A DNA stretch of 64,000 nt from Proteromonas lacertae (GCA_002245135.1 NGBS01000301.1:62001-126000); one strand, 5' to 3'. Positions 1 through 64,000 are shown, numbered from the stretch's first letter. The notes: a model not told the origin generated them from the sequence alone. A program made the numbers and translations.

Positions 1-368
1 TAAATTGGAGAGCTGCACTTGATTTCCCATTTGATATGTCATTAATTAATTCTTTAAAGAATTATGATTTTATAAAGATTCCACAATTAAGAGATGTTGA
101 TTTTTCTAATCCTGCTACTCTTCAGAATTTAAAATGGTCAGATATGATGGATATATATACTACACTATCTAATGAAGGATATTTACCTCAAATTGAAACT
201 GTTGATAATTATTTGAAAGATTCAAATTTGCCTTCAAGAAATATGATTTGTGATTATGTTACAAATACTAGTGTGTATAATGCAATACCTCCGTTGAATG
301 AATTAGTGACTTTCTTTATCGAAAATCCTAATGATCCTAATAGACCTCCTGAGAATATCAATAATTGA
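1..368 (+). CDS. 3' end of a gene of unknown function, truncated by the window edge
   Basis: Frame is open from position 3 (NWRAALDFPFDMSL...) to TGA at 366-368; no recognisable motif. Confidence 0.55.
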   Translation, partial: NWRAALDFPFDMSLINSLKNYDFIKIPQLRDVDFSNPATLQNLKWSDMMDIYTTLSNEGYLPQIETVDNYLKDSNLPSRNMICDYVTNTSVYNAIPPLNELVTFFIENPNDPNRPPENINN

Positions 369-486
369 ATGTTTATGATGTTATTATTGTATTAATATAT
401 TGTGTTGTTGAGTTAAATCAAAAAAATCAAAATAGAATTTGATATTTATGTTGAAACGGTCAAAAATATATTTTTTAAATATATAG

Positions 487-1596
487 ATGAAGTATTGTTG
501 GTTTCTAATTTTAACAATTACATCGATATTATGTTGCGAAAATATGTGCAGTGGGCACGGTGAATGTACAAAAAAAGATAAATGTGTTTGTTATCCTGGT
601 TGGGGTGCTGCTGACTGTTCACAAAGTATGAAATTAATAATAATCTATTTTTTAGGATCTTGTCCATTTAATGTTGCTTTTGTTGATCCTATATTAGGCG
701 ATTTGAATCACGATGGAAAAGTATCAGAAGATATAGTAAAAACTGAATGGTTTCCAGCTATTGGATTGTCAGAAATTCCAGATAACAGAGGAAGAGTTCA
801 TAGTTATGCAGAATGTTCAAATTCAGGTGCTTGTGACAGAAATACAGGTGAATGCAATTGTTATGATGGTTATGGTGGTTCTTCATGTCAACGAAGAACA
901 TGTCCAACTAATAACAATAATACAATTTGTTCAGGACATGGAGAATGTATATCATCATCATACAAACTATCTAAAGACAATAATCCCTATTTTAGTTGGG
1001 AAGTAGATAAAGTATATACCTGTAAATGTGATTATGGTTTTCAAGGTTCTGATTGTAGTGAAAGAGAATGTCCAATAGGTATTGATGCAGTAACCACTAA
1101 ACCACCCGCAATGAAAGTTTATTTTATTATATATGATAAAGATAATATGGATTCTTTGGATGATGAAAATTATGTAGAAGGATTAGATTGTTCTTATTAT
1201 CATTTCACATTTACATATGATGGTGTAACTTATAAATCCAATGAAATTGCTTATAGGAATTTAGCAGGGTATGAAGCTGGTGATGATAAGATCAGAGAGT
1301 ATGTTAATGAGCTGACATTGATAATTAGACAAATTGAACCTTTAAAAGCTGCTAAAGTGGATTATATAAATGAATGGGATGAAATAGTGATTGAGGTTGA
1401 TAATTTAGATGTTAAATTATGGAATGAAGCTAAAATTCAAAGTGAATGTTTTGTTGACTCATTTTTTGAAGGATCTCTTCCTGAACAATATGTCTGCGGT
1501 AATCATGGTAATTGTAATACAGAAACAGGAAAATGTGAGTGTTTTAAAGGATATACTGGTGCAGCTTGTGACAGCTACATACAGACTGTAGTATGA
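487..1596 (+). CDS. Secreted EGF-repeat protein, tubular mastigoneme / Sig-Ocm family-like
   Basis: Signal peptide; EGF/tenascin-like units (CSGHGEC, ECSNSGACDRNTGECNC, CKCDYGFQGSDCSERECP); CP..AFVDP.GDLNHDG and H.YAECSN motifs. In-frame 30-nt intron 626-655 restores CSQRSCP. Confidence 0.75.
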   Translation: MKYCWFLILTITSILCCENMCSGHGECTKKDKCVCYPGWGAADCSQSMKLIIIYFLGSCPFNVAFVDPILGDLNHDGKVSEDIVKTEWFPAIGLSEIPDNRGRVHSYAECSNSGACDRNTGECNCYDGYGGSSCQRRTCPTNNNNTICSGHGECISSSYKLSKDNNPYFSWEVDKVYTCKCDYGFQGSDCSERECPIGIDAVTTKPPAMKVYFIIYDKDNMDSLDDENYVEGLDCSYYHFTFTYDGVTYKSNEIAYRNLAGYEAGDDKIREYVNELTLIIRQIEPLKAAKVDYINEWDEIVIEVDNLDVKLWNEAKIQSECFVDSFFEGSLPEQYVCGNHGNCNTETGKCECFKGYTGAACDSYIQTVV

Positions 1597-1733
1597 ATTG
1601 GTATATAAATTTATATAAATACACATAATTTATTAATATTATTTAAATGATTTTTTGTGGTTAATTTCTATTTTGAAAATAGAAAATGTGTTTGATTGTG
1701 TCAAGCTTTTCTATATTTTAAAAATTCAATCTC

Positions 1734-4700
1734 ATGCCAAGTAAATTTATTTACATAATTATTAATAGATCCAAGGAAGAAAAGGAATTATTATGAAAGT
1801 AGCACAGATTCATCAGAAGCAGATCCGTATTTCTCAATTTCTATTCTTTAGATATGGATTTGGGAGTGATTTTGATCCTAGTGTTTCTAGAGTATTATTA
1901 GTATTTATTTAATGGTGTAGAATCGAAGAAAAAAAGATGAAAGAAAACAAAATAGAGAAAGAGATATAGACATGTTTGCAGAAGAATTGAAAACTAAACC
2001 AAAACAATCAATAGATGAAATATTAGCAGAAATACAAAGACAAGCTGCAGAAGAAGTATGAAGTTTATATAATTTATTTAGAATCCAATCGATATACCTC
2101 CAAACACTAATACATTCAAATCAACCTTCACTAAAAAATCAAGTACATCACCTTTTTCACCAACAGCAGATAGTTATGACTATTCAGCTACAGATTCATC
2201 CAAAAACAACATTGGAGCAGGTTCCTTTGGTGGAAGCAGTAGTATACGTAACAATTACGATGATGCCTTTGACGATACAAATTATGAAGATTCTGAAGAT
2301 CCTTCTAGAACAAAAAATAAACAGAAATTACTACAAAAATGAATAATAATAATAGGCAATATCAAGAATCATTAGATTCAAGTAAAGATGCATTGAAAAT
2401 GTCTAATAAAACGGATGACTTCGCTGAAGAGGAAGAGAGTGATTCCTTAGGAATAAACTCTGATGATTTTAAAGTTGGAGTGATTGCTAATAAGAAACTT
2501 GGTATATTATATTGTATTATAGTAAAATAGAAGAATTAGCAACTAAGAGAGAAGAAAGTATAATTGAAATGTATATTTATATGTAATAGTGAAAAAATCA
2601 CAACCATTACCAACTATTGCTGATAAAATTGAAACACCACCACCTACTCCACCTCCTCCAAAAGATATACTTCAACAACAACCACAAGAATCTCATGATT
2701 TATCTCAATCGCAATTTGGTAATAACAGTACAATGAATGAGAGTTTATCTATATCAGCAATGCTTAAACAATATCAAGATGTATAAAATCTGTTATATGC
2801 TTTTTAGGAAGAATATATCAATGAATTAGCAACTAAGAAAGTAATAGAAGAAAAAAAAGATGAGAATGACGATAGTAATCACTTTGATGATGATGATTTC
2901 AATGATAATGAACCAGATGTCCCAGTAAATGATTTTGAAAATATCAAACCAAGACAAGCCATAATTGAAACGAATAAATCTTCACTAAAAAATGATTCTT
3001 TTAATGAGAGTGTTCATAGTAGTAACAATTATAGTGAATCAAAAGTAAAGTATATATTATATACGTTTATTATTAATGTAGTGATAACAATAATGAAGAT
3101 GATTTTGAGGATTATGATTTCGAAGAACCACCTCCTCAGCGACAATCAAAATCATCAGATAATGAGCAGAAGGTATCAAATTCACCAAGTATCTCTATTA
3201 AAGATTCATTTGAAGATATGAACTCACCAAAACAACAACAACAGGAAGAAGAAGAAGTAGAAGTAATTAAAGTAGAAACAACACCCACAAAACCAACATC
3301 AACTATCATATCAACTACACCAACTGATCATTATTATAATGCAGAAACATACCCTCATACTGTATTAAAATTAGATCCAACAACTCCACCTCCTGTAGTA
3401 ACATTATCTCCAAAACTTATTCCATCTCCAACAACAACTTCAAATGTTGAAAATAATTATTTTAATGATTCATTTTCACCTCAACCTTACAATCCAGCAA
3501 TGTCTCTTCAACCGCAAAATAACAGCAATAATAATAATAATAATAATAATTTCTCTACATTGAATTTAGATTCAAATAATATTCACCATCTTCCAACTGT
3601 TTATGAAACTGCATCTACTAAAGCTTTATCTTCCTCTGTTCCTATTAATAATACATATCAACAACAATTACAACAACAGCAACAAATCCCTCCACCTCCA
3701 CCACCTTTTACACCACAACCACCACAATCATCTTATTTACAACAACAACAACAACAACAAACATGGAAATATTCAAATATACAACAACAACAACAATTAT
3801 ATCCATCATTACCATATGATGAACCTCCGCAACAGAATGTATATCCGATGTATTCTCAAACACTAACATTACCTCCAGTATCATCAGATGATCAGATATT
3901 GAAGAGTTTAAGTAGATTAATTAATGATAATTTAGTTCCAGGTACAGCTCCAATCCATGTGACAGTAAAAGAACCACCACCACCCAAAGCACTGCCATTT
4001 CCAAAAGAAATAGAAAAGAATCATTTAACAGCTAGAAAGGAATTAGTAAATGAATTAAATGATGAAAGAAAACAGTATGCAAGAGAGAGAGAAGAGTTTC
4101 AATCGCAATTAGAAGCATATGAAAGAGATAGAATCTCGTGGCTAAGAACAAAGTTACAATTGGAAGATGAAATAAGAAATAGGGATTTAATGTTAGAAAG
4201 ACAACAAGTTCAACAGAATGAAATGAAAAAGAAATATGAAAGTGAAATTGATGAATTGAGACAACCATTGATAGGAAAGATTCAACAAGAAATTAATGAT
4301 AAAATAACAGCAGTTAAACCACTCTCTGAAGTATATATATATATTATATATATATCATATTATAATTTATTGTATCAATAGCATTTAGAAGAGTGTTTAA
4401 AGCGAAGATATAATGAAGCAAAACAATCCAATGAAATAGAAAACAAAACTAAAACAATGAATGACTATATATCTGATTCTCCATTTATAACGAAAGAAGA
4501 ATTAGAGTTAATCAGAAAAGATTTAGATGATCAAAATCAACAAATAGATTTGGTTTATAATAAATATAAAGAAGAAAATGAGAAATTATATGAACAAAAT
4601 AAAGATCTTCACAAAATGATTAATGATTTAACAAAGAAGAATAGTCAGTTGAAAGATGAAATGAATATCAAAATAATGAAAATGGAGAATAAAATAATGC

Positions 4701-4783
4701 CTGTTGATGCAGATTTACAACAGAAAGTATTTGAATATCAGAATAAGAATATAAGTTATATTGATAGTATAAATACCCTAAAG

Positions 4784-4819
<36 letters not shown>

Positions 4820-6304
4820 TATTTATTAGAAAAGAAATAAATGATTTAAATGACACGATAAAGAAACTTAAAGATGAAAATAACAAGATATTATTAGAGA
4901 AAGAAAAAGTAGATAATGAAATGAAGAAATCACAGTTTTTCGTCAACCAAAAAGTTCAAGAATATGAAGAGCAAATAAGCAATATTTATACACATTATGC
5001 AGAGTATATATATTTATATAATATTATTATTGTTAGAGTTCAAGAACAAAATCAAAAAATACAGAAAGCAATTGAACAAAAACAGTTGTATGAAGAAACT
5101 AATACAAATTATGGTATATATATATAACATTTATATTTATTTCTATTCAATTAATAGTTCAAAAACTAAAAGCAGAAATAGAATACTTAAAACAACAGAA
5201 TAAAAAGTTAAAAGAAAGTAGAAAACAGAGAAATCCCAATTCAATTCCTGATTTACTAGAAGCTGTCCATAATTCTGAATTAGATGAAGAATTAGACAAA
5301 TACAGAAAAAGAATCAACGAATTGAATTCACAGTTAAATATGAAAGAATTATCATTACAGAATCTTCGATTAGATTTTGAGAAATATAAATTGAATCAAA
5401 AATCAAGGCAATGTAATGATGAAATGGAAAGATCGAGAAAATTGAAATTGAACAACCAATCAAATCCATCCACCCCACCATCACAAAATCAAGAACAAAC
5501 AGCTACAGCAATAATTACTGGTGATAATAATAATGAAAAGAGAAATAGTCCAACAACTACAACAATAGTTCAAGATAGTTATAATGAAAAACCAAATAAT
5601 GATATTTACAAACACAAATTGATATTAAGTCAATTAAATACAATTGATATTCGTTCAACAGTACCAATCCAGCCACAAACCCCACAAATTATCATTCAAC
5701 AACCAGAAATACCATCACAGACTTCACATATTGAAGAAAACACAAAGATGTTAGAAACATTAAAGAATTATTATGAATCAAATATGACAATAATCAAAGA
5801 TGGATATGAAAAGAGAATTAATCAATTAAATGATTTATTGAGTTGTTTACAAGTAAATAAAACAAATGAAAATGATAATCAAACTATAAATACATTGAAA
5901 AATGCATTAGAAGTGAAATCGAATGAATTGTGTAGATATCAACAGAAGTGTGGTCAATTAGAGTGTGAGTTAGTTAGTATAAATATATATTATATTATAA
6001 TATTGTAGATTTAAAGAATGAAATAAGATATCCTCAAAAAGCTGAGAATAAGAAATTATTAGAATTATCTGAAGAAGTAGAAAAACTACAAACCAGACAT
6101 AGAGAAAAAGAAATTGAAATTCAAACATTATCTCAAACACTGAATATGAAATTCGAATCTGAGATTCAGAGGAAAGTAATGGAATATGAGACACTGTTAC
6201 AACAGAAGAATAATCAAATTGAACATTTTAAGATTCAAGTTGGTCAATTGTTGAATAGTTTAATTAAATTAAAAGAGAAACAGAAAAATAGTCAACTGAT
6301 TTAA
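1734..6304 (+). CDS. Large multi-exon protein with low-complexity Q/P/N-rich N-half and coiled-coil C-half, function unknown
   Basis: ATG 1734; successive ORFs (3218-4381, 4457-4840, 5322-6008) linked by short GT-AG introns; final exon ends TAA 6302-6304. Not every junction was verified. Confidence 0.6.
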
Positions 6305-6556
6305 TTATTTATTTGTGTTTGTATGTAAAACATATCAAAAAGAGTAATATATTATTCATAACAGCATAAAATTGAACAAAAAGATGATGAGAAAATACAA
6401 CTATTTATAACAAAATAATAAAATGGAATTTTAGAAGAAGAAAAGAAAGAATTATCAAGAAATTACTATAATATAATACAATTAGAATTATTCTTTTCTT
6501 ATTATATAACAAATGTTATTAAAATATAGTGTATTAAAATAAAAAAGGAAAAACAA

Positions 6557-9500
6557 TTACTCCCAATCATCCCAACCTTCATCATCTTCAAAATTCTTTA
6601 CTTTCTCTTTGTTATTGTCTTTTGAATCATAATCACTATCATCCCAATCTAAATCTGTGTCATTATGTTTCTTATTGTCTTTTTCTATTTTCTCTTCTTT
6701 TTTAATTTCATTATCAGGTATTTCTATATCATCTTCTAATTCCCATCCACCTCCTTCTTCTACTGGCTGTTGTTGTGATTCTTCTTCTTTTGGTTTTTCA
6801 TTTACTTCATTTACTGGCTCATTTGCTACTTCTTCATCTACTTTCACTTCCTCTTCCTCTTTCATTCCTTCCTCTTTTACTTCTCCTTTTTCTTCTTCTG
6901 TTGTTTCTTCCATTACTGGTTCATCTTCTACTTTCATTTCATCTTTCAATGTTTCTTCTACTGGTTGTTGTTCTTCATTTACTTCTTCTGCTTTTTGATT
7001 TTCTTCTTTTACTTCTTCTTCTGTTGGTATTTCTATATCATCTTCTAATTTCATCTCTTTTTCTTTTCTCATCTTTCATGTTTTTCTTTTTGTTGTTGTT
7101 CTTTTGCTTTTTCTTCATTTCTGATCTTCTTTTACTTCATCTTCTGTTGGTATTTCTATATCATCTTCTAATTCCCATCCACCTCCTTCTTCTACTGGCT
7201 GTTGTTGTGGTTGTGATTTTCTTCTTTTGGTCATTTACTTCTTCTCTACTTTCACTTCCTCTTCCTCTTTCATTCCTTCCTCTTTTACTTCTCCTTTTTC
7301 TTCTTCTGTTGTTTCTTCCATTACTGGTTCATCTTCTACTTTCATTTCATCTTTCAATGTTTCTTCTATTGGTTGCAGTTGCTGCTGTTGTTGTTCTACT
7401 GTTGGTATTTCTATGTTATTTTCTACATTCCAACCATCTCCTTCTTCTACTTTCATTTCATCTTTCACTGGTTCTTCTACTTTTGGTTGTTGTTGTTGTG
7501 GTGGTGGTGGTGGCTGTTCTTCTCTAGTTTCTTCATTTTTTGGAGTTGATAAATCCAGATCATCATTCATATTCCAGCCATTATCTTCCTCTTCATTCTC
7601 CATATCTTCAACTTCCTTTATATCCTCCTTCGATACATCAGAGATTGAACTGGGAGTATTCATAATAGGTGGAGACATTGATGGATTAAACACTCTTTGA
7701 CTATGATAACTATTAGAAGATGATAATGGTAATGATAGTGGAGAAGAAGTTGGATTAATTGTACTTGAAGAAGTCGGTATTGGTGGTGGAGGTGGTGGTT
7801 CATTAATAGGAGGTGCTGATTTGATATTTGGTAATTTTTGTGAATTGGTTGTTTCTGAAGTTGATAAATCTAAATCTAAAGTGTCTTCTACATTCCAACC
7901 ACTACTATTACCTTCAGTCTCTATGGCAGATACATTAGGAGTTTCATTTTCTGTTTTGGATTTGTCTATATCTAATGTATCATCAACATCCCAACCATTT
8001 TCTTCATTTTCTTCTTCTTTGTTTTCTACTTTTAGTTTATTTTCTTCCAATGATTTGTGTGTATTTAATGGTGAATGTTTTGTGGTTGTTGGAGCTGATT
8101 TGAAAGTTTCATTTTCTTCTGATTTTGTAGTATCAAGTTGCGATAATTGTGTTTTGTATCTTTGTAAATTGAATGATGGAAGAATCTTTGATAGTGAAAT
8201 TGGTTCTTGTTGTAGTTGTTGCTTATTGTCACTCTTATTCTATAATAATAATAATAATAATAATAATATATACAATTGTAGATGGAGGAGGAGATGGAGT
8301 TTTTGTAGTAGAAGTGACAATACTCTTTAAACTCTTTATTGAAGGAATGAATGTTTTTACTTCTTTTTCTTTTTCTTTTTCTTGATTTTGAGATGATATT
8401 TCTTCCCACATATCTTCAGGATTTTCTTCTTTAACTTTAATATTCTGTTTTGATTGATTTTGAGATGATGCATCTTCCCATTCATCTTCATCTTCTTCAT
8501 TATTATAATTGTCTTCATATGTTGTAGTTGTAGTGGTTTTTGGTATTATCTTTGATGCTTTTAGTTTCTTTGGTTGTATTGTTCTCTTTTCTCTGGTTGG
8601 TTTTGAATGAATTGATTCTTTCTTTTCTGGTTCTTTTTCTTCTTTATTCTTATCATCTTCCATTGAAACAAGTTCCTATATAATTATTATAATATATAAT
8701 GTTATATATATACTTCTATTCCAGTAACACTAGTCACAACTTTACTTAATGTATTTGATAATAATCCTCCCCATGAAAAACCATATCCTGTAGAAGAAGA
8801 AGAAGAAGGTGTAGTTTGAGATTGTTGGTTTGGTTGTGGTTGATTTGGGTGAAGGTTTGGTAAAGAGTTCGAGATAGGGTTTGATCTTGGTATTGGATTA
8901 GGTTGAGGGTTTGGATTTGGCATTGGATTTGGCATTGGATTTGGCATTGGATTTGGCATTGGATTTGGCATTGGATTTGGTCGAGCTTGTCGTTGTTGTT
9001 GTGGCTGTGATGGTTGTACAACTGGTTCTGATGGATTGTCTTCCATTGTATCAGATTTTGCCTATATAAAAATAATAATAATATATTATACTTTAACTAA
9101 CTCAGTTGCTTTAATAATAATATCATGAGCTCTATCTCTCACATCTTTCGATTTATCCAACATAATATGAGAAACATTTGGAATAATTGCTGAACATATT
9201 AACTCAGGTGGAAATCTTTCCATTATAGAATATAATGCTTTCAGTAGATGAAATTTTGCCTTTGAGCTTGGATCTTTAAATCCATTGGATATTAGTGGAA
9301 TAGCAATCTAAACAACAAACAATAAATAATAATAATAAATATAAATACTTCTTTTTGACCTCTTTCATCCAAAAACGGTAATATTTTACAAATGCAAATG
9401 ACTGTATTTGTTCTAATTACTGGTTCTGGATCTCTTTGTAGTGCTTCTAAGTATTTTAACATTCTTGTATTCTTATTATAGGCGTTTAACTTTGGTACAA

Positions 9501-10925
9501 TTATAACCATTGATTTGACTGTAGCTTCTCTCATTAGTGCGAATGAATCTGTAAATCCATTTAATATTGAAGTAAATATTGATTGATTCAATACTTTTTC
9601 ATCAATGAAATTGATATAAGATGACATTTTCTAATAAATAAATAAATAAATAAATTATTATTATATGAATATAATAATATATACGTTTAATAAAAATAAT
9701 CTAGTAGATCTATCAGTAGATTGAAACAACCTTACCAAATGAGGCATTATCTTATTCATCTGATTCTCTTTATCTTTCTCAATATATGAAGCAATCTGTA
9801 ATACTGATGACAAGATATGAGGAGCTACTTTACCATTCTCTCTACTTAAACAGTCTAATAATTGTGGATATATAACATTCACACATAATTCCTTGGGATA
9901 AGATGATATATGATCTCCTAACAGTGAAAAAGCCATTGATTTTTTCTTCTTCTGATTTTAAGATGACAGTTTTCAACAAATAACAAATCACTATAATAAT
10001 AATAATAATAATAATATAAATATATATACTCGATAATTGTATTTTTAAAGTAATTACATTCTAAAAATGATCTTATTGATGGTCTTTGATTTGGGATCAT
10101 CTAATAGTGACTTTTTACAAATTATTTGAAGCTCTTTTGGAGTTCCATGTGGATATATATCATCAATAAAACTATATATATAGTATAATAATAATATACA
10201 TTGCTAAACTATAAACATCTATTTTTTCAGAATCAAATCTGATTGAATCTAATTGGTTGTTTAGTCTTTCGGGTGATTGGTATTTTCGGGGGGTTATATC
10301 ATTATTTTTACTATTATATAAATAAATTAAATAATATATATACATATATTCATTTGGTATATTGTCTCTAGTAAAAGCTAAGTCAAATCCCCCTAATTTC
10401 CACACATATCCTTTATTAACGTAAACTGATTCAAGGGATAGATTTCCATGGACAATACTGCACTCAGAATGTAGAAAGTCTAATGATCTAATTATACAGT
10501 ATAATCCCCACATTTTTATTGAATCTAACGGTATTCTGTTGTTATAGAGAATGAATAACTATACATATCCATAAATTTATTGTATTCAATCCAGGTAGCT
10601 AATGAATCTACTTCTTCAGTTGCCATATAGAGATCTGTTTCAATTTCTGCACTATCTTTGAATTGAAGTATGTAAGGGAATTTTAATGACCTTAACTTTT
10701 TCATTCTATATACTATAATAATTAAAAATACCCATTTAAACCCATATCTGTCTTAGGGCTTAGTTTGAATATTGATATTGGTAAATTATTCTCTTTAATA
10801 TAACCTTCGTACAGTTCCCACTTTGTTGTAATATCAAAACTTGGTATCTAACAAGAGAAATTACAAAAAAATAGTACCTTATTCCCTAAAGCAAACGGTA
10901 ATTGAGCTAATGCTTGATTACCCAT
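6557..10925 (-). CDS. SCYL1: SCY1-like pseudokinase (SCYL1/Cex1 type) with HEAT repeats and a long acidic tail
   Basis: N-terminal MGN; pseudokinase motifs (LDFLHSECSIVHGNL, WKLGGFD); HEAT region (LVRLFQSTDRSTR, REATVKSM, DPEPVIRTNTVIC); frame disrupted at about 7072-7240. Confidence 0.85.
6717..7410. repeat. Internal duplication in the SCYL1 tail
   Basis: About 120 bp at ~6838-6960 recurs at ~7245-7368; 6717-6777 recurs at 7149-7209. Confidence 0.85.
8917..8980. repeat. 12-bp coding tandem repeat (PNPM, about 5 copies)
   Basis: ttggcattggat repeated about 5 times. Confidence 0.9.
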
Positions 10926-11044
10926 ATTTTAATATTGACTGTAGAAAAAACTATTTCAATTCAAAGTTTAAAGCGAATTTAAAATAGTACAAAAAATACT
11001 GTATTGTTGATGTATTTTGAGAATTTTTATAATTTTGGCTAATT

Positions 11045-12113
11045 ATGAAGTATACATCAATTACCTTACTATTTCTTTTTGCTATTGGAATAGTCTTTGC
11101 TGATGGAAATGTATATTGCATTATTATTAATTGTAGGCTGATACTTTAAAGAGTATGGTACGTAAAGGGATTGTAGATATAAGAGATGGAGATTTCGAAA
11201 AATTAGTACTTGAAAATGGTAGAGACTATAAATCATTTGTCTTATTCACTGCTAATTCACATCGTTTTAACTGTCCAGTTTGTCGGTATAAAAATATTAT
11301 CAAACTAATCATTATAGAGAATTAAATGGATATTATGAAAAAGTAGCTCAATTGGCAGCTCCAAAGATTAAAGATGCTCAAGTTCCAATCTTTTTCATCC
11401 GTGTAGATTATGGAAATGCACCACAGAGTTTTAAAATGTTCAAATTACCAGGAATTCCATTTTTAGCATTCTTTGAACCAATGGACAAATCTGCCTCAAA
11501 AATCGAAATGATGAATATATTAGATAATAATAAGCTTATGATTGGTGAAGGAAGTATGAATTTAGAATCAGTATTAAGCTTTTTCAATAGAAAAACAGGA
11601 ATTGAAGTATATACTATATAATTAAACCTATTTTAATTTTAGTTATCAATTGAACCATCTCTATGGCCTCAAGTTATATTTGTGATTGTTATGTTATGCT
11701 GCTTACCATTTATAGCTCAATTTTTGTTAGATCATCTCGATTACTTCCTCTCCTATAGAGAAAAGAAATGGTTATTCACATTAGGTGCATTAGTTGTGTA
11801 TTTTGTTTCTGTTTCTGGTGTAATGTATGACATTATTCGAAATCCACCACCATTTTACTGTCGTGAAGGTGGTTGTATGTTTGTAAATCCATCTAGTGGT
11901 CAACAGTTCTCATTAGAAGGATTTTTAGCAGGTATGTTCAATATTGTAGCTGGTTTTGTGTTGTGGATGTTAGTAAAACGTTATTTATCATTCAAACCAG
12001 AGAATGCTACTAAATATGCATTAATATGTTTGGGAATATTCACATTATGCTTTAGTTTTACAATCAGATTCTATGTAATCAAAGCTGGATGGTATCCTTA
12101 CAGGTTATTATAA
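11045..12113 (+). CDS. OST3: Oligosaccharyltransferase subunit OST3/OST6 (TUSC3/MAGT1 family)
   Basis: Signal peptide; thioredoxin-like CPVC; SGVMYDIIRNPP and QQFSLEG motifs; C-terminal TM helices ending YPYRLL; three short introns. Confidence 0.88.
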
Positions 12114-12153
12114 GTAAAAAAGAAATAAACATTTATCTTTATTATAAGTGTGA

Positions 12154-12161
12154 TGTTTGTT
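12154..12161 (+). terminator. TGTTTGTT 3'-processing motif (also on the minus strand at 26748-55, 34138-45, 57296-303)
   Basis: Exact motif 31-67 nt after the stop of four genes, in sense orientation; matches the described Blastocystis polyadenylation-associated motif. Confidence 0.6.
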
Positions 12162-12252
12162 TTTATTTGGGTATAATAAACACATAATTAATATCAAATC
12201 TGTTAATCACTACGAATAATATAACAAAATAAATGTTAAATTTAAAAAATAT

Positions 12253-13431
<1,179 letters not shown>

Positions 13432-13701
13432 AGTTCTGTATTTTTGATAATTTTAATAGATACTTTGTATTTCCTTTTTTTTGAAAAAGGAATGTAATTT
13501 CAATTCTATTCTGAATTGAACTTTAGCAAAATAGATTTGACATTGAAAAAATTGCATGTCTGAATTATCATTGATTATGAAGTTAAAATCAGATTTGAAC
13601 TACACATATTCATTCTCTTGCAAATAAGAGTAAGAAATGAAGTAGTTTTAAAGATAAAGAGTATATATTTCTCTAAATTTACTTTTTATTACCTTAATTA
13701 T

Positions 13702-13790
13702 AATCCTAAATGATTGCACTATGCTATTTGCATAGTGTTCCTCGTCCTGAATATATATGAGGACACATCATGGCTTATATGATTTGGATT
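13702..13790 (+). ncRNA. Box C/D snoRNA candidate, copy 1
   Basis: Terminal stem aatcc/ggatt; C-like ATGATTG 13710-16; D' CTGA 13747-50; C' ATGAGGA 13757-63; D-like ATGA 13779-82; internal hairpin cactatgc/gcatagtg. Confidence 0.7.
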
Positions 13791-13924
13791 TATTACTCTC
13801 TTTATATTTTATTGATTTATATTAATTTTTGGTTAGATATTTTCGATGTTAAAGTGATTAAGTGAAAGAAATGATAGAATAAAGGTATATATTTCTCTTA
13901 AATCCTCTTATATCTTATTTCTAC

Positions 13925-14013
13925 AATCCTAAATGATTGCACTATGCTATATGCATAGTGTTCCTCGTCCTGAATACACATGAGGACACATCATGGCTTA
14001 TATGATATGGATT
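13925..14013 (+). ncRNA. Box C/D snoRNA candidate, copy 2
   Basis: 85 of 89 nt identical to copy 1; differences fall outside the boxes and guides, while flanks diverge. Confidence 0.7.
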
Positions 14014-14116
14014 TTCTTTTTTTACTTATAATTGCAAAAGATGTTTAAAAAATCGTACTTAATTTCTGAAAATTATTGATGCTTAATTTTTAACTGATGC
14101 TTTATATATTATAATT

Positions 14117-14257
14117 TGCTAAACTATGCTTGATGATTAATTCTTAATAATTAATTGTCAAATTTGGTTAGCATATAGCGATCCGCCAGAATGTACGATT
14201 TCTACGGATTTTTTATGTATTTTCTATCTTAAAAAGTCAACAAAAATACATACAGAT
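14117..14257 (+). ncRNA. H/ACA-like snoRNA candidate, target unresolved
   Basis: Hairpin tgctaa/ttagca with internal pocket and 13-bp upper stem; 3' hairpin closing immediately before ACA at 14252-54; H box imperfect. Confidence 0.5.
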
Positions 14258-14349
14258 TTATTTATACTTTATAGATTGAATGAATTTCACAAAGAAAAAG
14301 GATATTACTGGTATGAATATATATATAACTCTATTTACTCTTATTAATT

Positions 14350-14480
14350 GCAAGACACACTCTATATAATCAGCTTTCGCAATGACATGTTATAATTTTC
14401 ACTCTTGCTATAAATTTGTTGGCTATATATGTTTATAGTTGTTTTTATTAGTCTTCTATATTCTTATTCCACTAACAATA
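14350..14480 (+). ncRNA. H/ACA snoRNA candidate guiding an 18S pseudouridine
   Basis: Stem gcaaga/tcttgc; pocket acactct + ttttc pairs with GAAAA-UU-AGAGUGU of 18S; H-like ATAAAT 14 nt downstream; second hairpin; ACA at 14475-77. Confidence 0.6.
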
Positions 14481-14576
14481 TTTCATTATTTTATTGTATT
14501 ATATAGATTTAAAGACAAATAGTGATTTAAACAGAAAAGTAACATTATACATCATTAAATTACTATTTCTAATAAT

Positions 14577-16285
14577 TTATTTTTGTGTTTTCTTTTCTGC
14601 TTGTTTTCTTGATAAAGTTTTTGATAAATTGGCATATTTCTTAGAATCATCTCTACTCATCCTCGTTTTATCTCTACAACCTCTACCACCTTCCCAATGT
14701 GCATGAAACTGGTTAGGATCAACCACAAATTTATTACACGATTTACATTTTGGAGTAACAGATTGTTCAGCTGAACAATACCCACATATCATAGTTTTAG
14801 CCCATTCATGTAGATGGTCTTGTATACTATCATGACACTTATCACAAGGATATGCTAACCCACAACAAGGGAATCTAAGCCATCTGTGTGATTTTCTATA
14901 ATGACTACAGCATCCTTCATCTTTTAACGGTTGTCCTGTCTTAATACCTTCAGCTTTTCTAATATCCTGCTTAACTCTCTCTGAATTATGTGGTTGGTTA
15001 ATAATTGAAAAAGATTTCTCAGTAAATTCAAACAATAAGTTCTTATGGCAAGATCTGCAGTTTTCTTCACCAAATAAACCACCTCTTTTAGACACAATAT
15101 GATTCTCTGTTCCACAATCAAAGCAAGTTGCAATAAATTCACTCGATAATAAATCTACATTACCTTTTGTATTATCCATTACTACATAACCTACACAATA
15201 TTTATTATTAGATAATTTCATCATTATTGCACCTGTATAACTGACATTCAAATCTAACTTACATTTTGTACAAACCAATTTCATTGATTTTCCACTGACT
15301 AAATTCACTTTATTGGGATTGTTACATCTATTGCAATATACACTTAGATTTATATTATAGCAGTACAATAATCCTATTCCAATTGTATGTAAATTACCTA
15401 CTTCAATACATGTACCATTTGGCTTGGGATTAATATTCAATGAAGGTAAGAGTGATTCACGATTGAGAGGTATTGTATTTCCTACTTCGTCTAAGGATGG
15501 TAATGTATCTGTATTATCATTAGTATTGCATGGAGCTGATGGTATAGAAATAGATGAAGAAGATTTTTCTGGATTTTCTATTTTTTCTTTTTGTTGTTGT
15601 AATAATTGAATAATTCTTTTTCTTATGCTAATATAATGATCTACACATTCTTCTATTGATTTTGAGGTGAAATTTGATATTTCTCTCCATCTTTCATTAG
15701 GAGGCATTGTACCTGGGTATAATTTCAATGCTTGGTCAAATAATAACTGTTCTTTGATTGTCCATAGATTGGATATATCTTCGTCTTCTTTTTCTTCGAT
15801 TTCATCTAAATTTGGTTTTGTTTCTTCTATCATTGCATCTGGAGCATGAATTAATGATTGAGATACGAAATCACCTAGTTTACGATCTAATTTTCTAAAG
15901 AATTCCTTTAAGAAAGTGTGTCCAAGAGGAAATGAATCTAATTCATGTTGCATCAAATGCTGTAACTCACTAAAATATAATTATAAATCTTTTAGTTATA
16001 CTCTATTGAATCTTGAGACAAATTGGCCTCTTTAACATAAACTGAAGGATGAACAGTTTGTGGATAATTTGTAGGAATAAGAATTTCGAGTAAAAAAGTG
16101 TTGATCATTTTATGAGGATAATCAGGATCAGTAGAACTAAATCTAACAGTAATTGAATCATTATTTTCATTTTTCACTCTCTTAAATGAATCAACAAACT
16201 TTCTTGATAATAAAACTAACTCCTTTTCTCTCTCATCACTCAATGATTTCAAATAATTCGTTAATTCTAATCCTTCCATATTCAT
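14577..16285 (-). CDS. CHY zinc-finger protein with RWD-like N-terminus, SANT/Myb domain and CxxC ribbons
   Basis: CSHYRKSHRWLRFPCCGLAYPCDKCHD (CHY); WTIKEQLLFDQALKLYP...ERWREIS (SANT); C-terminal WEGGRGCR; intron 15970-16001. The RWD call is tentative. Confidence 0.8.
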
Positions 16286-16532
16286 TAAAAGCTTGAGTTA
16301 ATAGTCAAACATTTTTGTTAACTCTCATTACAGTTCAACAATTTTACAATGCAATTATATTAACAATAAAATATATGTCATAATCTACATGATTGTTAAA
16401 ATAAAATCTTAATTGACAATGTCTATTTGAATGAAAAACATAGTTTAAAATCATCTTGAAATTGGTGCATTTTTAAATGAACAAAAATTTTCATTAGTTA
16501 ATTTTTTCTTAAGCTACTTTTTCGCCAGTTTC

Positions 16533-19415
16533 ATGACAGATAATACTCATAGAGTATATTTTTGCATTATAATAACTATATTTATAGAAGGGTCTATGGG
16601 ATGAAGCAGAAGATGATCTTTTAATCAAGAAAGTGGGAGAGTATGGATGTAACTGGGCTAAAATAGCAAATTTTATTTCAGGAAGATCGATGGATGAATT
16701 ATATGCGAGGTACATCACTCTTGAAACTTTTGCTCAAAGAATAATTCAGAACAAGAGGAAATTAAAGCGAAATCATTTCGAGAATGAATTAATTGTAAAA
16801 GCAGAACAACCTCCTCCATCTAAGCATCGTAGAACTGGTTCAATAACAGATATCAGTAGTTCTGTACAAATATCACCTGGGTATAGTCCACCTTATCCAA
16901 ACAAAATTTTGTATATATTTTATTACATATAAACATTACCCTAGTCAACATGTTTTAAGAAATGACACAAATCAACATATAATATCTGCTAGAGAACACC
17001 ACAGACTAAAAGAAAAACAAGAAATATTAGCATTAGTACAATCTTTGAAAAATAGTCCAATAACTGAACCTCCAGATACATTAGCAAAATCTAGAGTAAC
17101 TGTGGTAGATATAGACATAATAAATCCACCATTAACAGTAATAAAACGACAAGCTCATAGTTCAGATTCATCCTCTTCCTCTTCTTCAGATAGTGATTCA
17201 GAAAATGAAATGGAAAATGAACAGATTGTTATTCCAAAATTTCATGAAGTTCGATCAATTCAAGCTTTACCAAGAAAGTTTTGGATAGAATTTCAAAGTG
17301 GTTATTTAGGGTATATATATATATATTTATATATAATTATTTATTAAAATAGTCTAAAATATTTAGAGGAACGTAAATCCATCAATGAAAAGGTCATTAA
17401 ATTGGAAGAACAAAGAAGAAAATTAGATAAAATCAGAATACCCTATGTTTCACCACCTTCATCTACTACTTCCTATACACCAACTAAACTACCTCCATCC
17501 TTATTAAGTAACCATCATAAACAACAACAACAACAACAACAATCTCCATTAACATCATCATCTCAATCACTAATACCAGTGACAGGAAGAAAAAGAGCAT
17601 ATAGAAAGAAGAAAGATAATGATGAAGATGAAGATGCAATCATTGAGAATGTAAAGAAGGAGACAATTGCTATTAAATCATTAATTAATGAAAATGACCA
17701 ATTATATGGAAATGTATATATATATATATATATATAATATTATTTATTTATTTATTTAGATTATGTTTTCAACTTGTGTTTTCAATGCATTAGGTAAAAA
17801 TGATGAAGTTGTGAATATGATTAATGGAAAAGGATTGAGATATTTACTATCAAATTCAGAAAAGTATTTTAATTAATAATTATATATATATATAAATAGA
17901 AAAATATGTTGTTTATGTCGAACAGATGGTGATAATTTACAATTATGTTGTAAATGTAAAAGATATTATCATTCAACCTGTATATTATGTGAAGGAGAAG
18001 AGTATAATTATAAGAATAAGAACAATTGGAAGTGCTTTCTATGTGAACCACTTATCTTTAAGAATATTATATTTAGATTGAAAGAAATGATAAATCTCAA
18101 TAATATACTCAATATGAGTAAAGATACTATTATTCCTAATAATTATCATAGTGAAAGTAGTAATAATGAAAGTAGTGGTAGTGATAGTGACAGTATTAAC
18201 AATGCAAATAGTATAATTGATGATGAAATAGATGATGATGAAGATGAAGATGATGATGATGAAGATAATAAAATAATAACAATAAATAAACATAGAAAAC
18301 AACAACAACATAATAATAATAATAAACATCATAACCATCATCATATAAATCAATTTATAATTAATAATAGCAATAGAAATAAAGAAAACAGTATAGATGA
18401 TGATGATGATGATATGGATATTGATGTAGATTCCTATTATTTATGGACAGGATTAGAATATACGAAATGTAAAATACCAATAGACTATATAAGTGATGAA
18501 TTATTAATTAATTTCACTGACCAAAAGAATGAAAATATTAAAAGATTAAAACATAAATTCAATAGTTCAGTACATCGAATTGGATTGCAACAGTTTGTAA
18601 ACATGAGTAAAAGAGGAGAAGAATTAATGAATAATGTTATAAATGAAGGTGAATATTATCATTATGATTTTATTAAGAAAAATATTTTCTTTTCTACTAC
18701 ATTTCCTATTCCAGATGAATTATTGAAAATATATCCGTTATCTGTATATATTTTTTTATTTTTTATTTTGTATAGAGTAATGATTATTATATTCATTTTG
18801 GTGTGTTATTACAATCACTTTATAAGGATTTATACACTCTTATAAGAGATATATATCCAGAAATACTACTAGAATCAGTCAAGAATGAAGTATTAGTAAA
18901 AAAAGATGATAAAAAACTACCAGATGATGGATATGGTGGTGGTTCAAGGGCTTGGATCTTTCAAGCCAATCCTTCCTATTACGACATTGATGCATCATTA
19001 AAGAAATTAAAAGAAATGACTTGGTTTGTCAAGCAAAGTAGAAATTATATACATATAGGTGATATGGTATTTATATGGAAATCTGGTCCATATGGGGGAT
19101 TAGTAGCTATAGGAACAATAAAATCAGAACCAGCAATAATTAAAGAATGTAAAGCAATGAAACCATATTATCAAAGTCAAGAATTCTTTACTAAAATAGA
19201 TTATAGATGTTGGATTGATATTGATTGTGTATTACCCACTTGTATATCAAGAGATGTGTTTATTGGTAATGATGCTACAAGGGATATTACTATATTTAGA
19301 GCTCCTATTGCTACTAATTTTAAATTGACTGCTAGTCAGGCGAATGGTATATTGGATGTGACTAGAAGAGTGGTTGGTGATTTGGAGGATTTACCTTGTA
19401 ATATTGATACTTCTA

Positions 19416-19449
<34 letters not shown>

Positions 19450-20484
19450 TATATTTTTACATTTCTTATAACACATTTTCATTTATTTTTATTTCTCTCC
19501 TTTTTTTTAATCTTCTTTTTCATTTCATATTTTGTTAGAAAAAGTAACTCCTAAACCATCTATCAATCCTGATAATAATAAAGATACTAAAAAGCATAAT
19601 ATTACCTATATGTTAGACATTCAAGACTACTGTCATATATGTGGGAAAGACAATGATGATTCGCATATTATCCTTTGTGATAAATGTGATAGAGGATTTC
19701 ATATATACTGTTTAAACCCAAAACTTAATGATATACCAAATGGAGAATGGATTTGTCCAATCTGTAAATTGAAAAAGAAAAGAAGATACATCAGAGGAGT
19801 CAACTGTGAAATATGTGGTGAAGTATGTAATAGTAGTGAAGATATAAGTAAATCAAAATCTTGTATTATATGCCATAAACTTTATCATATTAATTGCTAT
19901 AAAGCAAATACTAATTTGAATTTACCTGAATGGAAATGCACTTTTTGTGAAGGATATCAGAAGAAGAAATATCATCTAGAAAAGGATGGTATATAAATAA
20001 ATATTTATATATATTATTTAGATGAATGGTGCCGAACATGTTTGTCAAAATCTCCAGAAAATGATTTATTTCGATGTTCTTGTTGTGAAATAGTGAGACA
20101 TAAGAGTTGTCCTGATCAATTCAATAATAAAGTAGGATATGAATCATTTCAAGGTATATATATATATATAATTTATCTAATTAATTAGATTATTCATTTT
20201 GTTACAGTTGTTATGATATTTATTTTAGAGATACGTTATGTAAACCATTTACAAGATTGCATATATTCCATCAAGAAGCTTGTTCATTAATACATTCACT
20301 GTTGAACCAATTAATTAAACAAATTATACAGAAATTGAATTCTGTCAATGAGACTGAATTGTATATGTTGTTATTTTATATTATTTATAGTGATGATGCT
20401 GTTTATTCTGAAAGTACAAGAATCAATCTGTTGTATAAACTGATTGCATATATCTTGACAAACTTTTTACTTTCCATAAAGTGA
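16533..20484 (+). CDS. Chromatin protein: Myb/SANT, PHD, EVE domain and further PHD fingers
   Basis: GLWDEAEDDLLIKKVGEYGCNWAKIA (Myb); PHD ~17900-18050; EVE-like 18950-19360; PHDs at 19620-19950 and ~20027-20210; exons joined by short introns. Confidence 0.75.
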
Positions 20485-20633
20485 ATAACTAAATTGTTGT
20501 CATTTAATTTTTGTTATTGATATCATTGTTTTGTTGGTTTATTGGCTATTTCACAGTTTAGAAAATTTATTCGTTTTTTTACTGTTAATAAAAAAAGTTT
20601 CGTTATGATTTCAAAAAGAGCGGTTTTGTAACG

Positions 20634-23166
20634 ATGAGTTCATCTCAAACAACTAATAATAATACAAGTGCAAGTGATGTTTCTGTTGAAGAATTGAATA
20701 AATATGCTAAATATATAGGTCTAGATCCTGATAATGATGTTGATTTAATGCACATTGCTAAAGAAGGTGTAAAAGTATATTGGCATGTTACTACTCATTA
20801 GGCTCCTTTACCAGAAGATTGGACGTTATTTGAGGATAAGATTTTGAAAAAGTCGTATTACTACAACGAAAAAACAATGGAAACAAAATGGGAACATCCA
20901 CTAAATGAACATTACAAGAAATTAGCAATTGATGCTAAACAAAAGAAATATGGGATTATTACACAGTTTGATATTGGTATTTTATTTTCCATTATGTCTA
21001 TCTGTGTATAGCTTTGTCCTGTCATACATTTACAAAGGGTTATCCAGCACCACCAAGAGGAGATACAGTAAAAACAGGAAGAAAATATAGAGTTCCAGCA
21101 AAAATCACAGTTATAGATTTAGAAGCTGTACCAATTGACGATAACCCACCGGATTATCAACCAACAGAAACTGAAATAAATGAATATGCTAAATTTTTAG
21201 GATTTGATTTAATGAAGGATAAAGAATGTCTGTATGTAGCAAAAGAAGGATTAAAGAGTAAATTAGTTGATGGATGGAAGATATTCTATAGTAAACCATT
21301 AGAAGTATTTTATTTCTTTGATAAAAACACATCAATATCACAATGGGAACATCCTCGAGACTTAGAATTTAGAAATAGATATTTGAAAGAAAGACTTAAT
21401 CCAAAACCACCAACAACCACAACAACTACTTCAAAGCCAATTACAAAGGCACCTGGTAATTTATCATCTTCTGCTCCTATTACTAAAGCACCGTCTAATG
21501 TAACAACTACTCCTGCTAAAACTACAACTATTACTAAACCTCCTGGTAATTTAAATACTAAACCAACCACAACTGCTGCAAAGCCAGCAACAACAACAAT
21601 AACTGCTAAACCAACAACTACAACAACAACAAAACCAGCCACAACTACAACAGCTAAACCAACAACTACTACTACTACAAAACCAGCCACAACTACAACT
21701 GCTAAACCAACAACTACTACTACTGCAGCTAAACCATCAACTACAGCAACAACTGCAGCTAAACCAACAACAACAACAACAACAACTGCTAAACCAACAA
21801 CTACTACAGCTGCTAAACCATCAACTGCAGCAACAACTGCTACAAAACCAACAGTAGCAACAACAACTGCTAAACCAACAACAACTACTACTACAAAACC
21901 AGCCACAACTACAACAAAACCAGCCACAACTGCAGCTAAACCAACAACTACTACTACAAAACCAACAACTACTACAACAACAAAACCAGCCACAACTACA
22001 ACTGCTAAACCAGCAACTACTACAACAAAACCAGCAACTACTACAACAGCTGCTGATATAAATAAAGTAAAAGCAGATTATGAAGCTAAACTAACAACAC
22101 AGAAGAAAACATTGGATGATGAATATAGTAAAATAATTACCAAATTAAAAAATGACAATACTCTCAAAATCAATGAATTAAATACGAAAATTGTATAAAT
22201 ATTTAGTAATATATATATATTTAATAGAGTAATTTAACTAAAGAAATAGGATCATTGAAACAAGGAGGAGAAGTGCAAAAGATGAAAGATGAAGTAATAG
22301 AAATAAGTAGTAAATTAATATCATTAGAAATAGAAAATGATGAATTGAAAAGAGAGAATAATGATTTAAAATCAAAAGTGAATGAAAGTTCCTACAGTAA
22401 AATGACTTCAGGAGAAATAGAAAAAGAAGTTATTAGTTTAAATCAAGTATTTTGCTGTATATTTCATAATATATAGGAATTAACAAATATGAAAAGTAAA
22501 AACTTGGCAAATGAAACAGAAATTCGTAATTTAAATAGTGAATTAGACAAATATAGAGTATATAAAACCAGTAATGAAAAATTAAACATGGAAATTAATA
22601 AACTGAAAAATGAAAATGAAGAGTTGAATAAAAAGATAAATAACCAATTACATCCAGTAACAAATAACAATAAAGAATATGATGAGTTGAATAGAAAATA
22701 TTCAGAAAGTTTAAATAAAATATTAGAACTAGAAACAAAACTAAAGAATACTAGTAATTTAACATACAATAATAATGACAATTATCAAATTACATCAATA
22801 AAAGTATATTTATAGAATTATAATTATTTATATATCAATAGAATGAGAATGAATCATTAAAACAAGAAATAATATCATTACGAAATGAGAATGCCAAATT
22901 GAAGAATGAAAATAATACACTAATATCACAATCATCCATATCTTCATCATTAGTTACTTTACAGAATGAATTAGAAAAGAAAACAAGTGAATATAACCAA
23001 GCAAAAGCATCATTACTTCAACAAGATGTATTTTATTTATTATTTATTGTTTATCATAAAATAGAGAGAAATACAGTCATTAAAAATCTCAGATTCAACA
23101 AAAACTACAATTATTCATCAGTTAGAAGAAACATTGAAAGAAATGGAAATTATAAAGAAAGAAACA

Positions 23167-23197
<31 letters not shown>

Positions 23198-23843
23198 TTT
23201 CTCATATTAATAACAATTCGAATATAAATCCAAATACAAATGATTTGAGTGAAATTATTATTAGACTTGAAGAAGATAGTATAATATATAATATTATTTA
23301 TTAATAAATATAAATAGATAAAAAGTATAAAGACATTATTGAACAAATTAAGAATAGTAAAGAAACAAGATTATCAAAATTACAAGTATAATCATTATAT
23401 TATATTTATTATTATTAATAGAATAATAAATCAGATTATTCTAATTCACCAGTATTACCTCCACCTGCTCCACCATCCATTATTATTCAAGTATATTTAT
23501 TATTATTATTATTTAGGATGATTATTATTCATTATCTCAAACTTGTACTCCAAGATATTATGATCATAATACTTATGATGTAAGTCCTTCAAGATCTTCA
23601 TCAGTTTCATCAACTTATTCATCCAATTCAACTGCTTCCAGTCCTTATCCAATGGCTTCTCCACTTTCTTATACTTCTCTTCCTACTCCTACAACAAGAG
23701 ATTATTCATTTGTATCTTCTAGAGCACAACAGTTTGTTAGTCCATTAAGAGCTCATTTAAATCAGAATTATGAAAAGATAAAAGCAATTCGAAAAAGACC
23801 TCCTAGACCAAGAACAACTTCTAATATAACAACAATAATATAA
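20634..23843 (+). CDS. CEP164-like protein with two N-terminal WW modules, Thr/Pro/Lys/Ala repeat and coiled coil
   Basis: YAKYIGLDP...IAKEGVKAPLPEDW...YYYNEKTMETKWEHP and a second copy (YAKFLG...SQWEHP); low-complexity linker; coiled-coil exons. Confidence 0.72.
21560..22050 (+). repeat. Degenerate coding minisatellite, (A)KP(A)TTTT units
   Basis: More than 15 imperfect KP(A/T)TTT repeats. Confidence 0.85.
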
Positions 23844-24304
23844 TTAATAAATAAAATAGTTTTTCATTTTAAACATAATAGTATTTTGTTTTCATGTATA
23901 TGGATTGATAATACAACAAAAGAATCTTATCTTATCTCTTATAATAAGAGATTTTTCTTTTGTAAATTCTATATCACAATACTTTGTTTATAGAATTAGA
24001 GCTTCTTTATATTATAACTCTGAAAACATATAATCAAGTCGAATAAATACTTCCATCACACAAAATGGGAAGCTGTGTAGAATTTCGTCTCCATTTCATC
24101 ATATTATAATCAATACATTCTCAATATTACCATTATTAGGTTAATATTACAAATTAATTATCACATCGCTTTTTATTTCATTTTTATCAAAAACAGAATC
24201 AAGCTTCAAATAGTCATTCGAACTATTTATTTATTTTATTATTTATGAGTTATAATCAACACATAATCAATACAAAATATCATCAACAATAAAAAATGAG
24301 ATAT

Positions 24305-26432
24305 TTAGTTTTGATGAGATACTGATAATAGTTCAAATGAAGTATTTTGATATAATAATTCAGCATAAGGATATAATGGATAAGGTAAATCTTTAACAAG
24401 TAAAACAGGAGATGAATCATTATGACTAATCCAATATTCTCTTTTATTCATATCAACAATCACTTCATAAATTGAACCATCTCCACATTTATTGAAATTT
24501 GGATTTGAATTAACAACTCTTCCAATATGACATAATGAAGTAATATCTTGACTTTTACCATTCCATGCATAATAATTACATGTTGTTGATTGATTATGAA
24601 TATTATATCCAGAATATATATTATCTGTTGATAATCCTAACATTATACCATCATTATAACTTCCATTTTGATTATATCTATATTTGATATGATAAACTCC
24701 ATTTTCCATTTTCAAATTCAAATAACAATGACTCCAACTTCCATTTGTATTTGTTATAACTTTTCCATTATTTGATATTGATATTCCATCACCTTTGTTT
24801 ACTTCACTGAATTTTATTTCTACAAATTCTAATGATATTTTAAATTTCTTTTCACTTACAATATTCTTACAGATTATTTCATATTCTCTCTTTTCACAAC
24901 TTTCTTTCACCTTTCCATGAATTATTCCATTTTCTCTATCTATCATTATTCCATCTGGTAAGGATGGCTTATTGAAAATTCACATTTTGATCCATCAAAT
25001 GAAGGAATTATAAAGATTTCTTCATTCAATATAAATGAATATTCTGATTGAGGATATGAAAAGGATCTAATTTCTTTTGTTTTTAATTCTTCCAATAATT
25101 CTTCATCCGTTATTATTTTTCTCATTTCATCTTTTTCACTCTCATCCAATTTCATTTCTTGAATATATTCAATTAATAACTCTTTGGATTTTGAATCTAA
25201 ATAATTATCTTCATTTAACATTTTATACAATGCTTCTTTTCCACAAAGATTCTCAATTGTAATTACATCCTTTTTATCAACAACAAATAAACATAAACAT
25301 CTTAATGTTAAATTTCTTTGATAATCATTATACTCAACACATAATCTTCCTAGCAATCTATTCTTTATTTCATTTGGAATTATATCTTTCATTTTCATTT
25401 TCATTATCATCATTAACACTATTTCTATCACTTTTGTATCTTCATTAGATAATAATCTCTCCAAATCATCTTTCATTTCTTTGCAGTTTAACATTTTTAT
25501 ATCATTTTCTTCTATCATCATTTCATCATCATTTTCTTTTGTATAATATTTTGGAATTAATCTTATCAACTTTTTATTTTTTACTTCATTCATCTTTATA
25601 CATATATGATCGGCAACATAATCACATATTGACACTTTTAACTCACATAATTCTATCTTATTTTCTTCGCAAATTTCTTCGATCTTTATTTCATTTAAAT
25701 GAATTTTCGTTTTTAACAAACAAATAAATTCATTCAATTCTTCTTCATTTTCTGATTCTTCTTTTAATACTAATCTATACCATCTCAATAATCGATTCAA
25801 TAACCAACTCTCATCATTGATTATCAGTTTTTCATTATTCAGAAGGAATTTCATTGAATATAAATTCAGTTTTAATAATAAATCATCTATTCAAATATTA
25901 ACATTTAATTTAATATATAGTCATACCTTCACATAAATAGTTATATCCATTCAATTTTATATAATCTTCACATACACTTTTTATCTCATTCAATTGATTT
26001 ATATTTATTCCATTTAACAGTGAAAATATTTCCATCATTATTGATTCACTCAAATGATTCTTTAAATATCTTTTACATATTCTCATTATTCCATCATCAT
26101 TGTAATATACACTGAATCTCAATATATCACACATATTATCTTCATTTAACTCCATACAACCACCACTGTAGTATTTTTCTATCTCTAAAAATGAATTTAT
26201 TTCACATTTTTCATATAACTCTAATACACCATTATGCTTTTCATCTAATAATAACTTATTCAATGTAGCATTTCCATTCATTAAGATGCTTTTCACACAC
26301 AACACTTCTTCTACTCCTACTTTCACTTTCAAATCACCGAAACCATTATTCACTAGTATTCGACTCAACCTATAAAATCAAATATTATCAAATATACCCT
26401 CTTTCACCGATATCATTATCTATTACTTTCAT
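24305..26432 (-). CDS. BTB/BACK-like + putative Ig (He_PIG-like) + SPRY/B30.2-like protein, one frameshift
   Basis: N-terminal BTB-like segment (GDLKVKVG..VLCVKSIL, FLEIEKYYSGGCMELNEDN); adding one base at 24966-67 joins the ORFs as SISPSLPDGIMIDRENGIIHG; C-terminal SPRY-like (ISISNNGKVIT, IMLGL, YPLYPYA). Confidence 0.6.
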
Positions 26433-26801
26433 TTTTCAAAATTTGGATTTTGGAATTGTTTTTGAAATGTGATCGTTTCATTCTTATTCAAATCAGTTAC
26501 ACTGAATAAGTCAATAAATATATAAGATATAAATGATTGAAGATATGAAATGAATAAAGTGAGTATTGTTGTATATATGATGACTATAAATAATAATTTG
26601 AGTTATAGATAAGAGAAAGTGAGTTTGTGGTTTGTGTACAATGAATATAAAGCGTTAATGATAAAATATAGAATGAAAATGAATGAATGAAAAGTGAAAT
26701 GAGCATATTTGAGTTATGTTTTATCTTTCATTTTTCACTCTTTCATAAACAAACAATATCAACATATTAATTAAGGATATATACTCAAATATTAAACAAT
26801 T

Positions 26802-27543
26802 TTACTTCTTCAATCTTTTCAATTCAACTAAAATCTCGTTTTTCAGTGATTCTAACCATTCGTAAGGTAATATATTAACATTATTACCATTAACCATATC
26901 TTTTACATTATTATTTAATCCATTTATATTTCTTCTTTCATTATTATTATTATTAAATAATCGATTATAATTCATTTCTAATTCATTAGATATATTACAT
27001 AACTCATCAAAACTATCATCTATACTTCTATTATTTACATTATTCTTAATATCATTAAGTTTTATTTCATACATTTTTAACATCTTTTCACGTTCTTTTA
27101 GCCATTTATCAAATTCTTTTAAATAACCAATTTCTTTATTCAAACTATCACCTTCATATTCTAAACATTTCTTCATCTTATTTAAATACGATTTTTCACT
27201 TGCATTTTTACAATTCATATTCTTCTTCTTCCATTCTTCTCGTTCATTTTCATATTTACTCTTTTCTTCTATCAATTTACGTTTTTCTTTCTTATAATAT
27301 TCTCGACTTTCATTTAACATCTTTAATTCTTCTAAATAACGATTTTTATATATATCATATTTATTATTATTATTATTTATTCTTTTATCATTAAACATAT
27401 TCGTTGTTGATATTAAGGATAAATCTTCACTTTCATTATTATATACACTTTTCAATGGATAACATGTTTTATGTTTCATTTTGTCATTTTCTATTGATAA
27501 ATTATTATATTCAACAGGTGGAGGTGGTGGAGGTTCATTTACC

Positions 27544-27574
<31 letters not shown>

Positions 27575-30500
27575 TTGGATATTTTATGATCTTTAATATG
27601 CCATTGGAATCATATTCACCATTTATATTCTTCTTATATAAATCATTTAACACTTCAGGTAATTCGATTGTATTTATTCCAATTTCTTTACTTTCTATTT
27701 TGTATTTACTCAATCGATTTACTTCATTCTTCAGTTGTTTTATCATACTGTCTTTATCATTTTCTACAAGTTTTAATGAGTTTAATTCACATTTTATATT
27801 CCTGTTTTCTTCATGAAGTATATTATTTTCTTTACATATTTCTTCCATTTCTTTGTTATGTTCATTCATTATTTCTTCAAGTTTATGTTTCAATATTGAA
27901 TTATCATTTTCCAAAGATTTCATTTTGTTCATTTTATCATTTTCATTTACTTCAATTATATTCAGCTTTTCTTTATTATTGTTTAATTCTTTACTCATTT
28001 TCATTAATTCACTTCGATATCTTTCTTCAGATTCACTGTAACTTTTCATTTGATTCTTCAACGATATATTTTCATTCATTAAATTTTGTAATTTGTTCAT
28101 GTTTATATTCTTTTCTACTTCACTATCAAGTAAACCTTTCTCACTTCTATTAATATAAATAATAATAATAATATACTCTGTCTTGTATCTATTGAATTCA
28201 CTATTTATTGAATCAATTCGACATTGATAACCATTTACTTGGGATTTACATATTTCAATTTGACTTTCAGCATTATTCAGTTTTATCTCTAAACTTTGAT
28301 TCGCTGTTCTTAATTTGGTACATTCACTCTATTAGTAGTAATTATTATTATTATATATTTATACACTCGATTCTAAATATTGACTTCTTAATTTGTCTAA
28401 TTCTTCTTTGAATCGATTGATTGTATCTGTTTGATTCTCTAATAGTTGACTTGTACAACTGTTTTCTTCTAATGATTTGATTTGAGATTTTAATGAATCA
28501 ATGGAAGTTGAATATTCTAAATTCTTATTCTATTCATTATTATATAAGGTTATAAATACTTTCAATTCACTGTATTCTGTTTCATCGATTGTTATTTTAC
28601 CACTGTTTAAACTTGAATATATATCAACTTGTGATTGTAATTGTTTGATTTTTGATAAACTATCATTATATTTGTTATTAATATCTCTTAGTTTATTATC
28701 TTTATTTACTATATCTTGTTTTAATTCACTTATTTCATTCTCATATTTACGAGTTATTGTTGATATTGTATCATTTTGTTCACTTTGTCTGGAGTTTATA
28801 TTGTTATATCTTTCCTATAGACAAAATATAGTAAATAAATAATAAATAAATTATATATATGTATATAATACAGTTAATTGTTGGTTTTCATTCTTCAATA
28901 TATCAATTTCATTCAATAACTGTTCATATTCATTTGTTTTATTAGACAAATTCGTTTTATACTGTTCTATTGTCTTTGTAGATACTTGCAATTCGATTTT
29001 TAAATCAGATAATTCATTCATTAATTCTTTCTTATCTTCAACATTATTCTTAAGGCTTAAATGTGTTTCTTTCATTTGTTTAATGGTGTTTTCATACATA
29101 GATATGTTGGATTCATAACTTTCTATTTCTGATTTATGTTGTTCCTATATTATATTATAATATATATTTATATACTTCCATTATTTTATTTTGTTTTTTA
29201 ACAGCATTATAATCTACTTGTAGTTTATCATATTCTTGAGTTTTTAACAATATTTCATTCTGTAATTCAATTATTTGTTTCTCAGCCTCTGCTTTGGCTG
29301 TTCTTAATTCAGTATTTTGAGTGAGTAATGTATTTGATTGTTGACTACTTTGAAGATTGTGATTGGATAATTCTTCAGTCAAGCTTGATACTTGAGTTTG
29401 AAATAATTTCTTTTCATTCTGTAACTTTTGATTATCGAATTCTAACTTTGTATACTATCCATATAATAATAATATTATTTATACTTTGTTATTTAACTCA
29501 TTATATTCATTCTGAAGCTTTGGTATTTCATTCTATATTATATGTTATATATATATATATATATACAGTTTGATATTCATTCACTTGATCTTGTAGACTC
29601 TTCATTCTATTCTCTATATCTTGATACTTAATCATTTTCATATTTAATTCAGATAATTCATCATTCTTTTCATTCAATTCTCTTTCATACTGTTTTTTAC
29701 TTTCTTGTAATTGTGTAACAAGTGAATTTGAATCATTTGATAGTTGTCTCTATATTATATAATAATAATTACAACAATTATATACATTTTTAACATCAAT
29801 TTGTTGTTTTAAATCTTCAATATTCTGTTTCAATCTATTATTTTCTTCCATTAACTTCATTTCATTGTTTTTATATTGTTTTTTCATATCTTCAAATTGT
29901 GTCATTAATTGTCTATATTGTTGCTTCATTTTCATTGTTTATATTCTCTATCATCTTTCTACCATCATTACTCATTGACATTGATATATTTTATTGTTAT
30001 TATTATTATCGTTTATTGCTGGTATTTCAGGTAAATTCATTTCGTCATCATTCATAATATTGGATTGTGTCATTATTTCTGGAATATTCATACTGACATT
30101 ATTATTGGCAACTGATTTATTCAACTGTTGTTGTGCTGATGGTTGTTGTTGTTGTACAACAGGTTGTGTACTTGATGGTTTAACTGGTGATTGTCCAAAT
30201 GAGAATGATTCAATACTATCATCTATAATTGATGATGATGATTCATCTACTGGTTTCATTGTTCCTGTTATTACTGGAGATGGTTTATTATCGAAGTTTT
30301 CCTATTCATTTATATAATTATTATTATATTCTATACTTTTACTGGTGATAAATTAATACTACTTTCATCAAAAGATGACATTTTTATACTGATTATTTAT
30401 TGGCTGTTGTTGTTGTGTTGTTGAGTACTTGTAGGTACTGGTGTAGATTTGACAAAAGAAGATGATTGAACTTCACTTGAGATTATTTGAGAGATGTTTG

Positions 30501-30843
30501 CAGATGTTGTGACTGTTTCTCCTTTATCGATTTTTTCTTTCTCTTCAAGATATTTTTTACGATATAATTCATCACATGGATGTTCCCAAACACTTTCTCC
30601 TGTAGTTTGGTTGTAATAATATACATCTCCACTATTCTGAGATTTATATCCCTTCCATGGAGGAGGTAATGGCGCCTATATATATTATACATTATTGTTT
30701 ATTTATACTTTCACACCTTCATAAGCTAAATATCTCAACTGTGGATATTTCTCAATATCCATCTCTAAATAAGCAGCATAATCGTTGACTTCATCATCCG
30801 TTGGTTTATAATTAGGATCAACATCCTCTACAGGTTCATCCAT
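26802..30843 (-). CDS. CEP164-like protein: N-terminal WW module plus long coiled coil
   Basis: DPNYKPTDDEVNDYAAYLEMD...LAYEGVKAPLPPPWK...VYYYNQTTGESVWEHPCDELYR; many coiled-coil exons down to TAA at 26802. Confidence 0.78.
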
Positions 30844-30905
30844 AATTTTGAATTTTGAAATTGATTAATGAGATTTAAAAATGTAATTTTAAATTAATTT
30901 TCAGA

Positions 30906-30978
30906 GCGGGATTGGCTCAGTTGGAAGAGCGTAAGTCTCATAATCTTAAGGTCGTGAGTTCGAACCTCACATTCCGCA
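30906..30978 (+). tRNA. tRNA-Met(CAT), elongator type
   Basis: Cloverleaf: acceptor gcgggat/attccgc, anticodon loop CTCATAA with U31-U39, T-loop TTCGAAC, downstream T-run terminator. Confidence 0.95.
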
Positions 30979-31213
30979 ATTCATTTTTTCTTTTTTATAT
31001 AATTCTTTTCTATTAATATTTAGTCATTCATTATCACTCCTTATTCAATGTTTTAATTATTAAGAAGAATAAATATAGAATATCATTATAAATATGTTAC
31101 AAATATCGTGTTTTTATTAGTCGTGTTTATAAACACAATTTGTATTATCAATAGCAAATATATTTAGCATATTAATTTTTAAATAGTATAAAAACAAGCC
31201 TAAAGAAATAAAA

Positions 31214-32072
31214 ATGAATTTCATCACCAGCAAGATCAAGATCAAGTTCAATGGGAATGGAGAAAGAAACAATAATAATGAATAAAGAGATGGAAAACAA
31301 ATACAAAATACCATTATCACATCTAAGAAGAGTATTTTAAGTTAATTATATATATACAGAAGTATTCAGAAGCTGCGCTTGAACAACTCCTTCGTGTTTT
31401 TCAAGCTTATGATGTAAACTTTTCAGGATATATAGGTAAAGATGTATTTCCGAAACTATGTCGAAGATTTGGATGTTAAACCATGGAAAGCTATGAAAGT
31501 AATATTAAAATATTACTTAACATTTTAATATAGGAAATATGATATTGAAAATGGAAAAATTTCTTTTGAACACTTTGTTAATTGGTGGTTTAACAAAAAC
31601 ATTGAAGTATAATTGATTTAATGTATATAATTAATAAGCATAATAAGCATGAAGAAAAGTATGTAATGCATATATTAGATAATTATGAAGAACAAAAGTC
31701 TGGTTTTATCTCTCCAGGAAATTTGGTTGAATTAGCTAATGATTTGGGAATTAAACCGTGGCATGTATATTTATTGTTGTTGTTATATTGTTTTATTATT
31801 AGATATTTAAAGAATTGGAAGTTGATCCAAAAAAAGGAGTAAAGAAAGATAAAATAGTAAAATGGTGGTTTCAACAAGATATATCTAAAGATAATGATCA
31901 AGGTCATTTGATGTTCATCGAAGAATTAAAACCAGTTCAAGCAATAAATGAAAAACTTTTGAAAATACAAGGTGAAATTGCTGAAGTATAGATGTATATC
32001 ATCATAACATTATAGATCTCTGTATTGCTTCAAATGATAAACCCATCAGAGCCAGATGTAAGGAATAACTAA
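31214..32072 (+). CDS. EF-hand protein, paralog 1 (two apparent frameshifts; pseudogene or assembly error)
   Basis: YDVNFSGYI loop, KPWKA and WWF motifs shared with the downstream paralog; extra bases at ~31220 and ~31462. Confidence 0.6.
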
Positions 32073-32167
32073 CAAACAAAAGTATAACTGATTTGCATTT
32101 TTTCTGTGTTTTTATTGGCTGATTATTCAAATTCAAAAATCTTTTAAGTCTTTATATCTTGCTAAAT

Positions 32168-33002
32168 ATGGAAGAAACTCTCGCTAAAAGTGCAAATATC
32201 TCTATTCCAGTTTATGATGAAGTTATCAAGAAGTTAGGAAAGGTATATTTTGATTTCTATATTTGCAAAGAGGTTCTCAGAATTGGGATTACAACAAATC
32301 AAAAGAATATTCCTTTTATATGATTCTGACAAGACTGGGTCTGTTTCAGTTGAAATGCTTCCCAAGATCTGTACTGACTTAAACATAAAACCATGGAAGG
32401 CCTTGAAAGAATTTGAAGTTAATGATGGTAAAATCACATTCGAAGCATTTGCAGATTGGTGGTTTAGTCAAGGAGTTCAAGTATTATACTTATTCTATTG
32501 ATATTCATAGCATTCACGTGAAGAAGAGGAATATGTTAGTCATATATTCGACAAATACGACACTGGCAACACTGGCAAGATCGATGCTAATGATTTAGTT
32601 AAATTGTGTTTAGATCTTAACGAAAAGCCATGGAAAGCATATAGAGAAATGGATGTAGATGCTAAAGAAGGAATAACCAAGAAGATATTCTTAAAATGGT
32701 GGTTTAGTTTACATGATCAATCAACTCACAGTTTACCTACATCATCATCCACTCAAAAGGATAGTACAACTAACAATAATGCTGCTGTAACTCCATCTAA
32801 ATTCCGTCCAAAGAGATCCAGTCTTACTGTGTCAACATCAACACCTTATGTTTCAACTTCATCTTCATCATCTACTTCTCAAGCTAAGAAAGTACAAGAA
32901 GCAATGAAGAAGTTATCAGATATTCAAATTCAAGTTGCAGAATTATCATCAATGCTTGCATCATTAATGACACCTTCTGCTTCTTCACCTAGTCACAGCT
33001 AA
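32168..33002 (+). CDS. EF-hand protein, paralog 2
   Basis: YDSDKTGSVSVE and YDTGNTGKIDAND EF loops; duplicated KPWKA...WWF unit; C-terminal short coiled coil. Confidence 0.8.
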
Positions 33003-33142
33003 TCAACATATACACATATGCCTTAATGATTAATTATATTATTCATTATTTCTCTATAATATTATTTGTGTGTGTGATAATAGTCCTTTAATAAAAGAAT
33101 AAAATAAAAATAATAGTAATATTAGTGTAAAAACATTCATTT

Positions 33143-34060
33143 TTATTTGGCTAAATTGTTTAGTCTTCTCTCTAACTCATCTAAGGATGGAGCTGGACCT
33201 CCACCTCCTCCCATTCCTGGATTGAATTGTGGTGGTGGATAATTAGATGGAGGTTGTAGTGGTTGTTGTTGAGGGAATTGTCCATATTGGTTATTAAACT
33301 GTGGTGGTGGTGGTTGATATTGTGGTTGTTGTTGTGGTGGTTGTTGACCATATGGTTGAGCTAACATTGGTTGTGCATACACAGGTTGTTGATAAGCTGG
33401 AACACCAACAGTAGCTCTTGGAGCTAAATCAACAGCAGCCATAGCTTGCATATTCCTCATATATTGATCTATATCTTCTTCTTGACAACAATTACCAGTA
33501 CCCATTGCCATTTGCATCCCTTCAGTTCTATATAATTACTTAAATATTCATATATATACATTTCATCTAATTGATGTTGTTGTTCTTGAAATTGAGTTAT
33601 ATTTGCTGTTATATTGCTGTTTTGAATTTGTTTATTTATAGCTCCCATTGCAGAAGAAGCGTTTTGAATTGCTCCACCTACTTGCATCTGTACTTGACCT
33701 GAATGAACAACGCCTTTTGTCTTATCCATCTGAATCATTTGTTGAGTGTACATTTGAGCTTGCTTCTTGTGAGTAATAGACATCTATATTATATTTAATT
33801 AATAAATTCTTTATACTTGACCATATTGACGAGCTAAAACAGTATTACCGCTACGAAGTGCCTAGAAATTAAGTCATTACCTTATACTTTTTGGCATTCA
33901 GTATCATATTTTTTGGCTTCTCTTTCTTCACTCATTGCAGCTTGTTTCAATTGACTTTGTAATATAGATAAATTACTCATAGCAGCTATATGTGAATTAT
34001 TGAAATATGAATACTAACTCCATTAGGTTGTTGGGGAGCAGACTTGCCAATGAAAGGCAT
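33143..34060 (-). CDS. ESCRT-III CHMP1/Did2-like (Snf7 family)
   Basis: Helical core (ALRSGNTVLARQYG, MQVGGAIQNASSAM, ITQFQEQ) and C-terminal MIM1-like DELERRLNNL. Confidence 0.75.
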
Positions 34061-34212
34061 TTTTTATTCTAGTGCAAAAAACAAATATATTCGTTTCAAT
34101 ATTTTGTCAAAACATCTGTTTTTCTTTACAATCAACTAACAAACACATTTCATATAAGGAATATAGTATATAGAATAATAATAAAGGGGGTAATATAATT
34201 TAGAATGTTTTT

Positions 34213-37200
34213 CTAATGATCTTTCAACACCTCTCTTGTAATTCTCTTGGTGCTTCTATGAGATCTAACATTTCCAACAGTATCCATTATACGATCATTA
34301 GCTACATTACTATTTTCAATCACTAATTTTCCATCCAACTTTTCATCTCTTACTAATGGAACTGGAACTGACCAAGCTGATTTAATATTTGGTTTTCCAC
34401 TTATATAACTCTCAAATGCTTCAACCCATCTCTTTGCAATTTCATTTTCATTTTCATTTTCACCTCACAACTACACACTTTGAAGTGTAAATCTCGAATA
34501 TTCTCTCCTTTCTCATAATTCTTGATTGTTGATTCATTTACAGTGAATATTGCATTGAATTGATTAGTACCTTCAGTGTATTTCACTTCTTTTAAACACT
34601 CCATTTTGTAGGCTTGTTTTTCTCCTACATAAACATTACCGTAATAACTTGGAGTCATTGATTCGTATAATTTCATTTCATATGGGATTGTAGTACAATA
34701 CACAGTATCTTCTTTGATAACCATATTTTCCTTCTTTCATCAAATATCCTTCTAAAATAATTGCTTTTTCATAGGGATGGTAAATATCATCTTCATTTAC
34801 TTTTTGTTCTTCTTTCACTTTTTCTATTGGAATAACTTTCTCACAGATTTCTAATTGCTTTTTCTCCATTTTCGATACTTTGATTTTATCAACTACTCGA
34901 TAGGTAACTACACCAATTACAATTGCTAATACAACAACAACTAAAACAATTAGGAGTATTACATACCAATACTTTTCAGACCAAGATTCATTATCTTCTG
35001 TAGGTAGATTTGGATTAATATCATCAGCTAATTGTGTAATACCTAATTCAGTATCAGTACTAGGTGGTTTATCAGGATCTATGACTGTTCCACTTTTTTC
35101 TAATAATTCACTTACTTCTGGATTATCATTCTTGGCTATACTATCTATAGCTTCAGTTAATTCTCCAAAGAATGTTGAGAAATCTTGAATTTCTTGTAAT
35201 GATCTTTTATTATTATGAATAATTGTATTGTATTTCTTTGTATTTGTTTTCATTGTCAATTTAATTTCAGTTGATTGTGCTTCTCTAGTTATAAGTTGCT
35301 TTGTGATATCTGTATACCAATAATGACTATTATTGAATAACACTCTATCTAAAGTTTTAAGGAATTCAACTTTAAAATCAATACCGCTATTAGTATTTTC
35401 AATTGTTATAAATGTAAATGTTGTTGTTACATTTGTACATAATTCACCTTCTTCATGTTTACAACATACACCCATTTCGTCAGGATTCTGACATCCTATT
35501 AATTAAAGATAATAAAAATAATATATACCTTGTTTAATAAGAGGTAAATTTAATACATAATTCATATCATATTGATCTGATGTAATATTGATTTTCATTT
35601 GCTTTTCCATAGCAACAGCTGATTCAGCTTCATCAGTTGTTATATTAAGTTTGAATGTGAATATTTGACTACAGGATTCTGATACTGTCTGTTCATTTAC
35701 TAATACACTATCTTGTGTCACATTATAGCTATTATCATTACCATTATCAACACTCCATGTTAAAGTCATTTTTACATCCTCTAATTTTGGTATATTAAAC
35801 TCTTCATCTGTAATTACTGGACAAGCAACAGGAATCTTTATCTCAAATGGTTGATTTACATAAACCATTACAGGCTTACTTACTCTTGATACATCAATTG
35901 ATGGTTTATAATCTATATTTTCTTTCACACGTACAGTAAATGAAGTAGATCTGTTAGAATGTCTTGCACTATAGCAAGTAATTCTACATACACTCATTGT
36001 CAATGCAGTGTTTGGTATTATAAATAATCCACCATCTCCTTTCTGAATGTCATCATTACTACATCTTGTTATATATTGTATATCATCTCCTGTTTGAACT
36101 TTTGGTGATACTGTGTTTACTTTACCACTTTCTGCATTACTTACTTTAAAAACATAATCAGGTCTTTCATATGAACATTCTGTATAAGGAGGATTACATG
36201 AATCATAAACACGATTAGATTTTTCATATATAATATCAAATAACTCTGTCTGTTTTTCAATCAAGTAATTAATTCTATTTGCATCATCTACAACATCTGG
36301 ATCAACTTTATATGATATATTGAAAGACATTTCATCCTTTACTTTTTCTACTGTTAGATTATAAAATACTAATCCTTTTTCTATTAAATAATTGGGTATA
36401 TATTTAATAATTTCATTGATTACTGCGTTATCATCAGGTTCTTCTTGCGAAATTTCACTATTCACTGGATCACAGAATTTGAGTATATAATCAACTCTTT
36501 TAGGTAGTTTAGATGGATCAACAGTTGGAATAACTACTCCTCCTATTTCACTTACTATCTTATCAACAAAATAACTACTATAACTATCAAACAAGTTTCT
36601 ATATTTATTAATCAATTCTTCTCTATTACTAATATAATCTTTACCTATATCATCATTATCAATAAATTTTCTATAGATTGGATATCCTCTTGAAGTAAAG
36701 TATTTATTTTCATTATCTTTTGTTGTATAGAATTGTATAACATCTGAACTACCTACACTATTCCTCAATCCTATTGTAAAAGCTGTCATATTAAGTGAGA
36801 ATATTTGTCCATATAATATTTCAAAGAAAGTGTTATTAATTTTAATGTCATGAGCTTTTATATTGTAATCATCACTTTTAAATTCAGCTTCTTCATATAA
36901 AGATTTATCAGATGGTATTTCTTCTAGATTTACTGTTATAGTCTTTATTGCATTTTTTAATTTGCTTATATCTAATTCTTTTAAACTTACTTTGTTTAAA
37001 TTTAAACCAACAGATTTAACAGTCAATTGCTTATTTGAAACAGAGAATTTTATGGTTTTACATTCTTTTATTAATGTATCTAAAAACATTCTGCAACGAC
37101 CATCTTGTTTTTCAACGTTTCTATTTATACATATAATAAATATAAATACTCAAATGATATAATTAATGATTCACATCCATAATTATTCATCATTTGTTCA

Positions 37201-40200
37201 GTAACTTCAATTCTACTTTCTTGTTTGTCAATATTTGCATCTGTGAATGACAATTCAACTATTATAATAATATATATTAATATATTATACAATTCTCTTG
37301 ATTAGGTTTAGTTGTTACTAACTTTACTCCATATGAATATTCATCTCCATAACCATACATGTGATTATAATTTGTATGATTAACAAAAATGAATTGATTA
37401 GATGTAATGAAAAATCCAGAATAATAACCGTCTTCTTCTTTTTCATCTCCAACAATATCTAATGGACTTGCTTTTAAATGTTCATAATAATATCCAGTGT
37501 AAAGATTTTGGAGAATTCTTTCGTTATAATTAATTAATGGTAATTCTCTTTTCTTATTGTTACTATCATCATCTTTCTTACCTTCATTGTTCTTTACTTT
37601 TTTATCTAATATTGCCTTATATGAATTAATTATGGATTTAATTGATTGCTCAAGTTTGAGTGTAAAAGTCACATCTCCCTCAGTATCTATAGAATTTTAT
37701 AATATAATATAATATATACAAAAGTTTCCTTTCCAGTCACTATCTGTATACATGTTATAAACATCATCATTATATAGACGATAACCTCTATAAAATATAC
37801 GATCTTTCTTCTCAGAGAAATAAAAGAATTCTACTCTTGATCTATCATCTTCATCATAAAAATATGTTGAATTGTCACTTTCAGTCATATTTATTCCATT
37901 TGATTGTATTGATAATCCATTATCATTTACAAAACAAGAGTAATAAGAATTTGGTGTATAAATAGTCATCTCTTCATCAGAATCCATCACACTTCCTTTA
38001 ATTCTTTCCGCATCAACTGGATATGTCTTTGAATGGATATTCTCAATAAGATATTTCAATTCTGGTTCAGCTATTAATAATTATAAAAATATATCATATA
38101 TACAGTGAGTCACATAATAATAATTACTTGATGATGAACAAGATGTACTTCTGTATTGAAAATATATATCTCCATAAAAATATATTGGCTTTCCATATTC
38201 GATTATGTATTTATCTAGAGTTGGTTTGATACATTCTTTATTTTTCAATTCAGAGTATTTATATTCTTTTTTTGCTTCGACACAATCTTTTGCTATTTTA
38301 CTCTCTTTTATTTCATTATCACTAAAATAGAATATTGTTTTTTCTTCATCTAAAACAACATTATTAAATGTAATTATAGAACCACTTCCATATAATTCAT
38401 ACTTATATACTATTTTTGCCATTCTTTCGTCATTACTTTTCTTGTATAATAAACAACACTCACTACTTGTTGCTAATACCAAATAGTCACTTTTGCATGT
38501 TTGATTAAATGAATTGACTATTTGAATGTTTTGGTCTCTAATTCCCTTACGAACTGTAGAATATAAATCATTCATTTTGGAAGTATCATAAAACTTAAGA
38601 GCATCTCTAGCATTGTTTTCAGTCGAATATTTGTGCATTTTTTCGTTCTTATAATTTTCAACATATTTTCTGGTAGGGAAATAATAATCACTTCTATCAT
38701 AAGTATAAAAAACATCTGATGCAGAACCAGGATATGTGTAAAAGAATTTTGATTGACTAGCACATCTTGATGTGAATGACAATTCTTTTTCAGAATAATC
38801 ATCACATTTTATTTCATATGAATTTACATTACATATTTCGCATACTTTATTTCCAACTTTATATATAACTGATGGTATTGATAATGATTTATCTTCTGGA
38901 ATAGGTACTATATTCAACGTTATTTTAGGTATTACATCAGTAAATAAACTAACATCTAACCTGTTTCTACTCATATAAAAATCATATGAATTAGAGAAAT
39001 CGCTTCTACTTAATGTAATTATTTCATTTCCCCATTCTAATTTATATTCCAGCTTTGTAACATTTTTATTAATCATATTTATAACCTCATTATAAGCTTT
39101 AGAGCATTTTGTTTTTAAATCTCTATTGAAATATATATTTTATAATTACATACTTGATTGATATGAATGATCTTGAACAATTGTAATCTCTACTTTGTTT
39201 CAATGACAATTCTACTCCACTTAATTCTTGGTTGATTGTATTAGTGTTTATAGTAATAACTTCTATAGATATTATATAAGTAATTAATCATATACTCTTT
39301 TTGTCGTAGTTATCTATTATATATTTCATTTGATATAATGTATCTATGTCATATTCTTCTCTTCGTTCTTGAATAATAAATATCAGTTGTTTCTCATTAG
39401 TAAATATAGCACCATACAGAATATTTATATTATTCCAGGAATTCAATTGCTCATAGTAATACTCTTTGGTATTATCTAAATTTCTTGATTGGGTATTATC
39501 AGATAAACTTACTTCCTTCAATTCATTAGCTGAGGTTTGATTTAAAAAATCTGTTAGTTTGTTACTGATATTCTTCTTATATGCATCTTCAAATAAATTC
39601 AATATATCTTCTTTTCTAACAGCAGTTCTAACCTTTGAATAATAGCATCCATTAAAGCAATAACCTTGGTCTTCTATATAAACATCATCATCAGGATTTA
39701 GTTTTATATAAACTTTAGATGATGGTATAATTTCTGTTCTATTTTCATACATAATAAAGATAGTATTGTCATATTTGAATTGAAAAGAATACCCACTAAA
39801 ATTACTTACATGCAAAGATGCATAAAAATATGGAGTGAATACTTCAACATCTTCTGATGATGATTGAAAATCATATAAAAGGGAAGAATCAACAGGATAT
39901 GTTTTATAGTGATAGTTGTTAAGAATGTACTTTAAATCATCTGATGAACCTAATACAAAATAAATATAAACAATAATACTTATTGTTCCTGGAATATTAT
40001 ATGAAGAAGAGTATATCCATCCTCCTTCATATTTCTCTGGTAATTCTATATTCTTAATGATAGTATCCACATCTTTCTTTACTATATCACATAAACCTTT
40101 TATCTCTTTGTAGGTATATTCATTTTTCATCAAATTACATCCTGTGTTTTGATTGAAGTCATTAATTCTTTTATCACTAAAATAGAACCAAGATTTATCT

Positions 40201-40729
40201 TCGTTTAAAGTAAAGTTTTTGAAATATAAATAACCTTGATCAAAAACATAATCATATTGATATTCTATTTTGAAAAATCTATCTTCCCATATCTTTTCAA
40301 CTATTGCAAAACTGTCATTCAATAAATAATAAGCCATGTTTTGATAATCTCTTTTATAAAAATATCCTTTTGATTTAAATATTTCATCAAATGAGTCTGA
40401 TGAACCACCGCTAGTTGGATCAATCGTTGGATCAGGTAATAATGATGGAGTTGGTCTAGATGCAATAATATCATCACATATTTCAATTATCTGATTATAC
40501 ATAATATCTCTTTCATTTTTGAATAATTGATATACATTTTCATCACCTATTGATAATAATAAGAGTAAAAGATATCTATATACTAGTTTTTTCGTATGTA
40601 ACACCTTCCAAATATTTTGTACTAACTAATGGAAGCTTAGCATTTTCATAAATAGTAATGTTATTACCAGTTTTTGGTATTCCATAGTAATACTTATTAT
40701 TACATTTTACATAAGATTGAGTAGCTAAT

Positions 40730-40760
<31 letters not shown>

Positions 40761-42585
40761 CATTCTGTAGGTTTCATAACAGTATGCTTAATACTAAGTC
40801 CATTCTTATTTGTAAAAATATATAAACCTTTATAATGATATATGTCGGACAAACTATTATCAACAGCATAAACAAATGCATCATTAATTCTAATTGTATT
40901 CTTTGTCACAGTATTGGTTATAAAACTAACAAAATCTATTGAATCAGAAATTGTTTTGTTTTTAAACAAAACATTTGTCTTTTCTCCTTTTGTATTTTGT
41001 ACAGAAACACTCTTATCATCAGCAAATGTGAAAATATAACCAACATATTCTCCAACTAACGATTCTACGTAATCAACTGCTTTGTTGCATGAAGTTGAAA
41101 CATTTCTAAAGAAATATAACAATAATAATAACAATACGCTAAGGAAATAAACTCTGTTGAACAACTAAACTCTGTTGCTTTATCTTTTGGTAATTCAATA
41201 CCACTATTTTTATTATCAATTAATTCTCTTGTAAGAGTAAATGCTATTCATTATATTATAATTATATATCTATACGTTTGGTCTTTTCTGTAACAGCAAT
41301 TACTAATTGTAATTTAAACAGATTCTCTTGTGTTTGATCTATCGCATTACTCTGTATTATCATTATAAATGTTTCTCCTAAATTGAAATATCCTTTATAG
41401 ACATTTAATTCATTCGTTTCAGCATATAGAAACTTTGTATCTACAGTTTCTGTTATAATTCTTTTTGGAACATTCTTTACTGGTGATGATAAAAGCGAAG
41501 AAGCCAGTGCATCATATTTTTCATCAAATAAAGTTGTAATCTTTCTATAAACATTATCATATTTCTGTTTAAAATCATCAATATTACTATAATATTTTAT
41601 ATAATCAGCACCTTTAAATAATTCAGCCCAATAATTTTCTCCTAATATAAATATCATATCACCAGATTCTTCCAATGCTATCGCAGTTACACCTATACTA
41701 CTGTAATTCTCATGAGGTTCAAAACTCATTGAGGAAGTACTTTGCTTTAACGTATAATCACTTTCTCTATAGCTTATATCTGAACTGTACATGTTGCCAT
41801 TGTAGACTACATCTATATGGCTCCTCTCAGAATCACTAAAGTGTTGTATACCCATTTTATCAACATCATCTACAGGAAAAGTCTTTGCTTGCATTTTGTT
41901 AATTATATATCTAGCAGTACCATCTTTTATATCATCTTCTTCATCTATATAACTATATAAAATACTAGTTCATACAGATATCATAAGTTTGTACTACTAC
42001 GTCAGCAAAATTAATATATAAGTCAGTTGCATATTCTTTCACTTCAACCGTTATTTTTTGAGGTAAAGGCAGCTCTTTTTCATATGATTTAGCTAATGTT
42101 TGAATTTTTTGGCAGGAAGTGCTGGCCTCTTGAAAACTTATTTTCTCCTGGATTGTAGAACACCCACTTACACTATTATAAGAATTTACTTCTGTTGAAT
42201 TGAGGTATATAAAAGAATTTGATTTATCAAGTGTAGGATTCTCTATCAAATACTCATCTCCTGTTACATTGAGAGTATATTTGTAGACTAGTTTATATCC
42301 ATTTACTTCTTTGAAATATCGTTTAGTCAAAACACCAAATGTGTCATTTGTGAAGACATAACCAGCATTAAGAGACTCAGCATATCCGGTAAGAGCTAAT
42401 TTTTTAGCATCCTTGGTTTGCATCGCTCTGTTAACTTTTCGAACATTGGATCTGACAGTTGATCTACTTAATCTTTCACCTAATGGGCTAACAGCATTTG
42501 CATTGTGAAGACAAATGATGATGAGCAAGAAACCTATGAACAATAGACGCTATCATATCATACAAAAGAAATTCTTGACTGGCAT
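34213..42585 (-). CDS. Very large type I membrane protein: repeated ectodomain, TM helix, cytoplasmic PH domain
   Basis: Signal peptide after a 30-nt intron; three KT(Y/F)PVD-marked repeats; TM WYVILLIVLVVVVLAIVIGVV; PH motif LEGYLMKEG..YQRRYCVL; frameshifts at 34684-86 and 34463-64. Confidence 0.7.
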
Positions 42586-43121
42586 TTTTCACCCCCTTAA
42601 AATTCAGAATCTGGCGAATTAGATTTGATTATAACGACATTTTTCTCATCTCAAACTGTCAGTTGTAGTTTCAGATAGTTTATTATAAAAGATGACTTAA
42701 GATTTAAATCACCTTTATCCAAAAAAGGTAAAAATATCTAGATAGAATTGTTAAATCAGACAGAAATGTAGAATAATTATGTAAAAATGTAAAAATCCTT
42801 TTATTGTATCTATTATATGAAAATAAGTTAATATAAACACTTATATTGAGTTTCTTCTTCCATAATGGCTAACTAATGTACCTTATTTCTGTTTTATCCC
42901 ACTTACTCTGCTTGTTCTTGTATATAATATCATTTTATAAAATTTTTAATTTTTTAATCTCTTTTTCTAATAAGATTAAGCCAAGTAGTTGAATTTACAT
43001 ATTGTAATGTTTTTCATATTCATAATATGCATGCAATGTATGAATAGCATAATAATCAACAACTAAAACTTCGAAAAAACAACATTTCAATGATATTACA
43101 AAATTATCTTAAATGTTTCAA

Positions 43122-46100
43122 TCATTCAACAAATTCAAACTTATTAATCGATAAGCCAGATCCTCCTGCCAATAATAACATCGAATTATCTTCATATCTG
43201 TACATTTTCACACATTCTATCACATTTGCTATTGAAATATATCGAACCACTTCTTTACAACTCCTGCATTCATCAATATACACCTCTTTAACTTCATAAC
43301 CCTCTCTAATCTCACCAACATCACAATTCACTTTCAATAATATAGATTTTTGATCATAACCACTTAAAAAAATATATTCGTTATAATTATCAATCGATTT
43401 TATAGAGGAAGTAGCAATACAATTAATCCTTTCAATATTTCCATACCATTTAACTTCATTTCTATTATTTAAGCAAATATATCCTATTGATAAACTCTGA
43501 TCATCTCCAACTGTAGAAATAATCAAACACTTGGAATTTTTTGGATTTTTTATTAAAGCAATATCATTTACTCCCATCTTGTTTATTCCATTTACTTCAA
43601 AAATAGAATTCATTTTTATTGGTTTTATATTATATATCTCATTTACATTACTAATCACTCTTTTAGATGATTTTTCTATATATTCTTTCATTATATCTGT
43701 AATATTCCATATGTTGATTATTCCATCTGTTCTTCCACTTATTAACAAATATTCTTCACGTTCTCTACTCAAATCTTCTACTGATTCAATATCTAATGAC
43801 AAAATTGGTCGATTTATTTCGTCACAATAATACAGAGATTCTAATATATTATATCTTTCATCATATCCATAAACTGTTATTTCACCTTCTGAATTACCTG
43901 TAACTAGCAGATAAAGTAATAAACCATATTCATTTGGTAAAGATATTGATTTGGATGATAATATTCTTTGATCTTGCTGCAATTTAGCCCAAGTGCCTTC
44001 TTTAGGATAGGATGAGATATTTTCAATAATTGGAACTTCATTAATAATGCCAAAATAATGAAATTTCCAAATGTTTATTAACCTTCTTCCTCCACAAGTG
44101 AACAGTATTGGTTCTTTTCCTGGATAATTACAGTGGGTTATTGTTTGAATGGAACTTATATGTTTTTCTAAAGTTTCGATTAAGGAGATTGAATTGTCAG
44201 TTTTATTATATTTTAATATTTTACAAGTTGTATCTTCACCACCTGTTACTATGAATATTTCATTATCATTTAAGTGAGTTAAACCATCTTTATTACTTAA
44301 TATATCTATTGAATCAATCTCTAAACCATGATAATTCATATTTACAGCACATTTTGATAGTTTAATTTCTTCATCATCTATTATTATTGTTGTTGTAGGT
44401 GATGGTGGTATTTTATAGATAGTTGAATAACTAATCAATTTACTGGTTGATTTTATACCAGCAAATGCAACTGTAAATCCTTCAATTGGATGATTCTTAT
44501 TACACCAAATACCATAAGGTCTTCTCCAACCACCAGATTCAATTCGGAATATTATATATTGATTTGTTACATCATAAATAAACAATTCACTTTCATGGAA
44601 TCCATATACAATTATTTCATTATTTCCTGTCCAATAAATATCACTAACACTTGCAATTGGACCTGTTTTAATACTATTAATCAATCTAAATTCTATTTTA
44701 TTATCTTCTTCATTATATATGTAAATATAACTGTTGATTTTTCCATTATTACCAATTGAATAGAGTAAGTTATTTTGATTAATAACAATCTTGGAGATGT
44801 TGAATTTATGAACTTTTTTAATCGTTTTTAATGGATAATTCTTCTTACCATCTTCTCCATCTAATTTCCTATTGGTTAATTTGTAGATATGAATTTCACC
44901 TAATGCATCTCCAACAAATAGCAATTTATTTTTCAAATCAACTGTAATTGTAGTTCCAAATGTCTTATCAGGTAAATAATATTCATCTATTAAAAATACA
45001 TCTAACTTTCCATCTTTTTCTTCTAATAAATAATTACTAATTATTCCATTAGCAAAACATAAATATATTCTCAATTTTCCATCTTCATACTCATTATCAT
45101 TGTCAAATAAAACTCTCATTATTCTCACATTTGATACATTGAATATTACTGGAATTTGATTGGTTTCTCTACAATTTATAATGTACAAATTACCTGTAGC
45201 ATCTCCAGTAATCAACAATTCTTCATTTTTAGATAAAGACAATAAATTGTACAATCCAAATTTAGTATCAGAATTGGGTTTTACTAATTCAATAAATTCT
45301 TCATTTGACATATCTAATTTCCATATATAACCCCAATAAGATGATAAATAACAATATTTCCCATCATTTGTAAATATAATACCTCGAATGCATTCAGTAT
45401 CTATTTTGTTATTAAAAATATTGTTTTGTATTGAAGGAATTATCCATTTAATACTTGCAGATGATGAAGATAGAGTATTTAAACATTCTTCTTTATTATT
45501 ACTAATCTGTGCTAATTGTTCATTCAAATTCCATATCTTCACTGACGAATCATTTCCACCTGTAACGATAATATTTTTATAAATATCAATTGACCAAATA
45601 TGTTTGCCATTATGACCACTTAAAACAGTCAAATTTTTTCCTTTTATATCCCATACTCTGCATGTACAATCTTCACTACTACTAATTACATATTCATTAC
45701 TTATTCTACAATCCCATAATCTCGCTGTATGACCAAATGAAGTAAATACATTCTCATATTTTCCTTTTTCTTTGATGGTTAAACTGCTAATTTTCCCCCC
45801 ACTAGTAAATGGATTTTTGGTTGGTATTTCTGTAAGACTTGAATGTTTCCATAATCTAACAGTTCTGTCATCACTTGCTGATACAAGAAAATACCCGTTT
45901 CTTGACCAATTTACTTTGAATAATACACCTTCATGACCATTTACTATATCAAATGTTTTACCATCTACAGAATCCCAAACTACGATTTTATTGAATATTG
46001 TACCTGCTAATACTAAGATGTGATTATCAGATGTCTGAAAGAGTAACATTGAGTATAATAAGCAATTATGTTCTCCTCTTCTTTCGAAGAGTATTTTGTT

Positions 46101-46532
46101 TTCTGATAATTTGTATTTTTGTATGTAGTTATGTCCAAAACCTATTATGATTTCTTCTTTTGACAACGGATATACATCCCAAATCAAATCTGAAAGGTTT
46201 GGTAAAGAGTATAATAGTTTTGGTGGTACTTTGAAGCTTCCTTCATTTTCATATACAAATAAATCCTTTTGACAAAATACAATAAGCTGATTTTCAACTA
46301 TATCAATAAAGAATGATTATATACAGAATCTAATTCCATGAATTATATTTATTGTCTGAATTTCAATTGTATAAAGTAAGTTTGTATCTTGAAGAGAATA
46401 AACTTTTACAACATTCCCAATTCCTACAAATAATACAATAATAACTATACCACAGAATATTAATTCTTCTGTACCGAATATTTGAACTTCAGATACCGCT
46501 CCAATATAATGACATAATGATAAATTCGACAT
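43122..46532 (-). CDS. WDR6: WD40 protein WDR6/Trm734 (tRNA 2'-O-methylation partner)
   Basis: LAGTIFN, GHEGVLF, SASDDRTVRLW, FGHTARLW, SGGWRRP, TGGEDT and TVGDDQ motifs. Confidence 0.88.
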
Positions 46533-46589
46533 TTCCGATTATCAAGCCATCAAGCTTTGAATTTTTATAATTCATTTGTTTCAACAACT

Positions 46590-48671
46590 ATGAAAGTATG
46601 TAATTTCATATTACTATTTATAGGATACTGCAAGTGTTGCTCAACCAGAATTATTTGAAGTCAATCATTATTCTTTCAATTGGTTGATTGATATGAAGAA
46701 GCATGTTGTTGATGGAACTTGTTGTTTAAAGATAACAAAGAAGAAAGATTCTGCTCAGATGCTATTACTAGATATATTTAACCTCAATATCTCAAAAGTA
46801 ATGTACAGGAATGAAGAACTACCATTTGAAATAAAAGACTTTACTCCATTTGGACAAGATTTGATGATTGTTCTACCTAGCAATATCGAAACCAATTTCG
46901 AGTTGATAATAACTTATTCAACAGGAGAAACACCTTGCATTTGTTGGTTAGATCCAGAACAGACAGCAGGTAAAAAATACTCGTATATGTACACACAAGG
47001 ACAAGCATGTTTGAATCGTGGATTATTTCCTAGTCAAGATACTCCCAGTGTTCGTTCAACCTATTCAGCAACAGTGACAGTAGAAAAGCCTTTCAATGTA
47101 GTAATGGCAGCAAAGAGACTAACAATAACGCCAAAAGAAGAAGGCAATAATTACATATATGAATTTGAATTAAAACAAACAATACCTTCTTATTTAGTCG
47201 CAATGGCGGTTGGTAATATTGTTTCAGCTGATATTGGTCCAAGATCAAAGTATATATATATTATATATTATTATATTATAGAGTATGGACTGAGCCAGAG
47301 ATGATAAAAGAAGCACAAAATGAATTTGATGGAATTACTGAAGTATAATTGAATATATTTTTAATCATATTTTTATAGAAGTATCTATCAACTGGAGAGA
47401 AGCTATTTGGTAAGTATTTATGGGAGGAGTATGATTTATTAGTAATGCCACCTTCATTTCCAGTATATTTTATCTTTTATTAAATAGTATGGGGGAATGG
47501 AAAATCCAAGATTAACTTTCGTCACCCCATGTTTATTAGTCGGTGATCATTCCCTATGTGATACAGTAGCACATGAAATATCCCATTCATGGTTCGGAAA
47601 TTTGGTAACCAATGCGAATTGGGGAGAATTTTGGTTGAATGAAGGATTCACCATGTTTGCTCAGCGAAGAATAGTAGATGAAGTATCAGGAGAAGCAGTT
47701 TCAGCAATGGAAGCAGTAACTGGACAAAAGAACTTCAAGCAATTAATAGAATTTGAAGGAGAAAGTAATCCATTAACATGTTTAAGAGTGATTATTGATG
47801 AAGGAGTTGATCCTGATGATACTTATAACTATACACCTTATGAGAAAGGATATGCTTTTGTTTGTTATCTTAGATATTTGATTGGTAATGATAAAAAAGT
47901 ATAATATATTTTATATTTTATATTTGTATAGAAATTTGATGATTGGTTAAAAGTGTATGTTAATGATAATCAATTCAAAAGTATTGTTGCTGAAGATATG
48001 TTTGCTCATTATATGAACTATTTCCCTGAAATTAAAGAGAAGAAGTTGGATGAAAAAACAGGATTTGAGTTTATTAAGACATGGTTAGAAAAACCAGGAA
48101 TGGTATATATATATATATATTGATATTCATTTATATAATTTTAGCCACCATTTAATCCAGATTTAAGTGTTGCTGAAACATTATCAAAACCAGCTGAAGA
48201 ATTAGCTAAAGAATGGATTGAAGGAAAAGAAGTAACAAAAGTTGAATTTGATAAATGGCATACTTATCAACAAGTATATATATTTATGTTTTATATATTG
48301 AAAATAGTGTCATTTCTTAGATACATTAGTTGATAGTGATATTGTAAAGAAACAAGAAAATATAAGAAAAATATGTGAAACATATAAACTAGATAAATCA
48401 AAAAATGCAGAAGTATATTCATATATTTTTATATTAGACTCGTTTAAGATGGTGTAGTTTAATAATAAAATCAAATTTAGTAGATCATTTTGATGATGTA
48501 ACTTCATTTTTAAGTTATCAAGGAAAACAGAAGTATTTATTACCTTTATACACATTGATGATGAAAGGAACAGATGAAACTAAGGCTTTAGCTAATAAAA
48601 TATATAATGATACTAAGAAGACAATTCATGTGAGTGTTCAAAGATATATTGAACAAATATTAAAGAATTGA
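46590..48671 (+). CDS. M1 zinc aminopeptidase (aminopeptidase B / LTA4H family)
   Basis: YTQGQACLNR, QDTPSV, GGMENP, HEISHSWFGNLVTN..W.EFWLNEG and PYEKG motifs. Confidence 0.93.
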
Positions 48672-48745
48672 TAATAGTTGTGTATTGTTATTGTTTATTT
48701 TTATTGAATTAAAAAATACATATAAAGAATAAATAAAGATAATTA

Positions 48746-50372
48746 TTATATAGTTATTTCATTACTTTCCATCATTTGTTTGATATTTTCTGAAGAACCA
48801 GTTGGGAATGTAGGAACTATTAAACTACTCAAAGTTGATCTTCTACCAGTAGCAAGTAATGGCTTTCCATCAAGTGGTTCAATATAGTAATTCAAATAAA
48901 TCAGACAGAAAAGTGTAATTAATTGAACAGTAATTAGAATCACTATTTTTATCCAAAATGTATCATTTCCATATAAGATAAATCCAATAATATACTGTAA
49001 ACTCATACCAAATGTTTGAAACATGTAAAAATCTATTAATTACAATATAAAATTTATATATGTTATACTTGAAATAGCACAATTTCTATCTTCATCATTA
49101 TCATAATATGACTGTAATATTGCAGCTGGTTGACCTAACCAAATACCATCACCACATCCTAAGAATAAACCAATAGAAATCGCACAAATAAAACCTTGAA
49201 CAGTTGGAGAATTATGAGGAATCTAGTATATAATAATAATAATTATTATTATTAATAAATACTTCATAAATAAGTAAAGTAATATAAGCAGTTAAATCAC
49301 AAATTGCTGCAAATATTATAACACCTTTTCTACCTATTTTAGGATGACTTGCTGCTTTACCTCCATTGAAATTAACTATAGCATCAATTGCATAAAATGC
49401 TGCTGTTATATAACCAGTATTTTCAACTTTTACTATATATCCAGCTACATACTTAGTGAAATCAGCAACGACAAATGCCAATTCAAAACCACTGAATATT
49501 GATGGAATAATCATCAATTGCATTTTTCTGGAATTCTTTATTAACATTAAATTCTTCATTATTGATGGTGGCTATATTAATATAATAATGAATATCAATT
49601 ATGTTTATACTGGTTTTTCTACAGCAACATTATCTCCTCCTTCTTCTTCTTTTACACCCTCTACATTTGGTAGGAAAAATGTAATAATTAAACCACTACA
49701 AGAAACACAACCCATTACAATAAACATAATATTTTTATCAAATATGTGCAACAGTATACTTCCTGTTCCATTTCCTGAACAAATTGCACATTCCATAAAA
49801 CAGAATAATAAACCATTGAAATAAGAAGTTGCAGATTCAAATACTATAAAGTATTATGAATATATATAAATACACATCTTTTTTTCTTTACTATAATGAA
49901 CAGAACATCTTCCTAAATATATACCTTCACCACACCAAAACAAACCACCTCCAGTTCCTGCAACTATGTTGGCTGGTACAAATATGTAAGGTTTTGGGTA
50001 GAGATTTGCAAAAATGACACAGATATATCCCATACCTGCTATGAACATTCCTTTTCTAAAAATAAATTATGAATGAGAATACTTTGGACCAAAATAGTTG
50101 ATAAATTTAGGGCCAAACAGACATGCAATAGCAAAACATAAATAGTTACATGAGAGGCAGATATATCCCAACTCTTCATTCAGCTGCGATTGATAAACCT
50201 ACAAAATATAAGAACTATATCATACTGTGCATGCATAATATCCAAAAAACAATCCAAATATACTTAATGACAAAATAACCACAGATAGGTGATAGTTTAC
50301 TTTTTTAATTTCAGGTTGTATAGGTTCCTGTGTTTGTGATGTAATCAAATTATCATTAACATTGTTTTCCAT
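48746..50372 (-). CDS. UNC-93-like MFS membrane protein
   Basis: Multiple TM helices; GGGLFWCGEGIYL and FSGFELAFVVADFTK motifs. Confidence 0.8.
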
Positions 50373-50726
50373 CTAGAAGCTGAGAAAAATGGGATTATAA
50401 AAAATTGTGTTTCAATTTTATAAGAGTAAATGACACAGTGAATATAAATCTCAGTAATATATGTTATAACGTAAATAGTTATGTCATTAGATGAGTTTTA
50501 TAAGGCTATTTAGAAAGTGAAATTACGGATATCACCTAAGTTCCATATATTTCTTCATTTCTATTTTAATTATTAGTATTTATTAATGGACCTCCAATTT
50601 ATATGCACAAATTGTGTCTATAACATGGTGAAAATCATAAGTAAAGATTTGACCGTTTTAAAAAGTTTCTACTATTTGTAATAACTGTTAGTTTATTTTT
50701 AAAGTTGATTTTATCATTATATTACG

Positions 50727-53663
50727 ATGAAAATCATATATTTGTTATTAATTATATCTATTATATTCATACATGTAAAAGCTGAGAATAATAGAATTAT
50801 TGACGAAGAAGAAGTGGTTATAAATAGTAGAAGAGTATTAGCAGATGAAGCTATTAAATATTCAATTAAAATTTGTGGAACAAGACCTGAAAAGCCAACA
50901 GAAACAACAACAACTCCAGAAGCTACAACAACAACAATAGCTACTACCAAACCAGAAGTGACCACCACAGACGATGAAATTTTAATTAGTTCTTCTGCTG
51001 CAACAACAAGAACTGATGATGAACAAGAAACACCAACAGAAGATGAAAAAGAGAATAAACAGAGAATATTAGCTGAAAGAAAAGATTTTGATATGACAGA
51101 TAAAACCGAATTGGGAAATATAATAAAATCAATATTAACCGAATTATATCCCGAAGGTGTTACAGTAAAACAAGTAGATATTCCAACAATAGAAGAACCT
51201 TATAGTTTAACAATTAATATCACTTTAGTAAATAGTAATGATGATAATAAAGTAAAGATTGAAGATTTAAATTTGAATATTAGTTCAAATAATAATGATG
51301 ATTTTTACAACAAATTAAACGAAGCTACTAATAATATATATAGTAAATGTAGACTAGAAGAAACAACAACATGTAAATATGACAAACAAAGTTATAAATT
51401 TATAACAAAAAATGTTGGAAGTAGAAAAATAACACCAACATTCGGATCAAAATTAATAGAAGGTAGTTGTACAAATACAATAACTTCAATGGATCCTGAT
51501 ACTGGAAAAATCAGTGTTATTTTATCCAAAGAATTTTCATCTTACTGTAAAATACAATGTAGAGATTATTTAAAGAATGATGGTTATGGAGTTGTAAGTA
51601 TAAAAGTAATTAGTGAAGATAAAGTAGAAAAAGGACCAGTGTTTGATAAAATTAGTTATCCAGTAATGGTATATGTAAATGAACCATTTAATACAACTTT
51701 AACATTGAAATATCCTGATATTATTGATGATAGTGAAGAGGAAGAAGAAGAAGAAAAAGTAAATAAAAACAATAATAAAAATGAAAATGAAAATGAAGAA
51801 TTAACAATAGAAATGGTTATAAATGATAATGATAACAGTAACTTTACTATGAATGAACAAGAATCAACAGGTATTGAAGAATTCAAATTTAATAATGCCA
51901 ATATTACAATTAAAGAGAATACTGAAATTACAATAGAAAAAGAAATTGAGTTAGCATATAGAAATGTTAGTAATGAGCATATATTTCATAATGTTATTGT
52001 AAAGGTATTATCTCAGCCTTGTCCAAATCCAGATGACATGGGAGTTTGTTGTGTTCATAAACCTGGAGAATTATGTAGTAATTTAACATTGAGTTTTTCA
52101 TTTGTTAGTTTTACTACTTCAAGATTATTAGCTGCTGTTGCTGTTGCTGATAGTAGTAGTGATGTTGAATTTAGAAATGAATTTAAAGAAGCATTAGATG
52201 TTAATGTATTTACACCACAAGATTGTGTTGCTACTGATAAAAGTGAAGGAACAACATTAAATGATCCATTAATATTATCAGTGAAGAAGAATGCGCCAAG
52301 TGAAAGTGGTGATGGTGATAATGATTCTGGAAATAAACCAACAAAAATCATAACATTAGAAGAAGCATTTAAAGGTATAATAACATCCATAGAAAAAATA
52401 CAAAATAATGAAATACCTGAAGTAGCAAAAGTATTAACAGAAAATAATATTATATTAGATCCTGATCAACCAATCACCTACAGTCAAGTTATATCCAATA
52501 CAGAATTACCCACATTTGAACCAAATCCAGTTAAAACTGGTGGAGAAAATAACAATTGGGCTAAAGATAATTGGTATGTCATATTAATCATTGTTATAGT
52601 GATATTGTTATTGATTGTTGGTGGCGTATTTGGTAGTTTGTTTATTATAAAGAAGAGAAAAAATAATAATAATAATTCTTTACCAACTAATTTCAATAGT
52701 GTTGTTGATGGTAATATTGATAATAATAATAATAATGACAAGAAAAAGAGTAAAAATAAGAATAAATACCAAGTCAATGATAAACAAGTGAATGAAAAAC
52801 ATCAATCAATTGAAGATATTGAACCTGAAGGTGATAATGTTGTAGGTAAAGTATCAATTGATATAAATAACAACAGTTATAACAATAATTATGTAGATGA
52901 AGATGATGAAAATACTAATTCAAATAAACCAATCAAACTTGAAGGTTATTTAGAGAAAGAATTGCCAGAAAGAACTACAGATAAATGGATATTAAGATAT
53001 TGTGTATTATATGCAAATCCATCAATATTATATGTATATGAAAGCATGAAGCCAAGTTATAAAGGTAATATCTTTACTGGTGTAAAACAAATCATTCCAT
53101 TAGATTCAGTTAAAACAATTAAATATGATAAAAAACAAAGTAAACAATTATACGATTTTACTATAATTATGTTGGATAATGATCAACAAGTACAATCGAA
53201 TGAATGTATGGAGGATTTGAAGTATGTTCATTTGAAAATACCAGCTGCTGATTATCCTACAACTGTTAATTCATTTAATGAATGGATTAATTACTTGACT
53301 GCTGATGAGAAACCTAGTTTGATTAAAGATGCGTGGGGTGGTGATTATGTTTCTGATAATGGAGAAGATGAGGAACAACAACAACAACAACAACAAGTTG
53401 ATGATAGTGGAGATGTGAAGATTGATTTTAATGATGATGATGATGATGGTAATAATAGGCAGGAAAATGAGGAAGAAGATCATCAACAACAAGAACACAG
53501 ACTACAGACACCTCCACAACCACCTCCACGTCAATTACCTCCTTCACCATCATCACCTCCTACACCACCTCCAAGAGCATTGAATGAGTCTCCTGATAAA
53601 GTATCTTTACCTGTTGGAAGAGTAAAGGCACATCGTGATATTGGCTTAAGGGATGAACCATAA
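50727..53663 (+). CDS. Type I membrane protein with cytoplasmic PH domain; intronless paralog of 34213-42585
   Basis: 978-aa ORF with signal peptide, TM WYVILIIVIVILLLIVGGVFG, PH motif KLEGYLEK...WILRYCVL, and Pro-rich tail. Confidence 0.85.
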   Translation: MKIIYLLLIISIIFIHVKAENNRIIDEEEVVINSRRVLADEAIKYSIKICGTRPEKPTETTTTPEATTTTIATTKPEVTTTDDEILISSSAATTRTDDEQETPTEDEKENKQRILAERKDFDMTDKTELGNIIKSILTELYPEGVTVKQVDIPTIEEPYSLTINITLVNSNDDNKVKIEDLNLNISSNNNDDFYNKLNEATNNIYSKCRLEETTTCKYDKQSYKFITKNVGSRKITPTFGSKLIEGSCTNTITSMDPDTGKISVILSKEFSSYCKIQCRDYLKNDGYGVVSIKVISEDKVEKGPVFDKISYPVMVYVNEPFNTTLTLKYPDIIDDSEEEEEEEKVNKNNNKNENENEELTIEMVINDNDNSNFTMNEQESTGIEEFKFNNANITIKENTEITIEKEIELAYRNVSNEHIFHNVIVKVLSQPCPNPDDMGVCCVHKPGELCSNLTLSFSFVSFTTSRLLAAVAVADSSSDVEFRNEFKEALDVNVFTPQDCVATDKSEGTTLNDPLILSVKKNAPSESGDGDNDSGNKPTKIITLEEAFKGIITSIEKIQNNEIPEVAKVLTENNIILDPDQPITYSQVISNTELPTFEPNPVKTGGENNNWAKDNWYVILIIVIVILLLIVGGVFGSLFIIKKRKNNNNNSLPTNFNSVVDGNIDNNNNNDKKKSKNKNKYQVNDKQVNEKHQSIEDIEPEGDNVVGKVSIDINNNSYNNNYVDEDDENTNSNKPIKLEGYLEKELPERTTDKWILRYCVLYANPSILYVYESMKPSYKGNIFTGVKQIIPLDSVKTIKYDKKQSKQLYDFTIIMLDNDQQVQSNECMEDLKYVHLKIPAADYPTTVNSFNEWINYLTADEKPSLIKDAWGGDYVSDNGEDEEQQQQQQQVDDSGDVKIDFNDDDDDGNNRQENEEEDHQQQEHRLQTPPQPPPRQLPPSPSSPPTPPPRALNESPDKVSLPVGRVKAHRDIGLRDEP

Positions 53664-53804
53664 AGTATATAATATATTAGAATTATTATTTTTGTAAATA
53701 TATAAGGAATTTAAATGTTGTTTTATTATTGGGAATATAGAAAATAATGAGAATTTCATAATAGAATTTACAAACTTGAAATCAAGCCTGTGTATCTTTA
53801 AATC

Positions 53805-54997
53805 ATGATTATTATACCAGCAACCATTATCAATGCATATTTATTTTGTTATATATTTTATTTATAGCTTGTTAACCAGAAGACATCAACTTGGGAAGGC
53901 AATCTTCTTGATAAAGGTATTTATTCAAAATTTCTTATCTTTATTAAATAGGATCACGATCTTATGGATTCTGTAAGGATGCTTTAGATATTACAACAGC
54001 ATGGAAGACTAAATTTGATGTAGAACTCAAAAATGAACATACTTCCTATAGTTTTCTACTGCATTTTCCATCAAATAAAATGTTGTCACTAGAAATGGAT
54101 GATTATTCTACTGGACCTGTTGAACATCCTAATATTGTTTGGATTGAATTTAATATAAATTCCTTTGAAGAGTAAGATATTCTATTTTATAATGATAGTT
54201 CTACACAAAATTTTATAACATTAAATTCAGCATATAAACAAATTCAAGTGATAAAAGAAGAACTAACAAGAGTAAATGATGTAGAATATAAACAAAATCA
54301 AACCGTTTATATTACCTATTCAAATAAACAGCTAAGTCTATATTTAACATCATTCTTAACATCAAATCCAATATTTACAGTTTCGATTGATTTAACAAGT
54401 AAATTAAATTCAAATATATGTTGGTGTGGATTTTGTAACAACTATAATAATGATAATAATAATATTGAAAGTGAATTGAATTGTAACATATCTCATTGGA
54501 TATGGAAATGTATATATATTTATATAGATTATTCTTTAATAGATTTCCCAGCTGAACTTGTAGTTTCAGGTATATTTTAATATTTTAATCTTATTTTATT
54601 GTTTATGATTAGATACGAAGTTATCATATATAAATTGTATTATTCCTCCACTAACAATCTCATCATTGACATTATTTGGTTTAGCAAAGATAGAAAGTGG
54701 GAATATATCAATGATTAATAAAAAGACCAATAGTGTATCAGCAGTATATTATCATAATAAACTAAACTTGGATCGAAGTTGGGAAATATCATTTATGTAT
54801 GAATTGACAGGATCTGCTGATGGTTTTGCATTTGTAATGCAATCCAATGTATCTATCTATCTATTTATCTATATATATATATATATATATATTATAGTAT
54901 CCTGCATCACCAAAAGGAACAGGTAAATTGTTAGGATGTTCAGGAATATCAAATGCAATAATATTAGAATTTGATATATATGTCAATTCTGAGTATA

Positions 54998-55035
<38 letters not shown>

Positions 55036-55461
55036 GGGTTAATGACCCTACTTCTCCACATGTTGCTTTATTTGGTTATAACTCTTTAAGTGCACAAATG
55101 AAACATAAAACTGATGCTGAAATTGGTAAAGCTAAAACAGCAAAAATTGAAGGGAAACAAGTTGTTAAAATTACATATGATGGGGTGAAAATGGTGGTGA
55201 GAATTACTGATATTAAGACAAACGATACTACTGAATTGATATCTACAATTGTTAAATTAGATAAGTATTTAAAATCGAATGAAGCTTATATTGGTTTTAC
55301 TGCTTCAACTGGTGAGAAAACTATGAATTTGACAATTAATTCATTGGATTTCTGTTGTACTGAGAATGATGTTAATATGAGTGCAACTTCACACAGTATT
55401 AATATTATATTTCTATTTCTAATTATTAGATTTGATTCCTTTCACTAAAACTACATTATAA
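53805..55461 (+). CDS. Protein with L-type (legume) lectin-like domains, probably two
   Basis: ADGFAFV, IILEFD, NDPTSPHVA and AYIGFTASTG motifs in the C-terminal domain; more divergent N-terminal copy; no clear signal peptide. Confidence 0.7.
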
Positions 55462-55567
55462 TGGATGTATAATATTCAATTTATCTTATTATACTAAAAC
55501 ATACGCTTTTAAGTTGTTTTATTGGGTTTATATCTATGTTTGGCGGATTTTTAATTGTGTTTCATTT

Positions 55568-57221
55568 ATGAGATATTTGAGTATAATTATATCTAAAAAT
55601 ATTATTAAAAGACATAATTGTGATTATTTTATTGATTGGATTGGCTTTCGCAAGAGTAATCCCAGAGAAACGTAAATTTGTGTCAAATGTTGTTGATAAA
55701 GCTGTAGCTGATTTAAAAAGCAAAATTAAAGATGCTAAACTAGCTGAAATATTTGAAAATGCTTACCCAAATACACTTGATACAACAATCTATAGTTTTA
55801 AAGTATTTGTGAAATTTTATTATATTATTCAATAGTATTCAAACAGAAGTATCACTGGTAAAACAGATACCTTTGTTGTAACAGGCGATATACATGCAAT
55901 GTGGTTAAGAGACAGTTGTAATCAAGTTCTTCCTTATTTTCGTTTTGTAAATGAAGATTCAGAGCTAAAAGAGATGTTAAAAGGTGTTTTAAACAGACAA
56001 GTATTGATAATTCAATAATTTCATTTTAGATTTACAGTGTGAAGTTAGATCCATATGCCAATGCATTTAATTATGATTCAACAGGTCATCCAGATTCTCA
56101 TAAATCAGATTCTACCTCAAAACCCGATTATTTAGATTCAAGAACAAATGCAATGATAAACGAAATATTCGAAAGAAAATACGAAATAGATTCATTAGCA
56201 GCAATGTTAAAACTATCATATGCGTATTATAAAAACACAAAGGATCTATCTCCCTTTGATTCTGATTGGATAATTGCAGTAAATAATATAATTGAAGTGA
56301 TTAAAGATATGCAACAAGAAACAATACCAGGAGTAAAATTCAATTATTTCTTCCAAAGAGAATCAACACAACCAACAGAATCATTACAAAATGGATTTGG
56401 TTTTCCAGGTAAAAAGACCAATTTAGTATTATAATTAATTATTATTATTATTTGTTTATTTATAGAGTAGAAGTAGTTTTAGACCATCAGATGATGCTTG
56501 CACATTTCCATACTTTATTCCTGGTAATGCAATGATGGTAGTTGAATTAAGACATGCTTCTGAAATATTATTAAAAATTAAAGTATAAAAATGATAATAT
56601 TTATTATCTATAATAGAGAGATGATATTAGTAATGTTGTACTACAACTAGCCAATGATATTGAAGCAGCTATCTATCAATATGGAATAAGAAAAGACTCA
56701 GATTTTGGTGAGATATTAACCTATGAAGTAAATGGCTATGGAAGTGATTATTTTATGGATGATGCAAATATTCCTTCATTACTCAGTTTACCTTATATTG
56801 GATTTATTGATTATAATAATACATTGTACAAAAGAACTAGACAAGCTGTTTTATCCAATAAGAATCCATATTTCTTTAAGAATGATAATGTTGAAGGAAC
56901 TGGTGGTCCTCATAATGGATTGGGATGGATATGGCCTATGTCTATTATTATACGTATTATGACTACTGATGTATTGATATTATTATTATTATTGTAATAT
57001 TAGGATGAAGCTGAAATAATGAAGTGTTTAGAAATGTTAAAAGTTTCTGCAGTTAATAATTATATTCATGAAAGTTTTTGGTTTGTATATTTATATATTA
57101 TTATTATTATTAGACTAATCCAGGAAGTATTACGAGACCATGGTTTGCATGGGCAAATAGTTTATTTGGTGAAATGATTTTTGATTTAGCTGAAAAACAT
57201 CCCAATTTGATATTAAAATGA
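55568..57221 (+). CDS. Glycoside hydrolase family 125 (exo-alpha-1,6-mannosidase-like), secreted
   Basis: FENAYPNTLDTT, VTGDIHAMWLRDS, DPYANAF, ERKYEIDSL, FRPSDDAC, MDDANIPSLLSLPY and TRPWFAWANSLF motifs; signal peptide. Confidence 0.92.
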
Positions 57222-57334
57222 GTATTTAATACATAATACTCTAGTAATTAACAATAATTATATATATATTGTTTTTTTATTTAGTTATATACTCTAACAA
57301 ACAAAATGTGAATAGATATAATAAAATAAATCAG

Positions 57335-57680
57335 TTACTGCTTATTTTGTTCAGCATTGCGATATCTTTGAGCAGTTTCATAATGCAATCCGTGGAATCC
57401 AAAATCTGGTTGATGAACAAAGTCATAATACTGTTTCACCAAGTCTTTACACATTTCATGATGGTTAACACCTAAATTGAAATATAATAACCACAATACC
57501 TTCCTTAAGAAAACATTCAGATATACGCTCTTGCATTATTTTAGCTTTCTCAATTTGTACGAATTTTTCTCTTGTTCTCATGCCAACTGCATCGAAATAC
57601 TGCATTGGGTCAGATTTATCAATGTGACCATCAGGTAGAACCTTAAAATCTTCAACGTAGTCAAAATGGACGTCTGACAT
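57335..57680 (-). CDS. NDUFB10: Complex I subunit NDUFB10 (PDSW)-like
   Basis: REKFVQIEKAKIMQERISECFLKEGVNHHEMCKDLVKQY after removing one short intron. Confidence 0.85.
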
Positions 57681-57962
57681 AGCAATCTATAAAATAAAAT
57701 ATATAATAATCATTATAATAACAATTGTGATTTTTTAAAATCACAGTAGAGCATATAAAAATGAAAAAGAAACATACAAAACTTGATAATGACAAACCAA
57801 GAATCAAGCTTTTTATTTTCTTTATTATCTTCGTATTTATGAACATTAAGATAGCATAATCATATAGTACATATTACTAGCTTAATTATATGTAATTCAA
57901 TTCATTTTCAATCAAAAATATGGAATATTGGAAATAAAATACAAACTTATTAAATATTAAAC

Positions 57963-58972
57963 TTAAAAATAATAAGATGCAAAAGTCAAATAACTGGTAT
58001 GACCTTTAGTCTTTGGCTCAGGCTGACATAAATAGGGTTTAGCTTTCCAATAACTTTTTCCAATCACTGGCTCATTAGGCGATTTTAGAGGAGACTGAAG
58101 TGATTTTGTTGTAGTTAAACTTCCTGTAGTTACTTTAAATGGTTTTGTCAATACTTCAACAGTATGAGTCACTATAATGAGTTAATAGATTAAGTATACG
58201 AGTGAATCCAAGTGAATTTATTGTTTTTACATTATTCTGTACTTGTTCAATACAAGGCGAAAAAGTACAAATCTTACCTCCATTCTTCAATACCTTCTTT
58301 GCATGCTCTATTGCTATCCATGGTCTAGGCAAATCAAGAAAAACCGCATCCACTTGTAACCCATCAGGAAAACCGTTACTACAAACATCTCTGTGTTCTA
58401 CTATTATTCTGTCGGAAAGACCATTTTTATTAAACTCTTCTCTACAAAAATTATATCAAATAAAATATACTTTGCTGCATTGGCTCTCATTTCATTGAAT
58501 TCGAATGTAAACACCTTACCAAGCGTTCCTACACAATCAGCAAAATGTGTAGTCAATGAGCCTGTTCCAGTACCTAATAATAATAAACATAAATCTATAC
58601 CAGCTTCACAAATAGTCTTGCCTTGCGATAATTCAAGTTCTAAACAGATATAACTTGCATCCATATTATAAATAATTTGTGTTCTGTGAGGCAGAGACAT
58701 AGTCCATAGCTCTGGAGATGGTTTTAACATGTATAACCAACCAGATCTACTCTTTTCTGTACTTCTGGATTTTATCTTTTAAAATTTATATAAAAATGTA
58801 TGCTAATACTATAGAACCATATTCTTTCCCTATCATATCATCGTGGTGAAAATGACCATATCTATTGTTATATATTTCACCTTTTGTAATATAGATTGGA
58901 TTTATTGAGTCATGATTTTCATAAAGCAATACTAAGTCACCTTCTTCTATAAGTCTAGTGATTAGAATTCAT
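57963..58972 (-). CDS. TRM61: tRNA m1A58 methyltransferase catalytic subunit
   Basis: PELWTMSLPHRTQIIY, EAGTGTGSL, DAVFLDLPRPW, FSPCIEQV and GHTSYLTFA motifs; start uncertain because of an apparent 1-nt insertion near 58962. Confidence 0.92.
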
Positions 58973-59013
58973 AAAAATTATATTTCTCAAGCCAAGTTTA
59001 TTTATTTTTAAAA

Positions 59014-59772
59014 ATGAAAGAAGAAAAGTTATCTGATGATCCATTGATTGAAAAAGGTGATGTGACCAATTTGTTAAGACTAGAAGAAGGTAACAGAGAG
59101 AATTTTGAACCCACAGTAAACACATTTTTTGGTGTACCATATAAAACAGGTAATTAAAATTCATATAATATCTATAGGTGGATATCTTGGTGGATATAAA
59201 CTATTTAAAGGATCATTAAATATGAGAACTTTACCTAGATTGGTGTTGATAGGTCCAGATTGGCAAATGGGTATTGTATTAGCATTAGTATTTGGTTTTT
59301 ATAACCTAGCTGCACTTGTATTAGCGTATTTTATATGTTATTTATTTATCGTCATTAGAATCATTGCTTTTGGTGTATATGGATTATTTCCACTTTTGCC
59401 ACTATCAATAGCAGTTTATACATATTTATTAGTATATACAAGTGAACCTGGAATAATACCAAAGAATCTAACAGAGACTCAAATTAGAGATAAATTTCCA
59501 GATGCTACTGCCTTCTATGTATGTCATACATGTAATATAATTGTACCAAGAAACGCTTATCATTGTCCTACATGTAGGGTATGTGTAGCTGATGTATATA
59601 TTATTGATTATTATTTATTTAGATGGATCATCACTGTCCATGGGTTGGTAAATGTGTTGGTAAGAAAAATATGATATTCTTTTGGTCGTTTTTAATTGGA
59701 AGTATGTTTGATTTGATGTTAACAACAGTAACAGTATGTGCAAGTTTAGTTAAAATCGTATCTCATTTTTAA
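59014..59772 (+). CDS. DHHC palmitoyltransferase
   Basis: [29 protein letters not shown] and spliced [15 protein letters not shown] motifs. Confidence 0.9.
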
Positions 59773-59860
59773 TCTTCTACTTACATCTATTTAATTATTA
59801 TATGTTTATTTTAAGTTGTATTTTAGCCTAAACAAAACAATTAATTTAATATAATATTAC

Positions 59861-62800
59861 TTAGAAGTCATAATCAACAATTAATGAATCATCACTATAA
59901 ATACAATAATAAATATATTATTAATATACAATGTAGATGCTCTGCTTCGTGTATATATTGTATATCTACTCTTAGTAGATGTAAACATTGCCAAACAGAA
60001 ATTCAAAAACTTTGCTGCCTTTGGTGAAAATGTCATTTTATTTACTTCTACATCTGGTTGTTCACCATAAGTTATCTAATAAATATACAATAATATATAT
60101 AATATTATACATTAGTTAATTTGATAGTATCAATAATTGTTGATCCCAATATAAACAAGGATATTAAAATAACCCAAACGGTAGTTCTAATACAATATAA
60201 CATATAATTTATATATATACAAAGTAATCATTTCTACATTATGAGTTGGGAATATAATAGATAATGAATAAGCAATAGCTCCTCTCAATCCACTATGAAT
60301 CATTACAACTTGGTAATTACTAGGAACTCGAGGATTTTTCTGTCTAAAATTCAAGAAATATGATAAAATAATGATCATAAAAAACCTTACAACTAATAGA
60401 ACAGCAAAAACATATAAAATCCAAAGTATTGGTATATTACTAGTATCAAAGGTCAATGCAATATTTTGTCCAATTTGGAAAAATATTAACATTTCACACA
60501 TATGTGCAACAATATGAGTACTGTCTTTAGAGAAATTAACTGAAGCGTCATCCATTGATTTTGTAGCAAAATATTGCATAGACAAACCACAAAACACTGA
60601 CGATGTAATACCACTTAAAGTTAAACTTTCACAAACGCAGTAAGACATATACGAACATAAGAATACAACCAATGCGTCTAAAACAGGAGCATGAAATTTG
60701 CAAACTTTCAAAACAAAAGATGCAAAAATTCCACAAATAATACCAATTAGAGTTGATCCAACAATCATAATCATAAAAAAACAAATACTCCAAACTACAG
60801 CACCAGTTGTAATAACTTTAGATATGAATTGGCTGCATGTTTTGAATAAAACAATTGCTACAGCATCATTCAATACACTTTCACCATAAACATAAGTATT
60901 AAGTAATGGTTCAACTCTAAGTGATGAAAATAAGGCTAAAACTGAGACAGGATCTGTAGCTGAGACAATTGAACCATAAGTAATACATTCAATATTTGAC
61001 CATCTAAAGTCAAACCAATTGTAGTTAAAACCTAAAATTAAAAATCCTCCAACAGCAAATGCAGTAAAAACAGAACCAATAGCAGCAAATACGAAGATTG
61101 TACCAAAATACCTTAAGAATAATGCTTTAGCAGTCATATTATAACCAGATTCAAATATAATAATAGGTAAAAGTACCAACGAAAAGAATTCTTTATCAAA
61201 TAGAGCATTTTCTATTAATTCCTCAGTGAAACCTAATCTGAATATAACACCAGCAATTATTCCAATCACAACAGTAGATGAAGTCTCAGGGAAATGCATA
61301 ATATTATATTTCTCAATAAATGTACCACAAACTATACAAATAACTAAAAACATTAATTCTATAAAGTAAAACCTATTTCCATTAAATATATAAACATATA
61401 ATATTAAATAAATATACATTGCTTCTGTTGATGCTTCTCCTACTGGTTCATCATCTGGAATATCAGTTGTACCATCACTAAAATAGGGATTTATATCTAA
61501 TTTAAATGTCTTGTTGGATGTAAATGAACCAATATTGATTAATTGATCATTCTATATATATAATATAATGTTATATATATATATATATATGATAATTATA
61601 CATGATAATTTTGATAAATATATCTCCAATCTATTCTATCATATTTCTTATCAACTCGAATATGTCCTGTTTGTCCTTCAAATGAGACTTGTCTACTGTA
61701 TTGCAATAATTCAGAACGATTTTTACTAAATAAGTATAACTAAATATTTATACTAAATATCAATATTTTTATCAAGCATAATAGTCAATGTTTCACCAAT
61801 AAAGTAAATACTATCATATGCATATGCAGCAGACATAACAATATCATTTTCTTCAAATGATAACTCATGTCTACATTTATCTTCAATCTTCTTCACTACA
61901 TCTTCATGATTCTTCTTAAATTCTCTAAATTTCTTTGCTAATTTGCTCATATCTCCAGGATCAGGTAATACACCAACTGCACCATTCATTGCATTCTTTA
62001 CAGTATCTCTATATTCAGTTGGTAATAAATAATAAGTTTCTGAACTTAGCCAATCTGTGGAAATCCATACCCATCCTTTACCTATCATATGAAGCTTGGA
62101 GGCTCGATATAATACAGCACTAGCTTGTACAAAGTAAGTATATAATACAATGACTCTAAAACCACGGGATTTGATGTTTTCTAAGGCTTTATCTATTGCT
62201 AATTCATCCATCTCTGAGAGTGGTAATTTGATATTGTAATTGACACTTTGCTTTAATACAGTCTATTGATAAAAATTATATATATATAAAGATACAAATT
62301 CTTCATATAGTCCTTCTTCTTCTAGTGCTGAAGCAATATCATCTCTCCCTGATAAGCCATAAATATCATTCTGATAAATCAATCCAATATTATTCCAATC
62401 ATAATTCTTCAATAATGCTACTAATGCTTCAGATCTGTATTTATCAGATGGATTTACTCTACCAAAGTGTGGGTAAGCTGTTGTATCTGATAATGAAGAG
62501 GAGGTTGATGAATAATCAATTTGATTAATATCATCTACTGAACATCTTACTTGAATAACTCGACTGAGTTCACTTGTACCAGGTCCAAAAACTCCAGAAA
62601 TGCTAGATGATGATAGAAGTGATGTTAAAGTGGTCAAACAATTATATCTATAAATTTTGATTGACATATTGCATACTCATCATTCTTACAATCTCCAATT
62701 ATTAGATTGAATGTATTATTCCCCATTATATCCTCATTGTGGTTGATTTCTTCAACTGCAATCTAAACAAACGTTACAACATGATTTTATTAATACTTCA

Positions 62801-62971
62801 GATGCAATGAAATTATAACTACCTTCTGTACACCATGTATTAGTTGCATTGGTAATTGATTCAAGATTAAACAAACCGACTAGAAAATAATAAACATGTG
62901 AATTTACTCAGATTGATAGCTTCTTCTGACAAACAACTGACAATAAATACAAATAGGATAACCAAAAACAT
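59861..62971 (-). CDS. Fusion of an ANF-receptor/Venus-flytrap ligand-binding domain to a CPA1 Na+/H+ exchanger
   Basis: Signal peptide; VFT motifs (IAVEEIN, VFGPGTS, SSTSSSLSDTTAYPHFGRVNPSD, YDWNNIGLIY, GWVWI, AAYAYDS); continuous frame through FSDGTTDIPDD into NHE motifs (LLPIIIFESGY, SATDPVSV, GESVLNDAV, SGLRGAIA). Confidence 0.85.
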
Positions 62972-63034
62972 AGTTTTTAGATTTCAAGCTTAATCAAGCT
63001 ATCATATTTTTTGTATTTCATCTCACATATTAAA

Positions 63035-63467
63035 ATGAATTCTGTTGGACAAGTTCTTACAGATTTTGCTATAAAAGTATGCTTTATTGTCTGATTTGAA
63101 TTTAGCATCCAGTTTATATGACAGCTTTTTCACTCATCTTGTTCTATGTAGTTCATTTTGTTGTCCAATTCATGTTAGTGATGTTTGTATTTATTATTTA
63201 GTATTATTTTTGCATAGTTTGGTAAAATGGAAGAACCTAAGGTATTAAGGATATATTTTAGTGTTTTAGGTAGAAGAAGAGGAAATACCTGGCTCTCCCG
63301 AATCAAGCGATGATAGTGTAAAAGAAGCTGAATTAAAAAAACACGATCCAGAGAATGAAAAGTCTACTCCCACAAATGATAGTGATGCTAAGTCTAATGA
63401 AACAGATGTAACTCCAACTTCTTCTAATAAAGGATTAAAAAAGAGAAGAAGATTAGATGACGACTAA
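63035..63467 (+). CDS. Small single-pass membrane protein with acidic tail and basic C-terminus
   Basis: Four exons splice to MNSVGQVLTDFAIKHPVYMTAFSLILFYVVHFVVQFMLFG...KGLKKRRRLDDD*. Confidence 0.6.
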
Positions 63468-64000
63468 GAAATAATATTTATAGTTAATATATTTTTCTTG
63501 CTTAATGAGTTGTTATTTGTTGTATTCAGCCAAAAAAATTAAGTGGAAAATGCTCATTCGTGTGATTAGCATTATTATTCCTATTTTGCATAAAACTCGG
63601 TATTTCCTCTTCATTTAGCTAAAAAGTTTTATATTTAATAATAAATGATACATCTAAAGAAAATGACAAAATACATTCAAAAGAATAAATAATTACTATA
63701 TAAAGGATGGCGCCAAAACAAAATGGATTTATTGGATGATGGAATGTGGCTTGTCATTACAATTGAATCTAAGAAATGATTGGCTAATGAAATCAAAAGC
63801 AATCTACCAATACTTCGTTTCCTCATTCCATTTTTCATTTTCACACATTATGACCATTGATTATGATACTAACTTTTTTGCTCGTGAAGATCCAAACCAT
63901 ATTCATGTGATATTAGAGTTTAGAACTCGCCCATGCATTATCAAAAAGATGAAAGGTTCTTGCGAGTTGCAACGCAAAACACAAATAGGCAAACAGTATG

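Follow-up and report, generated by a model that had tools for sequence, protein, structure and literature searches.

Results

Gene content of the window and the gene at 62971-59861

The window analysed here is a 64,000-nt stretch of Proteromonas lacertae DNA that has the features of a compact eukaryotic genome, with a G+C content of 23-33%. The Blastocystis motif TGTTTGTT was found at 12 sites compared to 8 expected. In the region 17880-19996 (+), the sequence at 18776-19468 encodes an EVE domain (PF01878, E 2e-8), which is directly followed by a PHD-finger exon at 19511-19993 (+; PF00628, E 2e-16) and preceded by a PHD-like Cys-rich ORF without a Pfam match; this region is probably one PHD-EVE-PHD gene, the product of which may couple the reading of modified nucleic acid to chromatin reading. 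Large surface-protein-like ORFs, which are apparently related and have a single membrane segment, are present at 34678-42549 (-) and 50709-53663 (+), and no clear family was detected for the latter in the Pfam scan.

On the minus strand, from 62971 to 59861, 11 exons joined by their coordinates give a predicted chain of 919 aa, i.e. a single frame of 919 codons between an ATG at 62971 and a stop codon ending at 59861. The order along the predicted chain is signal peptide, Venus-flytrap (VFT) domain, Na+/H+ exchanger (NHE) and short tail. The ten introns are all GT-AG, have lengths of 28-50 nt and contain 76-92% A+T, and the splicing model is based on splice signals and homology. The neighbouring genes within 55587-59772 are ordinary, i.e. 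a GH125 mannosidase (+), a TRM61/GCD14 tRNA methyltransferase (-) and a DHHC palmitoyltransferase (+), the last of which converges on the VFT-NHE gene with less than 100 nt between the predicted stop codons.

Exon 1 (62908-62971) contains the start codon and the predicted signal peptide (aa 1-21; hydropathy peak at aa 1-25); likewise, 27 of 31 N-terminally complete relatives begin with a hydrophobic stretch. VFT lobe I starts in exon 2 (62797-62879), which carries Cys38. Exon 3 (62677-62762) encodes VFT aa 50-77 and lies inside the family-profile match described below. Exon 4 (62296-62647) encodes the ligand cleft with S103, T126, D146 and Y174, exon 5 (61754-62262) encodes lobe II with D265 and Cys325, and exon 6 (61602-61725) encodes the C-terminal VFT strands. 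A Cys is present at position 38 in 24/41 relatives and at position 325 in 32/41, and the two residues probably form a disulfide. Exon 7 (61418-61551) encodes the VFT end with the family motif (W/F)xxG...PxD and a short linker in the NHE frame. Past a 45-nt, in-frame GT-AG intron at 61373-61417, the bulk of the NHE membrane domain is encoded by exon 8 (60221-61372), the final membrane helix by exon 9 (60111-60186) and aa 861-908 of the cytosolic tail by exon 10 (59930-60075). Exon 11 (59861-59894) is the predicted last exon with the stop codon and is placed by splice signals, with no homology support; because homology backs the model only up to aa 892, exon 11 and the intron before it are tentative predictions.

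In Pfam scans, ANF_receptor (PF01094) matched exons 4, 5 and 6 in order, at profile positions 46-148 (E 5e-23), 150-294 (E 1e-15) and 312-345 (E 1e-4), the first two of these pieces scoring above the curated cut-off and the third below it. Na_H_Exchanger (PF00999) matched the ORF at 60187-61551 with E 3e-50 and 171.6 bits compared to a cut-off of 26.2. A first-pass annotation of this DNA had described a signal peptide and a full VFT domain, and a segment, NDQLINIGSF...ASTEA, reading without a stop into an NHE domain; the hydropathy peak, the PF01094 pieces, which together span profile positions 46-345, and the ORF at 60187-61551 agree with this description. The same annotation had described the cytosolic tail as short. 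This is correct for the P. lacertae protein, the tail of which has about 60-70 aa and no Pfam match; however, tails of 77-347 aa in most complete relatives indicate that a short tail is not a trait of the family.

The VFT domain and the exchanger are predicted to form one chain

A profile built from 46 relatives, with the P. lacertae protein excluded, matched aa 26-892 of the predicted chain as a single stretch with 673 bits. In the spliced model, the PxD motif at the VFT end and the motif following TM1 are 43 residues apart, and this spacing is 43 (31 proteins), 44 (7 proteins) or 45 residues (3 proteins) in 41/41 relatives; with the 45-nt intron retained, it would be 58. Similarly, a junction profile matched the spliced sequence as one ungapped piece with 45.1 bits and the intron-retaining sequence as two pieces with 10.7 and 23.4 bits. 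The matching spacing and the unbroken junction profile support the intron at 61373-61417, which the first-pass annotation had also called, and show that the spacing is constrained.

Among 80 metagenome loci retained out of 524 NHE-like matches, a VFT domain is located upstream of the NHE at eight and in the same stop-free frame at six, so that the fusion is independent of intron calls. Moreover, the fused relatives P0001 and P0174 are transcript-type records annotated as complete ORFs. These data bear on whether a secreted VFT gene and a stand-alone NHE gene were wrongly joined by the gene model. In favour of two genes, the VFT would run into a stop if the intron at 61552-61601 were retained, and exon 7 has an in-frame ATG at its end. 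However, exon 7 shares its frame with the NHE and encodes a conserved VFT end, its score against the family VFT-end profile being reached by 1/1000 shuffles; the junction spacing agrees with that in 41/41 relatives; and the fusion is found in a single stop-free frame at the six loci as well as in the complete-ORF transcript records. We therefore rejected the two-gene reading, which we consider extremely improbable. In total, we conclude from these comparisons that the fusion of VFT and NHE, which the first-pass annotation had claimed for this one protein, is real and part of a conserved family.

VFT-NHE proteins form a family of protist proteins

When proteins with lengths of 796-2270 aa were searched with the exchanger ORF, PF01094 and PF00999 occurred together in 25 of the best 120 of 125 long NHE relatives, and 24 of the 25 ranked in the top 30. 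PF00999 was detected in 27/27 and PF01094 in 26/27 aligned relatives. A HMMER search of 1.84 billion representatives with the alignment of these 27 relatives as query added more members. By our own profiles, both domains are present in 78 of the 301 collected proteins plus model, a count that includes near-duplicates and the model itself; at less than 90% identity in the exchanger domain, at least 41 distinct fused members remain, including the P. lacertae model. A word-indexed search returned seven proteins with the family alignment as query and only P0174 itself with the P0174 VFT as query. The fused relatives are mostly metagenome proteins; named hosts are Cafeteria, with four entries of 1254 aa, Platysulcus tardus, and Picozoa, the latter from single-cell proteomes.

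In one subgroup (P0004, P0005, P0012, P0015, P0019, P0024, P0027 and others), an insertion of 60-290 aa, possibly a cytosolic regulatory loop, is present in the middle of the exchanger after model position ~675; it is absent from the P. lacertae protein. Other NHE fusions were also among the matches (P0040, P0047, P0056, P0077 and P0074): four carry a GDSL-lipase-like domain (PF13472/PF00657), and one from Chrysochromulina carries a vWA domain.

Public databases already contain the family sequences, with automatically assigned names that are often "NHE8". As far as we found, the architecture has gone unremarked: in line with the first-pass annotation, no description of it was found in the open full-text literature. 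The family of receptor-exchangers is thus apparently undescribed.

Fused members group in one exchanger clade

A FastTree phylogeny was calculated from 229 exchanger domains, i.e. the 277 of 297 with at least 75% coverage after thinning at 90%. In this tree, 41/41 fused members fall in one clade of 59 with a support of 0.98. The remaining 18 members of the clade are fragments that begin within the domain or at the end of the VFT, or apparently VFT-less proteins. There are ~11 of the latter; two of them have a signal-like start directly before TM1, and some may be truncated gene calls. In an IQ-TREE fast tree of 59 hand-picked sequences of the 229, 27 in-clade leaves grouped with an SH-aLRT of 94, while P0174 joined at only 36, and the P. 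lacertae protein was placed differently in the two trees. The fused group and its sister, which includes a Diacronema protein, were joined with a support of 95. Named NHE8, NHE6/7/9 and fungal NHX proteins branch elsewhere inside a broader shared clade (SH-aLRT 98). The named NHE8 proteins (P0197 and P0216) form a clade of their own (SH-aLRT 99.9) apart from the fused family, and on this ground we rejected the label of NHE8 orthologue.

Pairwise identities in the VFT and in the NHE are correlated (rho 0.68; the pairs are not independent). Moreover, 12/23 well-supported splits of the NHE tree recur in the VFT tree and 13/18 VFT splits recur in the NHE tree, while the two trees are strongly discordant for one member, P0036. 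The simplest reading of these trees, although not proven, is that the fusion originated once and that the VFT was later lost in some lineages. Two positions in predicted outer NHE loops, A507 and N754, which were picked post hoc from 12 columns, are frequent in fused members (83% and 78%) and rare in the 11 VFT-less in-clade relatives (0% and 9%), eight of which are one subclade; these columns are only a lead for a docking surface. In the sister group, the NHEs P0234, P0236 and P0280 have a different N-terminal extension of 140-310 aa upstream of TM1, suggesting that this NHE branch may have acquired more than one extracytosolic domain.

The ion site of the exchanger is conserved

The best solved match of the P. 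lacertae exchanger is NHE9 (E 3e-41). NHE9 T214, D215, E239, N243, D244, R408 and R441 correspond to T590, D591, E615, N619, D620, R780 and R814, all of which are encoded by exon 8, and the transport motifs ATDPV, ESVLND and GLRGA are intact, as the first-pass annotation had reported. The account of NHE9 in PMC7737618 describes D215 and D244 as binding the ion, E239 and R408 as a pair, and R441 as capping a broken helix; moreover, Asn-Asp (N243 in NHE9) rather than Asp-Asp is described there as the mark of electroneutral exchangers. The equivalents of D215, E239 and D244 are present in 27/27 relatives and those of N243, R408 and R441 in 26/27, with two misses coming from one truncated protein. 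This conservation suggests that the exchanger is likely active in electroneutral Na+(K+)/H+ exchange. In line with an NhaA-type fold of 13 TMs, AlphaFold models of two relatives gave target TM-scores of 0.77-0.88 in Foldseek comparisons with NHE9 and NHE1. With ~11 in-clade relatives apparently VFT-less, the exchanger is probably able to work without a VFT.

Binding-protein fusions to transporters and transporter-like receptors are known, and the fused protein could be a receptor or a re-purposed transporter, in which the VFT delivers substrate or the membrane domain relays to cytosolic partners. The long and variable tails of the relatives would be in line with such a role. However, the near-invariant cation/proton site in the 27 relatives is as expected for continued Na+(K+)/H+ exchange and not for amino-acid transport or a dead relay, and we regard this reading as improbable.

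The NHE structure described in PMC7737618 has 13 TMs, an extracellular N terminus and a TM1-TM8 dimer interface. The P. lacertae protein aligns with NHE1 from TM1 onwards, and a signal peptide and VFT ahead of TM1 fit this topology, supporting that the VFT is extracytosolic. By analogy to the known NHE structure, the VFT would be attached to the scaffold on its outer or luminal side.

The VFT domain of the P. lacertae protein has an amino-acid signature

Exon 4 aligned without gaps to mGlu1 (E 2e-16), for which PMC2680970 names S165, T188, D208, Y236 and D318 as main amino-acid-binding residues. In this alignment, S103, T126, D146 and Y174 correspond to mGlu1 S165, T188, D208 and Y236 (numbered with the +32 offset of the 1ewk chain, by which all four residues land on the right letters), and the SSTS motif, rightly described earlier as retained, aligns with mGlu1 SATS. 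The matches of exon 5 to GLR3.4 and GABA-B1 were weak (E 0.011-0.015); in a weak match to GLR3.4 (E 0.011), D265 aligns with the D of IATDW. We assume that D265 occupies the position of mGlu1 D318 and is likely the fifth signature residue. No alignment with the P. lacertae VFT was obtained for the region of mGlu1 K409, which concerns selectivity for the glutamate side chain.

In 41 relatives, all five positions are present in a compatible form in 12, four in 3, three in 10 and two or fewer in 16. The 12 relatives with all five positions come from several branches, and this scatter suggests an ancestral amino-acid site that would have decayed or been retuned several times. The first-pass annotation had proposed an amino acid as a possible ligand. 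This proposal fits the P. lacertae member, in which the signature is apparently intact and the ligand would probably be an L-amino acid; the degenerate signature of most relatives speaks against it as a rule for the whole family.

A family VFT profile (9 rows) had its best match in the amino-terminal domain of GLR3.4 over the full length (E 2e-39); class C receptors followed, i.e. T1R3 (6e-27), GABA-B2 (9e-27) and mGlu1 (7e-25). GLR-type amino-terminal domains act mainly in assembly and allosteric modulation. The most conserved VFT columns lie in the core and at the junction (R141, R231, G258/W259, P438 and D440) and not in the cleft. Together with the degenerate cleft in 29/41 relatives, these observations would also fit a VFT that is a ligand-free structural cap for assembly (dimer or oligomer), trafficking or shielding from luminal proteases, for which iGluR amino-terminal domains and the ligand-less VFT of GABA-B2 are models. 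By contrast, the P. lacertae protein apparently retains the five signature positions despite a mean VFT identity of ~25% within the family, and NHE dimers are described as forming by TM1-TM8 without such a cap (PMC7737618). We consider a purely structural role unlikely, though with a substantial minority chance.

Alternatively, the VFT could regulate the exchanger as a sensor of ions or pH (Ca2+, Zn2+, H+) or of a binding partner, either a protein or a peptide, instead of an amino acid. Known VFT ligands are stated in PMC2680970 to include peptides, sugars, cations and amino acids, calcium-sensing and GABA-B receptors are among the top Foldseek matches, and varied ligands would fit the degenerate clefts of many relatives; against this, the alpha-amino-acid signature is apparently complete in the P. 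lacertae member. In our estimate, this alternative has a small chance of being correct.

Models of relatives suggest a fairly defined placement of the VFT domain

Full-length AlphaFold models of the relatives P0014 (pLDDT 81, pTM 0.72) and P0001 (pLDDT 85, pTM 0.81) suggest that the placement of the VFT on the membrane domain is fairly defined. In both models, 6-8 residues ahead of TM1 have a pLDDT below 50, which does not support coupling by a rigid pull on the linker; contact between surfaces would be the more likely route, provided that the two domains are coupled. Foldseek searches with relatives matched the exchanger half to NHE9 (rank 1), NHE1 and NHE3 and the VFT half to GABA-B, mGlu and CaSR, and no solved structure spanning both domains was among the Foldseek matches listed or the 60 listed for the profile search. 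The prediction of a VFT homodimer for P0014 scored 0.27, with the mark at 0.32, and was counted neither for nor against binding.

Discussion

We propose that VFT-NHE proteins are one-chain receptor-exchangers, in which the VFT binds a small extracytosolic ligand and thereby tunes a likely electroneutral Na+(K+)/H+ exchange. Because the amino-acid signature is kept by only 12/41 relatives and the GLR amino-terminal domain is the best match of the VFT, control by a ligand, which the first-pass annotation had also suggested, is something that we infer, and we judge the chances of this proposal to be about even. In the proposed mechanism, the exchanger dimer would place two VFTs above the TM1 dimer interface. 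The ligand would shut the VFT clamshell, closure would shift the scaffold or the outward-facing funnel, and the elevator core would then cycle faster or slower, altering the rate or set-point of exchange. The output would be a change in pH or Na+ with no intervening G protein or kinase.

Counted in favour of coupling are the spacing of 43-45 residues in 41/41 relatives, the pTM values of 0.72 and 0.81, the correlated identities and the shared splits. Precedents for separate parts of the mechanism have been reported: SLC9C1 is presented in PMC10620091 as an NHE gated by fused sensor domains and a "mechanistic chimera", a VFT fused to a kinase responds to L-arginine according to PMC2680970, and a luminal loop of NHE9 above the dimer interface alters Na+ affinity on lipid binding (PMC11953442). 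The VFT-NHE family does not have this long loop, leaving that space free. Counted against gating are the 29/41 relatives in which one or more of the five amino-acid positions are missing and the attachment of the VFT to the scaffold rather than to the moving core; moreover, the in-clade relatives apparently without a VFT speak against gating as a rule for the family.

As for the location, the grouping of the exchanger with organellar-type NHEs favours an endosome or a food vacuole, in which amino acids from digestion would adjust a proton leak. The named hosts (Cafeteria, Picozoa and Platysulcus) are phagotrophic, which points in the same direction. We hold this site to be a tentative suggestion that is more doubtful than the proposal of ligand control itself; the alternative location is the cell surface.

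Known regulation of NHEs acts from the cytosol, through lipids or, in the case of SLC9C1, through voltage and cAMP, and known effectors of VFTs are GPCRs, channels, cyclases and kinases. With an exchanger as the effector, pH or Na+ flux would be a new kind of receptor output, and the family would be a model for the control of an elevator transporter by an outside domain through the scaffold. Heterotrophic protists, which are abundant in the sea, would thereby have a route for sensing nutrients. In the widest form of the proposal, to which we give somewhat less than even chances, VFT-NHE proteins would be the first known family of secondary transporters gated by an extracellular or luminal ligand, with one early protist origin and ligands retuned by lineage, and would allow phagotrophs to pass on an amino-acid level as a change in pH or Na+, with neither G proteins nor channels involved. 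The family includes intron-free members, among which P0001, P0014 and P0017 have an intact signature, intact as well as degenerate clefts, and apparent VFT-less relatives that can serve as controls. Even if the VFT were merely structural, this is a conserved family that is currently mislabelled as NHE8 or NhaP in databases.

The organellar-type NHEs of the CPA1 group (SLC9A6-9, NHE8 and fungal and plant NHX) have the membrane domain, the ion-site residues and the Asn-Asp motif in common with the VFT-NHE family, which differs by the 420-aa VFT ahead of TM1. Moreover, it is without the long TM2-TM3 hairpin loop of NHE6/7/9 and forms a clade of its own, apart from named NHE8 and NHE6/7/9 proteins. 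Sperm sNHE (SLC9C1) and SOS1 are likewise NHEs with an activity set by fused sensor domains. However, they sense through a voltage sensor and/or a cyclic-nucleotide-binding domain located at the membrane or in the cytosol, while the putative sensor of VFT-NHE proteins is N-terminal and extracytosolic; moreover, SLC9C1 and SOS1 are distant in sequence (E 1e-22) and on a separate branch, and the C-terminal voltage-sensor or cyclic-nucleotide-binding domain of SLC9C and SOS1 is absent from the P. lacertae protein.

On the receptor side, class C GPCRs (mGlu1, GABA-B, CaSR and T1R) are alike in having a signal peptide followed by a VFT, a short stalk and a dimeric membrane domain, and the P. lacertae VFT apparently has their amino-acid signature. 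The effector of VFT-NHE proteins is instead an ion exchanger: no 7TM domain (7tm_3) was detected by Pfam in the pieces of the window or in the 27 relatives, and no cysteine-rich domain in the 27 relatives. Among the amino-terminal domains of plant GLRs and NMDA receptors, that of GLR3.4 is the best full-length profile match for the VFT of the family and extends over the WPG-type segment at its end; by contrast with iGluRs and GLRs, an S1/S2 ligand-binding domain and a channel pore are absent, and the VFT runs straight into NHE TM1. Finally, in Venus kinase receptors (VKR), single-pass tyrosine kinases of invertebrates and not transporters, a VFT with a partly kept amino-acid signature is likewise joined to an unrelated effector, and PMC2680970 reports their activation by L-arginine. 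VKR are therefore the closest conceptual precedent for VFT-NHE proteins.
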